NCBI GenBank assembly: GCA_964583985.1 | Contig: CAZOYD010000001.1 | Location: 133,595-197,594 of the forward strand | Length of the DNA stretch: 64,000 nt | Direction: 5' to 3' | Source of the DNA: an uncultured archaeon | Lineage (GTDB): Archaea > Asgardarchaeota > Lokiarchaeia > Sigyniarchaeales > SOKP01 | Shown here: positions 1 to 64,000 of the stretch, one piece after another | Position numbering within the stretch: position 1 is the first letter of the stretch | Layout: the number at the start of each line of letters is the position of its first letter | Translations under genes and position numbers: made by a program | The notes under the pieces: generated by a model | The model's database searches: none | The model's input: only the letters and a program-made list of their open reading frames with translations | What the model was told of the DNA's origin: nothing

Positions 1-1
1 G

Positions 2-292
2 ATTGAAATAGTTCCAATAACCATAATAAATGCAATTCCTATGGGATTCGCGTGGGGAGGAATTTTAGGTTTAATTTCATATTCCTTGTTCCCCATCATG
101 AATCAAGAAATAACCGCATTCATGGCGATTATTCCTATAAGATTGAAAGGGAAAACTTTCTTATATGTCATTATCATATTAAGAATATTCCCAATATTGT
201 TTAGTCCTCTTTCTTTCGTGGTCTATCTTCCTGATTTAGGTGGAATTTTAGGAGCTTGGATTCTTTTTCAATATCAAATAAAAAGAAATTAA
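2..292 (+). CDS. C-terminal part of a rhomboid-like membrane protein, 5' truncated by the window edge, catalytic residues apparently absent
   Basis: Frame is open from position 2 (IEIVPITIINAIPMGFAWGGILGL...). Hydrophobic. GFAWGG and PDLGG occupy the places of the rhomboid GASG and AHLGG motifs. Confidence 0.5.
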   Translation: MEIVPITIINAIPMGFAWGGILGLISYSLFPIMNQEITAFMAIIPIRLKGKTFLYVIIILRIFPILFSPLSFVVYLPDLGGILGAWILFQYQIKRN

Positions 293-310
293 AAAAAAAG
301 AAAAAAGATC

Positions 311-949
311 ATGAAAATTATCGAGTTAAATGAAGATTTAATAGGAAATAATGAGAAATTAGCTTCTGCGAATAATGAATTATTCAAAAAAAATAAGATA
401 AAATCTTATGATATTGTAGGCGCTATTGGAGCAGGTAAAACAGCTTTACTGGAGGCAATCGTTAGTCATATTTCCAATGATTTTAATGTGCTTGTGATTA
501 ATGGGGATGTAGCAACAAGAATTGATGCTGACAGAATAGAACAGCATGGGGCAAAATCGATCCAAGTGAATACAGGAAGGGAATGTGCTTTAAATTCTTA
601 TCATATCAATCAAGTACTAAAAAATATTGATTTAAAAGATTATGATATTGTTTTTATTGAAAATGTGGGTAACTTGATTTGTCCATCCGATTTTATTTTA
701 GGTGCTGACAAGAGGATTGTAGTTGTATCAATCACGGAAGGAGAATGGGTAATAAAAAAGCATCCGTTATTGTTTAAGATGTCAGATATAGCGGTAATTA
801 ATAAAATCGATTTAATGGATGTTATGGATATAAATATTGAGGAGATGATTTCTGATGCACGCAATATCAACCCTAATTTAGAAGTAATTACGACAAGTGC
901 TCAATCTGGGGAAAATATTTCTAAATTCATAAATTTGCTCCTCTCATGA
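311..949 (+). CDS. hypB: Hydrogenase nickel incorporation GTPase HypB
   Basis: GAIGAGKT, QVNTGREC, ENVGNLICP, NKID and TSA motifs. Confidence 0.92.
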   Translation: MKIIELNEDLIGNNEKLASANNELFKKNKIKSYDIVGAIGAGKTALLEAIVSHISNDFNVLVINGDVATRIDADRIEQHGAKSIQVNTGRECALNSYHINQVLKNIDLKDYDIVFIENVGNLICPSDFILGADKRIVVVSITEGEWVIKKHPLLFKMSDIAVINKIDLMDVMDINIEEMISDARNINPNLEVITTSAQSGENISKFINLLLS

Positions 950-1050
950 GAAAATTGCAAGAAAATGTGTTTTGAACTAAATTAAGAATAAAAGCAAAAG
1001 AACATTTCTAATATTAATTATATAGAAAATATTCATTATTAATCATAAAC

Positions 1051-1464
1051 ATGTCGCTTAGATCATACAATCAAGAATTAGGTCTACTTATTGATAAGAT
1101 CGTCAAGGTCTACCTAGAAGGAGAAGGATTTTTTGTAGGTCAGTTAAAAGGAGTCTCCGAAGATTCAAATCTTATACTTGTAAACGCTAAGAACCATAAA
1201 AATCATGCTTTTCCTAAATTATTAATACGTAGCTCATTTTATAATTTTGTGACAATAGAGGATGAACCATTTCCCATGAAAGCTTTATCAGAGAGAATTG
1301 GGACGATTTTCTCTGGACACGTTAATTACATAGAAGATCAAAACATCATTTCAATATTAAATGGTAAAATTATCGTTGATGAAAATGGTGTGAGAGGGAC
1401 GGGTCCTTCTTCTGATCGCGTAAAGAAAATTTATGAGCAATTTATACTAGATATTGAGAAATAA
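1051..1464 (+). CDS. Sm-like protein with C-terminal extension (SmAP3 type)
   Basis: Sm1-like GQLKGVSEDSNLILVNA and Sm2-like LLIRSS; C-terminal GVRGTGPSSDRVKKIY resembles the SmAP3 extension. Confidence 0.75.
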   Translation: MSLRSYNQELGLLIDKIVKVYLEGEGFFVGQLKGVSEDSNLILVNAKNHKNHAFPKLLIRSSFYNFVTIEDEPFPMKALSERIGTIFSGHVNYIEDQNIISILNGKIIVDENGVRGTGPSSDRVKKIYEQFILDIEK

Positions 1465-1490
1465 TTGTATCCTTTTATTTTTTTTCCAAT

Positions 1491-1997
1491 TTAAGAAGGT
1501 CTTTCTTGTTCAAAAACATTAAGCAAGTTTTTTAATCTTAGATCTTGAATTATATTCTTCAATATGGCTTTACCAAGCGGTGTAACCCTAATAATGTCTA
1601 AATCTTCAATTTCTCTTAAATAATCATTAGCAATTAAAAATTTAATATCTGAATCCCACACATCAGAAAATAGGGTCATAAGATCTTTTTTTGGTAAATT
1701 TTCTTCTAATTCCTTACCAAGAGCTGTTATCAATGCCAAAATTCCATATTGGGAGGGTGATATTGTATCATCCATTCCATCGGTGGTTAACACGTAGAAG
1801 TTTTGATCAAAAAATTTAGTTTTTATTAGTTCAAATCCTACATTTTGCAAATTTTGGTAAACTTCACTTATAATTTCCTCAAAATCTTGGTTACTACTAA
1901 GGGTTTTCAAGTCTTCTTCTCTAACTAACTTTTGAGGATTTGTTAAAATGAGTTTCGTTATTTTTCTAACCGTTTTTTCAATTTCTTGATTTTCCAT
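1491..1997 (-). CDS. Tandem winged-helix KITE-like protein (MAGE/Nse3/Nse1/MksE-like)
   Basis: LQNVGFELIK...YVL followed by QYGILALITAL, and a C-terminal wing IRVTPLG; 168 aa; last gene of the operon. Confidence 0.55.
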   Translation of the reverse strand: MENQEIEKTVRKITKLILTNPQKLVREEDLKTLSSNQDFEEIISEVYQNLQNVGFELIKTKFFDQNFYVLTTDGMDDTISPSQYGILALITALGKELEENLPKKDLMTLFSDVWDSDIKFLIANDYLREIEDLDIIRVTPLGKAILKNIIQDLRLKNLLNVFEQERPS

Positions 1998-2000
1998 AAT

Positions 2001-3635
2001 CTAGTCACTATCTATAATTTTTATTATTTTTATATTGTTAATTTGATTTTTTAGTTCTAAATTAGATATGATAAAGACGATCGTATAATCATTGAAAGTT
2101 GAATTTCGTTCAAACAATTGAATTAATTTTCGAATTGTTCTGAATATTGATCCTCGTTTATTATAAGTATCAGGAATAAAAGCATTTGAAATAATGATTG
2201 TTTTTGATCTTTGGAGCATCTTTATTGCAATTTGCAATATAATTATAAAATAAATCTTTTCAGGGGTAGTTAGGTCATTAAATGGTAAATTATCGTTCTT
2301 GGTTCTGGTAAATTGAGGATGAATTAATAATTTTTTATAATCCTCTGTAATTGATATTTCTAGGTTTATTCGTAAATTTATCTCATTTAACAATAAATTG
2401 AGTGTTTCCTCTAATTTAGTCACATGAGACTCTAATATGAAATACCCTTCGAACATTTTATCGAATTTTTGATCTGCATCAGAAATAGTCATTTTATTTT
2501 TATTTTTATTTAAAAAGTTAATTAATTTGCCAAGTTCGTCTGTTAAAGCCTCAAAATTAATGATAGAATCATCATTTACATACGTTTCACTTGTTAAAAT
2601 CGTTTCCATTCTTAATTCAAGATCTGATAATGCGAGTTCTATTTGGGAAGGGGTTTTAATAGACTTAAAATCGATTTTTTGTACTTGTTCACTCAAGCTT
2701 ACATCTAAACTTGTAAGTGCCTTTTTTAGTTCATTTTCTTTTATCTTTGCTTTATTTTCATCTTCCTTTATCAAATGTACTAGTTTATCATAATCTTGAG
2801 TAATGATTTTAAATTGGGGGAATAAATCGTCATGTATCTGTGAAATTTCGTCAAGATTTAGTTTTAATTTGTTAATCTCGTACTGAATTTCTCTTGCTTT
2901 AATTTGTAATAATCTGATCTTCTCAGCATTTGTCATTTCAGAATCTAAATCTAAAAGAGAATTGAGTTCTTCTTCATTTGTTATTAATTTTGAGGATATA
3001 TCCATATTACGAGTAATTTTATTAATATAGCTGAAACACATTTTTTTTTTATTTGTCAAGTTTTGTAAAATATCATTATTCTTCTGGATATCTTTATTTA
3101 CATTGTCAATTTGATTTTTCTTTTTTTGATAATCTTGTGCTAAATAGCTTAATTTGGTTTTGTTTTCTATTAATGATTTATTTAACTTTTCTAATAAATC
3201 CGAAATTGCTTTTATTTCACTTGATTGTTTAAATGTTTTAGCAATCTCTAATTCTTTATTGAGTCGAGATTTTTCATTATTTAGTGTAATGATTTGAAAC
3301 AATTTTATTATTTTGTGAGTCAGATTAATTAGATTTGATAATAAATCAGTATTTAAATCGATTGATTTAAGATAATTCTTTAAATATTTTAAAAGATTAA
3401 TTGATTCTTTAATCATAGGGTAAAAAGAATCTAGATTCTTTATTAAATTCTCTACGGGTATAGGATCTAAATTTGTGATTAATTCAACTAAATTTTCATC
3501 CTTAATAGAGATTATATCATCGTCTTTAATCTTACCAATGATTAAAGTTAATCGATCTTGGATGAGATATTTCCGTGTTCCTATAGTTATTTGTCCATGC
3601 TCATCTTTAATATTCATTTGTTCATTCCTGACCAA
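2001..3635 (-). CDS. SMC/Rad50-like long coiled-coil protein with degenerate ABC-ATPase head
   Basis: N-terminal RLTLIIG with no P-loop; about 350 aa of heptads; C-terminal LTTPEK (cf. LSGGEK) and IIISNAF (cf. Walker B ILDE). Confidence 0.6.
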   Translation of the reverse strand: MVRNEQMNIKDEHGQITIGTRKYLIQDRLTLIIGKIKDDDIISIKDENLVELITNLDPIPVENLIKNLDSFYPMIKESINLLKYLKNYLKSIDLNTDLLSNLINLTHKIIKLFQIITLNNEKSRLNKELEIAKTFKQSSEIKAISDLLEKLNKSLIENKTKLSYLAQDYQKKKNQIDNVNKDIQKNNDILQNLTNKKKMCFSYINKITRNMDISSKLITNEEELNSLLDLDSEMTNAEKIRLLQIKAREIQYEINKLKLNLDEISQIHDDLFPQFKIITQDYDKLVHLIKEDENKAKIKENELKKALTSLDVSLSEQVQKIDFKSIKTPSQIELALSDLELRMETILTSETYVNDDSIINFEALTDELGKLINFLNKNKNKMTISDADQKFDKMFEGYFILESHVTKLEETLNLLLNEINLRINLEISITEDYKKLLIHPQFTRTKNDNLPFNDLTTPEKIYFIIILQIAIKMLQRSKTIIISNAFIPDTYNKRGSIFRTIRKLIQLFERNSTFNDYTIVFIISNLELKNQINNIKIIKIIDSD

Positions 3636-4662
3636 AATGTTTTTTGAATTTCTTAAATTCTTCTGCCTTCAATTTTTTCCTCTTTCTAATTAAATCTACA
3701 GGGTCTTGTTCTTGGTCTATTCCAATTAAATTTTCATCTTGAAATTTTTTTTCGAATTGAGATTTAAATAATTCTATTTTCTCAGATATTTCTTCACTAA
3801 TTTCTAATTCTTTAGATTGATTGAAAGGAACATCGATATTACTTAATTTTTCTCTTGATTTTTTCCTCCTTCGTCTTTCAAATTCTTTTGCTGACAATTT
3901 TAGGTAATCTTGATAGCCTTGATTTTGTTCTTCTTGCTTTAATTTCAATTTCTCTAATTCTTCTTTTTCCTTCATTTTTTGTAGGAGGGCTCTTCTCTTG
4001 TTTAAATCAGAGGCTGTTAGCAATTTTTCATATTCACTAAAGAATTTCTCAAAAGATAAATCAGGATCGTCATAAAAAGCATTCTTGAAATCATTTTTAA
4101 TCTCATTATCAAATTCCTCAGGAATCATCTCCAATTCTTTTTTTAATTTTATAGCTGTAATTTTTCCGTAATAATCCCTTATTACAGGGATTAATTTCAT
4201 AAAAATTGAATTTTGATTTAATGAATCTAAAAGATTAAACCAATCATTCATCAAAATAGAATTAACATAGGAAATCTGTTGATTTACCTTACTAATTTTT
4301 TGCTGGGAAATTAAGTAAAGCCCCAGAATTTTGCTCTTTTCTTGATCAATATTCAGTCTTAGTAAATGATTTTTATATTGTTCCTTGTATTTTTTTAGTA
4401 AATTATCTTGAAAATTAAGGAAATTAGTGATATTCTTGTTAGTGATTTGAGTGAGTTCATTATATAATTCTTGGAGGTGAGTTAACATCTTTTCAATCTG
4501 TGTTTTTTCAATTTTAAGAGAATTTACTTCATAAATCTGCTTTTTTGATTGGTTGACTTGTTCTATGGAAAAAGAAAGGGAATTCAATCTATTTTGCAAG
4601 GTATTTAATGGTTCTGTAATGCACTTAATTCTATTTAAATCAAAAATTAAATCTTTTGACAT
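3622..4662 (-). CDS. Coiled-coil/helical hypothetical protein
   Basis: 346-aa ORF rich in K/E/Q/L heptads; overlaps the next gene by 14 nt. Confidence 0.7.
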   Translation of the reverse strand: MSKDLIFDLNRIKCITEPLNTLQNRLNSLSFSIEQVNQSKKQIYEVNSLKIEKTQIEKMLTHLQELYNELTQITNKNITNFLNFQDNLLKKYKEQYKNHLLRLNIDQEKSKILGLYLISQQKISKVNQQISYVNSILMNDWFNLLDSLNQNSIFMKLIPVIRDYYGKITAIKLKKELEMIPEEFDNEIKNDFKNAFYDDPDLSFEKFFSEYEKLLTASDLNKRRALLQKMKEKEELEKLKLKQEEQNQGYQDYLKLSAKEFERRRRKKSREKLSNIDVPFNQSKELEISEEISEKIELFKSQFEKKFQDENLIGIDQEQDPVDLIRKRKKLKAEEFKKFKKHFGQE

Positions 4663-4699
4663 TATTCATCACTTCTTTTTTTATAACTCTTTTAAGGAA

Positions 4700-5806
4700 T
4701 TAAATTTCAGGGGGTTTTTTAGTGCTATTTAGTTTTTTCTCATTTCCTTCATCTATTTTTATACTTTTAGTTGTAGCTAATGTATTTTGACGTTCGACAT
4801 GAATTGCTGTGCCACCGACTAATTTTAAGGAATCATGGAAGAGATCGTAAGTTAGGAGATCACTAGATATAGCCTTTAATAATGCAACCTTAGTCCCTCT
4901 TTCAATATCAGATCCAGAATACCCATGAGTTAATTTTAATAACCCCTCTCCTTTAATTTTTTTAGAGATTTCATTCCATAATACCATATCGTCAAATTCC
5001 GTGACTTTTTGACCCATTTTATTTGTGATATCTTTTTCAATCTTTTGTATACGATTATATTCATCATCTAAACGAGTAAAAATTTGATCATCAACGCCTA
5101 TTTTTGCTTGCTTGATTTTATCTAAAAAAGCTTCAATTATCTGTTTTCTAAGATTATAGTCTGGAAAATCAAACTTGAAATGAAATGTAAATCGCCTCCA
5201 TATTGCTGAATCTAATTGATGTTGGTGATTTGTAGCTCCAAAAATAGCAAGGGGTACCCCTTCATAATTTACTCTATCAATTACTTGTAAAAAAGAAATA
5301 ACAGCACGTTTGATCTCTCCTACCTCATGAATATTGGATCGTTCTGATCCAATAGCATCAATTTCATCAAAAAATAAAACAAAAGCACCTCTTTCTTTAG
5401 AAATTTCTGAGGATAACTCAACTACATTTCGTATGTTTTTAATTGTATCTCCTAATAATGGTGAAACAAGGCGATCTGACTCTACAACACAAATTGGCAC
5501 ATTATATTTTTTTGCAAATCCCCTGGTTAGTGAGGTTTTTCCCGTTCCTGGAGGTCCATATAAAAGTACAGTGAGATTTGGATTTAAGTTTGTATTTTTT
5601 AACTTTTCAATGAATTCATAATACTTATTCAAGGCTTTAAAAAATTCTTCGAGAAGATCTTTGATTATATCATTTCCTAATATATCATCAACTGATTCTT
5701 TTATATCTTCTGGAAAATATACCGCACCATATTTTCCAATTCTTTCTTTAATAACATCGTCAGTATACACTACTTTTTTTTCAACATCATCTTTTAATTT
5801 GGATAT
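4700..5806 (-). CDS. Single-domain AAA+ ATPase; probable ATA start at 5806 (ORF track uses GTG at 5770)
   Basis: Walker A GPPGTGKT, Walker B FFDEID, sensor ATN and LDSAIWRRF; GAGGTGA lies 6 nt upstream of the in-frame ATA. Confidence 0.9.
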   Translation of the reverse strand: MSKLKDDVEKKVVYTDDVIKERIGKYGAVYFPEDIKESVDDILGNDIIKDLLEEFFKALNKYYEFIEKLKNTNLNPNLTVLLYGPPGTGKTSLTRGFAKKYNVPICVVESDRLVSPLLGDTIKNIRNVVELSSEISKERGAFVLFFDEIDAIGSERSNIHEVGEIKRAVISFLQVIDRVNYEGVPLAIFGATNHQHQLDSAIWRRFTFHFKFDFPDYNLRKQIIEAFLDKIKQAKIGVDDQIFTRLDDEYNRIQKIEKDITNKMGQKVTEFDDMVLWNEISKKIKGEGLLKLTHGYSGSDIERGTKVALLKAISSDLLTYDLFHDSLKLVGGTAIHVERQNTLATTKSIKIDEGNEKKLNSTKKPPEI

Positions 5807-5835
5807 TTTCTTTCACCTCTTTTTTCGGTTTATTC

Positions 5836-7140
5836 TTACTTAGGTTTTTTTCTTTCTTTATCAAACTTTTCACAAAATAGAGCAATTTCATCAATGAGCT
5901 CTTTTAAATTATCGATTTGCGACCCAATAAAGTTAAATATTTCCTTTCTATACTGAATTGAATCTCTTATTTTCATTTTATCTAATCCAAGATAATTCGG
6001 AAAACAAATTAATTTCATTAAATAAGGTAATATTTTTTCATTGGTTTGTAAATCTTTAAAAATTGTATAAAATATATTTTCCTCTGATAATTTCCATTTT
6101 AAAATCCCCATATATATTAAAAATGCAAAATTCATCGAAATCCAATTAATTAATTCTTTTGATAAAAAGCCTCTGCGTTGAGAAACAAAAGCAAGGTAAT
6201 GTAAGATAAGGGTTTCATTACTGAATTGAGGAAAATATCTTATAGTTCCATCGGATTGTTTATTTGTCCTTAAAAAATTATTTTCTTCTAATATACTTAC
6301 AAATTCCTCTTTAGGTGCTAAAAATAGATCATCGATTAAACGCATTCCAATTCGTTCAGCTAAATTTTCGATAGATTCTTCTTCAGCATTAGCAATGGAG
6401 TCTATATAAGGTAAAAATATTTCACTTTTTAAAATCATTGGAATTTCACGATTAGGCTGTTCGGGAAAATCACCGAAGTTAGGATCAAGATTAAATAATG
6501 ATGTTATATTGTTAATTATTTGATATAATTTTGGAGAAATACCAGGTATTTCAAATGAATCTAAATTTTCAAGTTTCTCTCGATAATAGGTGTGTGATTG
6601 CAATAAATGCCTTTGGCATTCATAATATTCATTCGAAAAATTAAGTAGTTTTTCATATATTATTTTTAAACTTGCTCCTTTAGGAAATAAACGCTCTTCT
6701 ATATATTTACTAAGAGAATATAAGTACGTCTCATCGAGATTTTTTTGATCTGGATTTGTTATGTGTCTTAAAATATATAAAGCCCCGATTGATTCTTGTA
6801 AAAATTCTATGATATAATCTTTTATATCAATAATTGGAATTGTTCCCCTATACTTAATGATAAAATTCTTGATTATTTCATAGATATTGGATCGATACAT
6901 TGCAGAAAATTCGGATAATGCTCTTACTTTTCTTATATTTCTTTTTTCCTCTTCTTCACGAATTTTATCTAATATTTCCGTATCATTTAATAAATCCGCA
7001 TCCAAATCACTGATTATTTTTCTTGTTTCTCTAAGAATTGGTCTCATATGACTGATAAAAGTAAGATATCTTGGTAAAATATCAGTCCATTTTTCACGCT
7101 TCCGACCGGATTTTCTAGTAGATTTTTTTGAGTAACTCAT
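5836..7140 (-). CDS. Hypothetical helical protein (434 aa)
   Basis: Long ORF within a tightly spaced operon; basic N-terminus; family not recognised. Confidence 0.75.
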   Translation of the reverse strand: MSYSKKSTRKSGRKREKWTDILPRYLTFISHMRPILRETRKIISDLDADLLNDTEILDKIREEEEKRNIRKVRALSEFSAMYRSNIYEIIKNFIIKYRGTIPIIDIKDYIIEFLQESIGALYILRHITNPDQKNLDETYLYSLSKYIEERLFPKGASLKIIYEKLLNFSNEYYECQRHLLQSHTYYREKLENLDSFEIPGISPKLYQIINNITSLFNLDPNFGDFPEQPNREIPMILKSEIFLPYIDSIANAEEESIENLAERIGMRLIDDLFLAPKEEFVSILEENNFLRTNKQSDGTIRYFPQFSNETLILHYLAFVSQRRGFLSKELINWISMNFAFLIYMGILKWKLSEENIFYTIFKDLQTNEKILPYLMKLICFPNYLGLDKMKIRDSIQYRKEIFNFIGSQIDNLKELIDEIALFCEKFDKERKKPK

Positions 7141-7158
7141 AATTTTTCATTTAATGAT

Positions 7159-8298
7159 TTATTCATTTTCATATCCAACTACAATTTCTGCAAAAATATT
7201 AGCAATTTCCACAAAAATCGGAATCTCAACACGTACCAATTCACCTAACACCCATTTATTGACATCTTTTAATAGGAAACGTATCTGATTATGAATTTTT
7301 TTATTTATTTCTGAATCAATGATTTTTGACAGCCATAAACCTCCTCCTAATCGATAAGCAATGATTTTTATAAGTGGTTCAAATAATGGTTCTAATACTT
7401 GTCGCATCATCCAAGATTTTGGAATGATGCTCATATTACTCTCATCATAACCAGGATCATTTAAAATAGGATTAGTTTCGTCCACGGAGAGTTTTGGCAT
7501 AAAACTCAATAATAAAATTAAGGCGAAAATAGCACAGATTCCGTTTATGGTATAAGAACCTCCAATTTTTTCAATATTATCGCTATTTATTGCAATGTTT
7601 GCTAAAAACATGCATATAAATACGTTCCTATCAAAATTCTCGGATACATAAGCATATCCTAATTTAGGATCAAGTATCAAGTATTTCTCTTCAAGAATTT
7701 TAATGATATCATCAGGAAAGGTGAAAAAAGTGTAAATTTTTTCTTCGCTCCGTCTTACATCTTTCTCAATGACTAATTTTTTAGAGACTAACCCAAACAT
7801 ATTAACAAGTTCTTCCAGCTGTTTTTTAATGTAGTGGCGAGGTTTATTTGGATCTCCAAACATTGCATAAAATTGATGATCTACGATATGAAAATCATTC
7901 CTTTTACTGAAAGCTTCGACCATTCTATCTATAATAGGAGTTTGAGTTCCTGATGCAATTGCTTTTGCTTTTGAGGAGACAAAACCATTAAGTAATTCAT
8001 TTATAATAAAGTCTTGTTCGTGGGTTCGGGACTTTAAAATCTTACTAAATGCTTCTGAGAAATTCTTCGTCTTAGGGAAAAAAAAATTTTGAATTTTTTC
8101 ATTTATTGCCTTCTTAAATAAGTCCCCATCATTTCGTGGGAAATGTAACTTCATATTTTCAAGTCTTTGTATTAAGGCATCTTTTGCTCCGGGTATATTC
8201 TCAACATCCCGTTTTGCCACTTGCTCAATTGCTAATTCAAGACCTTTTTCAAAAGATTGTAAGAGTTGCCTCCAAGTCGAATCTATAATTTCCCCCAT
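7159..8298 (-). CDS. Hypothetical protein (379 aa)
   Basis: Long ORF with AGGTGG SD-like motif upstream; family not recognised. Confidence 0.75.
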   Translation of the reverse strand: MGEIIDSTWRQLLQSFEKGLELAIEQVAKRDVENIPGAKDALIQRLENMKLHFPRNDGDLFKKAINEKIQNFFFPKTKNFSEAFSKILKSRTHEQDFIINELLNGFVSSKAKAIASGTQTPIIDRMVEAFSKRNDFHIVDHQFYAMFGDPNKPRHYIKKQLEELVNMFGLVSKKLVIEKDVRRSEEKIYTFFTFPDDIIKILEEKYLILDPKLGYAYVSENFDRNVFICMFLANIAINSDNIEKIGGSYTINGICAIFALILLLSFMPKLSVDETNPILNDPGYDESNMSIIPKSWMMRQVLEPLFEPLIKIIAYRLGGGLWLSKIIDSEINKKIHNQIRFLLKDVNKWVLGELVRVEIPIFVEIANIFAEIVVGYENE

Positions 8299-8313
8299 TT
8301 TGCACCACCTAAT

Positions 8314-9273
8314 TCAGGTCCAATTTAAATCATTAGATATTTTTTTTAGAGCATTGATCAATGGTCTAATATCCTTTTTATCATAAATATTTGGAGACGA
8401 TACTCCCTTTTGCGCTTTCCATCCCATTTGAGTGCCTTCAGCCATCTCTCTCTGTCCATATTTAATTAGTTTACTAAAATCTCGAGTCCACCAATAAAAT
8501 CTAAGCCATCGTTTATTTGGATTATTACTTGAATAGATGACAACTATCGCTTTCCACTCACCTACAAGCCATTTGATGGTGATTCCACTTATAGGCATGT
8601 AGAAATTAATAGGAAAATTACTATGAAATTGCAAGTCAAGGTCTTCAGGATCAATATTAAAAATTGGTTGATTATATCCTTCTAAAATCACAATTTCTGA
8701 ACAATGTTGGCATATATAATGAGATTTATGTTTTTCCATTTTCTGCTGGCAATTGGGGCATGTTTTATTCTCAAGGATGCGATATTTAATGATGTCTAAT
8801 TTTTTATTTTTGTCTGCATCCTCTTTAGTTTCTGAATTGGTTTTACCATAACTTCCTTTCCAATTCCATAATTCATCGAAAAATTCATCAATTTTTTCCA
8901 ATGCTTTAATTAAATTATTTAACACGCTATTATCATAAATTTTAATCATTCCTGCATGTTGGTATGTTTTCCACCACGAAATTCTTACGTATCTCTCACT
9001 TTTTAACAAGGTACTATGACAAATTAAAGCTGCTAATACTCTAGCTTCAGTTTTACTGATAATTATCCCTTTCTCACAAATTTCATACTCTTTATTCAGA
9101 GTTAGCTGGGTATGGAAATACTCTCCATCTAAATATTCTCCTTTCTTGTCGGTTTCTTCTGAAATTTGTTCACTGTTTTTGTCTTTAGGCTTCAATATCT
9201 TTCTACATTGAGGGCATTGGAAAATTCCTGCTACAAGAGGTTCCATTTCAACATTACATGAGGGACATTTCAT
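8314..9273 (-). CDS. Internally duplicated Zn-ribbon plus PC4-like domain protein
   Basis: CPSC..CPQC and CPNC..CQHC ribbons, each followed by similar segments (YVRISWWK...IYD..LIKALEKI and WLRFYWWT...GWKAQKGVS..IYD..LINALKKI). Confidence 0.6.
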   Translation of the reverse strand: MKCPSCNVEMEPLVAGIFQCPQCRKILKPKDKNSEQISEETDKKGEYLDGEYFHTQLTLNKEYEICEKGIIISKTEARVLAALICHSTLLKSERYVRISWWKTYQHAGMIKIYDNSVLNNLIKALEKIDEFFDELWNWKGSYGKTNSETKEDADKNKKLDIIKYRILENKTCPNCQQKMEKHKSHYICQHCSEIVILEGYNQPIFNIDPEDLDLQFHSNFPINFYMPISGITIKWLVGEWKAIVVIYSSNNPNKRWLRFYWWTRDFSKLIKYGQREMAEGTQMGWKAQKGVSSPNIYDKKDIRPLINALKKISNDLNWT

Positions 9274-9275
9274 AA

Positions 9276-10376
9276 TTATTCATTCTTGCTTTCTATTATT
9301 AATCTTTCATAATCTAAATTTAATAACTTCAATTCTTTTTTAGTCAAATCTGAAATTTTGTCATTAATTTCCACAATTATTTCTCTTAATTTTATGAGCG
9401 TGTCTTGAATAATATTTACTAGTCCATCTTCATTAAAAGAGATTTTTTCGATGAATTTAATATAATTATGTTTTTTGTTTTTCCCAGAATAATAGTTTCT
9501 TAATTCATTAATCTGAACTTGAATCTTATTTAATTCGCATCTGGAATTTAATAAGAAGGTTAGATCTTTGTACCATTTTTTATATATATCATTTGATTTT
9601 TCAATATTATCTAAATCAAATTTATCTGATAATTGAATTTTAGAATCCTTTAAAAAAGAAATAACTTCTTTTTCTTGTTCTATTGCTTCATCTATCTTTT
9701 TCATTCCGGATTTAGAATTTAATACGGGATCAAATAACTCAATGTAATTATTGACTTTTTCCATTAATTCTTCAAATCGTTGGTAAAATCCTTCAATTGT
9801 GATTTCAATTTTAATCGCTTGATAGATATTACCATAATGATCTAATATATAATAGAGATCATTAGAAAGTGTGTAGTCATGTTCTCCAATTTCATATATA
9901 AATGGATGAATAACACTGCTTTTTTCACAACTAACACTCTTTAATCTCGTGAGTGCGAGATTGAAATTTCTTCTGGTTAGAAACTTGAATTTTTTTTTTA
10001 TAATTAGGAAGAGAACATCATCAGGTATGGAAATCGTGTCATTTTCAATTGTGATGGTTTCTTCTCCTAATTTGAGTATAAAATCTCCTTCTAATTTATT
10101 AAATTCGCCTAAACTCCTTACATTTTTGAAAACCCCTAGATCTATCATTATACCAATAAAATCTTCATCCCAAAATTTAATTACGTTATTTTTAAAAATT
10201 TCATCCAAGATTAAAACTCTATCATAAGATTCAATCAATTTTGAATCAGTTAGATCTTTAAATAAATCATTACGAATAATATACATAAATAAGATGATGT
10301 AACGCATATCTACATCATCAAGGATCCGGATTAACAAATTTTCATCTTCTTCTATTGAAAGAGACTTATGTTCCAT
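9276..10376 (-). CDS. Winged-helix plus helical-bundle protein, first gene of the operon (possibly kleisin/MksF-like)
   Basis: LTRRNFNLALTRL...FIYEIGEHDYTLS resembles a wHTH recognition helix and wing; helical C-terminal half. Confidence 0.45.
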   Translation of the reverse strand: MEHKSLSIEEDENLLIRILDDVDMRYIILFMYIIRNDLFKDLTDSKLIESYDRVLILDEIFKNNVIKFWDEDFIGIMIDLGVFKNVRSLGEFNKLEGDFILKLGEETITIENDTISIPDDVLFLIIKKKFKFLTRRNFNLALTRLKSVSCEKSSVIHPFIYEIGEHDYTLSNDLYYILDHYGNIYQAIKIEITIEGFYQRFEELMEKVNNYIELFDPVLNSKSGMKKIDEAIEQEKEVISFLKDSKIQLSDKFDLDNIEKSNDIYKKWYKDLTFLLNSRCELNKIQVQINELRNYYSGKNKKHNYIKFIEKISFNEDGLVNIIQDTLIKLREIIVEINDKISDLTKKELKLLNLDYERLIIESKNE

Positions 10377-10547
10377 GCCTATTGTCCACTCATCTTAATT
10401 TTAATCATTTCAATTAAAAAGAGTAATGATCATAATTAAGCATTCCTAAAAAATTTTATGGTCTCCTATAATTTCTCTTTAAAAAAGCGAAATTTTTTTA
10501 GTTTTGGTTCACTTATCATTATTGTAATAATTTTCGCGTGAAGTTCT

Positions 10548-11126
10548 ATGGGAAGAAGAAAAAGAAAGCAACAATCGTATAAACGAGTAAAAAAAGTGCC
10601 AAAAATTTTCACATGCCCAAATTGTGGGGAGAAAAGCGTCAAAGTAGAAAATATTAGAAAGTCAGCAATTGCAACGGTCAAATGTGGATATTGTGGATTA
10701 AATAGAGACGTGATAGTTAATTCTATATCCGAACCAGTTGATGCTTTTGGAGATTTCATTGACATTTATTACGCGGACCAAGAGCTACAAAGGTTAGAAA
10801 AAAGAATCTCTAAATTAAAAAAAGAAAATGAATGGGGTGAATTAGCTTTATCGTATTCTATTTTATCGGATATATGTCGAGCAAAAGCAGCAGCGGCTTT
10901 GGATGAGGAAGAGGGTGATAAATTGGAAATGGCAACTCAGTGGCGTACAAAATCCGAAGAATACAAGCAACTTGAAAAGGGAGCTTTGCTACAATTGGAC
11001 ACTCTTGAACTTGAAAAAGGTATTAAAACTGATGAAGATTCGTTATTTGATGAAACGGAAGGGAAGGTAAAGCGTGAAAAGAAAATTGAAGATATCTTTG
11101 ATGACCCTGGATTTTTAGAGTTTTAA
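10548..11126 (+). CDS. elf1: Transcription elongation factor Elf1 with long C-terminal extension
   Basis: MGRRKRK...FTCPNC...CGYC...EPVDAFGDFID. Confidence 0.88.
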   Translation: MGRRKRKQQSYKRVKKVPKIFTCPNCGEKSVKVENIRKSAIATVKCGYCGLNRDVIVNSISEPVDAFGDFIDIYYADQELQRLEKRISKLKKENEWGELALSYSILSDICRAKAAAALDEEEGDKLEMATQWRTKSEEYKQLEKGALLQLDTLELEKGIKTDEDSLFDETEGKVKREKKIEDIFDDPGFLEF

Positions 11127-11526
11127 TAATTCAAATTTAGAAACTAAATCTTTTATATGATTTTTGTTTCAATTGATTTGTAAGAATGAATTGATACTAA
11201 TTATTAAATGCTATTTTATTAAATAAAATCATCAAGTTAAAGCTAATCGGAACATATATTTATGTTAGAGAGCTTACTAAATAGATCCCAAATCTCCTTG
11301 ATTTTGAGGATCAATTTCTGGATATGCAGATTTAGCCCCAGATCTATGAAATAATTCATAGAAAGGATAGGAATGAGTTTATTTATTTTTCTATTTACTA
11401 TAGCAACGTAATTCTCATCCATTATCACTACTCATTTTAATTATGTTAGGTCTAAAATTAAATAGAATGAGATAAGTAATTGGATTAAAAATCTTAAAGG
11501 AATATGAAGTAATTAACTTAGGTACA

Positions 11527-11991
11527 TTATTCTTGGTTACGTTTGGCAAATAATTGTTTTAGTTCACCCATTATTGCTCCCCTTAAACTTTGTGGATTTG
11601 CTGGTCGATTCCCTCCAGGTCCTCCAGGTAATGGGGGTGGTCCCCCGGGCGGTCCTCCGGGCGGTCCTCCGGGCGGTCCCCCGGGCGGTCTTCCGGGTGG
11701 TCCCCCTAATGGGGGAGGTGCACTACTTGGAGCGCTAGGTGCGGCTACAATTGGAGTAGAGAGCGCTGATTTAGCTTTTATATTAGATACTTCTGTATTT
11801 ATGGTATTAATTCGTGATTCCATTGTTGTAATTTGCTGATTTATTGTTAATAGAGCTTGATCAACTAGATCTGGGATCCTTAGAAACATTGTCATCATTT
11901 TTTCCACAATATCTCCAAAAGCATTAATCTTTTCTTCAATCGGTGATTTACGAGCATTTTCTAAAAAGCTGGTAAACTCTTCTGCACACAT
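11527..11991 (-). CDS. Coiled-coil, polyproline and C-terminal WH2/FAB-like helix protein
   Basis: N-terminal heptads, (GPPG)n tract and terminal SLRGAIMGELKQLFAKR. Confidence 0.75.
   Translation of the reverse strand: MCAEEFTSFLENARKSPIEEKINAFGDIVEKMMTMFLRIPDLVDQALLTINQQITTMESRINTINTEVSNIKAKSALSTPIVAAPSAPSSAPPPLGGPPGRPPGGPPGGPPGGPPGGPPPLPGGPGGNRPANPQSLRGAIMGELKQLFAKRNQE
11639..11707. repeat. 12-bp tandem repeat GGTCYYCCGGGY (5 full copies plus a partial copy) encoding PPGG units
   Basis: Copies start at 11639, 11651, 11663, 11675 and 11687; partial copy at 11699. Confidence 0.95.
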
Positions 11992-12128
11992 TTTTTAATC
12001 TCGGTAAATATTAACTGATTTTCATAGAAATTTTTAATAATTATATGTTAGAGATGTTTAATAAATTTAAGCAGTTACTTAGGAAAAGTTATTAAGTTGA
12101 TATTCGAAAAAAAATAATAAAGAATTAG

Positions 12129-12761
12129 TTAGCTTGACTTGGATACGGTTTCTTTTATTTTTAACCATAAATTGTCTACCTCGTCTCTTACTTGTAAAAA
12201 TTGATTAATTTTTTTAAGCATTACATCTCGAGCTCTATCAAATTCTCTTTGAATATCATTTAATTCAGATTCATAAATTTTTATTTTTTCGCCTTCTTCC
12301 AAGTTGTTTTTCTTTTTTTCAACAAATAAAGCCTTTTTTATGATAGTGCTTCTCCTTTGGGCCACCTCGTTTAGTGCATCAGCAAATTCTTCTTCTTTTT
12401 CAATTAAATAATCCTTTTTCAGTGTAAGATTTTTTATTGAATCAATATAACCCTTGTTAGCTTCAATATATTTATCATTTTGATGGATAATATCATCAAA
12501 CAATCTTACTTCTTCATCTTTAATATTAGACCGCTTTTCTCTTACCAATGTTTGCATTTGTTTTAAAACGTCCCTATAAGTTCGATTCATCATTTCTCTT
12601 GCGAAATTGGCTTTAGTTAAATTTTCCGCGTATTTTTTCTGAGAATTTACTAGTGTTGATTGAGCTTTGGCTAGTTTTTTAATTTCTTTAACGAGTTCTT
12701 GCTCAATTTTAGCTAATTCTAACTCATCTTCATGTGTTATTATTGGACTCAAAATTTTCAA
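12129..12761 (-). CDS. All-helical coiled-coil protein, BAR-domain-like
   Basis: 210 aa, almost free of Pro and Gly, three long helices; C-terminal KIKIYESELNDIQREFDRARDVMLKKINQF resembles SNX-BAR helix 3. Confidence 0.5.
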   Translation of the reverse strand: MKILSPIITHEDELELAKIEQELVKEIKKLAKAQSTLVNSQKKYAENLTKANFAREMMNRTYRDVLKQMQTLVREKRSNIKDEEVRLFDDIIHQNDKYIEANKGYIDSIKNLTLKKDYLIEKEEEFADALNEVAQRRSTIIKKALFVEKKKNNLEEGEKIKIYESELNDIQREFDRARDVMLKKINQFLQVRDEVDNLWLKIKETVSKSS

Positions 12762-12838
12762 CTCGATAAAATAATCATTTTATTGATATTATTTTTATAA
12801 TGATTTGATATTATAATTTTTAGGTTTTTTATCGTGAT

Positions 12839-13873
12839 TTAATTAGGAGGAAATTTGGCTGTCAAGATATTATCTTTATAATTAGCTTTTATAATTTTCA
12901 CTTTTATTTCACTTCCAATCATATTATCCGTAAATTTAAGTGGATTTTTTAGTAGCACTTTTATGCCTATATCTTCAGTAATTTTACCAATACATTCCGA
13001 ACCCCAACGTCCTTTAGATACGATTTTTAATTTTATTTCATCATTTTTTTTTAAATTTAAAGTAGGGATCGATGCTCGTCGATGAATTCCAAAATCTTTA
13101 GGTCCAAGTTTTAATTTTAATCCGTATTTTTTTTCCAAATTTGAAAGCTGCTCATAAAAGTATCCCCACGATTTTGGATGGGTTCTACTGAGTTTTCTTC
13201 CCGTTTTATATACTAAGTATTTTTGTATACCAATTTTTGGGATTTGGGAATATCCTTGATTTTCTAAGGAGAGTACATATTTGATTATATCCTCAATATC
13301 GTCATCATTTTTTCCAGGAAACCATACCGGTGCAATTAATACATCGATTTTTGATGCAATAAGTAATTTTATATTATCTAATAATACATTTACACCATAA
13401 GATTTGCATCCACACAAATTTCTTGCTAGATTTTCATTTAGTGTATTTAGACTGATATTTATTCTTGTTAGTTTTAATAATTCTAATCTTTCGATATTTT
13501 TTTTAGTTAACAGTAATCCATTGGTTTGCATAGAAATTAGTGAAATTCCTTCTATTCGCCATAATTTCTCCAATAGGTCATATAATTCGGGATATAATAA
13601 ACTTTCACCATAAGGTGCAATATGTATCTCTAAATCATGAGCTCCTTTGATTTCTATTATTTTTTTTATTCCTTTTTCTATATATTCTGAACTAACAATA
13701 AAGTTTGTTTGATATTCTCCAGCGCTAACAAAGCAATACTTGCACTTCAAATTACATAATGTTATAGGTTTAATTTCAATAATATTTGTCCCGCGATCTA
13801 TTAAACCTAAAAAATCTACACCCATCAATGGGATGTTTGATGTCTCATTAACATAAATTGTATCATTATACAT
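12839..13873 (-). CDS. Archaeal radical SAM protein with C-terminal TRAM-like domain
   Basis: GLIDRGTNIIEIKPITLCNLKCKYC motif. Confidence 0.85.
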   Translation of the reverse strand: MYNDTIYVNETSNIPLMGVDFLGLIDRGTNIIEIKPITLCNLKCKYCFVSAGEYQTNFIVSSEYIEKGIKKIIEIKGAHDLEIHIAPYGESLLYPELYDLLEKLWRIEGISLISMQTNGLLLTKKNIERLELLKLTRINISLNTLNENLARNLCGCKSYGVNVLLDNIKLLIASKIDVLIAPVWFPGKNDDDIEDIIKYVLSLENQGYSQIPKIGIQKYLVYKTGRKLSRTHPKSWGYFYEQLSNLEKKYGLKLKLGPKDFGIHRRASIPTLNLKKNDEIKLKIVSKGRWGSECIGKITEDIGIKVLLKNPLKFTDNMIGSEIKVKIIKANYKDNILTAKFPPN

Positions 13874-13891
13874 TTAATACGCCATTATTAG

Positions 13892-14965
13892 TTAATATTT
13901 ATATCTTAGGATAGCTACGAGAGATCCCAAATCTTCAATACGTTGTCCAGTTGGATGCTCACTACTCATAATATGGATTACTCCTTGTGATTTCTCTACA
14001 TTGCTAATTATTCGTTCAATACGTAATTTTTGATTTTTTTTCGCTCCTCGAATTAGAGTATCAACAAGAAACAATTCTTTTACTGCACCATTCTCCGATG
14101 CGATATCTATTTCATCAAATCCAATCGCAACTAGATCGGGATTTTTATCAAACAAAGTAAAGATATCCTCTATATTTTGGCTCTCTTGTAGAATTTTAAC
14201 ATTACTTTTTATTTTTGCTAATTTTTTTGATTTTAGAATCTCAATAATTCCACTTTCTGTCCCAGAACTCGCATGAAAGGTCTGAATTTTATTTTGATAA
14301 GGTACTTTTGCTTTTTCTTTCAAATAGGTCAAAAAATGTTCCTTAACACTTCCAGGTCCACATAAAACGATTAAATTAATATCATTTATCTTCAAATTTT
14401 CTCCAAGTATCTTATCTACTTCCGCAAAAAAATCTTGATATGCTTTATTTCTATGTGTTTGCTCGTATCGCTTTCCAGGAATGTTTCTTTTTATAGTAGC
14501 AATTCTTTTATGGCTGAAATTTGTAGTAAGGGAGATTGTAGCTAAACCTGTTTCTATAGCAACAATAATCATATTAAAATTAACCTCGAATTTGGAGGGT
14601 TCACTTAATCTCTTTATTTCGTTTTTCAACCATTTTTCTTTTATGATAACCAATTTCTGGCCAATTTCAATATTTAAAGTATGATGGGTTCCAAAACTTA
14701 CAAAATCGTCAGGTCCTTCTAATATTGTGCCCTTGATCCTTAAACGATTCGAAAATTCATGAAATGAGAAATCTTCCACATTAATTTTAAGATACATTGG
14801 TTTACGTTCTCCTTTAGAACCTTCTTTTAATACTATTCTTCTCTGCGTTCGGGCAGCAACTTTGTCATTTTCTGCTATTATGTTGTATAGGGTCCATAAA
14901 TCGTTTAAGTTCTCGATCTGAACTGAAACTTCTCCCAATTTCTCATTTATGTCCAGAATCTTCAT
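13892..14965 (-). CDS. pelA: mRNA surveillance protein Pelota
   Basis: NDLWTLYNII, RLRIKG, GTHHTLNI, IPGKRY and AILRY. Confidence 0.95.
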   Translation of the reverse strand: MKILDINEKLGEVSVQIENLNDLWTLYNIIAENDKVAARTQRRIVLKEGSKGERKPMYLKINVEDFSFHEFSNRLRIKGTILEGPDDFVSFGTHHTLNIEIGQKLVIIKEKWLKNEIKRLSEPSKFEVNFNMIIVAIETGLATISLTTNFSHKRIATIKRNIPGKRYEQTHRNKAYQDFFAEVDKILGENLKINDINLIVLCGPGSVKEHFLTYLKEKAKVPYQNKIQTFHASSGTESGIIEILKSKKLAKIKSNVKILQESQNIEDIFTLFDKNPDLVAIGFDEIDIASENGAVKELFLVDTLIRGAKKNQKLRIERIISNVEKSQGVIHIMSSEHPTGQRIEDLGSLVAILRYKY

Positions 14966-15092
14966 TTACAATCATTTGATCTAATGATAAGGTTAAAACT
15001 AAAAGGTATTAGTAATTGAAAAGTATTTTTTCCAATAAAGTTATATGCTCCAAATTAGAAAAATAAATAAAAAAAAATTATAAAAAAATAGA

Positions 15093-15245
15093 TTATTTAT
15101 CTCCAAGAGCTTCTTTTATCTTCTCCAATTCTTCCATGCGCTTCTTCTTTTCTTCCTCGCGTCGCTGCATTTCTTTTTCGTCTACTTTTTGGAGAGTAAC
15201 GCCCTTTTTTATATCCTCTTTCAGTTCATTATCAATTGGGGTCAT
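15093..15245 (-). CDS. 50-aa WH2-motif microprotein (not in the ORF track)
   Basis: Translated by hand: MTPIDNELKEDIKKGVTLQKVDEKEMQRREEEKKKRMEELEKIKEALGDK*. GAGGT lies just upstream of the ATG and T-tracts follow the stop. Confidence 0.8.
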   Translation of the reverse strand: MTPIDNELKEDIKKGVTLQKVDEKEMQRREEEKKKRMEELEKIKEALGDK

Positions 15246-15351
15246 TATACCTCAGCATTCCTTATTTTAAATACTAATCTGAATTTGTAGCATTTATAGA
15301 TACAGATATTATAATAGTTTTTATTTATAAGTTTAAGTTAATGATAAAAAG

Positions 15352-15792
15352 CTAGAGTTTAAGCTCCATTAAGTAAGCATTATCCCCTATGCGGTAATAA
15401 TTATCAATTTCTTTGATAATACGAAAATTATGGTTCTGATAAAGCTTAAGAGCACTCAAATTAGAGATTCGAACATTTAAGATGATTCGTTTAAAAATTT
15501 GTGATTTTTCGACTTCCATTATAACATGATTCAAGAGATAAGAGCCTAATCCCTTATGTCGATATCCTTCTTTTATGAGGAAATTTATGATGTTGAGCGT
15601 TTTTCTTTCTTGCTCTAAAATTATTACAAATCCTATTATTTTTCCATCGTCATTTACCAGTTTAAGAAAAAAATTGTTATCATGTATTAACTGTTCAATT
15701 GATTCTTTTGAAAAAGAATCAGCTTTGAAAGTGGTTTTCTCAAGTGAAATTATTTGTTCTAAATCCTTAATTTTAACTTTTTCTATCTTCAT
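15352..15792 (-). CDS. rimI: RimI/Ard1-type N-acetyltransferase
   Basis: YRHKGLG, LNVRISN..ALKLY and NYY..GDNAYLM. Confidence 0.85.
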   Translation of the reverse strand: MKIEKVKIKDLEQIISLEKTTFKADSFSKESIEQLIHDNNFFLKLVNDDGKIIGFVIILEQERKTLNIINFLIKEGYRHKGLGSYLLNHVIMEVEKSQIFKRIILNVRISNLSALKLYQNHNFRIIKEIDNYYRIGDNAYLMELKL

Positions 15793-16933
15793 TTAATCCA
15801 ATTTCCTCCCGAAATGAATCAATTGGTGATTTCTCTGTAATTTGTCGATATTTTTGCTCCCTGAATGGAGTTGTTTCCAATATGTAAAATTTTAATCCAC
15901 TCTTGTTAATTAGTTGAATCAAATCGTCATTCAGGGCAACTCTAAATGGGAGTTTTAATCCTTCTTCATCAATTTCTAAAAGGTGTGGTTTTAATCTTGA
16001 AATTTTTAAAATTTGTTCTTTTATTTCATTTAATTGATCTGAGGATCCTTCGATTTGGCTAAAGATCAATAAACCCTCGGGAGAAATTGATTCATACGAT
16101 TTTCGTATTTTTTTTGCCCGGCGATAATATCGCTTACTTAATTGCCAATGATCTTTTGCAAAAGTTGTACAAAAATGAATTTTAATTGAAACTTTGGGAG
16201 CCATTCGATCTAGTAGATCTAATGCCATTTCATAGCTATTCTTTACAGAAGCTATTGTCCCATACTTTAATTCAAAACTACGCTCTTTTAGATTAGTACT
16301 ATTTGTTATACTATATTCGAATTCATTTAAGTTGATAAAATCAGCTCCGATTTTATCTAAATAGATAATTAATTCTTCTAATTCTTTTATATAATCTTCT
16401 TGAGGAATTAAAGGCACTTCAGCACCAACACGCATCCCTTTTTTTAGAGCTAAATCGATTACATTCCAATTCTTCCTGGAAGGGTTAAATCTGATCTCAT
16501 CTAAACCAGAATTTGCAAGTTCGAGAGCTAAATTTTCATCAAAATTAACACCATTTGTATAGATGTGTATGTGGAATTTTGCACCTTTTTTTTGTTTGAT
16601 AAATCTAATTATTTCAAGTGTAGATTTAATATTTGGTGTAAACAGGGGATCTCCTCCCGTGATACTCATACCCATGGCATCGGTTTTATTAATTTCCTCA
16701 AGAATTTCTTCTTTAGTAGTGATTTGGATCTCATTAGCAAATCTCAATGAATTATTTTTTCTTTCTTCAGAAATGGGGCAATACCAGTAGCAGTGATCTG
16801 GATTTTGGCATAATCCATTGAGAAATAATACTGTTTTTGCTCCCTTTAAGCATAATTTGCATCCCCTTGGAATCCCTCTTCGTTTTATAAAAAAGGTTTC
16901 TTTTCCTGAATTAATTATTTTTTTTTTTCTCAT
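15773..16933 (-). CDS. Archaeal radical SAM protein (COG2108-like)
   Basis: GCKLCLKGAKTVLF, CQNPDHCYWYC, SITGGDP and FINLNEFE. Confidence 0.85.
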   Translation of the reverse strand: MRKKKIINSGKETFFIKRRGIPRGCKLCLKGAKTVLFLNGLCQNPDHCYWYCPISEERKNNSLRFANEIQITTKEEILEEINKTDAMGMSITGGDPLFTPNIKSTLEIIRFIKQKKGAKFHIHIYTNGVNFDENLALELANSGLDEIRFNPSRKNWNVIDLALKKGMRVGAEVPLIPQEDYIKELEELIIYLDKIGADFINLNEFEYSITNSTNLKERSFELKYGTIASVKNSYEMALDLLDRMAPKVSIKIHFCTTFAKDHWQLSKRYYRRAKKIRKSYESISPEGLLIFSQIEGSSDQLNEIKEQILKISRLKPHLLEIDEEGLKLPFRVALNDDLIQLINKSGLKFYILETTPFREQKYRQITEKSPIDSFREEIGLNEDRKS

Positions 16934-17631
16934 ATTTCCCGTAATTTTTTTCTAATAATTGCTTTTTTTTTAGCAAGTAATTTTAGAACATCCTCAGTAG
17001 ATTCATCTGGATTAAGAGATCTTTTTAAAAACACCCCAGTACGCCCATATTGTTCTCTTCTTAAAAGTACATTCCTTCTTTCTAAAATTGTTTCAATATC
17101 TACTTTGATTTCTTTAGCCGCATTATGCTCATTACCTATAATTGACGATTCTTCATGACCCTCATTTGTAGGTTTGATAAGAACTAAGCGTTTATCTATT
17201 CCAGGAACTCTAATTTTTCTTTTTAACTGATTTTGATTAACTTTTCCTCCAAATGAATAAAAGTCTAAGCTTCTTTTATTAAAAGGGGATATGGGGATTA
17301 TAATACTTTCTAATTCACTTAAATAAATATACAGTTTTATTGTATCTCCTGGAGTTGCCATTATTATTTCTCTAAAATAATTATCATAACCATTTTTGAA
17401 CAAAACATGCTCGATTAGAAATGATGATATTCTTTGCAAAAATATAATATCAATATCACTATCTACATGCACATCTCCACGAGCTATGCTTCCAAACACG
17501 TACGGTTTAAAACCTTCCATGACAAATAGATTTAATAATTTTAAAGCTTGCAGTCTTTTATTATTCAGAAGTTCCCAATGATTTGCATTATAATTAATGA
17601 TTCTATTATGATTTCTTAATATTTTATTCAT
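16930..17631 (-). CDS. Archaeal nucleotidyltransferase (COG2413-like)
   Basis: FGSIARGDVHVDSDID, RVPGIDKRL and GRTGVF. Confidence 0.85.
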   Translation of the reverse strand: MNKILRNHNRIINYNANHWELLNNKRLQALKLLNLFVMEGFKPYVFGSIARGDVHVDSDIDIIFLQRISSFLIEHVLFKNGYDNYFREIIMATPGDTIKLYIYLSELESIIIPISPFNKRSLDFYSFGGKVNQNQLKRKIRVPGIDKRLVLIKPTNEGHEESSIIGNEHNAAKEIKVDIETILERRNVLLRREQYGRTGVFLKRSLNPDESTEDVLKLLAKKKAIIRKKLREI

Positions 17632-17642
17632 TGTAAATTCAT

Positions 17643-18434
17643 TTAAAGTCTGATTTTATTAATGAGATTTAGAATATTTCCAAATAAAACAGTTTCAAAA
17701 TATTTAAAATTTCGAGAAGCATCACCAATTATGATTGAATTATTTAATTTTTGTATGCTACATTTCTCAAGAGTTTTATTTTTGAATTTAATAATGTTAT
17801 ATTCACTGAATATGAGGTATACCTTTTTTAAGGATTTATTTTCTGCTTCATTTGTTAAATTTTCTGGTTTCTCTATAAAATTTACCTTAGAATTTATTAT
17901 AATATGACCCAAGTAATTTTTTTCATTTTTTATGGATATCGCATTGCAAATTTTATCATTAAAAGATATTATTATGTATTTATCATTGTTTATTGATCCA
18001 GCTGTAGCTTTTATTATAGAATCGATTATGCTTTTTGCTTCATCGTTAATTTTGTCGTTGGATATATCAAATAATGATTTTTTACTAATAGATAACATTA
18101 AATTAACCACTCTTAATCCATAACTACTGAGTCCTTCGGAAATAACTCTTAACAGACTCATCCTTCTCTTCGTACGAAGAACAAATATGATAGGGTCGTT
18201 TTTATTAGAGAGTTTATTATTAATTGCATAGTTCCATAAACAAACCTTAATATTAAACTCATCCTTTCTTTCGATTGATTTATAAGATGATATGGAGATA
18301 TCTTCATTAGCTAATTTATACCTCCATCGTGTCAATATTTTATAGATTTTAACCAAAATTAAAAAAATTATTAAAAAAATTATACTAACAGAGCTAACAA
18401 GTATCCAATCAACACGAAAAATATCAAAATCCAT
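17643..18434 (-). CDS. Membrane-anchored hypothetical protein (possibly a degenerate alpha/beta-hydrolase fold)
   Basis: N-terminal TM helix; EGLSSYGLRVV pattern; no catalytic motif visible. Confidence 0.55.
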   Translation of the reverse strand: MDFDIFRVDWILVSSVSIIFLIIFLILVKIYKILTRWRYKLANEDISISSYKSIERKDEFNIKVCLWNYAINNKLSNKNDPIIFVLRTKRRMSLLRVISEGLSSYGLRVVNLMLSISKKSLFDISNDKINDEAKSIIDSIIKATAGSINNDKYIIISFNDKICNAISIKNEKNYLGHIIINSKVNFIEKPENLTNEAENKSLKKVYLIFSEYNIIKFKNKTLEKCSIQKLNNSIIIGDASRNFKYFETVLFGNILNLINKIRL

Positions 18435-18439
18435 AACTT

Positions 18440-18766
18440 TTACTCCTTATTATAACTTACGACATCAGCAATCCACTGTAAATATTGGGTTGAGCCTTTT
18501 GTTATTGGTATCCTTATACATTCGGGATTTTCATAGCTATGTATTTCACGGACCTTTTGAATGACTTGGTTGCTTTTTTCTTCAATTGTTTTTATGATCA
18601 GTAATTGTTCTTTCTCAACATCAATCTGATTTTTCCACCAATATGTAGAAATGATATTTGGTACAAGACTCACGCATGCAGCTAACTTTTCTTCTACTAA
18701 AATTTTGGAGATACTAGTCCCTTCTTCAATATTTGGGACCGTCACAAAAAATACACAATATTTAAT
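18440..18766 (-). CDS. cutA: Divalent-cation tolerance protein CutA; probable ATT start at 18766
   Basis: LVEEKLAACV, STYWW and HSYENPEC; in-frame KYCVFFV precedes the GTG and GGGTGA lies 6 nt before the ATT. Confidence 0.92.
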   Translation of the reverse strand: MKYCVFFVTVPNIEEGTSISKILVEEKLAACVSLVPNIISTYWWKNQIDVEKEQLLIIKTIEEKSNQVIQKVREIHSYENPECIRIPITKGSTQYLQWIADVVSYNKE

Positions 18767-18896
18767 ATTTTTTCACCCTTGATAAGTGCATTGATTTATC
18801 ATTGGTAATGAATGTTTAAATACAAACTTTTTTTTCTAAATAAAAGTTATCTAATCCTAAGAAAAAGCTTCTCAAATCACAAAAAATTCTTGAGAT

Positions 18897-19856
18897 GTGA
18901 ATAAAAAAGTGTTAGATGAATTCTCTATTTCGATACCCGGTCGCATTTGTATATTAGGAGATAAAGTTGATTTACTGGAGAAACCAGTGATTGCAGCAAC
19001 AATCGATTTAATGATGGACTTTAACTTTAAAAAATGTGACGACTCATCTATAACGTTTTATAGTCATAATACTAAAGAAAAAGTACAATTTCAATTAGGA
19101 GATATTCCTCCCCGAAATAATGATCTTTCTTATTGGAGTGTTTTATATGAAAAGTTAAAAAAAAAAATTAATACGGGATATTATTTGGAAGTAAATTCAG
19201 ATATTCCTATTGGTCGAGGTTTATCAACCTCTGCTGCTATATCAGTAGGATTCCTAAGAGTAATGAATTTGGCATATGATTTGGGATTAGGAGATAAAGA
19301 TATCGCTGAGCTTGCTTTCTGGGGAGAAAACCACGAATTAGGAATCCAATGCGGGAGAATGGATCAATATAGCATAGCTTATGGAGGAGTCAGTTTTATC
19401 CATACGGATACTAATACAACAATCGAATCATTAGAAATTAAAGAATTACCAATGGTTATAGGGGATTCTCTTGAAGATAGAAAAGCCAGTTCTATTTTAA
19501 ATAGGATAAAAAATCAAATTAAAAATAAAGATCCTAAGACGATACGTGCATTTAAAATTATTGAAAAATGTGTATATGAAGGAAAAAAAGCATTATTAGA
19601 GGGAAATTTTCAAAAATTAGGATTATTGATGGATACTCAACAAGAACAAGAAGCAATCCTAAGAGCAGAAACTCAAAAAATAAAAGAATTATGTCAAGCT
19701 TCAAAGGATGTGGGAGCATTAGGAGCGAAGCAAATGGGCGCTGGAGGAGGAGGATGTATGATCGCACTATGCCCTGAAAAACAAGAAGAAGTCGCAAAAG
19801 CTATTAGAAATGCGGGTGGAGAAGCTTGGATATTTAAGTTATTTAATTACACATAA
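18897..19856 (+). CDS. GHMP-family sugar/mevalonate-type kinase
   Basis: PGRICILG, PIGRGLSTSAA, GRMDQY and GAGGGG. Confidence 0.88.
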   Translation: MNKKVLDEFSISIPGRICILGDKVDLLEKPVIAATIDLMMDFNFKKCDDSSITFYSHNTKEKVQFQLGDIPPRNNDLSYWSVLYEKLKKKINTGYYLEVNSDIPIGRGLSTSAAISVGFLRVMNLAYDLGLGDKDIAELAFWGENHELGIQCGRMDQYSIAYGGVSFIHTDTNTTIESLEIKELPMVIGDSLEDRKASSILNRIKNQIKNKDPKTIRAFKIIEKCVYEGKKALLEGNFQKLGLLMDTQQEQEAILRAETQKIKELCQASKDVGALGAKQMGAGGGGCMIALCPEKQEEVAKAIRNAGGEAWIFKLFNYT

Positions 19857-19869
19857 AAGGGAATGATTT

Positions 19870-20607
19870 TTGAAGGCAATTATACTTTGCGCTGGACTTG
19901 GAAAACGAATGAAACCTTACACGGATAAATATCAAAAGACGATGTTACCTTTTAATGGCAAACCGATATTAGAGTTCATTATTGAAGGTATAAAAAGAGC
20001 TGGAATTAATGATTTCATCATAGTTGTTGGTTATCGTAAGGAGCAAATTATCGATTATTTTCAAGATGGATATAATTGGGATATAAAAATAGATTATATG
20101 GAGCAAAGGGATTTAAATGGAACAGGTGAAGCCGTTCTTTTATGTGAAACTTTAATTGATAATTCTGTCTTTTTCTTAACATGGGGAGATACACTTGTCT
20201 CATATGAAGTTTATAGAAAAGTAGTTGAACTCTATAGAAATGAAAAACCGGATTTCATTATAGTAGGAAATTTAGTCGATGATCCATATAGAGGTGCTGC
20301 TATATATATAAACGATCAACATTGTTCAGAAATTATTGAAAAACCCCTAAAAGGAACTTCTTCAACGAATGTAAATAATGCAGGGATATTTATTCTTTCT
20401 AAAAAGATATTTGATGTTTTAAAAAATCAAAAGAAATCTGCCAGGGGTGAAATTGAAATACCTGAGACCATAAGATATGGAATAAAGAACCTTGACTGGC
20501 AAGTTCGAGTATTTAAAATGAGTAAAGATCACTTCTATGGGGATTTGGGGGATCTTACTGAATATGAAAAGTTAAAAGATGATAAAAAATGGCTTGAATT
20601 ATTATAA
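19870..20607 (+). CDS. Sugar-phosphate nucleotidyltransferase
   Basis: ILCAGLGKRMKP, LNGTGEA, EKP and RGEIEI. Confidence 0.9.
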   Translation: MKAIILCAGLGKRMKPYTDKYQKTMLPFNGKPILEFIIEGIKRAGINDFIIVVGYRKEQIIDYFQDGYNWDIKIDYMEQRDLNGTGEAVLLCETLIDNSVFFLTWGDTLVSYEVYRKVVELYRNEKPDFIIVGNLVDDPYRGAAIYINDQHCSEIIEKPLKGTSSTNVNNAGIFILSKKIFDVLKNQKKSARGEIEIPETIRYGIKNLDWQVRVFKMSKDHFYGDLGDLTEYEKLKDDKKWLELL

Positions 20608-20708
20608 TCCTTTTTTAATTCAGATTAAATATTTAATAGGAGTTTAAATAATCTAATTTAAATATTAAATCATTCCAAATTCAACGTCTAATAAGATGTT
20701 AAGATTAA

Positions 20709-20873
20709 ATGAATGAAAAAATCTTAAGGGCAATTATTGAAGACACGGGATTAACAAAAAGTGAAATAAGAGAATATATTTTGGGAAAGAAAAGAGAAAT
20801 TGAAGGAATTACTGAGTTTGGTGCATTATTTATAATGTGCAAGGAATTATGTGTTGATTTTATATATCCTTAA
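20709..20873 (+). CDS. 54-aa stand-alone homologue of the N-terminal helical domain of archaeal RPA (not in the ORF track)
   Basis: Translated by hand: MNEKILRAIIEDTGLTKSEIREYILGKKREIEGITEFGALFIMCKELCVDFIYP*. Confidence 0.6.
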   Translation: MNEKILRAIIEDTGLTKSEIREYILGKKREIEGITEFGALFIMCKELCVDFIYP

Positions 20874-21050
20874 ATAAGATGAATATTCAATATTCTCTAT
20901 TCGAATAAAAAAACTTAATTTTTAAGCAATTTTTTTATTTTCGACCATATATTTAATTCAGAAATTATAAATATTGGGAATATTATTAATATTAAAACAA
21001 TAAATTGAAGTCTTGCTTCTGCAGTAAGAGCGATTTAAATCAATTAGGAG

Positions 21051-21785
21051 GTGATTAAAGTTCTTCATAACCTATATCTAATACACCAATATTCAGGAAT
21101 ATGTTTAGTCCATCGAAGTTATGGAAATATAGAATTTAACCAAGATTTGGTTTCGGGTTTTTTAACCGCACTAAAGGATTTTAGCGTTGAATTCTCCAAG
21201 GGATCTGGTGAATTAAAAATCATAGATATGCAGATATTTTACTTGTTATTAGTATTTAAAGAAGGAATTCTCTGCACGGCCGCTGCGGATAAGAATGATG
21301 ATGCAAAAATCACTCATAAATGCTTGAGTGATATAATCGAAAGATTTGTAGGAGAGTATGGTGATAAAATCGTCAATTGGTCAGGCGATGTTCGTATGTT
21401 TAGAGATTTCGAAGCAATCATAGATAAAATATTGCAAAATGGTAAGGTTGCTGAAGTCCCTCTTAAAATTCCAATTTTGAAAATTTATGAAAAAGATTTT
21501 TTAAAAAAAAGCAAAGAGATCTCTAAGAAAGGTTTAGTTGTTTCGGAAGAAGATTTACGCACTGTACAACATCAGAAGCCGGAATGGACTTCAAAAAGGT
21601 TGCCTACTCAAGTTATTACTCAAGGTTTTTTGGATAAAAATGCTTACAAGATTGCGCATTTAGCAGATGGATTTCATACAATTTCAGATATAGCAGAGGA
21701 AGCGGGAATTCCACAAGCTGAGATTGAGGTCATTATTGATGACTTAGATGATTTAGGCTTATTGAAATTTATTGATATCAAATGA
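21051..21785 (+). CDS. Longin-like domain protein with C-terminal winged helix
   Basis: LHNLYLIHQYSGICL...DLVSGFLTAL longin pattern; ADGFHTISDIAEE...LDDLGLLKF HTH. Confidence 0.7.
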   Translation: MIKVLHNLYLIHQYSGICLVHRSYGNIEFNQDLVSGFLTALKDFSVEFSKGSGELKIIDMQIFYLLLVFKEGILCTAAADKNDDAKITHKCLSDIIERFVGEYGDKIVNWSGDVRMFRDFEAIIDKILQNGKVAEVPLKIPILKIYEKDFLKKSKEISKKGLVVSEEDLRTVQHQKPEWTSKRLPTQVITQGFLDKNAYKIAHLADGFHTISDIAEEAGIPQAEIEVIIDDLDDLGLLKFIDIK

Positions 21786-21908
21786 TTATACATTTTGATT
21801 TTTCTACTTTTTTGATACAGAGATATAAAATTCAGTTTTTTTTATAATCATATTCTTCAATTTAATAATCAAAAAATTTATGAAAATGGCAATATTTTTT
21901 CCTTTAGA

Positions 21909-23387
21909 ATGAATGTGAATAAAATTGCTAGTAATGTTTATGAAATTCCCCCTACTACCTTAATGGCGCGTGTGGAAGGAACGATAAGAAAATTTGAGAT
22001 GAGTGTTCCAGTTCACATATATGCTAATGAGTATATCATGGAAAGGATTAAACAAGATAAAACTCTTGATCAAATAAGCAATGTAGCTTGTTTACATGGT
22101 ATTCAAAAACATGCTATTGCTTTATCTGACGCTCATCAAGGTTATGGTTTTTGCATAGGTGGAGTTGCAGGGACCAATGCTGAAGACGGTATGATATCTC
22201 CGGGAGGCGTTGGGTATGATATAAATTGTGGTGTTCGATTACTACGAACGAATTTAATGATGAAAGATGTTAAAAAAAAAATTCCAACATTATTAGACAC
22301 AATTTTTAAGAACATTCCTTCAGGTTTGGGGTCAAAAGGCAAATTAAACATTACTTTTTCAGATTTAGATGATGTCCTAAATAATGGATTAAAATGGGCA
22401 CTTGATAAAGGTTATGCATTAGAAGAGGATATAAAACATTGTGAGGAAAATGGTTTCCTAAAAGAAGCGAATGCAGATTTAGTTTCAGAGAAAGCGAAAC
22501 AAAGAGGAATAAAACAACTAGGATCCTTAGGAAGTGGGAATCATTTTTTAGAAATTCAAAAAGTAGACCAGATCTACAACAAAGAAGTAGCGAATAAATT
22601 AGGAATTTTTGAAGAGAATCAAGTCACGGTGATGGTTCATACCGGTTCGAGAGCTTTAGGTCATCAAGTATGTACCGATTCGTTGAGAACTATAGAAAAA
22701 GCCATGAAAAAATACAAGATTGAGGTTCCAGATAGAGAACTTGCTTGTGTACCTGCTAATACACCAGAAGCTGAAGATTATTTAACCCAAATGGCCTGTG
22801 CTGCAAATTTTGGGTTTAATAATAGGCAATTAATTACACATTGGTTAAGAGAATCGTTTCAATCCCATTTCAAACAGAGTGCAGAGGATTTAGATTTCAC
22901 GCTTATATATGGAGTGGCTCATAATATTCTTAAAATAGAAGAACATGAAGTAGATGGCAAGAGGATGCTATTAAATGTACATAGGAAGGGAGCCACACGT
23001 GCTTTTCCTCCTGGTCATCCAGATTTACCCTCAGATTATAAATATATTGGGCAGCCCGCATTAATCCCAGGTACCATGGGTTCGGCTTCATATCTTTGTG
23101 TTGGTAGACCAAAAGCAATGGATTTCTCATTTGGTTCAACAGCACATGGATCAGGTCGAGTGATGTCGAGATCCAAAGCGAAACGTACATACCTTCCTAA
23201 TATCAGACAATTAACAGATAGTCTTGGAAATAAAGGAATTTCGATAAGAGCGGCTTCAAATGAAGTAGTTGCCGAAGAAGCTCCGGGAGCTTATAAAGAT
23301 ATTGATCAAGTTGTCCAAGTTAGTCATGATCTCGGAATTATTGAAAAAATCGTTCGTTTAGTACCAGTAGGAGTTGTTAAAGGATAA
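21909..23387 (+). CDS. rtcB: tRNA-splicing ligase RtcB
   Basis: DAHQGYGF, GYDINCG, GSGNHF, HTGSR, HRKGAT, HGSGR and EEAPGAYK. Confidence 0.97.
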   Translation: MNVNKIASNVYEIPPTTLMARVEGTIRKFEMSVPVHIYANEYIMERIKQDKTLDQISNVACLHGIQKHAIALSDAHQGYGFCIGGVAGTNAEDGMISPGGVGYDINCGVRLLRTNLMMKDVKKKIPTLLDTIFKNIPSGLGSKGKLNITFSDLDDVLNNGLKWALDKGYALEEDIKHCEENGFLKEANADLVSEKAKQRGIKQLGSLGSGNHFLEIQKVDQIYNKEVANKLGIFEENQVTVMVHTGSRALGHQVCTDSLRTIEKAMKKYKIEVPDRELACVPANTPEAEDYLTQMACAANFGFNNRQLITHWLRESFQSHFKQSAEDLDFTLIYGVAHNILKIEEHEVDGKRMLLNVHRKGATRAFPPGHPDLPSDYKYIGQPALIPGTMGSASYLCVGRPKAMDFSFGSTAHGSGRVMSRSKAKRTYLPNIRQLTDSLGNKGISIRAASNEVVAEEAPGAYKDIDQVVQVSHDLGIIEKIVRLVPVGVVKG

Positions 23388-23825
23388 TTAAATATCAAAA
23401 ACAATATCAATTACGGTAAGATCACTTTTTTCATCTATATTCATATATGAATACGTAATTGCTTTGACTTCTATTCCAATTTCATGACGAAACTTATCAA
23501 ATTTCTCTCCTTTGGCAATTGCAATCAATCTATATTCACTCTCTATTTTTATTACTTTTTTAATGATTATTTGGGAAAAGATTAACCCTTCAACATCAAA
23601 AATATATAAAAATTCAGATAAAAAATTTTCCAATAAAGCTTCCTTATCTTCTGCTTTGATTGTAATTTCTTTTTTCTCTATAATTTGGATTTTCTGCAAA
23701 TCAGGGGAAATAGTTTTCATCAAACTATAGGCAGCTTGTTCAAATGCTTGTTCAATAGAGAATCCATAACAACGAACTTGAACATCAGCAGTGTGATCTA
23801 TGTATTCAAATCCTGGAACTTTCAC
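23388..23825 (-). CDS. Archease
   Basis: EYIDHTAD, EVKAITY and VFDI; abuts rtcB convergently. Confidence 0.95.
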   Translation of the reverse strand: MKVPGFEYIDHTADVQVRCYGFSIEQAFEQAAYSLMKTISPDLQKIQIIEKKEITIKAEDKEALLENFLSEFLYIFDVEGLIFSQIIIKKVIKIESEYRLIAIAKGEKFDKFRHEIGIEVKAITYSYMNIDEKSDLTVIDIVFDI

Positions 23826-23942
23826 TCTCTTTTCATTCTCATTATTGATTTATAAAATTAATGCTTAAATATTATAGGATCGCATATTGTTTATTTTTTT
23901 CTTAGAGGACTTTAAAATGATTGTTGAAAAAATATCTTATAC

Positions 23943-24455
23943 ATGATGGATATAAATTCTATAGACTCTACAGATTCGCTATTAAATCAGAGACTTAATA
24001 TTAAAAAAAAATATTCAAATCAAGAAATACTCCTTCATCATTATTTTTACCAATGTTGTAAAGTGTATCCTAAAAATATCATCTTGATTAGGGATTTCGT
24101 TTTCTTTTTTGTAAATAGTCGTGATTATTTTAAAACGAAACTCTCCTTGCCTCTTATGAGACGACAAATCCAAAATAAAAAGATATTAATAATTCGTGAT
24201 GAAAGTATACTTTTACGACTCCTGTATAACTTCTTTCCCGATCCTTACGTTCATGACATAAGAGTTTATCGAAATGTGTATTCTGGTAAAAAAGATATAA
24301 TAGTTGGTTTTTTAAGTTTTGTAGAAAGGGGGATTGCCATTGGGTGTAAAGGGGAATATATCAAAGCGGTAAATAAATTATTTGAAAATTATATTATTAT
24401 TAATAATGATGATGGTTTTCCAATAAACATAAAATGTGAGGTTGTAGGAATTTAG
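23943..24455 (+). CDS. Divergent archaeal NusA-like KH-domain protein
   Basis: RGIAIGCKGEYIKAVNKL KH motif; first KH repeat degenerate. Confidence 0.55.
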   Translation: MMDINSIDSTDSLLNQRLNIKKKYSNQEILLHHYFYQCCKVYPKNIILIRDFVFFFVNSRDYFKTKLSLPLMRRQIQNKKILIIRDESILLRLLYNFFPDPYVHDIRVYRNVYSGKKDIIVGFLSFVERGIAIGCKGEYIKAVNKLFENYIIINNDDGFPINIKCEVVGI

Positions 24456-24456
24456 A

Positions 24457-25230
24457 TTACCACGGAACATCCTTCCATCCAATAATGTAAGCAAATGTAT
24501 TGGCTATGATACTAATTGAAGGTGTGATAATCATTAGAAAGATGATAAGGTTCAAATCTGGAGCTATATATAAGCCGGGAAAAATGAGAACTGGAATTAA
24601 CGAGAATAAAATTGCTCCCAAGGCGAAATCTAATTGATCAACTATCCAGAATGGCGCTCCGCTAGGGTAATTTAAACGTCTTTTTATAAAGGATCCTGCT
24701 AAATCCCCAAGAGATGCTCCATATGAGACGAATATAATTCTTATCAATAGCATTAAAAGTCCAATTGGAAAGGGACCACCAATAAAATAAAATTCATATA
24801 ATTTTAAATCTGAATACACCTTAAAGATTCCTAGCTGTTCAACCGAAATTGGAATTTGTTGAATTGCTGGCCATAAAACGAGAAAAAGTAAAAAGATACC
24901 AATTGAGATAGGTATTCCGATATAAAGAGGACCTTTAACTAGTCCATTTATAGTTTTGTGATCGCCTAATATTCTTCTTCCATCTTTACAAAATTTTCCA
25001 CGGTCTATTGGTTTTCCGCCACCCACAAATACCATTCCAGCATTAGAAATGTACGCAGGAACAATAAATAACATGCTAAAAACTAAAATTGCTACCCAAT
25101 CTGCCCATGAATAAATTAGTGAAATAACGATAAAATCTAAGAAGATCATCAATCCGCAGGCAAGTGCTAATATTAAAGCGATTCTGACGTGTTTCATTTT
25201 TAAAGGATCGTTATTATCATATTCAGACAT
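24457..25230 (-). CDS. carS: CDP-archaeol synthase
   Basis: PAYISN, PIDRGK..DGRRILGDHKT, GDLAGSFIKRR, DQLDF and KDVPW. Confidence 0.93.
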   Translation of the reverse strand: MSEYDNNDPLKMKHVRIALILALACGLMIFLDFIVISLIYSWADWVAILVFSMLFIVPAYISNAGMVFVGGGKPIDRGKFCKDGRRILGDHKTINGLVKGPLYIGIPISIGIFLLFLVLWPAIQQIPISVEQLGIFKVYSDLKLYEFYFIGGPFPIGLLMLLIRIIFVSYGASLGDLAGSFIKRRLNYPSGAPFWIVDQLDFALGAILFSLIPVLIFPGLYIAPDLNLIIFLMIITPSISIIANTFAYIIGWKDVPW

Positions 25231-25537
25231 TTATACAATCAAGTATAATCAGTAAAATTACAATGGATAATTTTTTATCGAAATTAAATTTTAAGTTTTA
25301 CTTTCCTTTTTAATAGGCGTTTAATAATATTGGTCAACTAATAATGATCTTTTATATTCCCGACAATAATATATTACTTTATTGATTAGGTCGTTGCAAG
25401 ATGGTCTTATTAAATCTTTAATATGATTTTGATCCATAGATTTATATGTATTCATACCTTGCATTGGAAATATGATAATTTCGATTGGAATTTTTTTACT
25501 AATCATCTAAAATATATACATAAAAGGAATGATATGA

Positions 25538-26857
25538 GTGTTGACTAATCCAAATAATAAAGAAAGTTATAATTTTAACATTGATCAATTTTATAAAAAT
25601 TACATTAATGGTCCTAAAATTTTCAGAAATCGGGAAGCACTCGAACCCTCATTCATACCAGATGAATTACCACATAGAGATGCTGAGATTGAACAGATAG
25701 CAGGACTTACTGCGTGTGCATTGAAAGGAGATGTTCCTCCAAATTTCTTATGCTATGGGATGACAGGTACGGGTAAAACGGCTACAATAAGATATGTTAG
25801 TCAGAAGTTAGCACAACATTGTGATTCGAATCCACCTTGGTGGATATATATAAATTGTAATGTTGTTTCAACACCTTATCGAATCTTAGCACATATATAT
25901 AATACTATCTCAGGAAAAGAAAAAATACCTCCTACAGGTTTACCCAAAGATATAATTTTTAAGAAGCTATTAGGTTTACTCGATTTATGCATAAAATCAA
26001 ATGTTTGTTTTCTTGTCTTGGATGAGATAGACATTCTTATTGAAAAGAAGGGGGGGAATGAAATTCTTTATGATCTGACCAGATTGAATGAAAATTTAGA
26101 TGTTTGTAGAGCTAACGTCATTGGAATTTCAAATAAATTGAAATTTAAAGAATATTTAGATCCACGAGTAAAATCTAGTTTGGGACAAGAAGAATTGGTA
26201 TTTCATCCATATAATGCAAATGAATTATCAGATATTCTCGAGAACCGAGCGAAAGTTGCATTTCAGGAGGGTATTATCAATGAAGGAGTGATAAAATTAT
26301 GTGCGGGCTTAGCTGCTAAGGAACATGGTGATTCGCGTAAAGCTCTTCAATTATTAAGAAAAGCAGGAGAAAATTCAGAGAGAAATCAGAGAGCATTCAT
26401 CTCTGAATCTGATGTAAACAAAGCTCAACAAGATATCGAGAAAGATAATGTGGTTGAATATATTTTAGGGATGCCCTTACAATCTCAATTAACACTCACC
26501 GCCATTTACTTAATGAGAAAGTTTTCAAAAGAAACTATAATCACTTCAGGTGATATATATGAAATCCACTTAGAACTAACAAATAAGCTAACCAATACAA
26601 AATTATTAACTAAAAGAAGAATATCAGATTACATAAATGAACTTGCCTTAGCAGGTATTATCACAGCCACTACAAGATCGATGGGTCATTATGGAAGAAC
26701 TAAAATTATTACATTAGACATAGATATCTCATTGATAGAAAAAGTATTGACTCAAGTAAAACATATATCTATGGCTGATTTGTTAAATTATAAGCCGATA
26801 TTATTACAAACTGATAAAGTGAGGATCAAAAATAACGTTTTTAAAAAGTTAGTTTAA
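25538..26857 (+). CDS. cdc6: Orc1/Cdc6 replication initiator
   Basis: LPHRD, GMTGTGKT, YINC, LDEID, LDPRVKSSL and HGDSRKA; C-terminal wHTH. Confidence 0.96.
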   Translation: MLTNPNNKESYNFNIDQFYKNYINGPKIFRNREALEPSFIPDELPHRDAEIEQIAGLTACALKGDVPPNFLCYGMTGTGKTATIRYVSQKLAQHCDSNPPWWIYINCNVVSTPYRILAHIYNTISGKEKIPPTGLPKDIIFKKLLGLLDLCIKSNVCFLVLDEIDILIEKKGGNEILYDLTRLNENLDVCRANVIGISNKLKFKEYLDPRVKSSLGQEELVFHPYNANELSDILENRAKVAFQEGIINEGVIKLCAGLAAKEHGDSRKALQLLRKAGENSERNQRAFISESDVNKAQQDIEKDNVVEYILGMPLQSQLTLTAIYLMRKFSKETIITSGDIYEIHLELTNKLTNTKLLTKRRISDYINELALAGIITATTRSMGHYGRTKIITLDIDISLIEKVLTQVKHISMADLLNYKPILLQTDKVRIKNNVFKKLV

Positions 26858-27540
26858 CTAATAAATTGCCAGTTATTAATATCATTTCCAATTTCTTTTA
26901 GGAAATAAATAACTAAAGATTCATCTTGTTCCTTTAAAAGTAAAAATAATCTAGCCAAATGCTTGCAAAATTTTTTAGATTTGATTTTTTTTGTTTGAAA
27001 ATCAAAACAATCATGTTTTAATGTTTTTAGCTTAATATTTATCTCGATGGTGTAATGATTTTCTTGAGATCCTTTTACAGTAGCTTTTAGCATTCCAGTT
27101 TTATCATCAAATTTGAGAATTTTTATATCAGAATGCAATATAGAAGCAGATCTTCCCGCTGTAATCTCATCCACGAATATTTTAAATAGATCTTTAAATT
27201 GATTAGAATCTTTTAGTAGATTTCTTTTTTCAAATTTTAAATCTTTAATCTTTTCAGAGGAGGTTATTCTTTCAGATATTTCTTCTTTTCGTTTTAATTG
27301 CCACGTAGTTAATTCTTGATTTAATTCCCTTGATAATTTGAGATTATCTCCATCTGAGATTACAAAATTTTTAGAGATTGCAGTTTCAACAAATTCTTTT
27401 GCCTCTTTTGGTTCAAATAAAAATAATTCAAATGAAAGTCTAAAAAGGAGATCATTTAATGATATTGAAGATAATCCAATGATTTTCCAGATATATATTA
27501 TCATATCTGAAAGATTTTTACGGGGAATTGTTAAATCCAT
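26854..27540 (-). CDS. Hypothetical protein with C-terminal SWIM-type zinc finger
   Basis: VKGS...YTIEI...HDCFDF...FCKHL. Confidence 0.7.
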   Translation of the reverse strand: MDLTIPRKNLSDMIIYIWKIIGLSSISLNDLLFRLSFELFLFEPKEAKEFVETAISKNFVISDGDNLKLSRELNQELTTWQLKRKEEISERITSSEKIKDLKFEKRNLLKDSNQFKDLFKIFVDEITAGRSASILHSDIKILKFDDKTGMLKATVKGSQENHYTIEINIKLKTLKHDCFDFQTKKIKSKKFCKHLARLFLLLKEQDESLVIYFLKEIGNDINNWQFIS

Positions 27541-27552
27541 AATAAATCTTAA

Positions 27553-29307
27553 TTATACTTGCTTTTTAAAATCTAATATATTAGATTTTAGTGAATCTAA
27601 TTCAATAATAGGTACTATTCCTATTGTTGGATCTATACCAAAACTTCGCATAAAATCTGTTTGTGCTTGAAAGCATCCTGAGTTGATTAAGTTAACATTT
27701 CGATAACGACTAAATCCATTGATATGAAGATGTCCTGTATGAAAAATATCGGGAATCGTGTCGATTACAAGCCAATCCTTACTTGTGGGTGCAATTTGAG
27801 TCTTTCCACCATATATAGGGGCGAGATGCCTACAAATGAGCAATTCTTTCATCGTTTCAGTTGGATTTTTTATATCTAAATCAGGAACGGACATATTTAA
27901 ATCATGCATACTTTCCCCATGAAAAATAAGGGTTTGAACACCATGTGTACTAATTAAAGAAGGATTGCCTAAACATTTTACTCCTAAATCTACTAAACCC
28001 TTGCAATATTTTTTAGGAACGGCGGGTCTTGCGATAGCATTTCTCACGGGTTCGTGATTACCAGATACATAGAAAATCTTAATATATTCAGGTATTTCCT
28101 CAATAAATTCTGTAGCTTTATCGTATTGTTTATAAATATCTGATATGAGAAGATCTTCATTCTGATTGGGATATACACCTATTCCATCAACTAAATCTCC
28201 GTTAATAATCAAGTATTTAATTTTTCCTGCTAATGTTCTTATTTTATTATTCCCAACTTTTCCATTTAAGAATTGGATGAACTTATGGAATACTGCTTCT
28301 TCAAATTCCTTACTTCCTATGTGAGTATCAGAGATTAAGCCAACAGCAAGAGGTTCAGTAGCTTTATTAGGTTGAAAATTAGTAGGAATATCAATTTTCG
28401 TGAAATTATTTGCAAATATTATCCCCTTGCTTTTAGAATCACTTGGATTATATACCCCTTCCACATATATCATTTGGTCATTGATGATCCGTTCAGCTCT
28501 TTTCAATTGACTGAGATCATCATTATTTTTCTTGATTAATACATTAATTTCTCCTGTTAAATCTTCTAATAATAAAAGATAATTTTTGTTTTTTGTTATT
28601 CGTATATTTTTGACCAATCCCATTGTAGATACTTCAGCATTGTTAGATAATCTGATTATTTTTTCAATATTAGTTGCTGATAGTACTTCAGTTCGATTTC
28701 TCATCAATTCACGCAATGAATTGTATTTATCTACAGTCATCTCATAGAAATCATCGAAAGATCCATTTGTAAACAATTTACCATTTGGATCTTTTAAAAT
28801 CTTATCTTCAAATTCATAATTTTTCGCTATGGGATTAAATGAAAGTGATGATTTTGCAGAATCAAATTGTTTGATTTTTAATTGTTGTTTTATTGCAGGA
28901 GGAGAATCAATAACTATTGATTTAGTTATTTTTGCTTTAGGAATACTAATAGCATTTTGAGTGTTTATTGAATTTGAAACTTCGTTTAGAATTGGAGTTT
29001 GAATATCTACTTGATTATTAGTCATATTATTTTCATTTAAATTAGCTCTATCATTTATATTTAATTTTAGATTCTCTCTTTTTAGCACGTTTTGAATTTC
29101 TTCATTTGAAACTTTTTGCATTACATCTATAGTAAGATGTCCGTTAAACGTGGGAATATTATTCATATCTTGTATTATTGTATTAGTTTTAATCAACGGG
29201 TTTTCCAATTTCATAATGATCTCTATAGATTTGGGAGAAATATTTATGCCAGAATTTGCTAATCTATTTACCAATACCTTCTTTTGTGACAGATACTCTT
29301 GATCCAA
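27553..29307 (-). CDS. DNA polymerase D small (proofreading) subunit DP1
   Basis: OB fold; ISDTHIGS, GDLVDGIGVYP, GNHE, RHLAPIYG and HTGHLH. Confidence 0.96.
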   Translation of the reverse strand: MDQEYLSQKKVLVNRLANSGINISPKSIEIIMKLENPLIKTNTIIQDMNNIPTFNGHLTIDVMQKVSNEEIQNVLKRENLKLNINDRANLNENNMTNNQVDIQTPILNEVSNSINTQNAISIPKAKITKSIVIDSPPAIKQQLKIKQFDSAKSSLSFNPIAKNYEFEDKILKDPNGKLFTNGSFDDFYEMTVDKYNSLRELMRNRTEVLSATNIEKIIRLSNNAEVSTMGLVKNIRITKNKNYLLLLEDLTGEINVLIKKNNDDLSQLKRAERIINDQMIYVEGVYNPSDSKSKGIIFANNFTKIDIPTNFQPNKATEPLAVGLISDTHIGSKEFEEAVFHKFIQFLNGKVGNNKIRTLAGKIKYLIINGDLVDGIGVYPNQNEDLLISDIYKQYDKATEFIEEIPEYIKIFYVSGNHEPVRNAIARPAVPKKYCKGLVDLGVKCLGNPSLISTHGVQTLIFHGESMHDLNMSVPDLDIKNPTETMKELLICRHLAPIYGGKTQIAPTSKDWLVIDTIPDIFHTGHLHINGFSRYRNVNLINSGCFQAQTDFMRSFGIDPTIGIVPIIELDSLKSNILDFKKQV

Positions 29308-29577
29308 TATTTAATCTCTCGAGATAGAAATTATAATATCTATTGCTATGAATAATTATATTGTTTATTATTAAAGAACAAACATCTCATCTTATAATTT
29401 AAGAGAGTGTGTCATTTCAATCGATTTATTTAAAAATCAGCCATCTCATTTGGTTATTAAAGAAAGTTTCGAATTATCCTATTAATAATTTCATTTATTT
29501 TTTCAAGATTTATTAATACAATATAATCATAATTAATTTTGTTTATTGGATTCATTTCATAGCAATATCATACCATT

Positions 29578-32500
29578 ATGTCAGATGCAAGTAAAAAGAT
29601 GCAAGAATATTTTGCAATAATTCAGCAACATGTAGATCATTGTTATAAAATTGCTGAAGATGCCCGCCAGAAAGGTTTAGATCCCGAAACTTTTGTAGAA
29701 TCACCACAAGCAAAAGATTTGGCTGGAAGAGTCGAAAAGCTTGTAGGTCCTGAAGGTGTTGGTGGTTTGATCCGAAAATTAAAAAATACGGGGAAATCAG
29801 ATGATGAGATTGTCTTTCAAGTAGTTTCTGATATTTTAGAAAAAAAAATCGGAAATATTGAATCCTTAGATGAAAGAGTGGAACGTGCGATTAGAGTAGG
29901 ATTAGCAATAAAGACAATGGGGGTTGTAAGTGCTCCGCTTGAAGGAATATCTAAGATTAAAATTAGAAAAGATAATAATGGAAAATCTTATCTGTCTCTC
30001 TTTTTTGCTGGACCAATTCGAGCTGCAGGAGGTACAACAGCTGCTTTATGCGTTCTAATTGCAGATTATGTGCGAAAAAAGTCTAATATTCCTAAGTATG
30101 AGGCTACTGAAGCAGAGATTGGGCGGTATGTAGAAGAAGTTAAATTATATGATCGTAGAGTCCATCTTCAATACCCTTCATCAAATGATGAAATACGATT
30201 TGCTGTTGAGCACTTACCAATTGAGATTAATGGAGATTCAACCGAAGATGAAGAAGTTTCTGCTTTTCGGGATCTTCCCCGAGTAGATACTAATAAAATC
30301 CGTGGAGGTGCGTGTTTAGTCTTGAATGATGGTATCCTTCTGAAAGCACCAAAATTAATGAAAATTGCCACGAGTATGAGCCTAGAAGGATGGGAATGGT
30401 TAAATTCTTTGAAAAAAATTGCTCAAAGGATAGAAGATTCTGATAAAAAAGAAATTACTAATCAAAACGAAATACCTCCTAATTCTAAATATGTTTCAGA
30501 TATTATAGCTGGAAGACCTGTTTTCAGTTATCCCTCTCGTATTGGAGGGCATCGAATTCGCTATGGTAGATCTAGAAATACGGGTCTTGCAGCTGCAGGT
30601 ATGCATCCTGCAACTATGACATTATTGGATAATTTTGTAGCAATTGGTACCCAATTAAGAATAGAGCGACCAGGAAAGAGCGCAAGCATTTGCCCTGTAA
30701 ACTCAATTGAGCCTCCAATAGTGAAATTGAAAGATGGAAGTGTCATTAAAGTTAAAACTAAGGAAAAAGCAATGCGTGTTTTTCCAGAAGTTGAAAGCAT
30801 TCTTTTTTTAGGGGATATATTGTTCGGTTTTGGAGAATTCGCGGAAAATAACCATAAATTAATCCCATCGGGTTATGTTGAAGAATGGTGGGCATTAGAA
30901 TTAAAAAATGTACTCCTAAAAGAAGAAAATAAATCTCAAAAACTAAATTCTTTCATACAAGACCCGTTCAACAATCTTCCTTCAGCAGAGGAGGCAATAA
31001 AATTATCACGTGATTTAAAAATCCCTTTACACCCATTTTACACTGACTATTGGGGTAATGTTTCTATTATTGATTTAAAACTACTTCGAACAGCTATGCG
31101 GGAAGGTTTTGATGAGACGGCAAACAAAATTTATTTAAAAAACGACCCAAAAATTAAAGAAGTTTTAGAAAAAGCTTTTGTTGTTCATTTGGTTAAGGAT
31201 GGAGTTATTGAATTTAGTAGAGCTAAGAATTATATTTTTCAATTTATTTTTGATCTTTTAAATCCAGATCAAACATCCTTGGAAGAGTGTAGTGATAGTT
31301 TTTCTTATTTTAAGCTTAGATCAGGCCTTGAAATACGAAATAAAGCTCCTTATTATATGGGGACTAGAATGGGACGTCCCGAAAAATCTGAACGAAAATC
31401 TATGAAGGGAGTTCATTCATTGTTTCCGTTAAGTGATAGCGTGGGAAATCAACGATTAGTTGAGAAAGCTATCGAGCTTGAAAAAATTAAAATTGATGTT
31501 GGTAGAAAAAAATGTCCCATCTGTCATTCTGTTTCTTTATTCAATAAGTGTCCAAAATGTGGAAGTCATACCGAAATACAAAAGATTTGTGTGAAATGTA
31601 AAAAGACATATCCTAAGAATAGTGACAAATGCTCTCAATGTGGTCAATCATTAAGCTTTTCAAATGAAGCAACTCTTAACTTTAAAAATTATATCAATTC
31701 TGCTCTCTTATCATTAGGATTAACTTTACCTAGAAAATTTAAAGGAATTTTTGGATTAACCAATCAATTTAAACTTCCTGAACCTATCGAAAAAGGGATA
31801 TTAAGAGCAAAGAATGGTTTATTAGTATATAAAACGGCAGAAATACGATATGATGCTACTGATATACCATTAACCCATTTTAAACCTAAAGAGATTGGCA
31901 CATCTATCAAAAAGCTTAAGGAGTTAGGATATGAATATGATTATCAAGGTCATCCATTAGTAGAAACTGACCAAGTGGTTGAATTAAAAGTTCAAGATAT
32001 TTTGTTATCGGAGGATTGCGCTAAATACTTTATACGACTTGCAAAATTTTTAGATGATGAGCTTGAAAATTTTTATAAATTAAAACGATTTTATAATGTT
32101 TCTGAAATAGATGATTTAATTGGCCATTTAGTTGTTGGTTTAGCCCCTCATACCAGTGCAGGTATCATTGGGAGAATAATTGGTACTTCACCAGCAAGGT
32201 CTATTTATGCTCATCCCTATTGGCACGCAGCGAAGCGTCGTAACTGCGATGGTGACGAAGATGGTATAATGCTTTTACTTGATCCATTATTAAATTTTTC
32301 CAGATATTACTTACCTAGTAAGATTGGGGGAAGAATGGATGCAACGTTAGTAATTTCTACTAAATTGGATCCGAATGAAATTGATGGGGAAGCACATAAC
32401 ATCGATACATTATACGATTATCCTTTAGCATTCTATGAAGCAACTCAAGAGTTTGCATCACCTCAAGAAATTGAAGATATTATGAGCTTGGTGAAGCATA

Positions 32501-33003
32501 GATTAGGTACAGAAAAACAATATGAAGATCTGGGATATAATATTCCCACGGATGATATTAATGAAGGTCCATTGATCACAGCATATAAAACTCATGAAAA
32601 TATGGAAGATAAGATTGATGCTCAATTACACCTTGCAAAAATTATTAAAGCTGTTGATGCAAAGAAAGTTGCTGAAAAAATACTATCAACGCATTTCAAT
32701 CCAGATATATTGGGAAATTTACGTAAATTTTCAGTCCAAGAGTTTAGATGTGTTAAATGTAATGAAAAGTTTCGGCGACCTCCAATATCTAATAACGGAA
32801 AATGTCCAAAGTGTGGTAAAAAAGTGATCCTTACTGTAAATAGTGGAGGTATAGAAAAATATATTCCCAGAGCTCAAAAACTATGCAAAGATTTCGATCT
32901 TGATCATTATACCATTCAAAGAATGGAATTAATCGAACAATATGTAGAAAGTTTAACTAATAATCCAAAAATAAAACAACAAAAATTATCAGATTTTTTT
33001 TGA
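29578..33003 (+). CDS. DNA polymerase D large subunit DP2 (no intein)
   Basis: AGPIRAAGGT, RYGRSRNTG, RMGRPEK and HAAKRRNCDGDED; C-terminal Zn fingers. Confidence 0.97.
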   Translation: MSDASKKMQEYFAIIQQHVDHCYKIAEDARQKGLDPETFVESPQAKDLAGRVEKLVGPEGVGGLIRKLKNTGKSDDEIVFQVVSDILEKKIGNIESLDERVERAIRVGLAIKTMGVVSAPLEGISKIKIRKDNNGKSYLSLFFAGPIRAAGGTTAALCVLIADYVRKKSNIPKYEATEAEIGRYVEEVKLYDRRVHLQYPSSNDEIRFAVEHLPIEINGDSTEDEEVSAFRDLPRVDTNKIRGGACLVLNDGILLKAPKLMKIATSMSLEGWEWLNSLKKIAQRIEDSDKKEITNQNEIPPNSKYVSDIIAGRPVFSYPSRIGGHRIRYGRSRNTGLAAAGMHPATMTLLDNFVAIGTQLRIERPGKSASICPVNSIEPPIVKLKDGSVIKVKTKEKAMRVFPEVESILFLGDILFGFGEFAENNHKLIPSGYVEEWWALELKNVLLKEENKSQKLNSFIQDPFNNLPSAEEAIKLSRDLKIPLHPFYTDYWGNVSIIDLKLLRTAMREGFDETANKIYLKNDPKIKEVLEKAFVVHLVKDGVIEFSRAKNYIFQFIFDLLNPDQTSLEECSDSFSYFKLRSGLEIRNKAPYYMGTRMGRPEKSERKSMKGVHSLFPLSDSVGNQRLVEKAIELEKIKIDVGRKKCPICHSVSLFNKCPKCGSHTEIQKICVKCKKTYPKNSDKCSQCGQSLSFSNEATLNFKNYINSALLSLGLTLPRKFKGIFGLTNQFKLPEPIEKGILRAKNGLLVYKTAEIRYDATDIPLTHFKPKEIGTSIKKLKELGYEYDYQGHPLVETDQVVELKVQDILLSEDCAKYFIRLAKFLDDELENFYKLKRFYNVSEIDDLIGHLVVGLAPHTSAGIIGRIIGTSPARSIYAHPYWHAAKRRNCDGDEDGIMLLLDPLLNFSRYYLPSKIGGRMDATLVISTKLDPNEIDGEAHNIDTLYDYPLAFYEATQEFASPQEIEDIMSLVKHRLGTEKQYEDLGYNIPTDDINEGPLITAYKTHENMEDKIDAQLHLAKIIKAVDAKKVAEKILSTHFNPDILGNLRKFSVQEFRCVKCNEKFRRPPISNNGKCPKCGKKVILTVNSGGIEKYIPRAQKLCKDFDLDHYTIQRMELIEQYVESLTNNPKIKQQKLSDFF

Positions 33004-34179
33004 TGTAGATGATATTGAATCGATTTTACGTAAGGTTTCCAAACTAATTTTTAAAGCATTATTTAAATTTTGAACATTGCATTTATCGGGGGTGTCTTTT
33101 GCAGAATGGATGTACTTTACATCCTTAGCAGAGTGAAAACAAGCAACTTGAAAATCTGATTTGGTTTTTTTTGCAAATTTTAGAAAGATCTTATGGTCAG
33201 TTTTTGAAGTAATCAATTGATCGTGTTTAATTATTGATATTCCTAAATTTGTTGCGGTATCCTCAATAATTTCATTAAGTGTTTGATTGAGAACCTTTTT
33301 GTGGAATAAGCCTGTTTTGTTGAGTAAACCAATGTATGTACCAACCATATCAAAATTTATATTGAGGGATTTATCAAGATCATATTTATCTAATAATGAT
33401 TTTCGATTTCGGTTACAAAACCTTTTTGCTCCAATTAATCCCCATTCTTCTGCTCCTGTGAAAATTATAATAACATTCATATTATCTAAAGGAGTCTCAT
33501 TTAATTTTTTAGCCATTTCAAGTAATATAGAAACCCCACTTGCATTATCAATAGCACCCATTGATCTTTTAGTATTATAGATCAGTAAGAAAATTAAGAA
33601 AAAGATGAAAAATTCTATTATAGATGACATATAAATGAAATCCGACTGAAATACAAACATATTAAAATCCGTGAGCACCCAGAGTGAGAAGATTAATTTG
33701 ATCATAAAATATGGAATTATTACCATCTTAAAAATAAAAAACAAGGAATTCTGAAGTCTATATGGAAGATTAGATGAAAATGAATCGTAATGAGCCGTGA
33801 GTATTACAACGGGATTTTTTTTTCTTCGAAAATTTGCTGGTATTATCGTTATCAAATTTTTTGAACTTTCTGCCTTTATCAATGAATAGTTTCGAGTAGT
33901 AGCAAATAAATATTTTATAGAAAAGTAAAGAGCAATGACAATTAATAATTTAAAAATTATTAGATAAATAAAGATAACTATATATACAAGTCTCATTAAT
34001 ACTTTTCTTGGTCCCATATATGTAAAATATTCAAAATGATGATCAATATCATCTTTATTTAACTGATCGCGAATATAAAAAACTGCTTTTGTTTCACCCT
34101 CTGAACCGCTAGATCTATTAAATGCCAAGGAGTTTACATGATTAATGGTTGCTACGGGATCATCTAATATTAAAGTCAT
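32989..34179 (-). CDS. M28-family metallopeptidase with transmembrane insertions
   Basis: AHYDS, GAIDNASG, GAEEWG, NFDMVG, TDH and YIHS. Confidence 0.85.
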   Translation of the reverse strand: MTLILDDPVATINHVNSLAFNRSSGSEGETKAVFYIRDQLNKDDIDHHFEYFTYMGPRKVLMRLVYIVIFIYLIIFKLLIVIALYFSIKYLFATTRNYSLIKAESSKNLITIIPANFRRKKNPVVILTAHYDSFSSNLPYRLQNSLFFIFKMVIIPYFMIKLIFSLWVLTDFNMFVFQSDFIYMSSIIEFFIFFLIFLLIYNTKRSMGAIDNASGVSILLEMAKKLNETPLDNMNVIIIFTGAEEWGLIGAKRFCNRNRKSLLDKYDLDKSLNINFDMVGTYIGLLNKTGLFHKKVLNQTLNEIIEDTATNLGISIIKHDQLITSKTDHKIFLKFAKKTKSDFQVACFHSAKDVKYIHSAKDTPDKCNVQNLNNALKISLETLRKIDSISSTSKKI

Positions 34180-34313
34180 TGTTTATAAAGTAATTTAATT
34201 TTAAAAGATAAGTCTTATTTTGAATACTAATGTGATAGTCAACTATTAAATCTAACTTTTATTTTTCAACAACAATAAAGAAAATAAAAATGTACATAAA
34301 TAATGGACAAAAA

Positions 34314-34425
34314 TGCAGGAGGAGGGATTCGAACCCTCGAACTCCTATGAGACTAGAACCTCAGTCTAGCACCTTTGATCTCCAGAGGTCAAATCTCTGG
34401 TTTGACCAGGCTTGGCGACTCCTGC
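34314..34425 (-). tRNA. tRNA-Leu(GAG) with 27-nt D-loop intron
   Basis: Acceptor GCAGGAG/CTCCTGC, anticodon arm CTAGA-CTGAGGT-TCTAG, long variable arm and GAGGG-TTCGAAT-CCCTC; hairpin insertion at about 34374-34405. Confidence 0.9.
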
Positions 34426-34658
34426 TAAGATCTATCAGATTTTATCAAACGTTGCTATGATTGTTTTGAATCCTTTAGTGGCAATGCATCACATACTCCG
34501 TTAAATTGAAATGAAACAACCATAGATGGAAAAAATCATTATAATCAAGATTTTATATTTTTAAAAATCAAGATTAATTTCATAAAATAAGAGAAATTTT
34601 AAAAACCTTTTTTTAAAGATAAAAAATATTTAAAATAATATTATTTTGAGGATAAGTT

Positions 34659-35459
34659 ATGATAGAAAATAAATACATTGAAGTAGAACATGTTAAAGGG
34701 ATGAGATATGTAATTTTATCCTTTAATCGCCCTAATAATTTGAATGCATTTAATTACGCGCTTATTAATGAGTTTTGTGATTCGTTAAGAACATTATTAA
34801 AAGAGAATTCCATCAGTTGTGTAATAATTACAGGAAAGGGAAAAGCGTTTAGTGTGGGAGGAGATATTATTGAGTTTAAAGAATATGCAGATCCTATCGA
34901 ATCAATGGCGAAAATGGCGGCAAAATTACATGAAGGGGTTCAATTAATTAAGAAGGCAAAAATTCCTATTATAGCTGCTATCAATGGACCCTGTTTTGGA
35001 GCGGCTTTAGGTTATGCGTGTTCATGTGATTTAAGATATTGTAATGAAAAAGCAACATTTGGGGCTGCTTTTACGGGAATAGGGCTTTCTCCTGATAGTT
35101 CTACCTCTTTTCATTTACCTAAAATTGTTGGATATTCACTAGCATCAGAAATGATATTGTTGAATCGTATTTTGACATCCCAAGAAGCCCAACATTATGG
35201 ATTAGTAAATAAGAGATTATCCTTAAATGAAAACTTTATTGAAGAGGTAAAGAAAATAGCATTACAGTTGAGTAAAGGACCTATTAAAGCTTATCAAGCA
35301 AGTAAGATTTTAATCCAAAAGTCATACCGCAATGATCTCGAAACACATTTAGAAGAAGAGGCTAAAAATATTGAGATATGTGCAGGAACTAGGGATTTTC
35401 TGGAAGGATTAGATGCATTTATTGAGAAGAGAAAACCAAATTTTAAGAACAAAAATTAA
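34659..35459 (+). CDS. Enoyl-CoA hydratase/isomerase family protein
   Basis: FNRPNNLNA, AFSVGGD, IAAINGPCFG, GLSPD and FIEKRKPNF. Confidence 0.92.
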   Translation: MIENKYIEVEHVKGMRYVILSFNRPNNLNAFNYALINEFCDSLRTLLKENSISCVIITGKGKAFSVGGDIIEFKEYADPIESMAKMAAKLHEGVQLIKKAKIPIIAAINGPCFGAALGYACSCDLRYCNEKATFGAAFTGIGLSPDSSTSFHLPKIVGYSLASEMILLNRILTSQEAQHYGLVNKRLSLNENFIEEVKKIALQLSKGPIKAYQASKILIQKSYRNDLETHLEEEAKNIEICAGTRDFLEGLDAFIEKRKPNFKNKN

Positions 35460-35592
35460 ACTTATAACCTCGATTTAATCATCTTTATAGCAGGACTCTG
35501 AGCATTTTTTAGGTAATATGTATATATTTTAAATAAAGCTTTTTATTATGTAATTTTAATTACTATTATATTTAGAGAAGATTTGTGCACTC

Positions 35593-36606
35593 ATGTCAGT
35601 CGATACAAAAAAATTACAAGCATTATTAAAATGGTACATGCAAAGTATTGGAGAAAATTTAATAGCTGTTATTATAGTCAATCGAGAGGGATTAATTATC
35701 GATAGAATTTTTAGCTCGTCAGAAAATCAATTAGATGAGGAAATAGTTAGTGGAGTAACTGCTCTAGTTGAGCCTGTTTTGACAAGGATCACAAAAGAAT
35801 TTAGTTCTGGCTCATTTGGTACAGGAACATTCGATACTGAAGAATATAGATTGATTTTTTGTGAAGCTGGTCCTGAGGCTGTATTAGTTACTATATTGGA
35901 TGCAATCGCTGGAGTTGATCCAGTCTTCCCATATGCTTATTTAGCCGCAGAAAAGATTGCTCGAATTTTTGATGGAAGAACCGTAAGTCCTGTCATACCA
36001 AAATTAATTTCTGAAAAAAAAGTTCAAAATATTCAAAAAAAAGTAAATCAACTCCAAAAAATAAAAGTACAATCTGGAGAATATGCTTTCAAATTAATCC
36101 TTGGAGGTGACGGAGCTGTTGGCAAAACATCTATGGTTCATCGTTTTGTCGAAAACACCTTCGCAAAAGATTATAAATCAACTATTGGAACTTCAATAAT
36201 GAAGAAAGAATGCGAATTTGATGGATTAGAAAGCATTGTTCGATTTGTACTCTGGGATCTCGCGGGACAGGCCCAATTTAAGAAAGTTAGACAGTCATAT
36301 TTATCAAATGCTGAAGCAGGTATCTTAGCATTCGATGTCACTAATCCACTATCATTTCAGAATATTGAAAATTGGCATAAAGAAATCCTTTCTGCTTCCC
36401 CTAACATATCACTTATTTTAGTAGGGAATAAGATTGATTTAGAAGATAAAAGAGTAATTTCCAGAGATGATGGGGAAAAAAAAGCTGAAAAACTTGGAAT
36501 TCCTTACATTGAGACATCCGCGAAAACTGGTGAAAGTATTAATGATGCTTTTAGAATGCTAGCACTACAGATGATAAAAAAATATCTTATAGCTGAAGAG
36601 ATATAG
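35593..36606 (+). CDS. Roadblock/longin-like domain fused to a C-terminal Rab-like small GTPase
   Basis: IIVNREGLII; GDGAVGKT, YKSTIG, WDLAGQ, GNKID and ETSAK. Confidence 0.88.
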   Translation: MSVDTKKLQALLKWYMQSIGENLIAVIIVNREGLIIDRIFSSSENQLDEEIVSGVTALVEPVLTRITKEFSSGSFGTGTFDTEEYRLIFCEAGPEAVLVTILDAIAGVDPVFPYAYLAAEKIARIFDGRTVSPVIPKLISEKKVQNIQKKVNQLQKIKVQSGEYAFKLILGGDGAVGKTSMVHRFVENTFAKDYKSTIGTSIMKKECEFDGLESIVRFVLWDLAGQAQFKKVRQSYLSNAEAGILAFDVTNPLSFQNIENWHKEILSASPNISLILVGNKIDLEDKRVISRDDGEKKAEKLGIPYIETSAKTGESINDAFRMLALQMIKKYLIAEEI

Positions 36607-36739
36607 AGCCCCTGGGGGGAATTATTCAATCCGGAAGACGTTTCACGTAGTTTTTGAACCCCCGATCTACAGATTACGAATCTTTAGCATCCCCATATAA
36701 AAAGATGAGAATGTTGCTATACCGCTAAGCCACAGAGGC
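36607..36739 (-). tRNA. tRNA-Thr(CGT) with two introns (anticodon stem and T-loop)
   Basis: Acceptor GCCTCTG/CAGGGGC with U discriminator; ACA[29 nt]GA-TTCGTAA-TCTGT; GGGGG-TTCAA[32 nt]TT-CCCCC; spliced length 72 nt. Confidence 0.85.
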
Positions 36740-36788
36740 ACAAGATTTGTTTAATAAATATAATATAAAACAATTATAAAATTTTTCC

Positions 36789-37805
36789 ATGTCAAATTCT
36801 AGCAAACTAAAGGAAATCGGTGAAAAAAACCTAATTTTAATTATAGAGGATATCATTTTTCAAAAAACAGGTACCCATCTCCTAAAGGATGATTCTTTTT
36901 TTTACAAATTTGACAATTATTTTCCCGATAACATCTTAGTCTTCAATTCTGATATGTTTGTTTCAACAACTGATGCACCAAGTGAAATGACTTTTTATCA
37001 AATGGGTCGCAAATCTATTTTGATGAATATCAGTGATTTAGTTGTAAAGGGAGTTCATCCCATTGGTGTTTTCATTTCAATTGGATTACCTCCTAATCTT
37101 GATGTTAAATCATTTAAAGAATTAATAGAAGGAGTGGTTGATTACTGCTACAGATGGAATATCAACTATATTGGAGGAGATATGAACATGACAAATGAAA
37201 TCATCATAAATCCAACAGTTTTTGGATATGAGGATCCTAATAAAATTATTTACAGAAAAGGGATAGAAAATTCCGATATTTTAATTAGTACTTCGAAATT
37301 TGGATTAACAGGGGTAGGTTTTGAAATTTTACTAAACCGGTACAAAGATTTAGATAAATATATTAGTTTTGAAAGATCTATTAATAGTGTCTTAGAGCCT
37401 CATCTTGATGACAATATTGCATTTATTTTAGCAAAAAACCGACTTTCTACGGCTAGTATTGATTCATCAGATGGTTTGGCAAGATCTTTAAGAGATTTAA
37501 TGTTATCAAACCCAGGTATAGGTTTTGATATAAATTTTAATGAAAACTTGATTGATGATGAGGCTCAATCATTTTCAACTATGACTGATCTCCCACTTGA
37601 AGATTTAATTTTCAATGCTGGTGAAGAATTTATTCATTTATTCACGATATCTCCCAGTAATTATGATGAAGCAAAAAGAATTATTGAATCGGAAAAGAAG
37701 AAGATTTTTGTTATAGGTAAAGTCAATTCAGAGGGTAAAATTTACATCATTCATAAAAAAAAAAGAGAGGAATTACAAACTAAGGGATTTGAACACTTCT
37801 TATAG
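36789..37805 (+). CDS. thiL: Thiamine-monophosphate kinase
   Basis: MNISDL, IGGD, IDSSDGL and GEEF. Confidence 0.92.
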   Translation: MSNSSKLKEIGEKNLILIIEDIIFQKTGTHLLKDDSFFYKFDNYFPDNILVFNSDMFVSTTDAPSEMTFYQMGRKSILMNISDLVVKGVHPIGVFISIGLPPNLDVKSFKELIEGVVDYCYRWNINYIGGDMNMTNEIIINPTVFGYEDPNKIIYRKGIENSDILISTSKFGLTGVGFEILLNRYKDLDKYISFERSINSVLEPHLDDNIAFILAKNRLSTASIDSSDGLARSLRDLMLSNPGIGFDINFNENLIDDEAQSFSTMTDLPLEDLIFNAGEEFIHLFTISPSNYDEAKRIIESEKKKIFVIGKVNSEGKIYIIHKKKREELQTKGFEHFL

Positions 37806-37946
37806 CCAATCGTTAATCTTAAAACAAGAAATTTTAGCGGTATTGAATGTAAAGAAAAAGTTTTAAATTAGGATGGATTTTTTCTAATACAATTTTAATA
37901 TTTTAAATGATAGAAGTTTCTATTTTTAAAAAATTTGTCATGATAT

Positions 37947-38050
37947 GGGCCATTAGCGCAGGCAGGTAGCGCGGCAGGCTTTTAACCTGAAGGTCGTGGG
38001 TTCGATATGCTCGTTCGAATAGAATGGGTGCGAAATTCCCACATGGCCCG
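37947..38050 (+). tRNA. tRNA-Lys(TTT) with 30-nt T-loop intron
   Basis: Acceptor GGGCCAT/ATGGCCC, CAGG-CTTTTAA-CCTG and GTGGG-TTCGA[30 nt]TT-CCCAC. Confidence 0.9.
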
Positions 38051-38158
38051 TTAATATTTTATTCTTTACAGAAACGAGATTTTTACTTTCCATATTAAAT
38101 TAAAATAATTTGCTTTCTTTACATATACAAACAAAAATAATTTTACATTTCATTCAAA

Positions 38159-39172
38159 GTGATGATAAAATCTGAGTTGGAACTCCCTTCTGATGAATCA
38201 GAGCAATTAATAATCAAATCCCAAGATATTACAAACCCGGAATATGGTAAAATACCTGAAGAACGGAATATTAATGAATTACTTCAACAAGGTGTTATTA
38301 ATTTAGATAAACCTAGCGGTCCAACGAGTCATGAAGTAGTTTCATGGGTTCGTAAGATATTAGATATTCCTCTTGCTGGTCATGGTGGTACTCTTGATCC
38401 CAATGTAACAGGTATTTTACCATGTGCTCTTGGTAATGCTACCCGAGTTTTGTCGGCTCTTTTGTCTGCTGGGAAAGAATATATAGGTATCATGTACACG
38501 CATTCGCTGGAGAATCCAAAAAAAATAGAAAAAGCTTTCAAGTTATTCACTGGTAAGATCTACCAAACACCTCCACTTAAATCCGCAGTGGTACGAAGAT
38601 TGCGAATTCGAGAGATTTATTATAATGAGGTTTTAGAAATTAATAAACAGCACGTTCTTTTTCGTGTGGGGTGCGAAGCTGGCACTTATATTAGAAAACT
38701 ATGTTTTGATATAGGAGAAATTTTATGTACTGGTGGAAATATGTTAGAACTTAGAAGAACCCGAGTGGGTAATTTTCGTGAGGATAATACTTTAGTAACA
38801 CTCCAAAATCTGAAAGATGCTTGGGATATATATCAAGAAGAAGGCGATGAATATTATATTCGAAAAATCATTTTTCCAATGGAAGAAATGGTATCACATC
38901 TTCCTAAGATATATTTAAGAGATACGGCTGTTGATGCAATTTGTCATGGTGCAGATGTTGCCGCAGCAGGCATTTGTTATATTGATGCTCGGATTAAACC
39001 CAATATGCAAGTTGCTATAATGACACTAAAAAAAGAATTAATTGGATTTGGGACTCCCATTTTAAATGCCATGAAAATTTATAAAGCTAAATCTGGAATA
39101 ATGGTAAAAATTGATAAAATATTTATGAATAGAAAAATCTATCCTCATTGGAAAGGAAAGAAACCCGAATAA
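38159..39172 (+). CDS. cbf5: H/ACA pseudouridine synthase Cbf5
   Basis: NLDKPSGPTSHEV, GHGGTLDP and CEAGTYIR; PUA domain. Confidence 0.95.
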   Translation: MMIKSELELPSDESEQLIIKSQDITNPEYGKIPEERNINELLQQGVINLDKPSGPTSHEVVSWVRKILDIPLAGHGGTLDPNVTGILPCALGNATRVLSALLSAGKEYIGIMYTHSLENPKKIEKAFKLFTGKIYQTPPLKSAVVRRLRIREIYYNEVLEINKQHVLFRVGCEAGTYIRKLCFDIGEILCTGGNMLELRRTRVGNFREDNTLVTLQNLKDAWDIYQEEGDEYYIRKIIFPMEEMVSHLPKIYLRDTAVDAICHGADVAAAGICYIDARIKPNMQVAIMTLKKELIGFGTPILNAMKIYKAKSGIMVKIDKIFMNRKIYPHWKGKKPE

Positions 39173-39184
39173 TGTGATTATAAA

Positions 39185-39820
39185 ATGAGTGATGACCACC
39201 AAGATTACTCAACAGCCTTTCCAGATGTTTCTTTAAAAATTCATACCGTTTCTGTAAGTTTAAGAAGACATTTATACATGTTCAAAACGCTTACAGGTGT
39301 TTTTTCGTTTAAAAAATTAGATTTAGGAACCAAAGTATTAGTAGATCATATGATCATTCCCGATAAACCAAGTATATTATTAGATTTGGGATGTGGTTAT
39401 GGCGTCATTGGAATTGTTTTGGCGTATGAGTCCCCCTTAAGTTCCGTATATTTTATTGACATAAATAAACGTGCAACTTGGTGCACCCGGGAAAATTTGA
39501 GATTAAACTTATCAAATTCTAATGGAAAATATCGAATTTATACGGGGAATTATTTTAATCCCATAGAAAATGCTAAAATTATGTTCGATGCCATATATAT
39601 GAATCCCCCTTTACGAAAAGGTCGAAAAGAATTCTTAGATCTTTTTAAAAACTTAACTAATTACCTAAGACCAAATGGCTCTTTTCAATTCGTAATAAAG
39701 AAGAAAATGGGAGCCGAATATATACATAAATATTTAATTGATCGATTTTCCAAGGATTATTTAAAGATTTTATGCAAACGAAGTGGATATTGGGTATTTC
39801 ATTATAATCAAATTAAATAA
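39185..39820 (+). CDS. RsmC-like SAM-dependent methyltransferase
   Basis: GVFS..LDLGT, LDLGCGYG and NPP. Confidence 0.85.
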   Translation: MSDDHQDYSTAFPDVSLKIHTVSVSLRRHLYMFKTLTGVFSFKKLDLGTKVLVDHMIIPDKPSILLDLGCGYGVIGIVLAYESPLSSVYFIDINKRATWCTRENLRLNLSNSNGKYRIYTGNYFNPIENAKIMFDAIYMNPPLRKGRKEFLDLFKNLTNYLRPNGSFQFVIKKKMGAEYIHKYLIDRFSKDYLKILCKRSGYWVFHYNQIK

Positions 39821-39917
39821 TTAATGAAAGTGATTTTATTTTTTAATAATAACGTAAAATTTTTTAGAAATACAATATTTCTTCATCTAATACTTATGTG
39901 ACATATGAGGATTCCTT

Positions 39918-40175
39918 TTGACTAAGAAGAAAAAGATTGACGTATTGCTACATGAACTTGTTCCTAAACATTATCTTTTAACAAAGGAAGAAACTAAAGA
40001 ACTATTAGAGAAATTTAAAATTACAGTAACTGATTTACCCCAAATGTTTGAAAAAGACCCAGTTGCAATAGCAATCGGAGCAAAAGAAGGGGATGTAGTT
40101 AAAATCGTGAGACAGTCTCACACAACAGTGAAATCAATAGATTATTACCGTTTTGTAAAAAAAGAGAAAGTTTAA
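39918..40175 (+). CDS. rpoH: RNA polymerase subunit H (Rpo5)
   Basis: HELVPKH, DPVA..GAKEGDVVKIVR and YYRFV. Confidence 0.96.
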   Translation: MTKKKKIDVLLHELVPKHYLLTKEETKELLEKFKITVTDLPQMFEKDPVAIAIGAKEGDVVKIVRQSHTTVKSIDYYRFVKKEKV

Positions 40176-40214
40176 TTTCATTCTCATTATAAAAAATTAA
40201 TAAGGTAAATAGAT

Positions 40215-43200
40215 TTGAGTATTGAAAAATTATCTAACATTGATAAATGGGCAGTTTTAAAAAGTCTTTTCGATGAAAAGGGTTTAGTTCGACAACATCT
40301 TGATTCTTATAATAATTTCATCGAATATGAGATGCAAGCAATTGTAGATGAATCTAGCGAAGTCGTTCCAGATATCCCGGGATTTAAAATAAAATTTGGA
40401 AAGATAAACGTGGGTGTTCCAAAAGTTAGAGAAGCTGATGGAGCTACAATGGAAATAACTCCAATTGAAGCCCGTATCAGAGAATTAAGCTATGCCGCCG
40501 ATATAACTCTTGAAATGACTCCTATTACCATTGATGAAAGGACACAAAGAGAAGAATCAGAAGAAACACTGGATATTTATATTGGAAAAATTCCAATTAT
40601 GTTAAAAAGTTGTCGATGTCCACTTGAAAGCTTAACAGAACAAGAACTAATTAATCGGGGCGAGGACCCGCTTGATCCAGGAGGATATTTTATCATAAAC
40701 GGCACGGAACGAGTTCTAGTTACTCAAGAAGATTTAGCACCTAATAGAATTTTAGCAGAAGAAGCAAGTAGAAGTTCAAGTGCAACTCATCAAGCCAAGG
40801 TATTTTCAACTAGAAGCGGATTCCGAGCGCCTGTAACAATAGAAAGAAAAAAAGATGGAAATTTAAGAGTGTCTTTCCCTTCCGTTCCAGGAAAAATTCC
40901 ACTTGCCATTTTGATGAGAGCATTAGGATTGCATTCAGACCGAGAAATTTTCCAAGCTATATCTGAAAATGAAGAGATTCAGAAGGAATTAATTCCTGTA
41001 ATTGATGTTGCCTCTGAAATCCAAGTTTTAAAGGACCCCGAAAAATCTCAACAAAATGCTTTGGATTATATAGGAAAAAGAGTGGCCATAGGACAAACTA
41101 AGGATTACCGTATTAGAAGAGCACTTCAAGTTCTTGATAGATATTTATTACCTCACATTGGTAATGCTGAGGAAGATCGAATTAAAAAAGCTTATTATCT
41201 AGGACAAATGGCACAAAAAGTCATGGAACTTGCATTACTTCTTAGGGAACCAGATGATAAAGATCATTATGCCAACAAACGATTAAAACTAGCAGGAGAA
41301 TTGTTTACATCTTTATTTAGGGTTGCATTTCTAAATTTAGTAAAAGATATTAAATATCAGTTAGAGCGAACAGCAGTTCGAGGACGAGCCCCAAATATTA
41401 AAACCGCAGTTCGAGCAGATGTAATAACGGAACGTATCAGACATGCTTTAGCAACTGGCAATTGGGTCGGAGGAAAGGCAGGAGTTAGTCAATTATTGAA
41501 TCGAACAAATCATGTGGGAACACTAAGCCATTTAAGAAGAGTGATTTCACCGCTAAGTCGTAGTCAACCTCACTTTGAAGCTCGTGATTTACATCCAACT
41601 CAATGGGGAAAAATATGTCCAGCAGAAACTCCTGAGGGTCCTAATTGTGGATTAGTTAAAAACTTGGGTTTAGCTTCAATAATTTCGGTCGGAGCAGATG
41701 AAAGAATAATTGAAAATATCATCATCGATTTAGGAGTAATTCCAATTAATGAAGTGACACATGTTAAGGGAGATAAATCCAAAGTCTTCTTGAATGGAAA
41801 ACTTGTTGGAATTCATCAGCAATATAATCCATTTATACGCCAATTACGAGAAAAAAGAAGGAAAGGTGAAATAGGTCAACACGTTAATATAGGATTTTAT
41901 ATTGATTCAAAAGAAATCCAAATTAATTGCGATGCTGGAAGAGCGACTAGACCATTATTTGTATTAAAGAATAAAAAACTATTGATTACTGGAGAAGATA
42001 TTAATAAGTTAAAACAAGGCAAGTATGTGTGGTCAGATTTGATTCAAAAAGGGTTAATAGAATATTTAGATGCAGAAGAAGAAGAAAACGCCTATATAGC
42101 GATGTTTGAGGAGGATATTTCTAGTGAACATACTCATTTAGAAATTTCACCAGCAGCAATATTAGGTATTTGTGCTTCAATCATTCCCTTCCCTGAACAT
42201 AATCAATCACCAAGAAACACGTATGAAGCGGGAATGGTAAAACAAGCTTTAGGTCTGTTTGCAGCAAACATGCATTTGAGATTAGACACTCGTGGACATA
42301 CACTTCATTATCCTCAACAAGCACTAGTAAAAACAAGTCCAATGGAAATAATCGGGATTAATAAGCGTCCTTCGGGACAAAATTTCATCATAGCAATGAT
42401 GAGTTATGAGGGTTATAACATAGAGGATGCAATTATTATCAATAAAGCTTCAATTGAGAGAGGTTTGGCTAGAAGTCATTTCTTCCGAACTTATGATGCA
42501 GAAGAAAGAAAATATCCCGGTGGAGAAGTTGATAAATTTGAAATTCCAGAAAGAGGCGTAAGAGGTTTCAAATCTGCTGAATCTTATCGATTACTTTCAG
42601 AAGAGGATGGAATTATTGAGCCCGAAACAACTGTAAATGGTGGTGATGTGCTCATCGGTAGAACTTCTCCTCCAAGATTTATTAAATCATATGAAGAATT
42701 TGAACTGATGCAACCTAATCGACGTGAAACTTCAAAAAATATGAGACATAACGAGCAAGGAATAGTTGATACTGTAATTATTTCAGAAACTGTTGATGGA
42801 AATAAATTGGTTAAAATTAAAGTAAGAGATTTAAGAATACCCGAATTAGGAGATAAATTTTCATCACGTCATGGTCAAAAAGGCGTGCTTGGATTAGTTC
42901 AACCTCAAGAAGATATGCCATTTACCTCTAAAGGGGTTATTCCTGATATTATTGTCAATCCCCATGCCATGCCATCAAGAATGACATTAGGTCAACTTTT
43001 TGAAGGAATTAGTGGAAAGATCGCTTGTGCTACGGGAGAATTAGGAGATGCTACCGCTTTTGAGTGGAAAGACATTACTAAACTCCAAGAACAACTCGTC
43101 CAAGCGGGATTCGAATTTAATGGACGTGAAGTTATGTATAACGGAATTACAGGAGAAAGATATGAAGCAGGAATATATTGTACACCGATTTATTACCAGA

Positions 43201-43586
43201 AACTGTATCATTTGGTTGCTGATAAACTTCATGCTCGGGCACGTGGTCCAGTACAGATATTAACAAGACAACCAACTGAAGGACGAGCAAGAGAAGGTGG
43301 ATTAAGATTTGGAGAAATGGAGCGGGATTGTTTAGTAGGACATGGTTCTGCATTGTTATTAAAAGAACGATTGCTAGATGAATCTGATAGAACTGTAATA
43401 TTAGTCTGCGAAAAATGTGGATTGCTAGCGGTATATGATCGAAACCGAGATAAACGATATTGTCCGGTGTGTGGTGAAGGAACCATTATTTCTAAGGTTG
43501 TGTGTTCCTATGCATTTAAACTATTGTTACAAGAAATGATGTCATTAGGGTTAGCACCACGTTTAAAATTAAAAGAAAAAATTTAA
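40215..43586 (+). CDS. rpoB: RNA polymerase subunit B (Rpo2), unsplit
   Basis: GYFIINGTER, ETPEG, GDKFSSRHGQKG and GGLRFGEMERD. Confidence 0.98.
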   Translation: MSIEKLSNIDKWAVLKSLFDEKGLVRQHLDSYNNFIEYEMQAIVDESSEVVPDIPGFKIKFGKINVGVPKVREADGATMEITPIEARIRELSYAADITLEMTPITIDERTQREESEETLDIYIGKIPIMLKSCRCPLESLTEQELINRGEDPLDPGGYFIINGTERVLVTQEDLAPNRILAEEASRSSSATHQAKVFSTRSGFRAPVTIERKKDGNLRVSFPSVPGKIPLAILMRALGLHSDREIFQAISENEEIQKELIPVIDVASEIQVLKDPEKSQQNALDYIGKRVAIGQTKDYRIRRALQVLDRYLLPHIGNAEEDRIKKAYYLGQMAQKVMELALLLREPDDKDHYANKRLKLAGELFTSLFRVAFLNLVKDIKYQLERTAVRGRAPNIKTAVRADVITERIRHALATGNWVGGKAGVSQLLNRTNHVGTLSHLRRVISPLSRSQPHFEARDLHPTQWGKICPAETPEGPNCGLVKNLGLASIISVGADERIIENIIIDLGVIPINEVTHVKGDKSKVFLNGKLVGIHQQYNPFIRQLREKRRKGEIGQHVNIGFYIDSKEIQINCDAGRATRPLFVLKNKKLLITGEDINKLKQGKYVWSDLIQKGLIEYLDAEEEENAYIAMFEEDISSEHTHLEISPAAILGICASIIPFPEHNQSPRNTYEAGMVKQALGLFAANMHLRLDTRGHTLHYPQQALVKTSPMEIIGINKRPSGQNFIIAMMSYEGYNIEDAIIINKASIERGLARSHFFRTYDAEERKYPGGEVDKFEIPERGVRGFKSAESYRLLSEEDGIIEPETTVNGGDVLIGRTSPPRFIKSYEEFELMQPNRRETSKNMRHNEQGIVDTVIISETVDGNKLVKIKVRDLRIPELGDKFSSRHGQKGVLGLVQPQEDMPFTSKGVIPDIIVNPHAMPSRMTLGQLFEGISGKIACATGELGDATAFEWKDITKLQEQLVQAGFEFNGREVMYNGITGERYEAGIYCTPIYYQKLYHLVADKLHARARGPVQILTRQPTEGRAREGGLRFGEMERDCLVGHGSALLLKERLLDESDRTVILVCEKCGLLAVYDRNRDKRYCPVCGEGTIISKVVCSYAFKLLLQEMMSLGLAPRLKLKEKI

Positions 43587-43654
43587 TTTTATTAACTTTT
43601 GTTTTATTCGATTTCAATTTTCAAATATTTAATTCAATTATTTAAAAAAAAAAA

Positions 43655-44074
43655 TTAAAGTCCAAATCCAAGGAATGAATAGAGACCAGGTATCATAGTA
43701 TACAAGAGGAACAAGAAGAATAATATAGTTAGCGAAATCCATACAGCATGATCCCATGTTATATCCAAGAAAAATTTCACTAAGATTAAGATGATTAAGA
43801 ATCCAATAATAGGTGTCAATTGAGGTAAATAGTTTTGACCGCTAAAAGCAATTAATCCACCTATAACTGATAATACGCTATTTATTGCTCCTAAGACTAT
43901 TGGTAAAATTAAAACGCAAATAAATGCAAGAAGAATTATCAAGAATTTTTTGTCAGAAGCTTTTGTTTTGGATGTTATCAGTAGTGTCGCTATGTAAATG
44001 ATTAATGCTACAACTATAGTTGCAACTATCAACCATAAAACAAAAAAAAGTGTTTCTTCACCTTGAAATATCAT
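43655..44074 (-). CDS. Four-TM membrane protein
   Basis: 139-aa hydrophobic ORF. Confidence 0.7.
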   Translation of the reverse strand: MIFQGEETLFFVLWLIVATIVVALIIYIATLLITSKTKASDKKFLIILLAFICVLILPIVLGAINSVLSVIGGLIAFSGQNYLPQLTPIIGFLIILILVKFFLDITWDHAVWISLTILFFLFLLYTMIPGLYSFLGFGL

Positions 44075-44213
44075 AACTTTTCACAATTATGTAATTATTA
44101 AAAATTATATTTAAATTTAAGAGGAAATACGCAACTTCTCTTTTAAATATTGACCCTTTTTTTAAAATACAAATCAAGAGTTTTGGTTTGCTAAATAGAA
44201 GAAATTTAGTCGT

Positions 44214-44456
44214 TTATATTCCAATACTGATAAGAAAAAAGTGAGTAGCAAATCCAAGAAAGACAGAAGAAAATACAATTGATATTATAGTTAGCTTCAT
44301 TGATAATTCCCTTCCATATTTTGTGTAAATGATCAATACAACTATTAAAAAGATTCCTATCAGTAAAAGGATCCACGCTAAAGTCCATAATGTTAATGAT
44401 GGAATTTCAAACTCATTAATTTGCATTAAATTAAGAATCATTATGAATAAACTCAA
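44214..44456 (-). CDS. Small two-TM membrane protein
   Basis: Two hydrophobic helices flanking YTKYGRE; start uncertain. Confidence 0.55.
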   Translation of the reverse strand: MSLFIMILNLMQINEFEIPSLTLWTLAWILLLIGIFLIVVLIIYTKYGRELSMKLTIISIVFSSVFLGFATHFFLISIGI

Positions 44457-44686
44457 ATTATTATGATTAATGTAACTTAACGTTTTGTTTTTTTTTAAGT
44501 TTATTAATGTTTAAGTTTATTTAATCTAAAGAAGGGCTTTAAAAAATAATCATAATCGCTTCTATCAATTTAAATCATCTCATATTAAATGATATAGGTA
44601 TTAATAAGAATAAATGAATAAAGTTTAAAGCAATGTGCGCTTGTTAATTAATAATATTTGTATTTGAAATATAAAGAGACTGTCAA

Positions 44687-45469
44687 ATGCATTATTTGAG
44701 GAAACTAATAGATCAACCTAATTTAGAAGATCCAGCTCGACAGCAAATGGATATTCACAGACATTTCTATAGATATTCACGTGGGGATTTCCTCGGACCT
44801 GCATTAAAGATTAGAGCAACAAGTGGCAAAATTACCCTTAAAGGAACCCACGAATATGAAGATCTAATTTTAGAGTCAATATTAAATTCAATTGAAGATT
44901 CTGTTAACTTTTTTGAAATAAAAGGAACCCTAATTTCAGGAAGTGATATTAGTAGAGACCTTATTGAATTAGGATTTAATTGGAAGTTAAAAAAATCTAC
45001 TGGACAAACTAAAAATTATAAATCAGATATATTAGATAAAGTAACTAAAGAGCAGTTATTAGCAGGTTTACAATTCTTTCGTTCCAATAGTTATTTTCTC
45101 ATATCATTTAATATTAATCCTTCGTGTAAGATAACAACAAAAAAAAATATTCCTCAACCTTCAAAAAAAACCCCAGATGATGATGATATAAGTAAACGAA
45201 TTCAATTTTGCACAGGAAATCTAAAAAATACTAAGAAAAATTTAGATTTACTTATTGAGTCAGCACTCCCAGATTTAAAATCAGAAATACCAAATAATTG
45301 GAAGTCAATTTCAATTTCAAATAATTATAAAATAACTGAAATTGAAATGCCAAAAGATATAAAAGATTCTCGCTTATTGCGTATATTCGCAATCCGGAAG
45401 GGAAAAATGATACGTTTAATTGAGATTGACGATGAAGTATATGAAAAACAATATGAGATTACAGTTTAA
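44687..45469 (+). CDS. Hypothetical protein
   Basis: 260-aa ORF (HRHFYRYSRGDF.GP), co-oriented with tfe. Confidence 0.7.
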   Translation: MHYLRKLIDQPNLEDPARQQMDIHRHFYRYSRGDFLGPALKIRATSGKITLKGTHEYEDLILESILNSIEDSVNFFEIKGTLISGSDISRDLIELGFNWKLKKSTGQTKNYKSDILDKVTKEQLLAGLQFFRSNSYFLISFNINPSCKITTKKNIPQPSKKTPDDDDISKRIQFCTGNLKNTKKNLDLLIESALPDLKSEIPNNWKSISISNNYKITEIEMPKDIKDSRLLRIFAIRKGKMIRLIEIDDEVYEKQYEITV

Positions 45470-45542
45470 TCAAACACGAAAATTTAATTTTTAAGAAATA
45501 TTCGCTATAAGTGAAAAGATAGATAACGGTCAAAATGAAATA

Positions 45543-46133
45543 ATGCCTGAAAAAGAATTGAATCCTCTATTGAGATCATTCTTATATATCATTGGAGGAG
45601 ATGTAGCAATTGAAGTCGGTATTGAGCTCTTAAATTCTGAAAACAAAGATATTACTGATGAAGATATAACAGAAAACATCAAACAGAGATTAGAGGATGA
45701 AGGAAGTGATGTTGATTTTGAACCAGATGATACTGAAATCTTGAAATTGAATACAGTTAGGAAAACCTTATACAAACTGTATAGTGAAAAGTTAGCTCAA
45801 TTCAGAAGAATTCGCGATAAATCAACAGGTTGGTTTATTTATTATTGGTGGCATGAGTTTGAGAGGATTGAAGAAATTTTAAGTGAAAAAAAAAAACTAA
45901 ACGAAAGAAAATTACGAGAACGGCTCCAATATGAAAAAGATAATTATTTTTTTACTTGTTATAATTGTAATGATCAAAATATAAAATATATTTTTGAAGA
46001 GGCATTTGAATTTAATTTTAGGTGTCCTGAATGTGGTGGCCCTTTAGAAGCACAAAACAACCAAGAAATTATCCAATTCTTAAAGGAGAAAATTGCCCTA
46101 ATTCAAAAAATAAATCTAACCAAGGATATTTAA
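45543..46133 (+). CDS. tfe: Transcription factor E alpha
   Basis: LNTVRKTLYKLY, TGWFIYYW and CYNC...FRCPECG. Confidence 0.93.
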   Translation: MPEKELNPLLRSFLYIIGGDVAIEVGIELLNSENKDITDEDITENIKQRLEDEGSDVDFEPDDTEILKLNTVRKTLYKLYSEKLAQFRRIRDKSTGWFIYYWWHEFERIEEILSEKKKLNERKLRERLQYEKDNYFFTCYNCNDQNIKYIFEEAFEFNFRCPECGGPLEAQNNQEIIQFLKEKIALIQKINLTKDI

Positions 46134-46139
46134 TATAAA

Positions 46140-46673
46140 TTATTTTTTCTTTCTTACAAATGCAATATCTCCTAAAGATGTTCCTGAGGATTTTTTCAAG
46201 TATTTATCTACTTGAGCAGATGTATCTATAGTTTCTGATGTAGTGATTAATTTAATTCCATAAATCTTTTCCATTTTTTTGGCTAATTTTATTGATGGTT
46301 TTGTTTTCCCGGTTTCGATCCTTTTTAGCAAAGATGGTTTTTCATTCAATTTTTGTGCAAATTGATCTTGATTCAGTCCTAATGATAGTCTGACTTTACG
46401 TATTTTAATATTGTAATCTTCAACAATTTCAAGTTCATTTTGAGGTTCAATTCGAGATTTTAAAGATTTTGCAGTAGATGTTTTTTTAGATGATTCTACC
46501 TTTCGTGGGGGTATATTAGGTGCTTTATTTATTATCCTTTTTCCGTGTTGGGCACAATTTTGACAAACTATTATTTTTGCGCCTTCGATTATTACTTTTA
46601 CACCTCTGCCCCATATTATACCATCACATATTTCACATCTGTGTTCTGTGTCATTATTTCTTTTGCTGCTCAT
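46140..46673 (-). CDS. Archaeal multiprotein bridging factor MBF1
   Basis: CEICD...VCQNC Zn ribbon, HTH and SLGD tail. Confidence 0.92.
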   Translation of the reverse strand: MSSKRNNDTEHRCEICDGIIWGRGVKVIIEGAKIIVCQNCAQHGKRIINKAPNIPPRKVESSKKTSTAKSLKSRIEPQNELEIVEDYNIKIRKVRLSLGLNQDQFAQKLNEKPSLLKRIETGKTKPSIKLAKKMEKIYGIKLITTSETIDTSAQVDKYLKKSSGTSLGDIAFVRKKK

Positions 46674-46907
46674 TTAATTACCTCATATTCAAAACGATTA
46701 AAGAATGAGAATATAATTATTAATTCACTTCAAGAACACTTATATTTTTCGGTTTTAAAGCAAAGTTCATTATAAAATATAACCTATATATTTTTTAGAT
46801 ATCTCGTTTTTCTGATATTTAGAGAAGACCTTAAATTTAAATGAATAGAAGATTATTATTAAAATAGTTTTAATTAAAATACACAACATGATAGGGGTTA
46901 CTATTTT

Positions 46908-48116
46908 ATGACTGTTACTAAAGATAAAAAGAAAAGAGAGGAGACTAAGGATGGAGAATATCTAATAACTTATACTAGGCATTTGGAAAAAAGACTTCGT
47001 AATTTAGAAACGGAAAAACAGTTATTAGATGCAGAACGTATGAGATTAGAACAAGAATTAAATGGTTTAAGGAACGAAATTGATAGATTAAGAGAACCTC
47101 CGCTAGTTTCTGCTACCATTATTGATTTACTTGATGAAAATGGTAAGGTTATAGTTAAAAGTTCTACGGGGCCCAGTTTTGTTGTAAATGCGAGTCGAAA
47201 AGTCAAAAATGAAAAATTAACTCCTGGAATGAGAGTTGCTCTAAATCAAAGAACTTTCGCAATCATGGAAATTTTACCTTTAAAATTAGATCCTTTTGTT
47301 AAGGGTATGGAAGTTATCGATTCTATTCCTGATTTATCCTATGAAGATATTGGGGGGCTGGCAGATCAACTTCAAGAAGTTAGGGAGACTGTTGAATTAC
47401 CATTAAAGCGACCTGATTTATTTGAGAAAGTTGGAATTGAACCGCCTAAGGGTGTATTATTATATGGTCCCCCAGGCACGGGTAAAACTTTAGTTGCAAA
47501 AGCAATAGCCCATGAAACTGAAGCAACGTTTATTCGAATTATCGGGTCTGAATTGGTTCAAAAATTTATTGGGGAAGGTGCACGATTAGTTAGAGAAATA
47601 TTTAATATGGCTAAAGAAAAAGCCCCAACGATTCTTTTCATAGATGAATTAGATGCAATTGGGTCTCAACGTTTAAAGATAGCAACATCAGGAGATCGTG
47701 AAGTTCAACGGACGCTAATGCAATTATTAAGCGAGTTAGATGGTTTTGAACAACGAGGGGATGTAAAAATTATTGGTGCTACGAATAGAGTAGATATTTT
47801 AGATCCCGCTTTATTAAGACCTGGTAGATTTGATCGGATGATTGATTTTCCAATACCAGATGATGAGGCACGTTATTCAATTTTTAAAATTCACACTAGA
47901 ACTCTCAATATAAATGAAAATATTAACATTAAAAAACTCGTAGATTTAACAGAGGGTGCTACTGGTGCTGATATTAAAGCAATGTGCACAGAAGCTGGAA
48001 TGTTTGCAATTAGAAAGGAATCTGATGCAATTTATGAGGTTGATTTCTTAGATGCGGTTGAAAAAGTGATGAATAAAGTAAAGGATAAGGGAACTGAATC
48101 CAGATTATATTCATGA
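46908..48116 (+). CDS. pan: Proteasome-activating nucleotidase
   Basis: Coiled coil, VKSSTGP, GPPGTGKT, KFIGEG and RPGRFDR; C-terminal LYS HbYX motif. Confidence 0.96.
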   Translation: MTVTKDKKKREETKDGEYLITYTRHLEKRLRNLETEKQLLDAERMRLEQELNGLRNEIDRLREPPLVSATIIDLLDENGKVIVKSSTGPSFVVNASRKVKNEKLTPGMRVALNQRTFAIMEILPLKLDPFVKGMEVIDSIPDLSYEDIGGLADQLQEVRETVELPLKRPDLFEKVGIEPPKGVLLYGPPGTGKTLVAKAIAHETEATFIRIIGSELVQKFIGEGARLVREIFNMAKEKAPTILFIDELDAIGSQRLKIATSGDREVQRTLMQLLSELDGFEQRGDVKIIGATNRVDILDPALLRPGRFDRMIDFPIPDDEARYSIFKIHTRTLNINENINIKKLVDLTEGATGADIKAMCTEAGMFAIRKESDAIYEVDFLDAVEKVMNKVKDKGTESRLYS

Positions 48117-48173
48117 TCATTACCTAAATGGCAAAAAACTTATTTTATCTTTAAACTTTTTAATTATTGAAAT

Positions 48174-48665
48174 ATGAAAACTAATTCTTCTTTTCTTATG
48201 TTAAGGAAAATAAGAGCTATTTCAGACTATCAATTTGGACCAACAATAACAGATGTTCTTTTTGATAATGTAAATGAAATGCATTTTATTTTTTCCAAGA
48301 ACACTAGTAAATTGAAACATATCTATGAAAAAAATGAAATTTTACTAAATTTTCGTCCTAAAATCGGTTTATTTACATTATCACTCCATTCGGCATCAAA
48401 ATTAATTCTTAAATTACCCGTTCCTATTATGAGAGCTATAGTTTTAAGTGATATTTCAGAATTCATCCGGAAAGGTCGAAACGTCTTCTGTAGACACGTG
48501 CTAGAAATTGATTTCAAATTACGACCCTTAGATGAGGTTATTGTAGTGAATCAAGAAGATGAGGTTCTTGCCATAGGTAGGCTTTCGATACCAATTCCAT
48601 ATATTAAAACATTTAACACCGGTATTGCAATCAATGTTCGAAGAGGCAATAAATCAAAAATATAA
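48174..48665 (+). CDS. PUA-domain protein (resembles the C-terminus of archaeosine TGT)
   Basis: ISDYQFG, KGRNVF and RPLDEVIVVN..LAIGR. Confidence 0.8.
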   Translation: MKTNSSFLMLRKIRAISDYQFGPTITDVLFDNVNEMHFIFSKNTSKLKHIYEKNEILLNFRPKIGLFTLSLHSASKLILKLPVPIMRAIVLSDISEFIRKGRNVFCRHVLEIDFKLRPLDEVIVVNQEDEVLAIGRLSIPIPYIKTFNTGIAINVRRGNKSKI

Positions 48666-48717
48666 AGATCAATTAATTATATCAAATAATAAATTTTCAA
48701 ATTATATTGTGATTATA

Positions 48718-49191
48718 ATGGTTAAATTGCCAAAAGACTTGCAAAATAAGGAAAAAAATAAACCAAAACGGCCACAAGCAGTTAAACAAAGGGAAAGCTC
48801 ACAAACAGGGTCCCGACAGATGCGTAGACGGATGCAACAACAAGGAATTGATATGGATCAAATTGACGCAACACGGGTGATTATTGAAGGCTCTGAAAAA
48901 ACACTCATTATTGATCAACCAGAAGTGATCCTAATGAAACAAATGGGACAAGAGATTTACCAAGTAATTGGGGATGCTCACGAAGTTCCTCAAGGAGAAG
49001 AAATAATTATTGAATCAGATCAAGTAGAAGAATCATTTAACCCTGAAGAAGGGAAGATAAGAATAACTGAAAATGATGTGATGTTAGTAGCATCTCAAGC
49101 AAATGTTGATAGCGAAGAAGCACGCGCAGTTCTAAATGATTGTGAAGGTGACATTGCAAAAGCTATTTTATTTTTGAAAAATCGACCATAA
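48718..49191 (+). CDS. nac: Nascent polypeptide-associated complex protein (start placed at ATG 48718)
   Basis: RQMRRRMQQQGID and YQVIG; UBA-like GDIAKAI. Confidence 0.9.
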   Translation: MVKLPKDLQNKEKNKPKRPQAVKQRESSQTGSRQMRRRMQQQGIDMDQIDATRVIIEGSEKTLIIDQPEVILMKQMGQEIYQVIGDAHEVPQGEEIIIESDQVEESFNPEEGKIRITENDVMLVASQANVDSEEARAVLNDCEGDIAKAILFLKNRP

Positions 49192-49253
49192 TGAAATAAA
49201 AAAATAAATGTTAAGAATTAAGCACAATTAAAAATATCATTGACTTACACGAT

Positions 49254-49616
49254 TTGAAAAATATGTCAAGTATTAAGAAAAAAAGACCTTCTCCTACTGA
49301 TTCTGGAATTGAAGAGGATATAGTATTTGAAAAAATTATTAATTTTATTGGTTGGATCTTTTTAGTTGCGATCATAGGATTCTTAGGAGCGTGGTTCATT
49401 TTTGATTATGCCCTCGATCTGATAAATATTGTACTTGAAGCCCCAGTTTTTGCAATTATTGTTTTTTTAGGAATAAATTCTGCAATTGGGTTTGGTTTAT
49501 CCTCTGTGATTAAAAGCAATAGGGATTTAAAGAAAAAATATTATTATGATTGGTTGATAGGAGAGTTATTAATCTGTTTATTTGCAATTTTCTCTGTTGC
49601 AGCATATCAATGGTAA
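49254..49616 (+). CDS. Three-TM membrane protein
   Basis: Hydrophobic ORF co-oriented with nac. Confidence 0.65.
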   Translation: MKNMSSIKKKRPSPTDSGIEEDIVFEKIINFIGWIFLVAIIGFLGAWFIFDYALDLINIVLEAPVFAIIVFLGINSAIGFGLSSVIKSNRDLKKKYYYDWLIGELLICLFAIFSVAAYQW

Positions 49617-49622
49617 GTTTTA

Positions 49623-49946
49623 TTATTTATAATCATTTCTCACGGGATTAAAGACATCTATTACTTCTGAATCTTCGAGTATAAACGCACCGTGTTTTTC
49701 ATTTGAATTAAAGATGTAACTATCTCCCTCTTCTGCAATAAATTCTGATTTTTCTGTAAAGAAACGCAATTTTCCTCTAATAACATAACCAACTTGATGT
49801 TGTTTATGGGAATGTAGTGGTATTTCAGAATTTTTTTCAAGATAAAAATGACATAGCATTAAATTCTTATTATAAGCTAAAGTCTTTCTAAATATACCAT
49901 CCAAAGCTTTTATTTCTTGTATATCTTTTTTACTAACTTTATTCAT
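49623..49946 (-). CDS. Cupin-domain protein
   Basis: PLHSHKQHQVGYVIRG, GDSY..EKHG and DVFNPVR. Confidence 0.9.
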   Translation of the reverse strand: MNKVSKKDIQEIKALDGIFRKTLAYNKNLMLCHFYLEKNSEIPLHSHKQHQVGYVIRGKLRFFTEKSEFIAEEGDSYIFNSNEKHGAFILEDSEVIDVFNPVRNDYK

Positions 49947-50349
49947 TATTTCCTCAAGAGAAATTATTTTTATTTAAATGCACTCGTATTTAGTATTGAA
50001 TCAAATATATAATTTCATAAAAAAATCAAAAAACCATCAATGACGACATATTTTTAGCTTGGAGGGATATATTTAAAAAAAAACATTATGGTATCGAAGC
50101 TATCTTATATCGCGCAGTATCTTAAAAGAATAAGCGCAACCGATTTTAAAATAGGTTCCAAATAATTGATAAATTAACTTTATATTGGAGAAACAAATAA
50201 GTTTTTATATTGAAATAGGTAAAGTATTTACGATATGAATAAATTGGTTTAAGCTATATACTTGATAACCAAGCCGACAAAATTAGATGAAAATCTATTC
50301 ATTATCACGTGAAAAATTCGGATAAAAATTGGTAAATTCAAAAAATTAG

Positions 50350-52494
50350 TTGAAAAATATGGTAATCATTCATAAATCAGAAACAATAAAAGAAAATATA
50401 GAAAAAGAAGGAAAAAAAGATTTTTTAGATAACTTATTGCCAAAAGTATTCAAAACCGAAGGTGATGTAGTACCTTTTGATCCTTCTAAAATAGAAGAAA
50501 GTATTATTAAAGAAACGGGTATAGACTCAGATTCTGCAAATCAAATAACGCAATTAGTCCTTCGAAGGATTATTTCTTCGGGAATAAAATTTCTCTCTGG
50601 ACCCCATATTCGAGAAATCGTATGTTCTATATTATCCGAAGAGCATTACGAAGATGCCCGAAAATTATATACTAGAATAGGAATGCCTTTAATGGACTAT
50701 GAAGCCATTTTAGAACAGGGAATAAATGAAAATGCCAATCAAGACCTGAATCCTGAAAGGATTCACCATTGGGCGGCAAATCAGATTTCAGACGAATATG
50801 CTCTTTTGAGAATTTTAGATTCTGATGAAGCTCATGCTCATTTATATGGTGATATTCATATTCATATGCTTCATTATTTTGATTTGAGGCCGTTTTGTCA
50901 GGAGTGGGATCCAAGAATGATTTTGGAACACGGTTTACCTCCAGTTGACAGTTGGGCACATTATTGTAAGTCTGGACCTGCTGGAAGTTTAAGAGTTGCA
51001 GTGACTCATTTAGTAAAGTGGCTAGGGATTATACAAGGGGAATTTTCAGGAGAGCAAGGTTATAATTATATAACAACATTTTTAGCACCATATGCTAAAG
51101 GATTGCCTAAGAGTGAAATTAAACAATCAATGCAATGTTTAATTTTTGAAGCTAACCAGATTTTCGCTACACGTGGTGGACAAGTCCCATTCACATCAAT
51201 TTCTTGTACACCTACTATCCCTGATGGATTAATCAAGATCCCGGCTATTGGACCTTATGGGAAAATTATTGGTACCTACAGTGATTACAAAAACGAATGT
51301 TTGGAACTTTTTGATGCTTTAACAGATGTTTATATTCAAGGGGATCATAATGGAAAACTGTTTGCGTTTCCAAAACATAAGATTAAAATAAAGAAAGAAT
51401 GGCTTGAGGAATTTGAACCTTCTTATTTGAAGGTTATGGAAGAAGTTGCAACAATGGGTACACCTTTTTTTCTTAACATGTGCCCAGATTGGATGTTAGA
51501 TGACATTTACAGTCAATGTTGTAGGAAGTTTTTAAGCAGTGACCAAATCATCAAGCACTGCATTTTAGATCCGGAAAAAAGGAAAAATGTTGATATTTGG
51601 GAAAATTACGTCACTACAGGCTCTTTACAGAGTGTAAGTTTAAATTTACCTCGTTATGCATATCTTTCTAATAATGTAGAGGATTATTTTCATATTTTAG
51701 ACGAAAAAATGGAATTAGCAGCAAGGATCTTGAGAAAAAAATTGAATTTGATGGAAAAAAGATTAAAAACAGGTCATTTACCTCTATGTAGCGGCAACAT
51801 TAAAGGTGAACCGATATTTAAACTGAGATATCAAAACCTTTCAATTAGTTTTACTGGATTAAATGAAGCTGTACAAAGCTTGACTAATTTCGAATTGCAT
51901 GAAAATGATGAAGGTTATTCTTTAGGAAAAAGAATTCTTGAATACATGGCAGCTAAATGTAATACGATGACAGAACGAGATGAAAAATCATATTCCTTAT
52001 GGCAACAACCAAGTGAATCAGCAAGTAATCGTTTTGCAATATTAGATTTAAAGCATTTCCCTAAAAAAGCAATACCTCAATCAAGTGGAGCGTCAGCTTA
52101 TTATACAAATTCAGGTCATATACGTTATGACGCGGATATACCCTTGTCAAAAAGGATTCAATTACAAGGAGATTACTATCCTATTGTTGGGGGTGGTGTG
52201 ATAACGCATATTTGGATGGGAGAACAAAAACCAAACATCCAAGGGATCTGGGAATTAACTAAAAGTATTTGTCTTAACACAAATACTGCTTATTTTACAT
52301 ATACTCCCGATTTTATTTATTGTCCTCATTGTAGAAAGATGTTCCGAGGGAGAAATTTTAAGTGTCCTAAATGTTTTTCTGAAGATGTAAAAGTTTATTC
52401 AAGAATTGCGGGACATTATAGTGAAATAACTAAATACAATCTTGGTAAAAAAGCCGAATGGGAATCTAGAAAACGAGAAAATTTTAATTTTTAA
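50350..52494 (+). CDS. nrdD: Anaerobic (class III) ribonucleotide reductase with ATP cone; several consensus deviations
   Basis: ATP cone, GDIHIH, RGGQ, SQCCR, SLNLPR, CPHC/CPKC and glycyl-radical loop SRIAGHY. Confidence 0.9.
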   Translation: MKNMVIIHKSETIKENIEKEGKKDFLDNLLPKVFKTEGDVVPFDPSKIEESIIKETGIDSDSANQITQLVLRRIISSGIKFLSGPHIREIVCSILSEEHYEDARKLYTRIGMPLMDYEAILEQGINENANQDLNPERIHHWAANQISDEYALLRILDSDEAHAHLYGDIHIHMLHYFDLRPFCQEWDPRMILEHGLPPVDSWAHYCKSGPAGSLRVAVTHLVKWLGIIQGEFSGEQGYNYITTFLAPYAKGLPKSEIKQSMQCLIFEANQIFATRGGQVPFTSISCTPTIPDGLIKIPAIGPYGKIIGTYSDYKNECLELFDALTDVYIQGDHNGKLFAFPKHKIKIKKEWLEEFEPSYLKVMEEVATMGTPFFLNMCPDWMLDDIYSQCCRKFLSSDQIIKHCILDPEKRKNVDIWENYVTTGSLQSVSLNLPRYAYLSNNVEDYFHILDEKMELAARILRKKLNLMEKRLKTGHLPLCSGNIKGEPIFKLRYQNLSISFTGLNEAVQSLTNFELHENDEGYSLGKRILEYMAAKCNTMTERDEKSYSLWQQPSESASNRFAILDLKHFPKKAIPQSSGASAYYTNSGHIRYDADIPLSKRIQLQGDYYPIVGGGVITHIWMGEQKPNIQGIWELTKSICLNTNTAYFTYTPDFIYCPHCRKMFRGRNFKCPKCFSEDVKVYSRIAGHYSEITKYNLGKKAEWESRKRENFNF

Positions 52495-52542
52495 TAATAT
52501 ATCTATTATATTTTATAGATAGAATACTTATTTTGGCATATT

Positions 52543-52863
52543 ATGAAGAAAAATGTTACCTTTAATGAACTTCAATCTCAAATAAACGAGTGGATTCGTA
52601 ATCATGGGGATTACTGGTCCCCCCTTTCAATGCTTAGTGCAGTAATGGAGGAATTAGGCGAACTTGCTCGAGAAATCAATTCTCAAGAGAAATATAAACC
52701 TAAGAAAGCACAGCATTCAGAATCTAAAATAGAGGAAGAATTAGGAGATCTTCAATTTGCAATAACTTGTATAGCAAATTATTATAAAATCGATCTTATT
52801 GATGCATTAATGAAGACTATGAAAAAATATTTTAAAAGAGATTCTATTAGATTTTTAGAATAA
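52543..52863 (+). CDS. MazG-like nucleotide pyrophosphohydrolase
   Basis: EELGELAREI and EEELGD. Confidence 0.9.
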   Translation: MKKNVTFNELQSQINEWIRNHGDYWSPLSMLSAVMEELGELAREINSQEKYKPKKAQHSESKIEEELGDLQFAITCIANYYKIDLIDALMKTMKKYFKRDSIRFLE

Positions 52864-52944
52864 TTTCTATTCTGATGATTAATAGCTGTAAAATTTTAAT
52901 TGCTTGCATATTTCTATATTCTATAAAACGAATTTGGAGCAATA

Positions 52945-54117
52945 ATGTTAAAAGAAGGTCTTTCTAAAAAGGAAATAACTGAAATATTAGAAAAGAAACT
53001 TAAAAAAGATTTTTCATATGACTCGGGATCAATTTTAGGATCGATGTGTACTAATCCCCATGATTTTGGGAAGGAAATCTATATGAAATATATTTCTAAA
53101 AATCTTGGAGACCCAGGTTTATTTTTAGGAACAACAAAATTAGAAGAAGAACTCATAAATGAAATTGGGGATTTATTCAATGGAAAAAATATAATCGGAA
53201 CATTCACTTCAGGAGGATCAGAAGCTAATATTATAGCCATGAGAATTGCTAAGAAACTACATCCCGAAATAGCTAACCCTGAAGTTGTTCTACCAGTTTC
53301 TTCCCACATTTCTTTTGATAAAGCGGCAGATCTATTAGGGATAAAATTGAGGAAGGCAAAATTAAAAGAAAACTTTGAATTAGACCTAGATCATTATGCA
53401 AGTTTAATAAATAAAAATACATGTGGAGTGGTAGGAATTGCTGGAACGACAGCATTAGGATTAGTTGACCCGATAAAAGAAATTGGTAATTTAGTGCAAG
53501 ATAAAGATATATATTTTCACGTGGATGCTGCTTTTGGAGGATTTATTTTACCATTTTTAAAACATATTGGGTATAAAGTTCCATTATGGGATTTTTCTGT
53601 ACAAAAAATAGACTCTATAACTGCAGATCCTCATAAAATGGGTCTTGGTATTATACCTTCAGGTGGATTTTTCTTGAGAGATAAATCAATTTTACAAAAA
53701 ATGGGATATGAAATTCCATATTTAGCAGGAGGAAATTTTAAACACTTTCATTTCGTCGGTACACGACCAGGAGCTTCAGTAATTGCTTTTTGGGCTATTA
53801 TGAAATATTTAGGAATAGATGGATTTACTAAAATGATCCAAAATTGCATGCTGAATACGGATTATTTAGCTAAAAAAATTTCAGAAATTCAAGGGATAAA
53901 ACTTGCTATAAAACCAGTTCTAAATATAGTGGGTATTACAACCGAAAATAATGAATCAATATGTGAAATTGATAATAAATTGCGGGAAAAAAATTGGATG
54001 TTGGGAAAATTTATAGATTTTAATCTAATTAGGGTAGTTTTGATGCCTCACGTTAAGTATGAGCATTTACATCGATTTATTGACGATCTTGAAGAAATTT
54101 TAAGCAACTCAAAGTAA
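52945..54117 (+). CDS. mfnA: PLP-dependent tyrosine/aspartate decarboxylase
   Basis: ILGSMCT, NLGDPGLF, HVDAAFGG, DPHKMG and GTRPG. Confidence 0.92.
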   Translation: MLKEGLSKKEITEILEKKLKKDFSYDSGSILGSMCTNPHDFGKEIYMKYISKNLGDPGLFLGTTKLEEELINEIGDLFNGKNIIGTFTSGGSEANIIAMRIAKKLHPEIANPEVVLPVSSHISFDKAADLLGIKLRKAKLKENFELDLDHYASLINKNTCGVVGIAGTTALGLVDPIKEIGNLVQDKDIYFHVDAAFGGFILPFLKHIGYKVPLWDFSVQKIDSITADPHKMGLGIIPSGGFFLRDKSILQKMGYEIPYLAGGNFKHFHFVGTRPGASVIAFWAIMKYLGIDGFTKMIQNCMLNTDYLAKKISEIQGIKLAIKPVLNIVGITTENNESICEIDNKLREKNWMLGKFIDFNLIRVVLMPHVKYEHLHRFIDDLEEILSNSK

Positions 54118-54198
54118 ATCTTAATAAGAATGAATGTAATTTTATATTGTAAGAACTCTATGATTTAAGAGAATACCACTTTAAGACTGAAATAAAGA

Positions 54199-54972
54199 AT
54201 GGCGAAAGATAAGAAAAAGTCATTTGGAATTAAAACAGCACGGTATTTTACAAAAACATGTTTAAATTGCAATTTTGAATATCCTAATTGGTTTACAAAT
54301 TGTCCAAAATGTGGTATCGCTTGGGATTTTGTAGAAGCAGAAAAGATGAGTGGTACAAAGGAGATATTAAAGAAAACAATTAAAATCATAGTCAAAATTA
54401 CTGAAGAAGATTTTGATGAAGATCTTGAGCGGGTCCAATTAAATTTTTCTGCAGATCACGGATATTCATGGTATCAAATGGAAATGATAAATAAAACGGA
54501 TTATTTCGTCGCAGAACTTGCGGATGTTCCGACAAGATCAACCATCATCTATTTTATTGAAGTACGTTTAAAAAATGGAGAGACTATAATAGAGAATAAT
54601 GATGGTAATTATTATTATTACATTGTAGGATCATCTTATGAAGAGGCTGCAGATTCATCATTTCCATCAAAAAAAATCGAAAAGCAAGAAAATTCTAAAA
54701 AAAGACAGATTCCAGAAAGACCTAAAAGAAAAGAAGTTTTCACTCGTCCTATTAAAAAAGAATATTTCAAACCAAAAACCGAAAATCCTGAAATAGAAAA
54801 TCAAGTCTCCAAAATTCAAAGCCCTCAAAATCTAATTCATTATCGAAAAGAAGATAATATAACAATATTTGGTAATCCTCAAACTGAAATTGATCCTGAT
54901 CTTAAATTATGTCCACACTGTAATTCTAAAATAAAGAAGATGTGGAATACTTGTCCTATTTGTGGAAAATAA
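54199..54972 (+). CDS. Protein with N- and C-terminal Zn ribbons flanking a beta-sandwich-like domain
   Basis: CLNC..CPKC; ENNDGNYY; CPHC..CPIC. Confidence 0.7.
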   Translation: MAKDKKKSFGIKTARYFTKTCLNCNFEYPNWFTNCPKCGIAWDFVEAEKMSGTKEILKKTIKIIVKITEEDFDEDLERVQLNFSADHGYSWYQMEMINKTDYFVAELADVPTRSTIIYFIEVRLKNGETIIENNDGNYYYYIVGSSYEEAADSSFPSKKIEKQENSKKRQIPERPKRKEVFTRPIKKEYFKPKTENPEIENQVSKIQSPQNLIHYRKEDNITIFGNPQTEIDPDLKLCPHCNSKIKKMWNTCPICGK

Positions 54973-54990
54973 TTATTATGTATTAGAATT

Positions 54991-56700
54991 TCAAGTTAAT
55001 TTATTCCCACATTTATTACAAAAAGCGTAATCGGAAGAAAGCTTTGCCCCACATTGAGAACATGTTAAGAAATCTTTAGATTTGGGTTCTTCATCAGTAC
55101 TTGGTTCGGTGTTGGATGTTATTACTGTGAAGGATTTTGTTTCAGGTTCAATATCTACTACATTCGGAATAATTCTCAAAGTAGATGATTCTTCCACCTT
55201 TCGTTCCTCACTTGCTGCAAAGGATACAAATGGAGCTGATTCCCCTATATTATCATGTTCTGTTTTTTGTGCTAATGTTTGAAATAAAGATGGTGTACTC
55301 ATAGAAGCATCAGATTTGGGAAAAACAATTTCTTGTTCGGGGGCCAACATCTTCTTTTCTTTTTTTGGTTTCTCTTTTTTACTTTGCTTCATTTCCACAA
55401 TTAATTTTTCTTGCTTTTCCTTCTCCACTTTGATTTTATCTTCCTTTTCCTTTTTCCTCTTTTCCTTCTCAAGTCTTTTTTTTTCTTTTTTAGATATAAT
55501 TGTTTCTGGCATATAATCAACTAATGATTGTGAAGGGGGAGAATCAAACGTTGATCTTGGGGATGGTTCAAATGTCATTGAGGTAGGTTTAGGTTTTTGT
55601 GGTTCTTCTTTTTTTGATACTATAAAGGGTATGATCTTTTTAGTGGTACTTTCAGCTGAATTATCTATTTTATGAGTTTTAAACTCTTCTGGAGTGGGTG
55701 CTGGAACGGGTATATTAGAAGAAAAAGGAATGGTTCTTGGTTTATACGATTCTTCTACTGGTACTTGAGTGATTCTTAATGATTCCATATGTTTTAGTGG
55801 TTCATTTGCTTTCTGTGATAAAATTTCTTCTGGTGTTTTAAATTCAAATTCAGCAGGATCTGGAACGGAAACTTCTGGTATAGATGCATGTTCAAATGAA
55901 GGGATTAATTCTTCTTTCTTGTCAATTAAAGGTTCTGGTACGGGAGGGGCAGCATATCTGATTTCTGGAATAGATTTTAGTGGTTCTGGTATGGGGGGCG
56001 CTGCGTAATCGATCTCTGGTATTGCGTTATTATTTAAAGGTTCTGGTACGGGAGGGGCAGCATAGTCGGTCATTGATCCTAATTGAAATGAAGTTGTTAT
56101 TTCTTTATCATTACTTATAGGTATTTGACCAGGATGATATACAATATTGTTTAATAGTTTTGTTGGAATTCCTTGACCGATCATCAAGCATGCTAATATA
56201 TAGAAACAATCTCCAACACCGTCACCTGTTTTAGCAGAAGTCTCCATATAGTAAAGGTTAAAATCTCGAGTAAAATTATTTATTTCTTCCATCGAAACCA
56301 TACGTTGATCAGTTAAATCGCTTTTATTTCCAACAAGTAACAAGGGAATTTCGGTTTTTAGATTAGCTCTTACTTCTTCAATCCATTGAGGTAAATGTTC
56401 AAAACTTGCTTCATTAGTGAGGTCAAATACCAAAACAGCTCCTAATGAACCCCTATAATACATAGGTCGGATTGAACTGAAACGCTCTTGACCTCCGGTA
56501 TCCCAAAGTTGGAGTTTTGCTTTGATAGGTCCTTCATTCGTATTAATTGTAATCGTCTTTACATGAAAGTCAACTCCAATTGTCATTTTATAATCTTCTG
56601 TAAAAAAATCCTTTGAAAAGCGCAAAGTTAAAGCCGTTTTACCTACTCCACCATCTCCTACAACAATTGATTTAAACAAGTAATCATATTCTTCTGACAT
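54991..56700 (-). CDS. Rab-like GTPase with long Pro-rich tail and C-terminal Zn ribbon
   Basis: GDGGVGKT, TIGVDF, WDTGGQERF, YYRG, GNKSD and ETSAK; CSQC..CNKC. Confidence 0.92.
   Translation of the reverse strand: MSEEYDYLFKSIVVGDGGVGKTALTLRFSKDFFTEDYKMTIGVDFHVKTITINTNEGPIKAKLQLWDTGGQERFSSIRPMYYRGSLGAVLVFDLTNEASFEHLPQWIEEVRANLKTEIPLLLVGNKSDLTDQRMVSMEEINNFTRDFNLYYMETSAKTGDGVGDCFYILACLMIGQGIPTKLLNNIVYHPGQIPISNDKEITTSFQLGSMTDYAAPPVPEPLNNNAIPEIDYAAPPIPEPLKSIPEIRYAAPPVPEPLIDKKEELIPSFEHASIPEVSVPDPAEFEFKTPEEILSQKANEPLKHMESLRITQVPVEESYKPRTIPFSSNIPVPAPTPEEFKTHKIDNSAESTTKKIIPFIVSKKEEPQKPKPTSMTFEPSPRSTFDSPPSQSLVDYMPETIISKKEKKRLEKEKRKKEKEDKIKVEKEKQEKLIVEMKQSKKEKPKKEKKMLAPEQEIVFPKSDASMSTPSLFQTLAQKTEHDNIGESAPFVSFAASEERKVEESSTLRIIPNVVDIEPETKSFTVITSNTEPSTDEEPKSKDFLTCSQCGAKLSSDYAFCNKCGNKLT
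55926..56064. repeat. Intragenic repeat encoding YAAPP(V/I)PEPL three times
   Basis: Identical 31-mers at 55926-55956 and 56034-56064, with a diverged copy at about 55980-56008. Confidence 0.9.
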
Positions 56701-56882
56701 TACGATTCGACCATTTTCTTATGAGAATTAATATAATAAATTGTTATAAGATTACTAAGTTGTAGTAATTATTATTATTAATATAAGTATAATTTATTAT
56801 ATTTTTACTTATTTTACTATTTTCCGTTTATGCCTAATACGAGAACAATTTTTCTTCGAATATATCTCTATTTAATAAAAAT

Positions 56883-57815
56883 TTATGAATGAATATTTGA
56901 TTTATTTAATTCGATTAATTTCTTTCTATTTTTGCTTAATTCAGCTGCTTCTTTTTTAAGATCATTATTTTCAACCCATTCTTTCAACTCATCTAATTGA
57001 TCTCCATTATAGTGGTATGAAAAATCTTTATTTGGATAAACATTATTTAACACTTCATTCTTATATTGCTCCAATGCTTCAGTTATAGAATCTCTCACGT
57101 TTCCAAAGTATTTCAAAAATTTTGGTTTGAAATCTGTAAAGATACCTAACATATCATGTAATACGAGAATTTGCCCATCACAATATGATCCTGCACCGAT
57201 GCCAATTGTTGGAATATCTACTTCTTTGGTTATCAGTTTTGCGATTTGCCAAGGGATACTTTCTAAAACTATTGAAAAAACACCCGCTTTTTCAAGATTT
57301 TTTGCATCTAATAATAGGTGCTTCGCATTTTCAATTGTTTTTCCTTGAACCATAAAACCTCCAAATCGGTATATTTTTTGAGGCGTGAGACCAATATGAC
57401 CCATCACTTCGATATCGGCTTTTTTCATTGCCATGATGATAGGACAAATTTCAGTTCCTCCTTCAACTTTTACAGCTTCAGCACCACCTTCTTGGATGAA
57501 TCTCCCTGCATTTCTTACAGCTTCAGTTTTATTTATTTTATAAGATAAAAAGGGCATATCTCCAACGATTAAAGCATTTGAAACCGCTCTACTTACGGCT
57601 TTAGTATGATGAATCATTTCATCCATAGAAACTGATAATGTATTACGATATCCCAACATAACCATCGCTAATGAATCTCCGATGAGTATTAAGTCGAAAT
57701 TACATGCATCAACTATTTTAGCTAATGCATAATCATAGGCAGTAATGGTTACTATTTTTTCTCCAATTTGCTTTTTTTCCATTAAGCTTTTTATTGTAAC
57801 TTTTTTTAAGGACAT
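56883..57815 (-). CDS. panB: 3-methyl-2-oxobutanoate hydroxymethyltransferase
   Basis: TAYD, GDSL, DMPF, VKVEGG, GHIGLTPQ and IGIGAG. Confidence 0.96.
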   Translation of the reverse strand: MSLKKVTIKSLMEKKQIGEKIVTITAYDYALAKIVDACNFDLILIGDSLAMVMLGYRNTLSVSMDEMIHHTKAVSRAVSNALIVGDMPFLSYKINKTEAVRNAGRFIQEGGAEAVKVEGGTEICPIIMAMKKADIEVMGHIGLTPQKIYRFGGFMVQGKTIENAKHLLLDAKNLEKAGVFSIVLESIPWQIAKLITKEVDIPTIGIGAGSYCDGQILVLHDMLGIFTDFKPKFLKYFGNVRDSITEALEQYKNEVLNNVYPNKDFSYHYNGDQLDELKEWVENNDLKKEAAELSKNRKKLIELNKSNIHS

Positions 57816-57930
57816 AAGTTCACGACTATTAATTTTGAAAAGAGATATGAATGTTAATTTTTATTTTTAACTAAATTTATCAATCAGATCTAGTTTAATT
57901 ATGGTTATGATAATGTAATAAAATACATTT

Positions 57931-58875
57931 TCAAGTAAATGCTGTTTCCAATATCATTTGAAATTTTTCTAGTTCAATTTTTATCTCATTTATTATACTC
58001 GCTGGGATGCTTACTCCAATATAAAAAATATTTTCTCCATCTCTTGATGGTACTAAGAACATTTTAACATATTCGATTTTGTCTTCTGAGATTGATACCC
58101 TATCGTCAATATTTACATCATCGTCCTTGAGTCTTTGAAAGAACTCTAAGTCATCATTGATTTTTGTACTAATAATCTCTTCAAATGCCCTTGCATCCAT
58201 AGTTTCTTTGTAACTATCTGCAATTACAATCCCTGATTCAGTATATATTATAGCATGATTGCATCCAAATTTATCTACAAGGAATTTTAATTCCTCACTA
58301 ATCTGTTCCAAACTTAACAATTTGTTTAAAGAGTAGGACATGGCTTTTGAGACAGAAGAGATATCGTAATATGAAGTGTAAAAGAATTTAAATTTCAGAT
58401 CTTGATTTTGAGATGATATCAAAGTCTCTAACATTATCGCGCGATCGTGAAAATCTGCGTCATTTTTAAATTTCGGATCATATTTATTAAAACATATAAT
58501 AATATCATTCTTGTAGTCCATTCCTCTGTAGATGTTTAAAATGTCCTGTAAGTATTGCATAGATTCATCAAATTTTAGCTCATCTTGTATATCAATGAGA
58601 AAATAGAGAGAATCTGTCTCTGAAAAGTATATAGGATTACTGACATAAATTTTCCTGAATTTAGCTTGACCTCCCATATCCCAAATATTAATTCTATAGG
58701 TTTTAAGGAATTTAAAAGAACTATAATCGATTTTAATTGTTGGTTTTAAATTTTTTACTCGTTCATAAAAATTATATTTCTGACGTAACGCGATTAATGC
58801 GCTAGTCTTACCCGCATTATCCAATCCGGCAATTACTAATTTATAATCTTTAAAATTTTGCTTTATATCTGGCAT
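57931..58875 (-). CDS. Arf/Rag-like small GTPase with C-terminal Roadblock-like domain
   Basis: GLDNAGKT, PTI, WDMGGQ and NKYD; C-terminal IIYTESGIVIA. Confidence 0.82.
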   Translation of the reverse strand: MPDIKQNFKDYKLVIAGLDNAGKTSALIALRQKYNFYERVKNLKPTIKIDYSSFKFLKTYRINIWDMGGQAKFRKIYVSNPIYFSETDSLYFLIDIQDELKFDESMQYLQDILNIYRGMDYKNDIIICFNKYDPKFKNDADFHDRAIMLETLISSQNQDLKFKFFYTSYYDISSVSKAMSYSLNKLLSLEQISEELKFLVDKFGCNHAIIYTESGIVIADSYKETMDARAFEEIISTKINDDLEFFQRLKDDDVNIDDRVSISEDKIEYVKMFLVPSRDGENIFYIGVSIPASIINEIKIELEKFQMILETAFT

Positions 58876-59065
58876 TTTCGAGAATTAGTATTAATTTAGT
58901 ATATATGGTTATTAAAAATTTAAATTATAAATCTAATTTCAAATATTTATTCTTATTTATTTTAGTGATTTTCGATTTCTAATTAGATCTATTCACTTTT
59001 TTAGATAATTCAAAAAGATTTTTTAAGAAACAAATCCTTAAATATTTCTGATAGAGTGTTAGGAT

Positions 59066-60100
59066 TTGAATAATATGGATCCAAAAGAAATTGATTTTTA
59101 TTCACTGGGTTTTAATTTTATAGAAACCAAAATGATGTATACAGCAGATTATAAAGATGGTAAATGGAGCGATGGAAAATTAGTTCCATTTGCTAACTTT
59201 GAGATTTCGCCAGCTGCATGTGTTTTAAATTACGGACAAGGAATTTTTGAAGGTATGAAAGCACTTAGAACAAAAAAGGGAGACATCACACTTTTTCGCC
59301 CAAGAGAAAACGCGAAGCGATTGAATAGTAGCGCGAGTCGAATGTTGATGCCAAACTATGATATTGAGTTATTTATTAAAGCTCTCAAACAAGTTGTAAA
59401 GGCAAATGAGGATTATATCCCACCTTATGATAGTAAAGGAGCGCTTTACATACGACCCTTAATGATTGGTAATGGTCCTGTATTAGGAGTAAAACCGGCT
59501 TTAGAATATAAACTTATCATCTTCACGGTTCCTGTTGGACCTTACTTTCCCCAAGGTTTTAAGGGTATTGATTTAGAAATATCCACAATTTATACTAGGG
59601 CGGCTCCAGGTGGGACAGGTTCAGCAAAAACATGTTCTAATTATGCAGGATCAATGTTACCCGTTAAAGAAACAAAATCTAAGGGTTTTTCACAAGTAAT
59701 ATTTTTAGATGCTGTAAACCGAGAGTTTATTGAAGAAGTCGGAACTGCCAATTTTTTTGCCGTAATTGATGGCAATTTAGTAACCCCCAAAACTTCAGGG
59801 ACCATTCTACCCGGAATCACAAGAAAATCGATATTAGAATTAAGCAAAAAAAAATTAGGAATTATGACAGAAGAAAGAGATATATCATATAGAGAGATTT
59901 TTGAAGAATCTTGTACAGAAACATTTTGTGCAGGAACTGCTGCTGTAATTACACCTATTAAATCTGTTGTTTTGGAAGATAAGAAGAGAATATTTAGCGA
60001 TGGTGAACCCGGAGAAACAACTAGAAAGCTGTATGAATTATTAATAGGGATTCAAAGAATGGATATTGAGGATGATTTAGGCTGGATTGTAAAAGTATAG
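59066..60100 (+). CDS. ilvE: Branched-chain amino acid aminotransferase
   Basis: LNYGQGIFEGMKA, LYIRP, EEVGTAN, ILPGITR and GTAAVITP. Confidence 0.95.
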   Translation: MNNMDPKEIDFYSLGFNFIETKMMYTADYKDGKWSDGKLVPFANFEISPAACVLNYGQGIFEGMKALRTKKGDITLFRPRENAKRLNSSASRMLMPNYDIELFIKALKQVVKANEDYIPPYDSKGALYIRPLMIGNGPVLGVKPALEYKLIIFTVPVGPYFPQGFKGIDLEISTIYTRAAPGGTGSAKTCSNYAGSMLPVKETKSKGFSQVIFLDAVNREFIEEVGTANFFAVIDGNLVTPKTSGTILPGITRKSILELSKKKLGIMTEERDISYREIFEESCTETFCAGTAAVITPIKSVVLEDKKRIFSDGEPGETTRKLYELLIGIQRMDIEDDLGWIVKV

Positions 60101-60145
60101 TATTTACTTTTTTCTTAGAATTTATTTAATTTTCATAATCATTCA

Positions 60146-60679
60146 TCATTCCTGATAGAAAAGTCTATTTATTAATATATTAAAAGCCTCTTTTACATTA
60201 TAACCCGTTTTTGATGATATTTTTAAGTAATCAATGTGTAAATGATTCTCTTCTATAATTTTTTTGAGGTAATTATCACTTATTATTATCATATCAGTAT
60301 CTACAATGTCATATTTTGTTCCTAAGATTAATTTTGGCATGTTTTTAAATTCATTTAATCTTTCTAACCATTCTTCAACATTCTCAAGACTTGAAATACG
60401 TGTTAAATCAAATAAAATAAATACCGCGATTGATCCATCTACAAAATCTTCAAGTAATCTCCTAAATTGTCTTTGTCCTGCAAAATCCCACATCACGAAA
60501 TTAATATCAATGCCATTAACTCTTATATTTTTGGAAAAAAAATCGACACCTCTTGTAAGTTCGCTTTTCATATCGAAATTATCATGTACCAATCGATTTA
60601 AGAATGAAGTTTTTCCAACTCCCCCTCCTCCCGTTACGATTACTTTCACATTCTTTCTTATTTGAGGTGATTCATTCAT
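60146..60679 (-). CDS. Stand-alone Rab-like small GTPase
   Basis: GGGGVGKT, TRGVDF, WDFAGQ, TKYD and SSK. Confidence 0.88.
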   Translation of the reverse strand: MNESPQIRKNVKVIVTGGGGVGKTSFLNRLVHDNFDMKSELTRGVDFFSKNIRVNGIDINFVMWDFAGQRQFRRLLEDFVDGSIAVFILFDLTRISSLENVEEWLERLNEFKNMPKLILGTKYDIVDTDMIIISDNYLKKIIEENHLHIDYLKISSKTGYNVKEAFNILINRLFYQE

Positions 60680-60897
60680 ATCTAATTTTATCTAATTTAT
60701 GATTTAAAATCTTATAATCAATTTTGATTTCTGTAATGTCAGAACAAAATAAAAATTTATCATTTTCAATTTTAATTGAAATATAAAATCAAGTTGGTGA
60801 AAGAACGAGATTAAAAATTATTTATTTGATTATAATTGAAAAATCTATAGTTCATAACTAAATTTAAACCAAAAAATATTTTTTAAGATTTAACAAA

Positions 60898-61341
60898 TTA
60901 GGCTTTTTTAATTTTACTAAATGATTTCTTGTAATCTTTAGGGTTTCCGCCAGAGCTGATAAAATCCATATATACTTTCAGGCTTTTTAAAAACAAGTCT
61001 CCAGCCATATCAAGAACAAATCGTTGATCTTCTAATTCAAATTCAGTCCAGAGAGTTACAATTACTTTATCTCCTTTTTGAGAGAAAACATATCCGATTT
61101 TTTGCATTGGGCTCCCTTCTTGTGTCGAAGTCATTCTTTCTCTGGGGATATTTTCAATTTCAGTATTAATAACGTCTCCTACATTGGTTTTTAAGAAGTA
61201 TTTTTTCGGGTCAATTTGTTTGCATTCGGTTACAACAATATTCCACACAGGAAGACTTAAATAATCATTAAGAACCTCATACACTTTTTGTAAGGATGCG
61301 TTAATTTCAATACTTTTTTCTAATTTGGGCATAATTATCAA
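60898..61341 (-). CDS. START/SRPBCC-fold protein
   Basis: SIEINAS..KVYEVL..LPVW and C-terminal LKSLK helix. Confidence 0.8.
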   Translation of the reverse strand: MIIMPKLEKSIEINASLQKVYEVLNDYLSLPVWNIVVTECKQIDPKKYFLKTNVGDVINTEIENIPRERMTSTQEGSPMQKIGYVFSQKGDKVIVTLWTEFELEDQRFVLDMAGDLFLKSLKVYMDFISSGGNPKDYKKSFSKIKKA

Positions 61342-61532
61342 TAAATTGATATAACTTTTAAAAATATTCCTATTAACGTTTTAGAGTCAGAAAAGTAAGA
61401 TTAATTTTTAAATGCAAAATCTGATTATCAAAGAAAAATCTACTATAATAATTTTCGAGGGTTTTTTATAGAGGATTTATTATAATAACGTGAAAAAACA
61501 TATTAATATCTATTATTAGAGGAACTCAAAAA

Positions 61533-62360
61533 ATGGATACAAAAAAGATAAGGTATAAATGGTATTTAATTGGAAGTGTAATTGTTATTGGATCGATTTT
61601 TACGTTTTTATATTTGATCTTCTGGTCTACTATAATTTACTCATTGACGCAATTACCTAATACTATGCTATCAATTATTGCTAGCCTTATTAGAATCGTT
61701 GTATTAGGAATAATGAGTTTATTATTATTCATCAAATGGTTCAAACAAGAAGCGATCTACACTTCGGATGCATATTTCTTGTTTGGGTTGTTTTTTATGA
61801 TATTAACATATGGGAAAATATTAGATTTGCTTTATAACTTACTTTTAGTAAGTGATCTTCTTGATGACACTTTTTTATTAGTATTTCTTAAAATAAGATT
61901 TTTCCTTATCATCTTAAACTTGTTACCAGTATTGTATATTGGACTTCAAGCAATTATGGCTATTGCTAGGGCTTATATTAAGGAGATGAGTGAATCCCGA
62001 TTTAATAATATAAGATCATGGATTCTTTTCATTTTTGCCACAGTTTTCTCCATAATTATACTATTTGCGACAAGTATTTCATATCTAATTACAGTACTTC
62101 CTTTCTTCACTATCATAATATATATCCTTCTCGGAATTATGTTTTTATTCATGTATAAGAATAAACATCTTTCTCAAGCAAATGGGTTAATAATTGGAAT
62201 AGCTTTTTTTGCATTTATTATAAGTAATATTTTCAGGTCAATCATGTCAGTTTATGCATTGGATAATCCTTCAATCTTCTTCATAATTGAAGGTGTTGAT
62301 ATTTTTGTTAATTTCTTGATGTTTATAGGATTCATTAGAAAACCTAAATATGCTATTTAA
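61533..62360 (+). CDS. Polytopic membrane protein (about 8 TM; 7TM sensor-like core)
   Basis: Eight hydrophobic stretches with intramembrane polar residues (GKILD, KIR, SNIFR, EGVD). Confidence 0.7.
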   Translation: MDTKKIRYKWYLIGSVIVIGSIFTFLYLIFWSTIIYSLTQLPNTMLSIIASLIRIVVLGIMSLLLFIKWFKQEAIYTSDAYFLFGLFFMILTYGKILDLLYNLLLVSDLLDDTFLLVFLKIRFFLIILNLLPVLYIGLQAIMAIARAYIKEMSESRFNNIRSWILFIFATVFSIIILFATSISYLITVLPFFTIIIYILLGIMFLFMYKNKHLSQANGLIIGIAFFAFIISNIFRSIMSVYALDNPSIFFIIEGVDIFVNFLMFIGFIRKPKYAI

Positions 62361-62381
62361 ATTTAAAAGGAGCTAAATAAT

Positions 62382-63092
62382 ATGCATATACAGAATTGGA
62401 GGCAAAAATCTTTCCTTTTTATCATTATTGGAATTACGCAATACTTTATTTTTACTTTAGTTGCCATGGTTTTCTACGCAGGAGGGACTTTAACAGATCC
62501 TTCGAGTACAGGATATGATTTCTGGAGCAATTTATTTAGTGATTTGGGACGTATTACTGCCCTTTCAGGGCGATCTAATAGTATTGCTTTTATTATTTTC
62601 ACAATTTCAGCATTGATCTTTTCGATATCTTTCATACCATTCACGCTCGCATTGCCAGACTTTTTCAAGGGAGAAAAAAAACAATTCAATATTATTATAA
62701 TTGCTACCGGAGTGGGATTAATATCAATTAGTTCTCTTATGGGTACAATTCTCACGCCTTGGGATGTTTTTGGGGAATTGCATTTACTTTTTGCTAATTT
62801 ATTTAATATTATGGGGAGTTTGGTATTATTATTATACGCTATAGCAATTTTATATAACAAAAGTTATCCTAACATCTACGCAATTGTTTATATCATCCTT
62901 TTAACATTCGGGATAATTTATTCATTTATTTTGATGGGAATCCCTAAATCAATTTCTTCAGAAACGCTTACTTTTCAAGCTACATTGCAAAAAATCTCTC
63001 AGTATTCTTTCTTGATATGTTTTATGATCCAAGGTTTTGGAGCTTGGAAGATAGAAAATATCAAATTAAAGAGGGAAGTATCAATAGATTAA
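62382..63092 (+). CDS. DUF998/Frag1-DRAM-like membrane protein
   Basis: YAGG...GYDFWSNLFSDLG, conserved-looking His (ELHL) and LQK; about 6 TM. Confidence 0.7.
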   Translation: MHIQNWRQKSFLFIIIGITQYFIFTLVAMVFYAGGTLTDPSSTGYDFWSNLFSDLGRITALSGRSNSIAFIIFTISALIFSISFIPFTLALPDFFKGEKKQFNIIIIATGVGLISISSLMGTILTPWDVFGELHLLFANLFNIMGSLVLLLYAIAILYNKSYPNIYAIVYIILLTFGIIYSFILMGIPKSISSETLTFQATLQKISQYSFLICFMIQGFGAWKIENIKLKREVSID

Positions 63093-63129
63093 TATTTGAA
63101 GTTTATTAATCATTGAATTTATAACTATA

Positions 63130-63306
63130 ATGAAATCTCAAATGATGAGTAGAATAAAAATAAATAAGGCAGAGGAAGATTTTCGACATACCGATTTTCT
63201 TCAAACCTTAAATTTAGACTTTAAAGAGAGAGAATTTCTCAAATTATTTGTTAAAATAGAAGATAATAGAGAAATAAACAAACAACATTATGTTATTAAA
63301 ATGTAA
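63130..63306 (+). CDS. Possible 58-aa hypothetical protein
   Basis: Open ATG..TAA frame (MKSQMMSRIKINKAEEDF...) 37 nt after the previous stop; no motif. Confidence 0.3.
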   Translation: MKSQMMSRIKINKAEEDFRHTDFLQTLNLDFKEREFLKLFVKIEDNREINKQHYVIKM

Positions 63307-63509
63307 CCATTAACTTTTTTTCTAATTTTCAAATCTTTCTGCAAATTTTCTTTTAAAAAAAGTAAAATGGTCAATCTAATAAAAAATGATTCTTGAAAAG
63401 AATCGTTCTTTTTTTATCGCTTCCGGTAATAAAAATAATAGAATTAATTCGAAATTAATTCTAAAATCGATTTCATGTTCAATTTATAATTAAATGAGAT
63501 ACTAGACAA

Positions 63510-63531
63510 GAGAAAGAAAAAAGGAAATAAA
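63510..63531 (-). terminator. U-rich terminator-like tract after the peptide mRNA hairpin
   Basis: Minus strand reads TTTATTTCCTTTTTTCTTTCTC directly after the fold-back stem. Confidence 0.45.
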
Positions 63532-63585
63532 TTTCTTGCACTTCAACTTGGATGCTTTCCTATTGCTCCAGAAAGGAAGGCCCTT

Positions 63586-63696
63586 TTAAGGCATTCCGCC
63601 TCCAGGAGGAAACCAATGTGCGTGGACTCCAGAGAGCATCGAGAGTCCAAATGCAAGAATTCCTAAAATTGATAATATTGCGACTACTTTTTTCAT
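63586..63696 (-). CDS. 36-aa secreted peptide precursor (not in the ORF track)
   Basis: Translated by hand: MKKVVAILSILGILAFGLSMLSGVHA-HWFPPGGGMP*. AAGGTGA SD lies 5 nt upstream; the ORF is GC-rich relative to its flanks; a T-tract lies downstream. Confidence 0.8.
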   Translation of the reverse strand: MKKVVAILSILGILAFGLSMLSGVHAHWFPPGGGMP

Positions 63697-64000
63697 TTTT
63701 TTCACCTTAAAACGTGGTCAGAGCGAAATTTATTTATCTTTATATCCAGTACCATCGCAATTTATGATTAAATAGAATGTATTTAAACACATACAAAAAA
63801 ATTTATATGAATAATTTTTTCATTTTTAATTAAAGCTTTTTAAAAATCAGTAGATCCCATAGGAACAAACTCCCCCTCAAATCTAAATATTTAATTTTCT
63901 CCGTTTATGTAATTTTATTGTTTTTAAAAACTCAATCTCAACACACTGAGCCTGAATCTCGAGCTCCTCTTTCGTTTGCCACACGCTCGCGCTGTTGAGA

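Follow-up and report, generated by a model that had tools for sequence, protein, structure and literature searches.

The window, meaning the whole 64,000-nucleotide stretch of archaeal DNA analysed here, contains eight co-oriented open reading frames on the minus strand between positions 1491 and 10376, exactly where the original prediction had placed them. The genes, numbered from the first gene of the operon, and the adjoining intergenic region are as follows:

9276..10376, minus strand: g1, protein of 366 aa without a family, first operon gene (ORF)
8314..9273, minus strand: g2, internally duplicated zinc-ribbon protein of 319 aa (Pfam Zn_ribbon_6, E 1e-5)
7159..8298, minus strand: g3, paralogue of g4, 379 aa (ORF; hhalign)
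5836..7140, minus strand: g4, paralogue of g3 with a basic N-terminal tail, 434 aa (ORF; hhalign)
4700..5770, minus strand: g5, classical-clade AAA+ ATPase with intact motifs, 356 aa (Pfam AAA, E 1.6e-25)
3622..4662, minus strand: g6, protein of 346 aa with a helical N-terminal domain and a K/R/E-rich tail (ORF; alignment)
2001..3635, minus strand: g7, short-armed SMC/Rad50-fold protein of 544 aa, probably 538 aa (AF2 fold and alignment)
1491..1997, minus strand: g8, tandem winged-helix kite of the Nse1/Nse3/MAGE type, 168 aa (AF2 fold)
10377..10547, no strand: AT-rich intergenic region of 171 nt, shared with the divergently transcribed elf1 (sequence reading)

With ATG, GTG and TTG allowed as start codons, the intergenic gaps are 2 nt (g1-g2), 15 nt (g2-g3), 18 nt (g3-g4), 65 nt (g4-g5), 37 nt (g5-g6) and 3 nt (g7-g8); the limit of 37 nt given earlier holds for all of these except g4-g5. 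The single overlap that had been predicted (g6/g7, 14 nt) is found with the TTG start of g7. Since the closest g7 orthologue carries a stop codon 5' of the ATG at residue 7, g7 probably starts at the ATG at 3617, which would turn the overlap into a 4-nt gap. The region 10377..10547 presumably holds the operon promoter. On one side the operon is flanked by a HypB-type GTPase and Lsm, and on the other by Elf1, two conserved unknown proteins, a radical-SAM protein and Pelota. No mobility genes were found in the operon or its flanks, in keeping with the core-gene surroundings (Sm, elf1) noted before.

All 14 same-genus loci examined have HypB/Lsm at one end and Elf1 at the other, with the same eight genes identically ordered between them. 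Order and flanks recur in another genus of this family and, within a second family, in closed genomes (full-length loci). Synteny is kept in two families belonging to a single Promethearchaeota (Lokiarchaeia-type) order, and the arrangement is far beyond chance. Both g3 and g4 are single-copy in 114-117 of 133 genomes of one family and in 13 of 14 of the other (g4 alone in 114/133 and 13/14), and all five inspected cases of an absent operon proved to be assembly gaps at the locus. The Ka/Ks ratios range from 0.05 to 0.25 across the eight genes (g1, 0.17; g3, 0.05; g4, 0.06; g5, 0.09; g6, 0.22; g7, 0.245), compared with 0.04 for Lsm and 0.10 for HypB. All eight are real genes under purifying selection. 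The most conserved operon protein is g3 (77-84% identity within the genus), followed by g4 (77-82%), and g1 shares 57-63% identity within the genus and 28-35% with the second family. Divergence of g6 and g7 is two to three times as fast as that of the adjacent genes, with a within-genus identity of 32-49% versus 60-84% for these neighbours. The setting, vertically inherited and fixed between core genes, is housekeeping-like, as had been proposed.

Structure prediction revealed an SMC/Rad50-type head in g7 and tandem winged helices in g8. The AF2 model of g7 (pLDDT 81.3) gave Foldseek top matches to Rad50, Smc5/6, JetC, MukB, LmuB and cohesin heads with E values down to 9e-10, the best being Rad50 (7zr1). 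Its head superimposes on the Rad50/SbcC structures 6s6v_C (Z 10.6) and 3qf7_A (Z 10.4, rmsd 3.5, 195 residues), as well as on 5h68_B (Z 10.2). In the alignment, Walker A is changed to GK(F/I)K, the signature motif to LTTPEK and Walker B to SN, and this degenerate state is conserved in 13 orthologues. Judged by these motifs, g7 is no longer able to bind or hydrolyse ATP. Its apex has neither a CxxC zinc hook nor a hinge, and its homologues form 78 clusters, all of unannotated Asgard proteins.

For the g8 model (pLDDT 85.8), the top six Foldseek matches were MAGE-G1/Nse3, Nse1 and MAGE-A3/A11, followed by ScpB, JetB and MukE, with the tandem winged-helix folds of ESCRT-II/Vps25 and cullins lower among the matches. 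VIA-align superimposed g8 on 5wy5_B (Z 10.4) and 7dg2_A (Z 9.9, rmsd 4.3, 154 residues), and a fold search of the Atlas returned eukaryotic Nse1 (TM 0.61) and MksE/DUF4194 (TM 0.59). The original prediction of an ATPase-dead SMC/Rad50-like protein and a KITE-like protein therefore agrees with both folds and with the decayed motifs of g7.

The AAA ATPase and the duplicated zinc-ribbon protein were also correctly recognized. The best PADLOC match of g5 is IetA (E 1.1e-58), an ATPase from an anti-phage system, and proteins of this kind are the nearest annotated relatives of its AAA+ core; the NCBIfam model IteA aligned to the AAA core alone, with 177 bits against a cut-off of 510 (E 4e-52). Walker A (GPPGTGKT), Walker B (FFDEID), sensor-1 (GATNH) and the WRRF arginines are conserved in g5 of both operon types (the second type is described below). 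In g2, each half consists of a Cys4 zinc ribbon and, after it, a Trp-rich domain, and the halves match each other by hhalign with 98% probability (E 2.1e-13, 123 columns).

No significant match to g1 was found in Pfam, NCBIfam, PADLOC or PDB profiles. The proteins g3 and g4 match each other by hhalign (95% probability, E 2.4e-8, 234 columns) and by this comparison are distant paralogues. Among 1.84 billion representative proteins, g3 matches only 41 clusters (50% identity), and it has no relatives in the PDB, Pfam or the Atlas. In another Asgard family, a remote homologue of g3 adjoins an E2-E1 fusion and a JAB peptidase, a defence-like context. None of the 14 g6 orthologues matched a kleisin or any other family, and hhalign found no match of g6 to variant-operon or ScpA proteins. 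Pfam and PDB profiles detected no nucleic-acid-related signature in g1, g3, g4 or g6; g4, g6 and part of the g8 orthologues have basic tails.

SMC-kleisin-kite rings are defined by their kleisin subunit. No kleisin family was matched by g1 or g6 in Pfam or PDB sequence profiles, or by hhalign against ScpA or the Nse4_C-like neighbours of other SMC operons. Of the SMC-kleisin-KITE system suggested earlier, the SMC fold (g7) and the kite (g8) are present, but the kleisin was not identified.

A sister cassette was found in two relatives (G031 and G049) and two metagenome contigs (L096 and L097). In G031, G049 and L096 it comprises g1'-g3'-g4'-AAA+ and a full-length SMC of 1057-1075 aa, and in L097 a partial SMC belonging to this family lies after g3'-g4'-AAA+. 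Walker A (GKNGSGKS) and Walker B (IDEFD) are retained in the full-length SMC together with a signature-like SSGQK, and genes downstream show weak matches to Nse4_C (E 1.3e-3) and MksE (E 6e-3). The first gene of these variant operons matches g1 by hhalign (97.3% probability, E 2.3e-11, 299 columns), so that on profile evidence g1 is conserved in both operon types. In G031 the sister cassette occupies the same locus, beside the resident g2. Compared with the standard-type G037, the flanks and g2 are 49-59% identical (g2 59%, a normal orthologue level), whereas g3', g4' and g5' are 23-35% identical and g1' has no BLASTP match. This combination of orthologue-level flanks and g2 with divergent g1' and g3'-g5' indicates that at least one relative, G031, had its cassette replaced at this locus.

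Because the AAA+ module co-occurs with a motif-intact SMC, the AAA+ protein is probably an ancestral partner and not a substitute for the SMC ATPase, which weakens the proposal of a separate AAA+ motor taking the place of the SMC ABC ATPase. Sequence comparison detected no similarity of g6, g7 and g8 to the SMC, kleisin-like and kite-like proteins of the sister cassette, or to proteins of the other SMC operons of the host genome. For this reason it is the fold and gene position of g7 that suggest its descent from a full-length SMC.

Archaeal SMC5/6-related SMC-kleisin-kite operons are known, including an extra Asgard-only kite paralogue that co-localizes with an SMC and a kleisin of its own (van Hooff et al., bioRxiv 10.1101/2024.01.07.573240; Yoshinaga & Inagaki 2021, PMC8665677). 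Like these, the operon described here places an SMC-fold protein next to an Nse1/Nse3-type kite in an Asgard genome, in addition to the canonical SMC-ScpAB, and the sister cassette has a motif-intact SMC and a weakly Nse4_C-like neighbour. In contrast to them, g7 is half-length (544 aa) and lacks the hinge, Walker A, signature and Walker B, a recognizable kleisin is absent, and the SMC part is always linked to the AAA+ protein and g1-g4. The main texts of the two papers mention neither the AAA+ protein nor g1-g4, with zero occurrences of 'AAA'.

Among the eukaryotic SMC5/6 structures (7dg2, 5wy5, 7qcd), g8 fits best on Nse1 and Nse3/MAGE-G1 (Z 9.9-10.4, TM about 0.52-0.55) at a sequence identity of only 8-18%. 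However, there is one kite gene instead of an Nse1/Nse3 pair, no RING domain, Nse4, Nse2 or Nse5/6 in the operon, and the SMC is ATPase-dead. Wadjet (JetABCD) and MksBEF also combine an SMC-like protein with a kite, and JetC and JetB are among the fold matches of g7 and g8, but our operon has no JetD/Toprim nuclease or JetA/MukF-type kleisin, its SMC ATPase is dead, and its locus is a fixed housekeeping one rather than a mobile island. As in IetAS, the g5 core is closest to IetA among annotated proteins; however, this match covers the ATPase core only, far under the NCBIfam cut-off, the IetS subtilase-like partner is missing, and the operon is seven genes larger. In size, short antiparallel coiled coil and head fold, g7 resembles Rad50/SbcC and Lamassu LmuB, but it has lost the ATPase motifs and has no zinc hook, Mre11/SbcD or LmuA/LmuC partner. 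PADLOC returned no matches for g1-g4 and g6-g8 except an insignificant LmuB row for g2 (E 0.03).

These resemblances allow different readings of the operon. In a domesticated or active immune system of the Wadjet/Lamassu/IetAS kind, the SMC-like sensor and the kite would detect foreign DNA, and the IetA-like AAA+ protein with g1, g3 and g4 as effectors would act on it. The anti-phage family match of g5 (PADLOC E 1e-58), the JetC, LmuB and JetB fold matches, the rapid divergence of g6/g7, the exchange of two cassette types at one locus and the neighbours of the remote g3 homologue all fit this reading. Known defence islands, however, are patchy and mobile, whereas this operon is single-copy at a fixed core-gene locus in about 130 genomes of two families, without mobility genes, and under purifying selection in all genes, with g3/g4 constrained like Lsm. 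Pfam, NCBIfam and PADLOC found no nuclease, protease (IetS), Toprim (JetD; its absence had been noted before) or other effector domain, and the IetA match is restricted to the AAA core. Wadjet and Lamassu depend on their SMC ATPase, which the sensor here would lack. We consider an immune function unlikely.

A Rad50-like DNA-repair module, in which g7 would be a degenerate Rad50/SbcC relative tethering DNA ends and the AAA+ ATPase would stand in for Mre11/HerA/NurA, is suggested by the best Foldseek match of g7, its best head superpositions and its short, hingeless arms. It is quite improbable given the missing zinc hook, the absence of Mre11-, NurA- and HerA-like genes from the operon (Pfam) and the kite partner, as kites accompany SMC/Muk/Jet proteins, not Rad50; moreover, proteins of 887 and 851 aa elsewhere in the genome, with SMC_N below the Pfam cut-off, could be Rad50. 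Also doubtful is a complex that remodels proteins or has a structural (cytoskeletal or membrane-associated) role and does not act on DNA. Here the dead SMC coiled coil would be a scaffold, the winged helices protein-protein modules as in ESCRT-II and cullins, and the AAA+ protein an unfoldase or disassembly factor like Vps4 or CdvC. SMC-DNA coupling runs through ATP-driven head engagement, and g7 cannot bind ATP; g5 falls in the classical AAA clade together with CdvC/Vps4, PAN and CDC48; ESCRT-II/Vps25 and cullin folds occur among the g8 matches; and g1, g3, g4 and g6 show no nucleic-acid-related signature. Against this, the SMC kites (Nse1, Nse3/MAGE, ScpB, JetB, MukE) outrank ESCRT-II and cullins, the sister cassette has an SMC with intact motifs and a weakly Nse4_C-like neighbour, and g2 carries two zinc ribbons in an operon with several basic tails.

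On balance, we lean slightly towards a lineage-specific SMC-kite-type housekeeping complex acting on DNA, with a passive SMC arm and AAA+ energy; it would be the third such machine of the host, whose genome also encodes a canonical SMC with ScpA/ScpB and a second full-length SMC operon. That DNA is the substrate is suggested by descent from SMC-kite proteins, by the zinc ribbons and by the basic tails of g4, g6 and some g8 orthologues. The SMC part would consist of the ATP-incompetent g7, the g8 kite and the fast-evolving coiled-coil g6, and g1, g2, the g3/g4 pair and the g5 AAA+ ATPase would form a conserved accessory module that predates the loss of the SMC ATPase. Dimers of g7 with g8, and probably g6, may form a passive DNA clamp or tether, which the g5 ring, as the only source of chemical energy, would assemble, load, remodel or strip. 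In such a division of labour, g1, g3 and g4 could be adaptors of the ring and g2 the nucleic-acid contact. Against this SMC-kite complex speak the missing kleisin, the lack of sequence similarity of g6-g8 to other SMC-operon proteins, and the anti-phage IetA as nearest relative of the AAA+ core; the fast evolution of g6/g7 would also fit an arms race. The earlier interpretation as a whole is partly supported: the dead SMC, the Nse1/3-type kite and the intact AAA+ in a conserved operon stand, no kleisin was identified, and the motor replacement is weakened. We found no published description of this eight-gene operon in the literature, and it looks like an undescribed housekeeping variant of the SMC-type machines.

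Eight open reading frames (g1-g8, numbered in transcription order) are present on the minus strand at precisely the positions from which an operon had been predicted (1491-10376):

9276-10376, minus strand, g1, open reading frame
8314-9273, minus strand, g2, open reading frame
7159-8298, minus strand, g3, open reading frame
5836-7140, minus strand, g4, open reading frame
4700-5770, minus strand, g5, open reading frame (AAA+ ATPase)
3622-4662, minus strand, g6, open reading frame
2001-3635, minus strand, g7, open reading frame (SMC-fold protein)
1491-1997, minus strand, g8, open reading frame (kite, a tandem winged-helix SMC partner)

The G+C content of the operon region is approximately 24-32%, with the minimum (24-27%) across g6-g8. 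With standard start codons, the intergenic gaps are 2, 15, 18, 65, 37 and 3 nt; a 14-nt overlap between g6 and g7 exists only if g7 starts at TTG. From the sequence, g7 probably starts at 3617, because a stop codon lies just 5' of the residue-7 ATG in the closest orthologue. The 65-nt spacer upstream of g5 (5771-5835) contains GAGGTGA approximately 43 nt before the GTG start and an open frame without a canonical start; g5 orthologues begin about five residues earlier, at an ATG, and the true g5 start in the source genome is uncertain. The operon is flanked on the g8 side by a HypB/UreG-type GTPase and an Lsm protein, and on the g1 side by a divergently transcribed Elf1, two conserved unknown proteins, a radical-SAM protein and Pelota. 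A search around the operon for tRNAs and mobility genes found none nearby. Comparison with L011:13626-15559 and other same-genus loci showed that the interval between elf1 and a conserved 154-aa ORF is approximately 0.4 kb in the window (11127-11526) versus 1.9-2.4 kb in most relatives, either an element missing from the window or one inserted in the relatives.

A single g7 copy is present in 22 of the 23 same-genus genomes, and the order g1-g8 between the same flanking genes is found in all 14 fetched same-genus loci. Both g4 and g3 (searched by profile) are single-copy in 114-117 of 133 family genomes and in 13 of the 14 from a second family within that taxonomic order, and they have no match in 247 other genomes of the phylum except for one remote g3 homologue. 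Two closed second-family genomes retain the eight-gene order, with a shorter g6 (232-271 aa) and a g7 of 543-555 aa. The neighbourhood conservation proposed as a check of the original prediction was observed inside this taxonomic order, as gene order and flanks within the genus and as eight-gene order in the second family. In public records, g7 homologues are unannotated proteins of 'Promethearchaeota'/'Lokiarchaeota' metagenome-assembled genomes, and the Atlas clusters belong to the same phylum. The possibility that the operon is dispensable, judged by the genomes 'missing' it, was rejected, since all five checked cases represent assembly gaps rather than losses: the Lsm flank is also absent in three, lies at a contig edge in one and beside a run of N in one 'single-contig' genome. 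One genome listed as a single contig (G094:C1, L101) is a scaffold with 100-N gaps, one of them at the expected place of the operon beside Lsm, and absence calls in such gapped 'closed' genomes need checking.

Within the genus, protein identity is 77-84% for g3 and g4, approximately 70% for g5, 55-71% for g1, g2 and g8, and 32-49% for g6 and g7, with 68-85% for the flank proteins Lsm and HypB. Ka/Ks values against the nearest genome are 0.05-0.06 for g3/g4, 0.09-0.17 for g5, g2, g8 and g1, and 0.22-0.25 for g6/g7 (flank genes: Lsm 0.04, HypB 0.10), and therefore all eight genes are under purifying selection.

In proteins of the SMC/Rad50 superfamily, the N- and C-termini together form a globular head and are joined by a long antiparallel coiled coil; these proteins share the Walker A (GxxGxGKS/T), signature (LSGGQ/E) and Walker B (hhhhDE) motifs. 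SMC proteins proper (condensin, cohesin, SMC5-6 and MukB type) have a hinge dimerisation domain at the apex of the coiled coil. No family matches g7 by sequence, but its AF2 model (pLDDT 81.3) shows an ABC-type head and an antiparallel coiled coil, with N-terminal strands at residues 15-34, helices 69-211 and 236-419, and a C-terminal alpha/beta region (421-540). The outgoing helix has approximately 140 residues, and the return is longer but interrupted. Foldseek matched the model at probability 1.0 to Rad50, Smc5/6, JetC, MukB, LmuB and cohesin heads, and an independent aligner superimposed the head on Rad50/SMC heads with Z scores of 10.2-10.6 and rmsd of 3.5-4.7 Å over 195-215 residues. In 13 orthologues, the three motifs have decayed to LI-G-K-F/I-K (Walker A), LTTPEK (signature) and II-S-N (Walker B). 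A loop of some 25 residues, modelled at low confidence and including a single short helix, forms the apex (residues 212-235), with neither the Pfam SMC_hinge domain nor a CxxC zinc hook. A decaying pseudogene was ruled out by the intact reading frame in more than 20 genomes and a Ka/Ks of 0.245 in head and arms alike. The fold and the decayed motifs agree with the ATPase-dead SMC/Rad50-like protein first proposed for this gene.

KITE proteins (ScpB, MukE, JetB and Nse1/Nse3/MAGE) consist of two consecutive winged-helix domains (approximately 160-250 aa), are encoded beside SMC genes and bind the central region of the kleisin, which contacts the SMC neck through an N-terminal helical domain and the cap through a C-terminal winged helix. 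The g8 gene starts 3 nt downstream of g7, and its protein model (pLDDT 85.8) contains tandem winged helices at residues 2-72 and 81-138. Among PDB and Atlas folds, the best matches comprise all three kite archetypes, in the order Nse1, Nse3/MAGE-G1 and other MAGE domains, then ScpB, JetB and MukE. As modelled, g8 is a kite of the Nse1/3 archetype, in line with its earlier description as KITE-like. An ESM Atlas feature search with g8 returned unannotated Asgard clusters only, with a MAGE cluster at 0.79 serving as a lead only. The g8 orthologue of the closed genome G037 (L037:12910-13650, plus strand) has a C-terminal tail of approximately 80 residues, mostly (TTKKK)n-type repeats, which may be a basic DNA-binding tail; it is absent from g8 of the window, and L044 has a shorter version.

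By position, only g1 and g6 are kleisin candidates. Their orthologues match no family, and Pfam searches of 14 orthologues of each gene gave no match to the kleisin families ScpA, Nse4_C, Rad21 and MukF; hhalign probabilities of g1 and g6 against ScpA and an Nse4_C-like protein were below 1%. A complex prediction with g1, g6 (residues 1-290) and two copies of g8 as the partner scored 0.60, and 0.59 with an unrelated protein replacing g1, so that the score speaks neither way on binding. Of the SMC-kleisin-KITE label given to the operon, the SMC fold and the kite hold, but a kleisin was recognised by neither Pfam nor hhalign.

Classical AAA+ ATPases (PF00004) contain Walker A, Walker B, sensor-1 and a second region of homology with arginine fingers. 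The predicted ATPase g5 matches PF00004 (E 1.6e-25) and keeps all of these motifs (GPPGTGKT, FFDEID, GATNH and WRRF) in 12 orthologues, which come from both types of the cassette. Its core is closest to the IetA models (PADLOC E 1e-58; NCBIfam IteA 177 bits), versus approximately 80-87 bits with the PAN, CdvC and CDC48 models. The IetAS system comprises an equivalog-level IetA ATPase and the protease IetS, but g5 stays below the NCBIfam IteA cut-off of 510 bits, matching in the core only, and the g1-g8 operon encodes no protease domain. Wadjet (JetABCD) combines the Toprim nuclease JetD and the kleisin JetA with an ATP-competent JetC, whereas none of the eight proteins matches JetA or JetD (PADLOC, Pfam, NCBIfam) and the g7 motifs are dead.

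As expected from its initial annotation as a duplicated zinc-ribbon protein, g2 contains two Cys4 zinc ribbons with an internal duplication (hhalign 98%, E 2e-13). A profile comparison relates g3 to g4 as a distant paralogue (hhalign 95%, E 2.4e-8, 234 columns). Neither has relatives in Pfam, among PDB sequences or in the Atlas, where a feature search with g3 gave no usable match, and in a set of 1.84 billion representative proteins the g3 family comprises only 41 clusters. Profiles of g1, g2, g3, g4, g7 and g8 produced no meaningful match against all PDB sequences. The remote full-length g3 homologue (hhalign 97%, E 1.8e-11) comes from a different Asgard family, on contig L094 (G239:C831:1-5393; minus-strand genes at 1022-2182, 2750-3199 and 3215-5041). 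Genes for a UQ_con-ThiF (E2-E1) fusion and a JAB peptidase are located upstream of it, which gives a context of the ubiquitin-like or CBASS/Bil-like kind; SMC and AAA+ genes are absent from this short contig.

Two second-family genomes, G031 and G049, have strongly divergent genes with an altered architecture, and congeners of both carry the standard cassette. Their sister cassette encodes g1' (392-399 aa), g3' (421-423 aa), g4' (546-561 aa) and an AAA+ protein (327-337 aa), followed by an SMC of 1057-1071 aa, a protein of 322-325 aa with a weak MksE match and a 313-aa protein with a weak Nse4_C match (E 1.3e-3); G031 has an additional 176-aa protein. On metagenome contig L096, the g1'-g3'-g4'-AAA+ module occurs again, combined with a 1075-aa SMC; on contig L097, g3'-g4'-AAA+ is followed by a partial SMC of this family, covering residues 1-516. 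The motifs GKNGSGKS, SSGQK and IDEFD are retained in the sister SMCs, which constitute a separate family with 32-47% pairwise identity and BLASTP E values of 1e-12 to 4e-4 against the other two SMCs of the source genome. Contig L097 also encodes, upstream of the sister cassette, a further, divergently oriented motif-intact SMC (885-3878, minus strand; 997 aa, GANGSGKT/LSGGQ/IDEF) together with a 159-aa gene (192-671, minus strand); the family of this SMC differs from that of the cassette SMC.

The g1' protein is homologous to g1 (hhalign 97%), and the AAA+ motifs are identical in both cassette types. The G031 cassette occupies the standard locus. In comparison with G037, which has the standard cassette, identity is 49-59% for the GHMP kinase, Lsm, a 683-aa gene and g2 but drops to 23-35% for g3', g4' and g5', and g1' has no BLASTP match. 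Therefore, a divergent cassette has replaced g1 and g3-g8 beside a resident g2. No significant similarity of g6, g7 or g8 to sister-cassette proteins was found by hhalign or BLASTP (best probabilities 17-29%, over short stretches), and Pfam SMC_N/AAA_23, which picks up the sister SMCs, gave no match to g7. The C-terminal head of g7 aligns with the sister heads in register, LTTPEK on SSGQK and SN on DE. Direct descent of g7 from a sister-type SMC is not demonstrable by sequence, because its N- and C-terminal head segments gave hhalign probabilities below 1% against the sister SMC-head alignment.

Since the AAA+ module stands alongside an ATP-competent SMC in the sister cassette, it probably did not evolve as a substitute for the SMC ATPase, which weakens the replacement supposed in the original prediction. 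A likelier course is that a complex already equipped with an AAA+ motor no longer needed the SMC ATPase; alternatively, the SMC part was swapped for a motor-less one. Overall, the operon as first described and its dead SMC fold, kite and AAA+ ATPase have stood, whereas no kleisin was recognised and the idea of replacement is weakened.

The source genome encodes a canonical SMC on contig 38 and ScpA/ScpB on contig 40, and neither sequence nor profile comparison linked g6, g7 or g8 significantly to ScpA/ScpB. A second full-length SMC operon on contig 68 (L061:1210-7089, plus strand), preceded by an ArsR-type HTH gene, encodes a 400-aa unknown protein, a 1154-aa SMC with a hinge, and 215-aa and 178-aa proteins. 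It is probably of the archaeal SMC5/6-related type, and BLASTP of g1, g6, g7 and g8 against its proteins gave nothing significant, nor did profile comparison of g6, g7 and g8. Previously, archaeal canonical and SMC5/6-related SMC-kleisin-kite operons have been described, together with a third, Asgard-only kite paralogue co-localising with its own SMC and kleisin (Yoshinaga & Inagaki, PMC8665677; van Hooff et al., bioRxiv 10.1101/2024.01.07.573240). That Asgard-only system may be the sister cassette; the main texts of both papers contain neither the AAA+ partner nor the g1-g4 proteins nor a motor-dead half-length SMC. A literature search found no other paper on the operon and none on Asgard IetA or on Lokiarchaeia SMC and kleisin.

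On balance, we favour a third, lineage-specific housekeeping complex of the SMC-kite type, in which the SMC arm is passive and the AAA+ protein supplies the energy. In such a complex, the short SMC arm (g7) and the kite (g8) would form a passive DNA clamp or tether, and the AAA+ ring (g5) would power its loading, remodelling or removal, with g1, g3 and g4 as possible adaptors for the ring and g2 as a potential nucleic-acid contact. Our grounds for inferring DNA binding are SMC-kite ancestry, zinc ribbons and basic tails. A structural or protein-remodelling complex with no action on DNA seems unlikely to us, and a Rad50-like repair module, to which the Rad50 match of the g7 head might point, quite improbable.

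The evolutionary extension of the favoured housekeeping reading is more tentative: an SMC machine may have ceded its energy supply to the AAA+ ring, with g1/g3/g4/AAA+ representing a Lokiarchaeia-ancestral loader, unloader or remodeller of SMC-kite complexes, after which the SMC ATPase was dispensable and decayed. The IetA-like core of g5, the fast evolution of g6 and g7 and the swapping of cassettes would also suit a domesticated immune system, but the locus is fixed, core and single-copy, its genes are under strong constraint and there is no effector domain whatever, and we consider this origin improbable.

To our knowledge, all well-studied SMC complexes (condensin, cohesin, SMC5/6, MukBEF and Wadjet) rely on their own ABC ATPase. 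More than 100 Lokiarchaeial species retain, under purifying selection, an SMC-fold protein whose ATPase is erased, and its gene is invariably accompanied by those for an intact AAA+ motor and an Nse1/Nse3-type kite, the type present in eukaryotic SMC5/6. If these proteins form one complex, it would represent a new way to power or regulate SMC-type DNA organisers, and the two cassette forms, which share an accessory module and differ in having an ATP-competent or a dead SMC, would provide a ready-made comparison. Cultured Lokiarchaeia would make the operon testable, if they are carriers. With the operon, five families without known relatives (g1, g3/g4, g6 and the g2 architecture) join the chromatin-related inventory of the archaea that are closest to eukaryotes. 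Should the SMC machine indeed have ceded its energy supply, it would be a natural experiment on the need for SMC ATP hydrolysis in the closest archaeal relatives of eukaryotes.

Follow-up and report, generated by a model that had tools for sequence, protein, structure and literature searches.

A conserved archaeal microprotein family with a WH2-like motif as a candidate actin regulator

Reviews in the literature that we searched present profilins and gelsolins alone as the actin regulators of Asgard archaea, and these were also the only ones that we found there to have been studied experimentally in that role. There, the only mention of WH2 for Asgard archaea is of a four-residue linker within gelsolins; such WH2-like linkers (LVDV, LKDV and LRRV) have been seen on actin in crystal structures (PMC9433394, bioRxiv 10.1101/2025.11.30.690169). 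They share with the microprotein described here an LKKT-type stretch, found there inside an Asgard actin regulator, but they lie between two gelsolin domains, carry no WH2-type helix and form no independent module, whereas the microprotein unit is self-standing, repeated and fused to other domains. The closest archaeal precedent for the microprotein is arcadin-2 of Crenarchaea, which places a short helix in the hydrophobic groove of crenactin, sequesters crenactin and is likened by its authors to thymosin beta4 (PMC5173319). Arcadin-2 differs in lineage and in the actin that it binds, and its helix, the C-terminus of a larger protein, lies in reverse orientation; the comparison is one of description, and no sequence relation is claimed. 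No description of the microprotein family was found in the literature searched.

Outside the archaea, two families of actin-binding peptides invite comparison. WH2 domains (PF02205; N-WASP, WAVE, WIP, MIM, Spire, Cordon-bleu and the bacterial VopL/VopF) share with the microprotein a short amphipathic helix, a glycine cap, a three-residue spacer and an L-(K/Q)-K-V stretch, all in identical spacing, and likewise occur alone, in tandem and beside profilin-related parts. The microprotein differs in having K or Q at the second hydrophobic position of the LL pair, in carrying directly after the motif, inside the repeated unit, a conserved 27-residue charged helix that has no WH2 counterpart, and in belonging to a family of archaea of one order only. 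Beta-thymosins (PF01290; thymosin beta4, ciboulot and actobindin) are likewise free-standing peptides, ~45-50 residues long and built of an N-terminal helix, an LKKT-type stretch and a second helix at the C-terminus, and they too have tandem-repeat relatives; however, the helix-to-L spacing of the microprotein is of the WH2 type, that of thymosins being longer, and its C-terminal helix starts two residues past the motif and is much longer and better conserved.

The microprotein gene lies in a 64,000-nucleotide stretch of DNA from an uncultured Loki-type Asgard archaeon, referred to here as the window, with the following features.

15093..15245, minus strand: microprotein coding sequence, ATG start, 50 aa, TAA stop (stop codon 15093-15095)
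15183..15224, minus strand: WH2-like motif, residues 8-21, L-x3-I-x2-G-x2-L-Q-K-V, from alignments and the PDB profile search
15207..15239, minus strand: short amphipathic helix, residues 3-13, hydrophobic face 4, 8 and 12, from an AlphaFold2 monomer prediction
15099..15179, minus strand: long charged helix, residues 23-49, R/EEEKKKR-M-EEL, predicted; holds the top-conserved block of the family
15249..15253, minus strand: SD-like GAGGT, 3 nt 5′ of the ATG
15321..15332, minus strand: TATA-box-like block ACTTATAAATAA, 76-87 nt 5′ of the ATG, kept in genus loci
15069..15088, minus strand: terminator-like T7 and T9 runs of the coding strand, 5-24 nt past the stop (T7 15082-15088, T9 15069-15077)
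15352-15792, minus strand: GNAT acetyltransferase gene, neighbour of the microprotein ORF on the side opposite to pelota
13892-14965, minus strand: pelota gene, neighbour; the microprotein ORF lies 127 nt upstream of it

A sequence-only reading of the window had proposed an ORF at 15093-15245 with an SD-like GAGGT and downstream T-tracts, and both elements were located as listed. A purine-rich GAGG or GGAG occupies the SD position in most of 10 aligned genus loci. The 12-nt ACTTATAAATAA block is invariant in 10 genus loci, the remaining spacer having diverged, and is probably the promoter of the microprotein gene itself, while the T7 and T9 runs, which resemble archaeal terminators, may terminate its transcription. 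Because of this conserved TATA-like block and these T-tracts, the gene probably has its own promoter and terminator. The gene order rSAM-GNAT-small ORF-pelota-rSAM is kept in 30/30 genus loci. A small ORF upstream of pelota, for which the sequence-only reading had suggested a search, is kept in the family to which the window belongs and in a single genus of a sister family, and only there; in other families of the order the neighbours are different and comprise a MoxR-type AAA ATPase, a WD40 protein, a CCA-adding enzyme and CDP-archaeol synthase.

The ORF is a real and strongly constrained gene, because of its conservation rather than because of the motif alone. By six-frame search the small frame was present in 34 of the 35 genomes of the genus, and with the family profile in 141 of the 152 genomes of the order; the same profile found it in 0/7 genomes from other families of the class and gave just three marginal matches among ~240 further genomes of the phylum. 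The family thus sampled is confined to one order. The NG86 dN/dS was 0.09-0.12 over 255 pairs, the variable columns at codon positions 1, 2 and 3 numbered 20, 14 and 39 of 41, and identity across the genus was 71-86% for the microprotein, 61-67% for pelota and 42-50% for the GNAT gene. A chance ORF or a leader peptide of pelota was ruled out by the dN/dS, the gene's own promoter-like box, the T-tracts and the other neighbourhoods.

The gene had been thought unannotated and easily missed by gene callers. The exact protein and 58 homologues (37-51 residues) are, in fact, already in public gene calls, unnamed or as 'hypothetical protein', and 'unannotated' is true for its function only. An exhaustive search of the profile against 1.84 billion representative proteins gave 66 matches at E <= 1e-3, mostly of 47-77 residues, and no canonical WH2 protein at that threshold. 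A single-sequence search for longer relatives returned none at E <= 0.01, the fusions described below surfacing with the profile search only. Among the genome's 8,866 open frames, a strict WH2 regular expression, written after the sequence was seen, matched this ORF alone; at one match against an expectation of 0.15 from shuffles in this one genome, the motif alone does not exceed chance and is not significant by itself.

The anatomy of the protein was that of a genuine stand-alone small protein, WH2-like in its N-terminal half and continued by a long charged helix, as had been proposed. Residues 8-21 follow the exact canonical spacing of the L-x3-I-x2-G-x2-L-K-K-V type, and the conserved residues of this first half coincide with the positions that define WH2: L8, I12, G15, L18 and K20 are invariant or nearly so in the family alignments, and position 4 is hydrophobic in every aligned member. 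The AlphaFold2 monomer (mean pLDDT 82.6) was predicted as a helix over residues 3-13, a non-helical stretch over 14-22 and a second helix over 23-49, the middle of which reached a pLDDT of 88-93. The first two of these elements give the layout of a WH2 domain in prediction, and a stand-alone protein of 50 aa predicted as helix-loop-helix also has the layout, and only the layout, of a beta-thymosin. The charged E/K/R-rich helix, a single alpha-helix in the sequence-only reading, is no neutral spacer; it is the best-conserved part of the family, with E30, E31, E32, K35 and R36 invariant in 23 diverse members and M37 and L40 also in the block. The loop residues G15, L18 and K20 are constrained as much as this C-terminal helix.

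Direct comparison with the WH2 and thymosin families gave limited signals. The Pfam WH2 model (PF02205) did not match the window protein at E <= 10, and the microprotein ORF was not reported in a six-frame PF02205 search of its own genome. The model matched 5 of 52 family members, one of them (P0086, 23.7 bits) above the curated cut-off of 23.1 bits and the others at 13-16.5 bits, and it was sub-threshold in two tandem proteins; the WH2 HMM check suggested by the sequence-only reading therefore failed for the window protein itself, as did the Thymosin model. In searches of family profiles against all 177,635 distinct PDB sequences, the best match in two different alignments was to N-WASP WH2 constructs, at profile positions 7-24, with E-values of 5.5e-5 and 4e-4 for 3m3n_W and of 0.25 and 0.088 for 2vcp_D; the single WH2 domains of the PDB match scored 8-10 bits each, the summed E-value coming from three near-identical engineered copies. 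The Pfam Thymosin model (PF01290) gave no match at E <= 10 in the microprotein's own genome and none in any family member scanned, including the small forms of the sister family, and three family profiles found no thymosin chain in the PDB at E <= 10. The nearest named language-model clusters carry PF01290 Thymosin, with values of 0.87 and 0.86 that are below the level that counts and serve as a lead only. Recurrent sub-threshold matches among the 52 members were to DUF3006 (14/52) and to the H-NS N-terminal domain (10/52). The WH2 signals are each weak, come from different methods and all point in one direction; homology to eukaryotic WH2 is not statistically demonstrable from these sequences.

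Like WH2 domains, the module occurs with other actin-regulatory parts and in tandem arrays, here as profilin fusions and as arrays of about ten units. In P0101 (302 aa), P0121 (387 aa), L089 and L090, the latter two from sister genera of the window's own family, an N-terminal profilin-type domain precedes between one and four modules, and a small domain closes the protein. The N-terminal domain matches solved Asgard profilins (5zza_P, E 3.8e-11 and 6.9e-9; 7pbh 'Profilin', 2.1e-9; also 5yed and 5zzb), and with the Pfam Profilin model the fusion N-terminal domains score just under the cut-off. In the profilin fusions and in some short forms (P0101, P0121, P0103, P0116, L089 and L090), the C-terminal ~45 residues form a conserved small domain (...DYIYDDFQLL...) that corresponds to no Pfam family. 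Elsewhere the module is joined to ribbon-helix-helix (RHH) domains (L075, L076, L092 and P0115), to LRR plus a zinc finger or RHH (P0104, P0110 and L091) and to a RING-like finger (P0124), and the profile finds seven repeats in P0099, a eukaryote-like FHA/PP1-binding/SAP protein that is not a known actin binder. Paralogues with an RHH DNA-binding domain and one module are encoded in the same genus and family (L075:1434-1787 (-), L076:1384-1773 (-) and L092:715-1116 (-)), the window's genome being without one. If the module binds actin, the RHH fusions would amount to a transcription factor coupled to actin, with a loose resemblance to MRTF and its RPEL motifs.

The tandem proteins, from members of a sister family, comprise 479-497 aa and about ten units. 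One was predicted to consist of ~36-residue helices separated by low-confidence loops of 8-10 residues in which the G-x-x-L-K-K-V stretch lies, and the model showed no compact fold (pTM 0.18); the alignment behind this model was shallow (5 sequences), the mean pLDDT was 63, and the loops were non-helical with a pLDDT below 50. In genome G054, a single contig of 6,035,313 bp, the array gene lies at 4,726,363-4,727,826 and the monoisotopic mass of its product is 56.414 kDa. Tags 03343, 02589 and 04136 denote actin and the gelsolins 2DGel2 and 2DGel1 (Supplementary Table 3, bioRxiv 10.1101/2025.11.30.690169), genes that lie at 3.925, 3.040 and 4.784 Mb of G054, and interpolation of gene numbers with these three calibration genes placed the array gene at tag ~04084. 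The 'CoIP Lokiactin' sheet of that study contains GNAMCCOK_04085 with 56.41 kDa, 44 peptides, 70.5% coverage, a log2 ratio of 4.53 and an adjusted p of 0.0021, beside ratios of 4.44 for Lokiactin and 3.97 for 2DGel1, and GNAMCCOK_04085 was detected in all the proteomes that are listed (bioRxiv 10.1101/2025.11.30.690169). The text of the study names gelsolins, profilins, an Arf GTPase and BAR proteins, and does not name GNAMCCOK_04085 (bioRxiv 10.1101/2025.11.30.690169). The ten-unit protein of G054 thus appears to match GNAMCCOK_04085, an assignment made by gene order and exact mass, not by accession, an exact look-up of the three tandem proteins having returned no entry. On this assignment, a tandem relative of the microprotein reached an enrichment in the Lokiactin co-IP on a par with that of actin, although a co-IP can be indirect. 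The profilin fusions and the co-IP together link the module to actin, as the earlier proposal of a stand-alone archaeal actin-monomer-binding peptide would have it; the Pfam WH2 and Thymosin models, for their part, miss the window protein.

Other proteins strongly enriched in the same co-IP sheet and unnamed in the text of the study are GNAMCCOK_00333 (37.5 kDa, log2 9.2), 02751 (67 kDa, 7.7), 04250 (20.6 kDa, 5.1) and 03085 (4.41 kDa, 2.7) (bioRxiv 10.1101/2025.11.30.690169). The sister family with the ten-unit protein also keeps a stand-alone form of 55 aa that ends in GKWEE (L086:1255-1419 (+), L087:1243-1407 (+) and L088:1248-1412 (-)), and the small homologue of G054 has a mass of 6.57 kDa. 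The linker from helix to motif is two residues longer in these 55-aa forms, a feature in which they resemble thymosin beta4. This longer linker was nevertheless dropped as evidence for a thymosin, the PDB search with the profile of the sister-family small forms having found no thymosin or WH2 chain.

Considering the above, we favour a reading, with a probability of roughly 0.6, in which the gene encodes the free-standing single-unit form of a ~45-residue Lokiactin-binding module; the microprotein would bind Lokiactin directly through its WH2-like first half, use the charged helix as a second contact and act as a thymosin-like monomer buffer, and the profilin-fused and ten-unit forms would be its multivalent versions. 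The short amphipathic helix (positions 4, 8 and 12) would occupy the barbed-face hydrophobic cleft of the actin monomer, the G-x-x-L-Q-K-V stretch would run extended across the actin surface as the LKKV of WH2 domains does, and the charged helix would continue up the monomer in the manner of the C-terminal helix of a beta-thymosin. In this way the peptide would keep monomers in a non-polymerising or hand-over pool, and the forms joined to profilin or built of ~ten units would gather several actin subunits. The Lokiactin of the same genome keeps the stretches LYASGRTTG and IGGSIL-x-SL-x-TF that form the cleft, a role known from rabbit actin, and this main Lokiactin is 99% identical across the genus. 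For the actin link, the context, that is the profilin fusions and the co-IP, is stronger than the sequence evidence. That the module is in addition a true homologue of eukaryotic WH2 or beta-thymosin, with peptide-type monomer handling, next to profilin and gelsolin, in Asgard archaea that predates eukaryotes and the ten-unit protein a nucleator or filament organiser of the Spire/Cordon-bleu type, seems to us quite unlikely.

The same observations can be read without actin as the direct partner. The module could serve more generally as a charged helical element for adaptor contacts or oligomerisation, docking on a non-actin hub, its WH2 likeness being convergent or a matter of chance in a helix-cap-turn-helix peptide and the co-IP of the tandem form indirect; fusion to the unrelated RHH, LRR, zinc-finger and RING-like domains would suit such an element, as would the location of the strongest conservation in the helix and not in the WH2-like part, the recurrent sub-threshold matches to DUF3006 and the H-NS N-terminal domain, and a motif that alone is within chance in one genome. 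Yet eukaryotic WH2 domains are also found in many multidomain contexts, at least four proteins pair the module with profilin, the tandem form stands level with actin in the Lokiactin co-IP, and G15, L18 and K20 are as constrained as the helix, all of which make a general adaptor possible but somewhat unlikely. Binding to actin of a different kind, to the side of the filament with one unit per subunit as in nebulin repeats or tandem W domains, would make the module a decorator or stabiliser of filaments and not a buffer of monomers. It draws on the predicted ~36-residue helices and 8-10-residue loops of the tandem proteins, a 36-residue helix measuring ~54 Å, near the 55 Å subunit spacing along one actin strand, and on a best PDB match that is a tandem-W construct, which assembles a longitudinal actin dimer. 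We consider it improbable, as the alignment behind the tandem model is shallow, the model is of low confidence and fusion to profilin, a monomer binder, suits monomer handling better.

The gene precedes pelota by 127 nt on the shared strand in 30/30 genus loci, and likewise lies upstream of it in a single genus of a sister family, and the protein has a K- and E-rich composition like that of small ribosome-associated proteins; these features could also suggest a small protein with a role in translation or at the ribosome, in partnership with the ribosome-rescue factor pelota. Against such a role stand the gene's own promoter-like box and the T-tracts between it and pelota, the different neighbours in other families of the order, the absence of any translation-related Pfam family among those reported, and fusions that join the module to profilin, LRR and RHH domains and never to translation domains, and we hold it to be extremely improbable. 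Direct binding of Lokiactin remains our preferred reading, and the microprotein family is probably an undescribed archaeal actin regulator.

If this is true, a WH2/thymosin-type peptide would form a third class of Asgard actin regulator, and a motif regarded as eukaryotic, and as borrowed by bacterial pathogens, would be placed in the archaea most closely related to eukaryotes. Given its confinement to one order, the family may be a lineage-specific invention or a convergence, and either would be likewise informative on how easily the hydrophobic cleft of actin recruits short helices. The claim is directly testable: the peptide has only 50 residues, a relative in culture expresses the tandem protein, and both an antibody against Lokiactin and co-IP results are available.

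Several further observations concern the genome and its surroundings. The genome encodes two Lokiactin paralogues that are 83% identical (L039:1498-2640 (-) and L040:683-1825 (+)) and three more distant genes of the actin family. In a distant family of the phylum, helical proteins of ~260-310 aa (L084:1180-1980 (+) and L085:1036-1968 (+)) contain an internal segment, ...ELKASILSGVSLKKVDEE..., to which the first half of the family profile aligns at a marginal E of 7e-4 to 9e-4; it may be a remnant of the motif beyond the order. Within the window, 12129-12761 (-) encodes a 210-aa all-helical, coiled-coil-like protein, described as BAR-like in the sequence-only reading, to which no Pfam family was assigned at a significant E. 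At 11527-11991 (-), 3.1 kb from the small ORF, the window encodes a protein of 154 aa whose N-terminus is coiled-coil and which continues with a long polyproline tract, (GPPGG)n, and a helix at the C-terminus that ends ...SLRGAIMGELKQ...; this last helix gives a match to the one at the start of the module in LRR-fused relatives (pairwise E 5e-5 with P0104 and 7e-4 with P0122), and the combination of polyproline with a tail like a WH2 helix recalls layouts of the VASP/WASP type.
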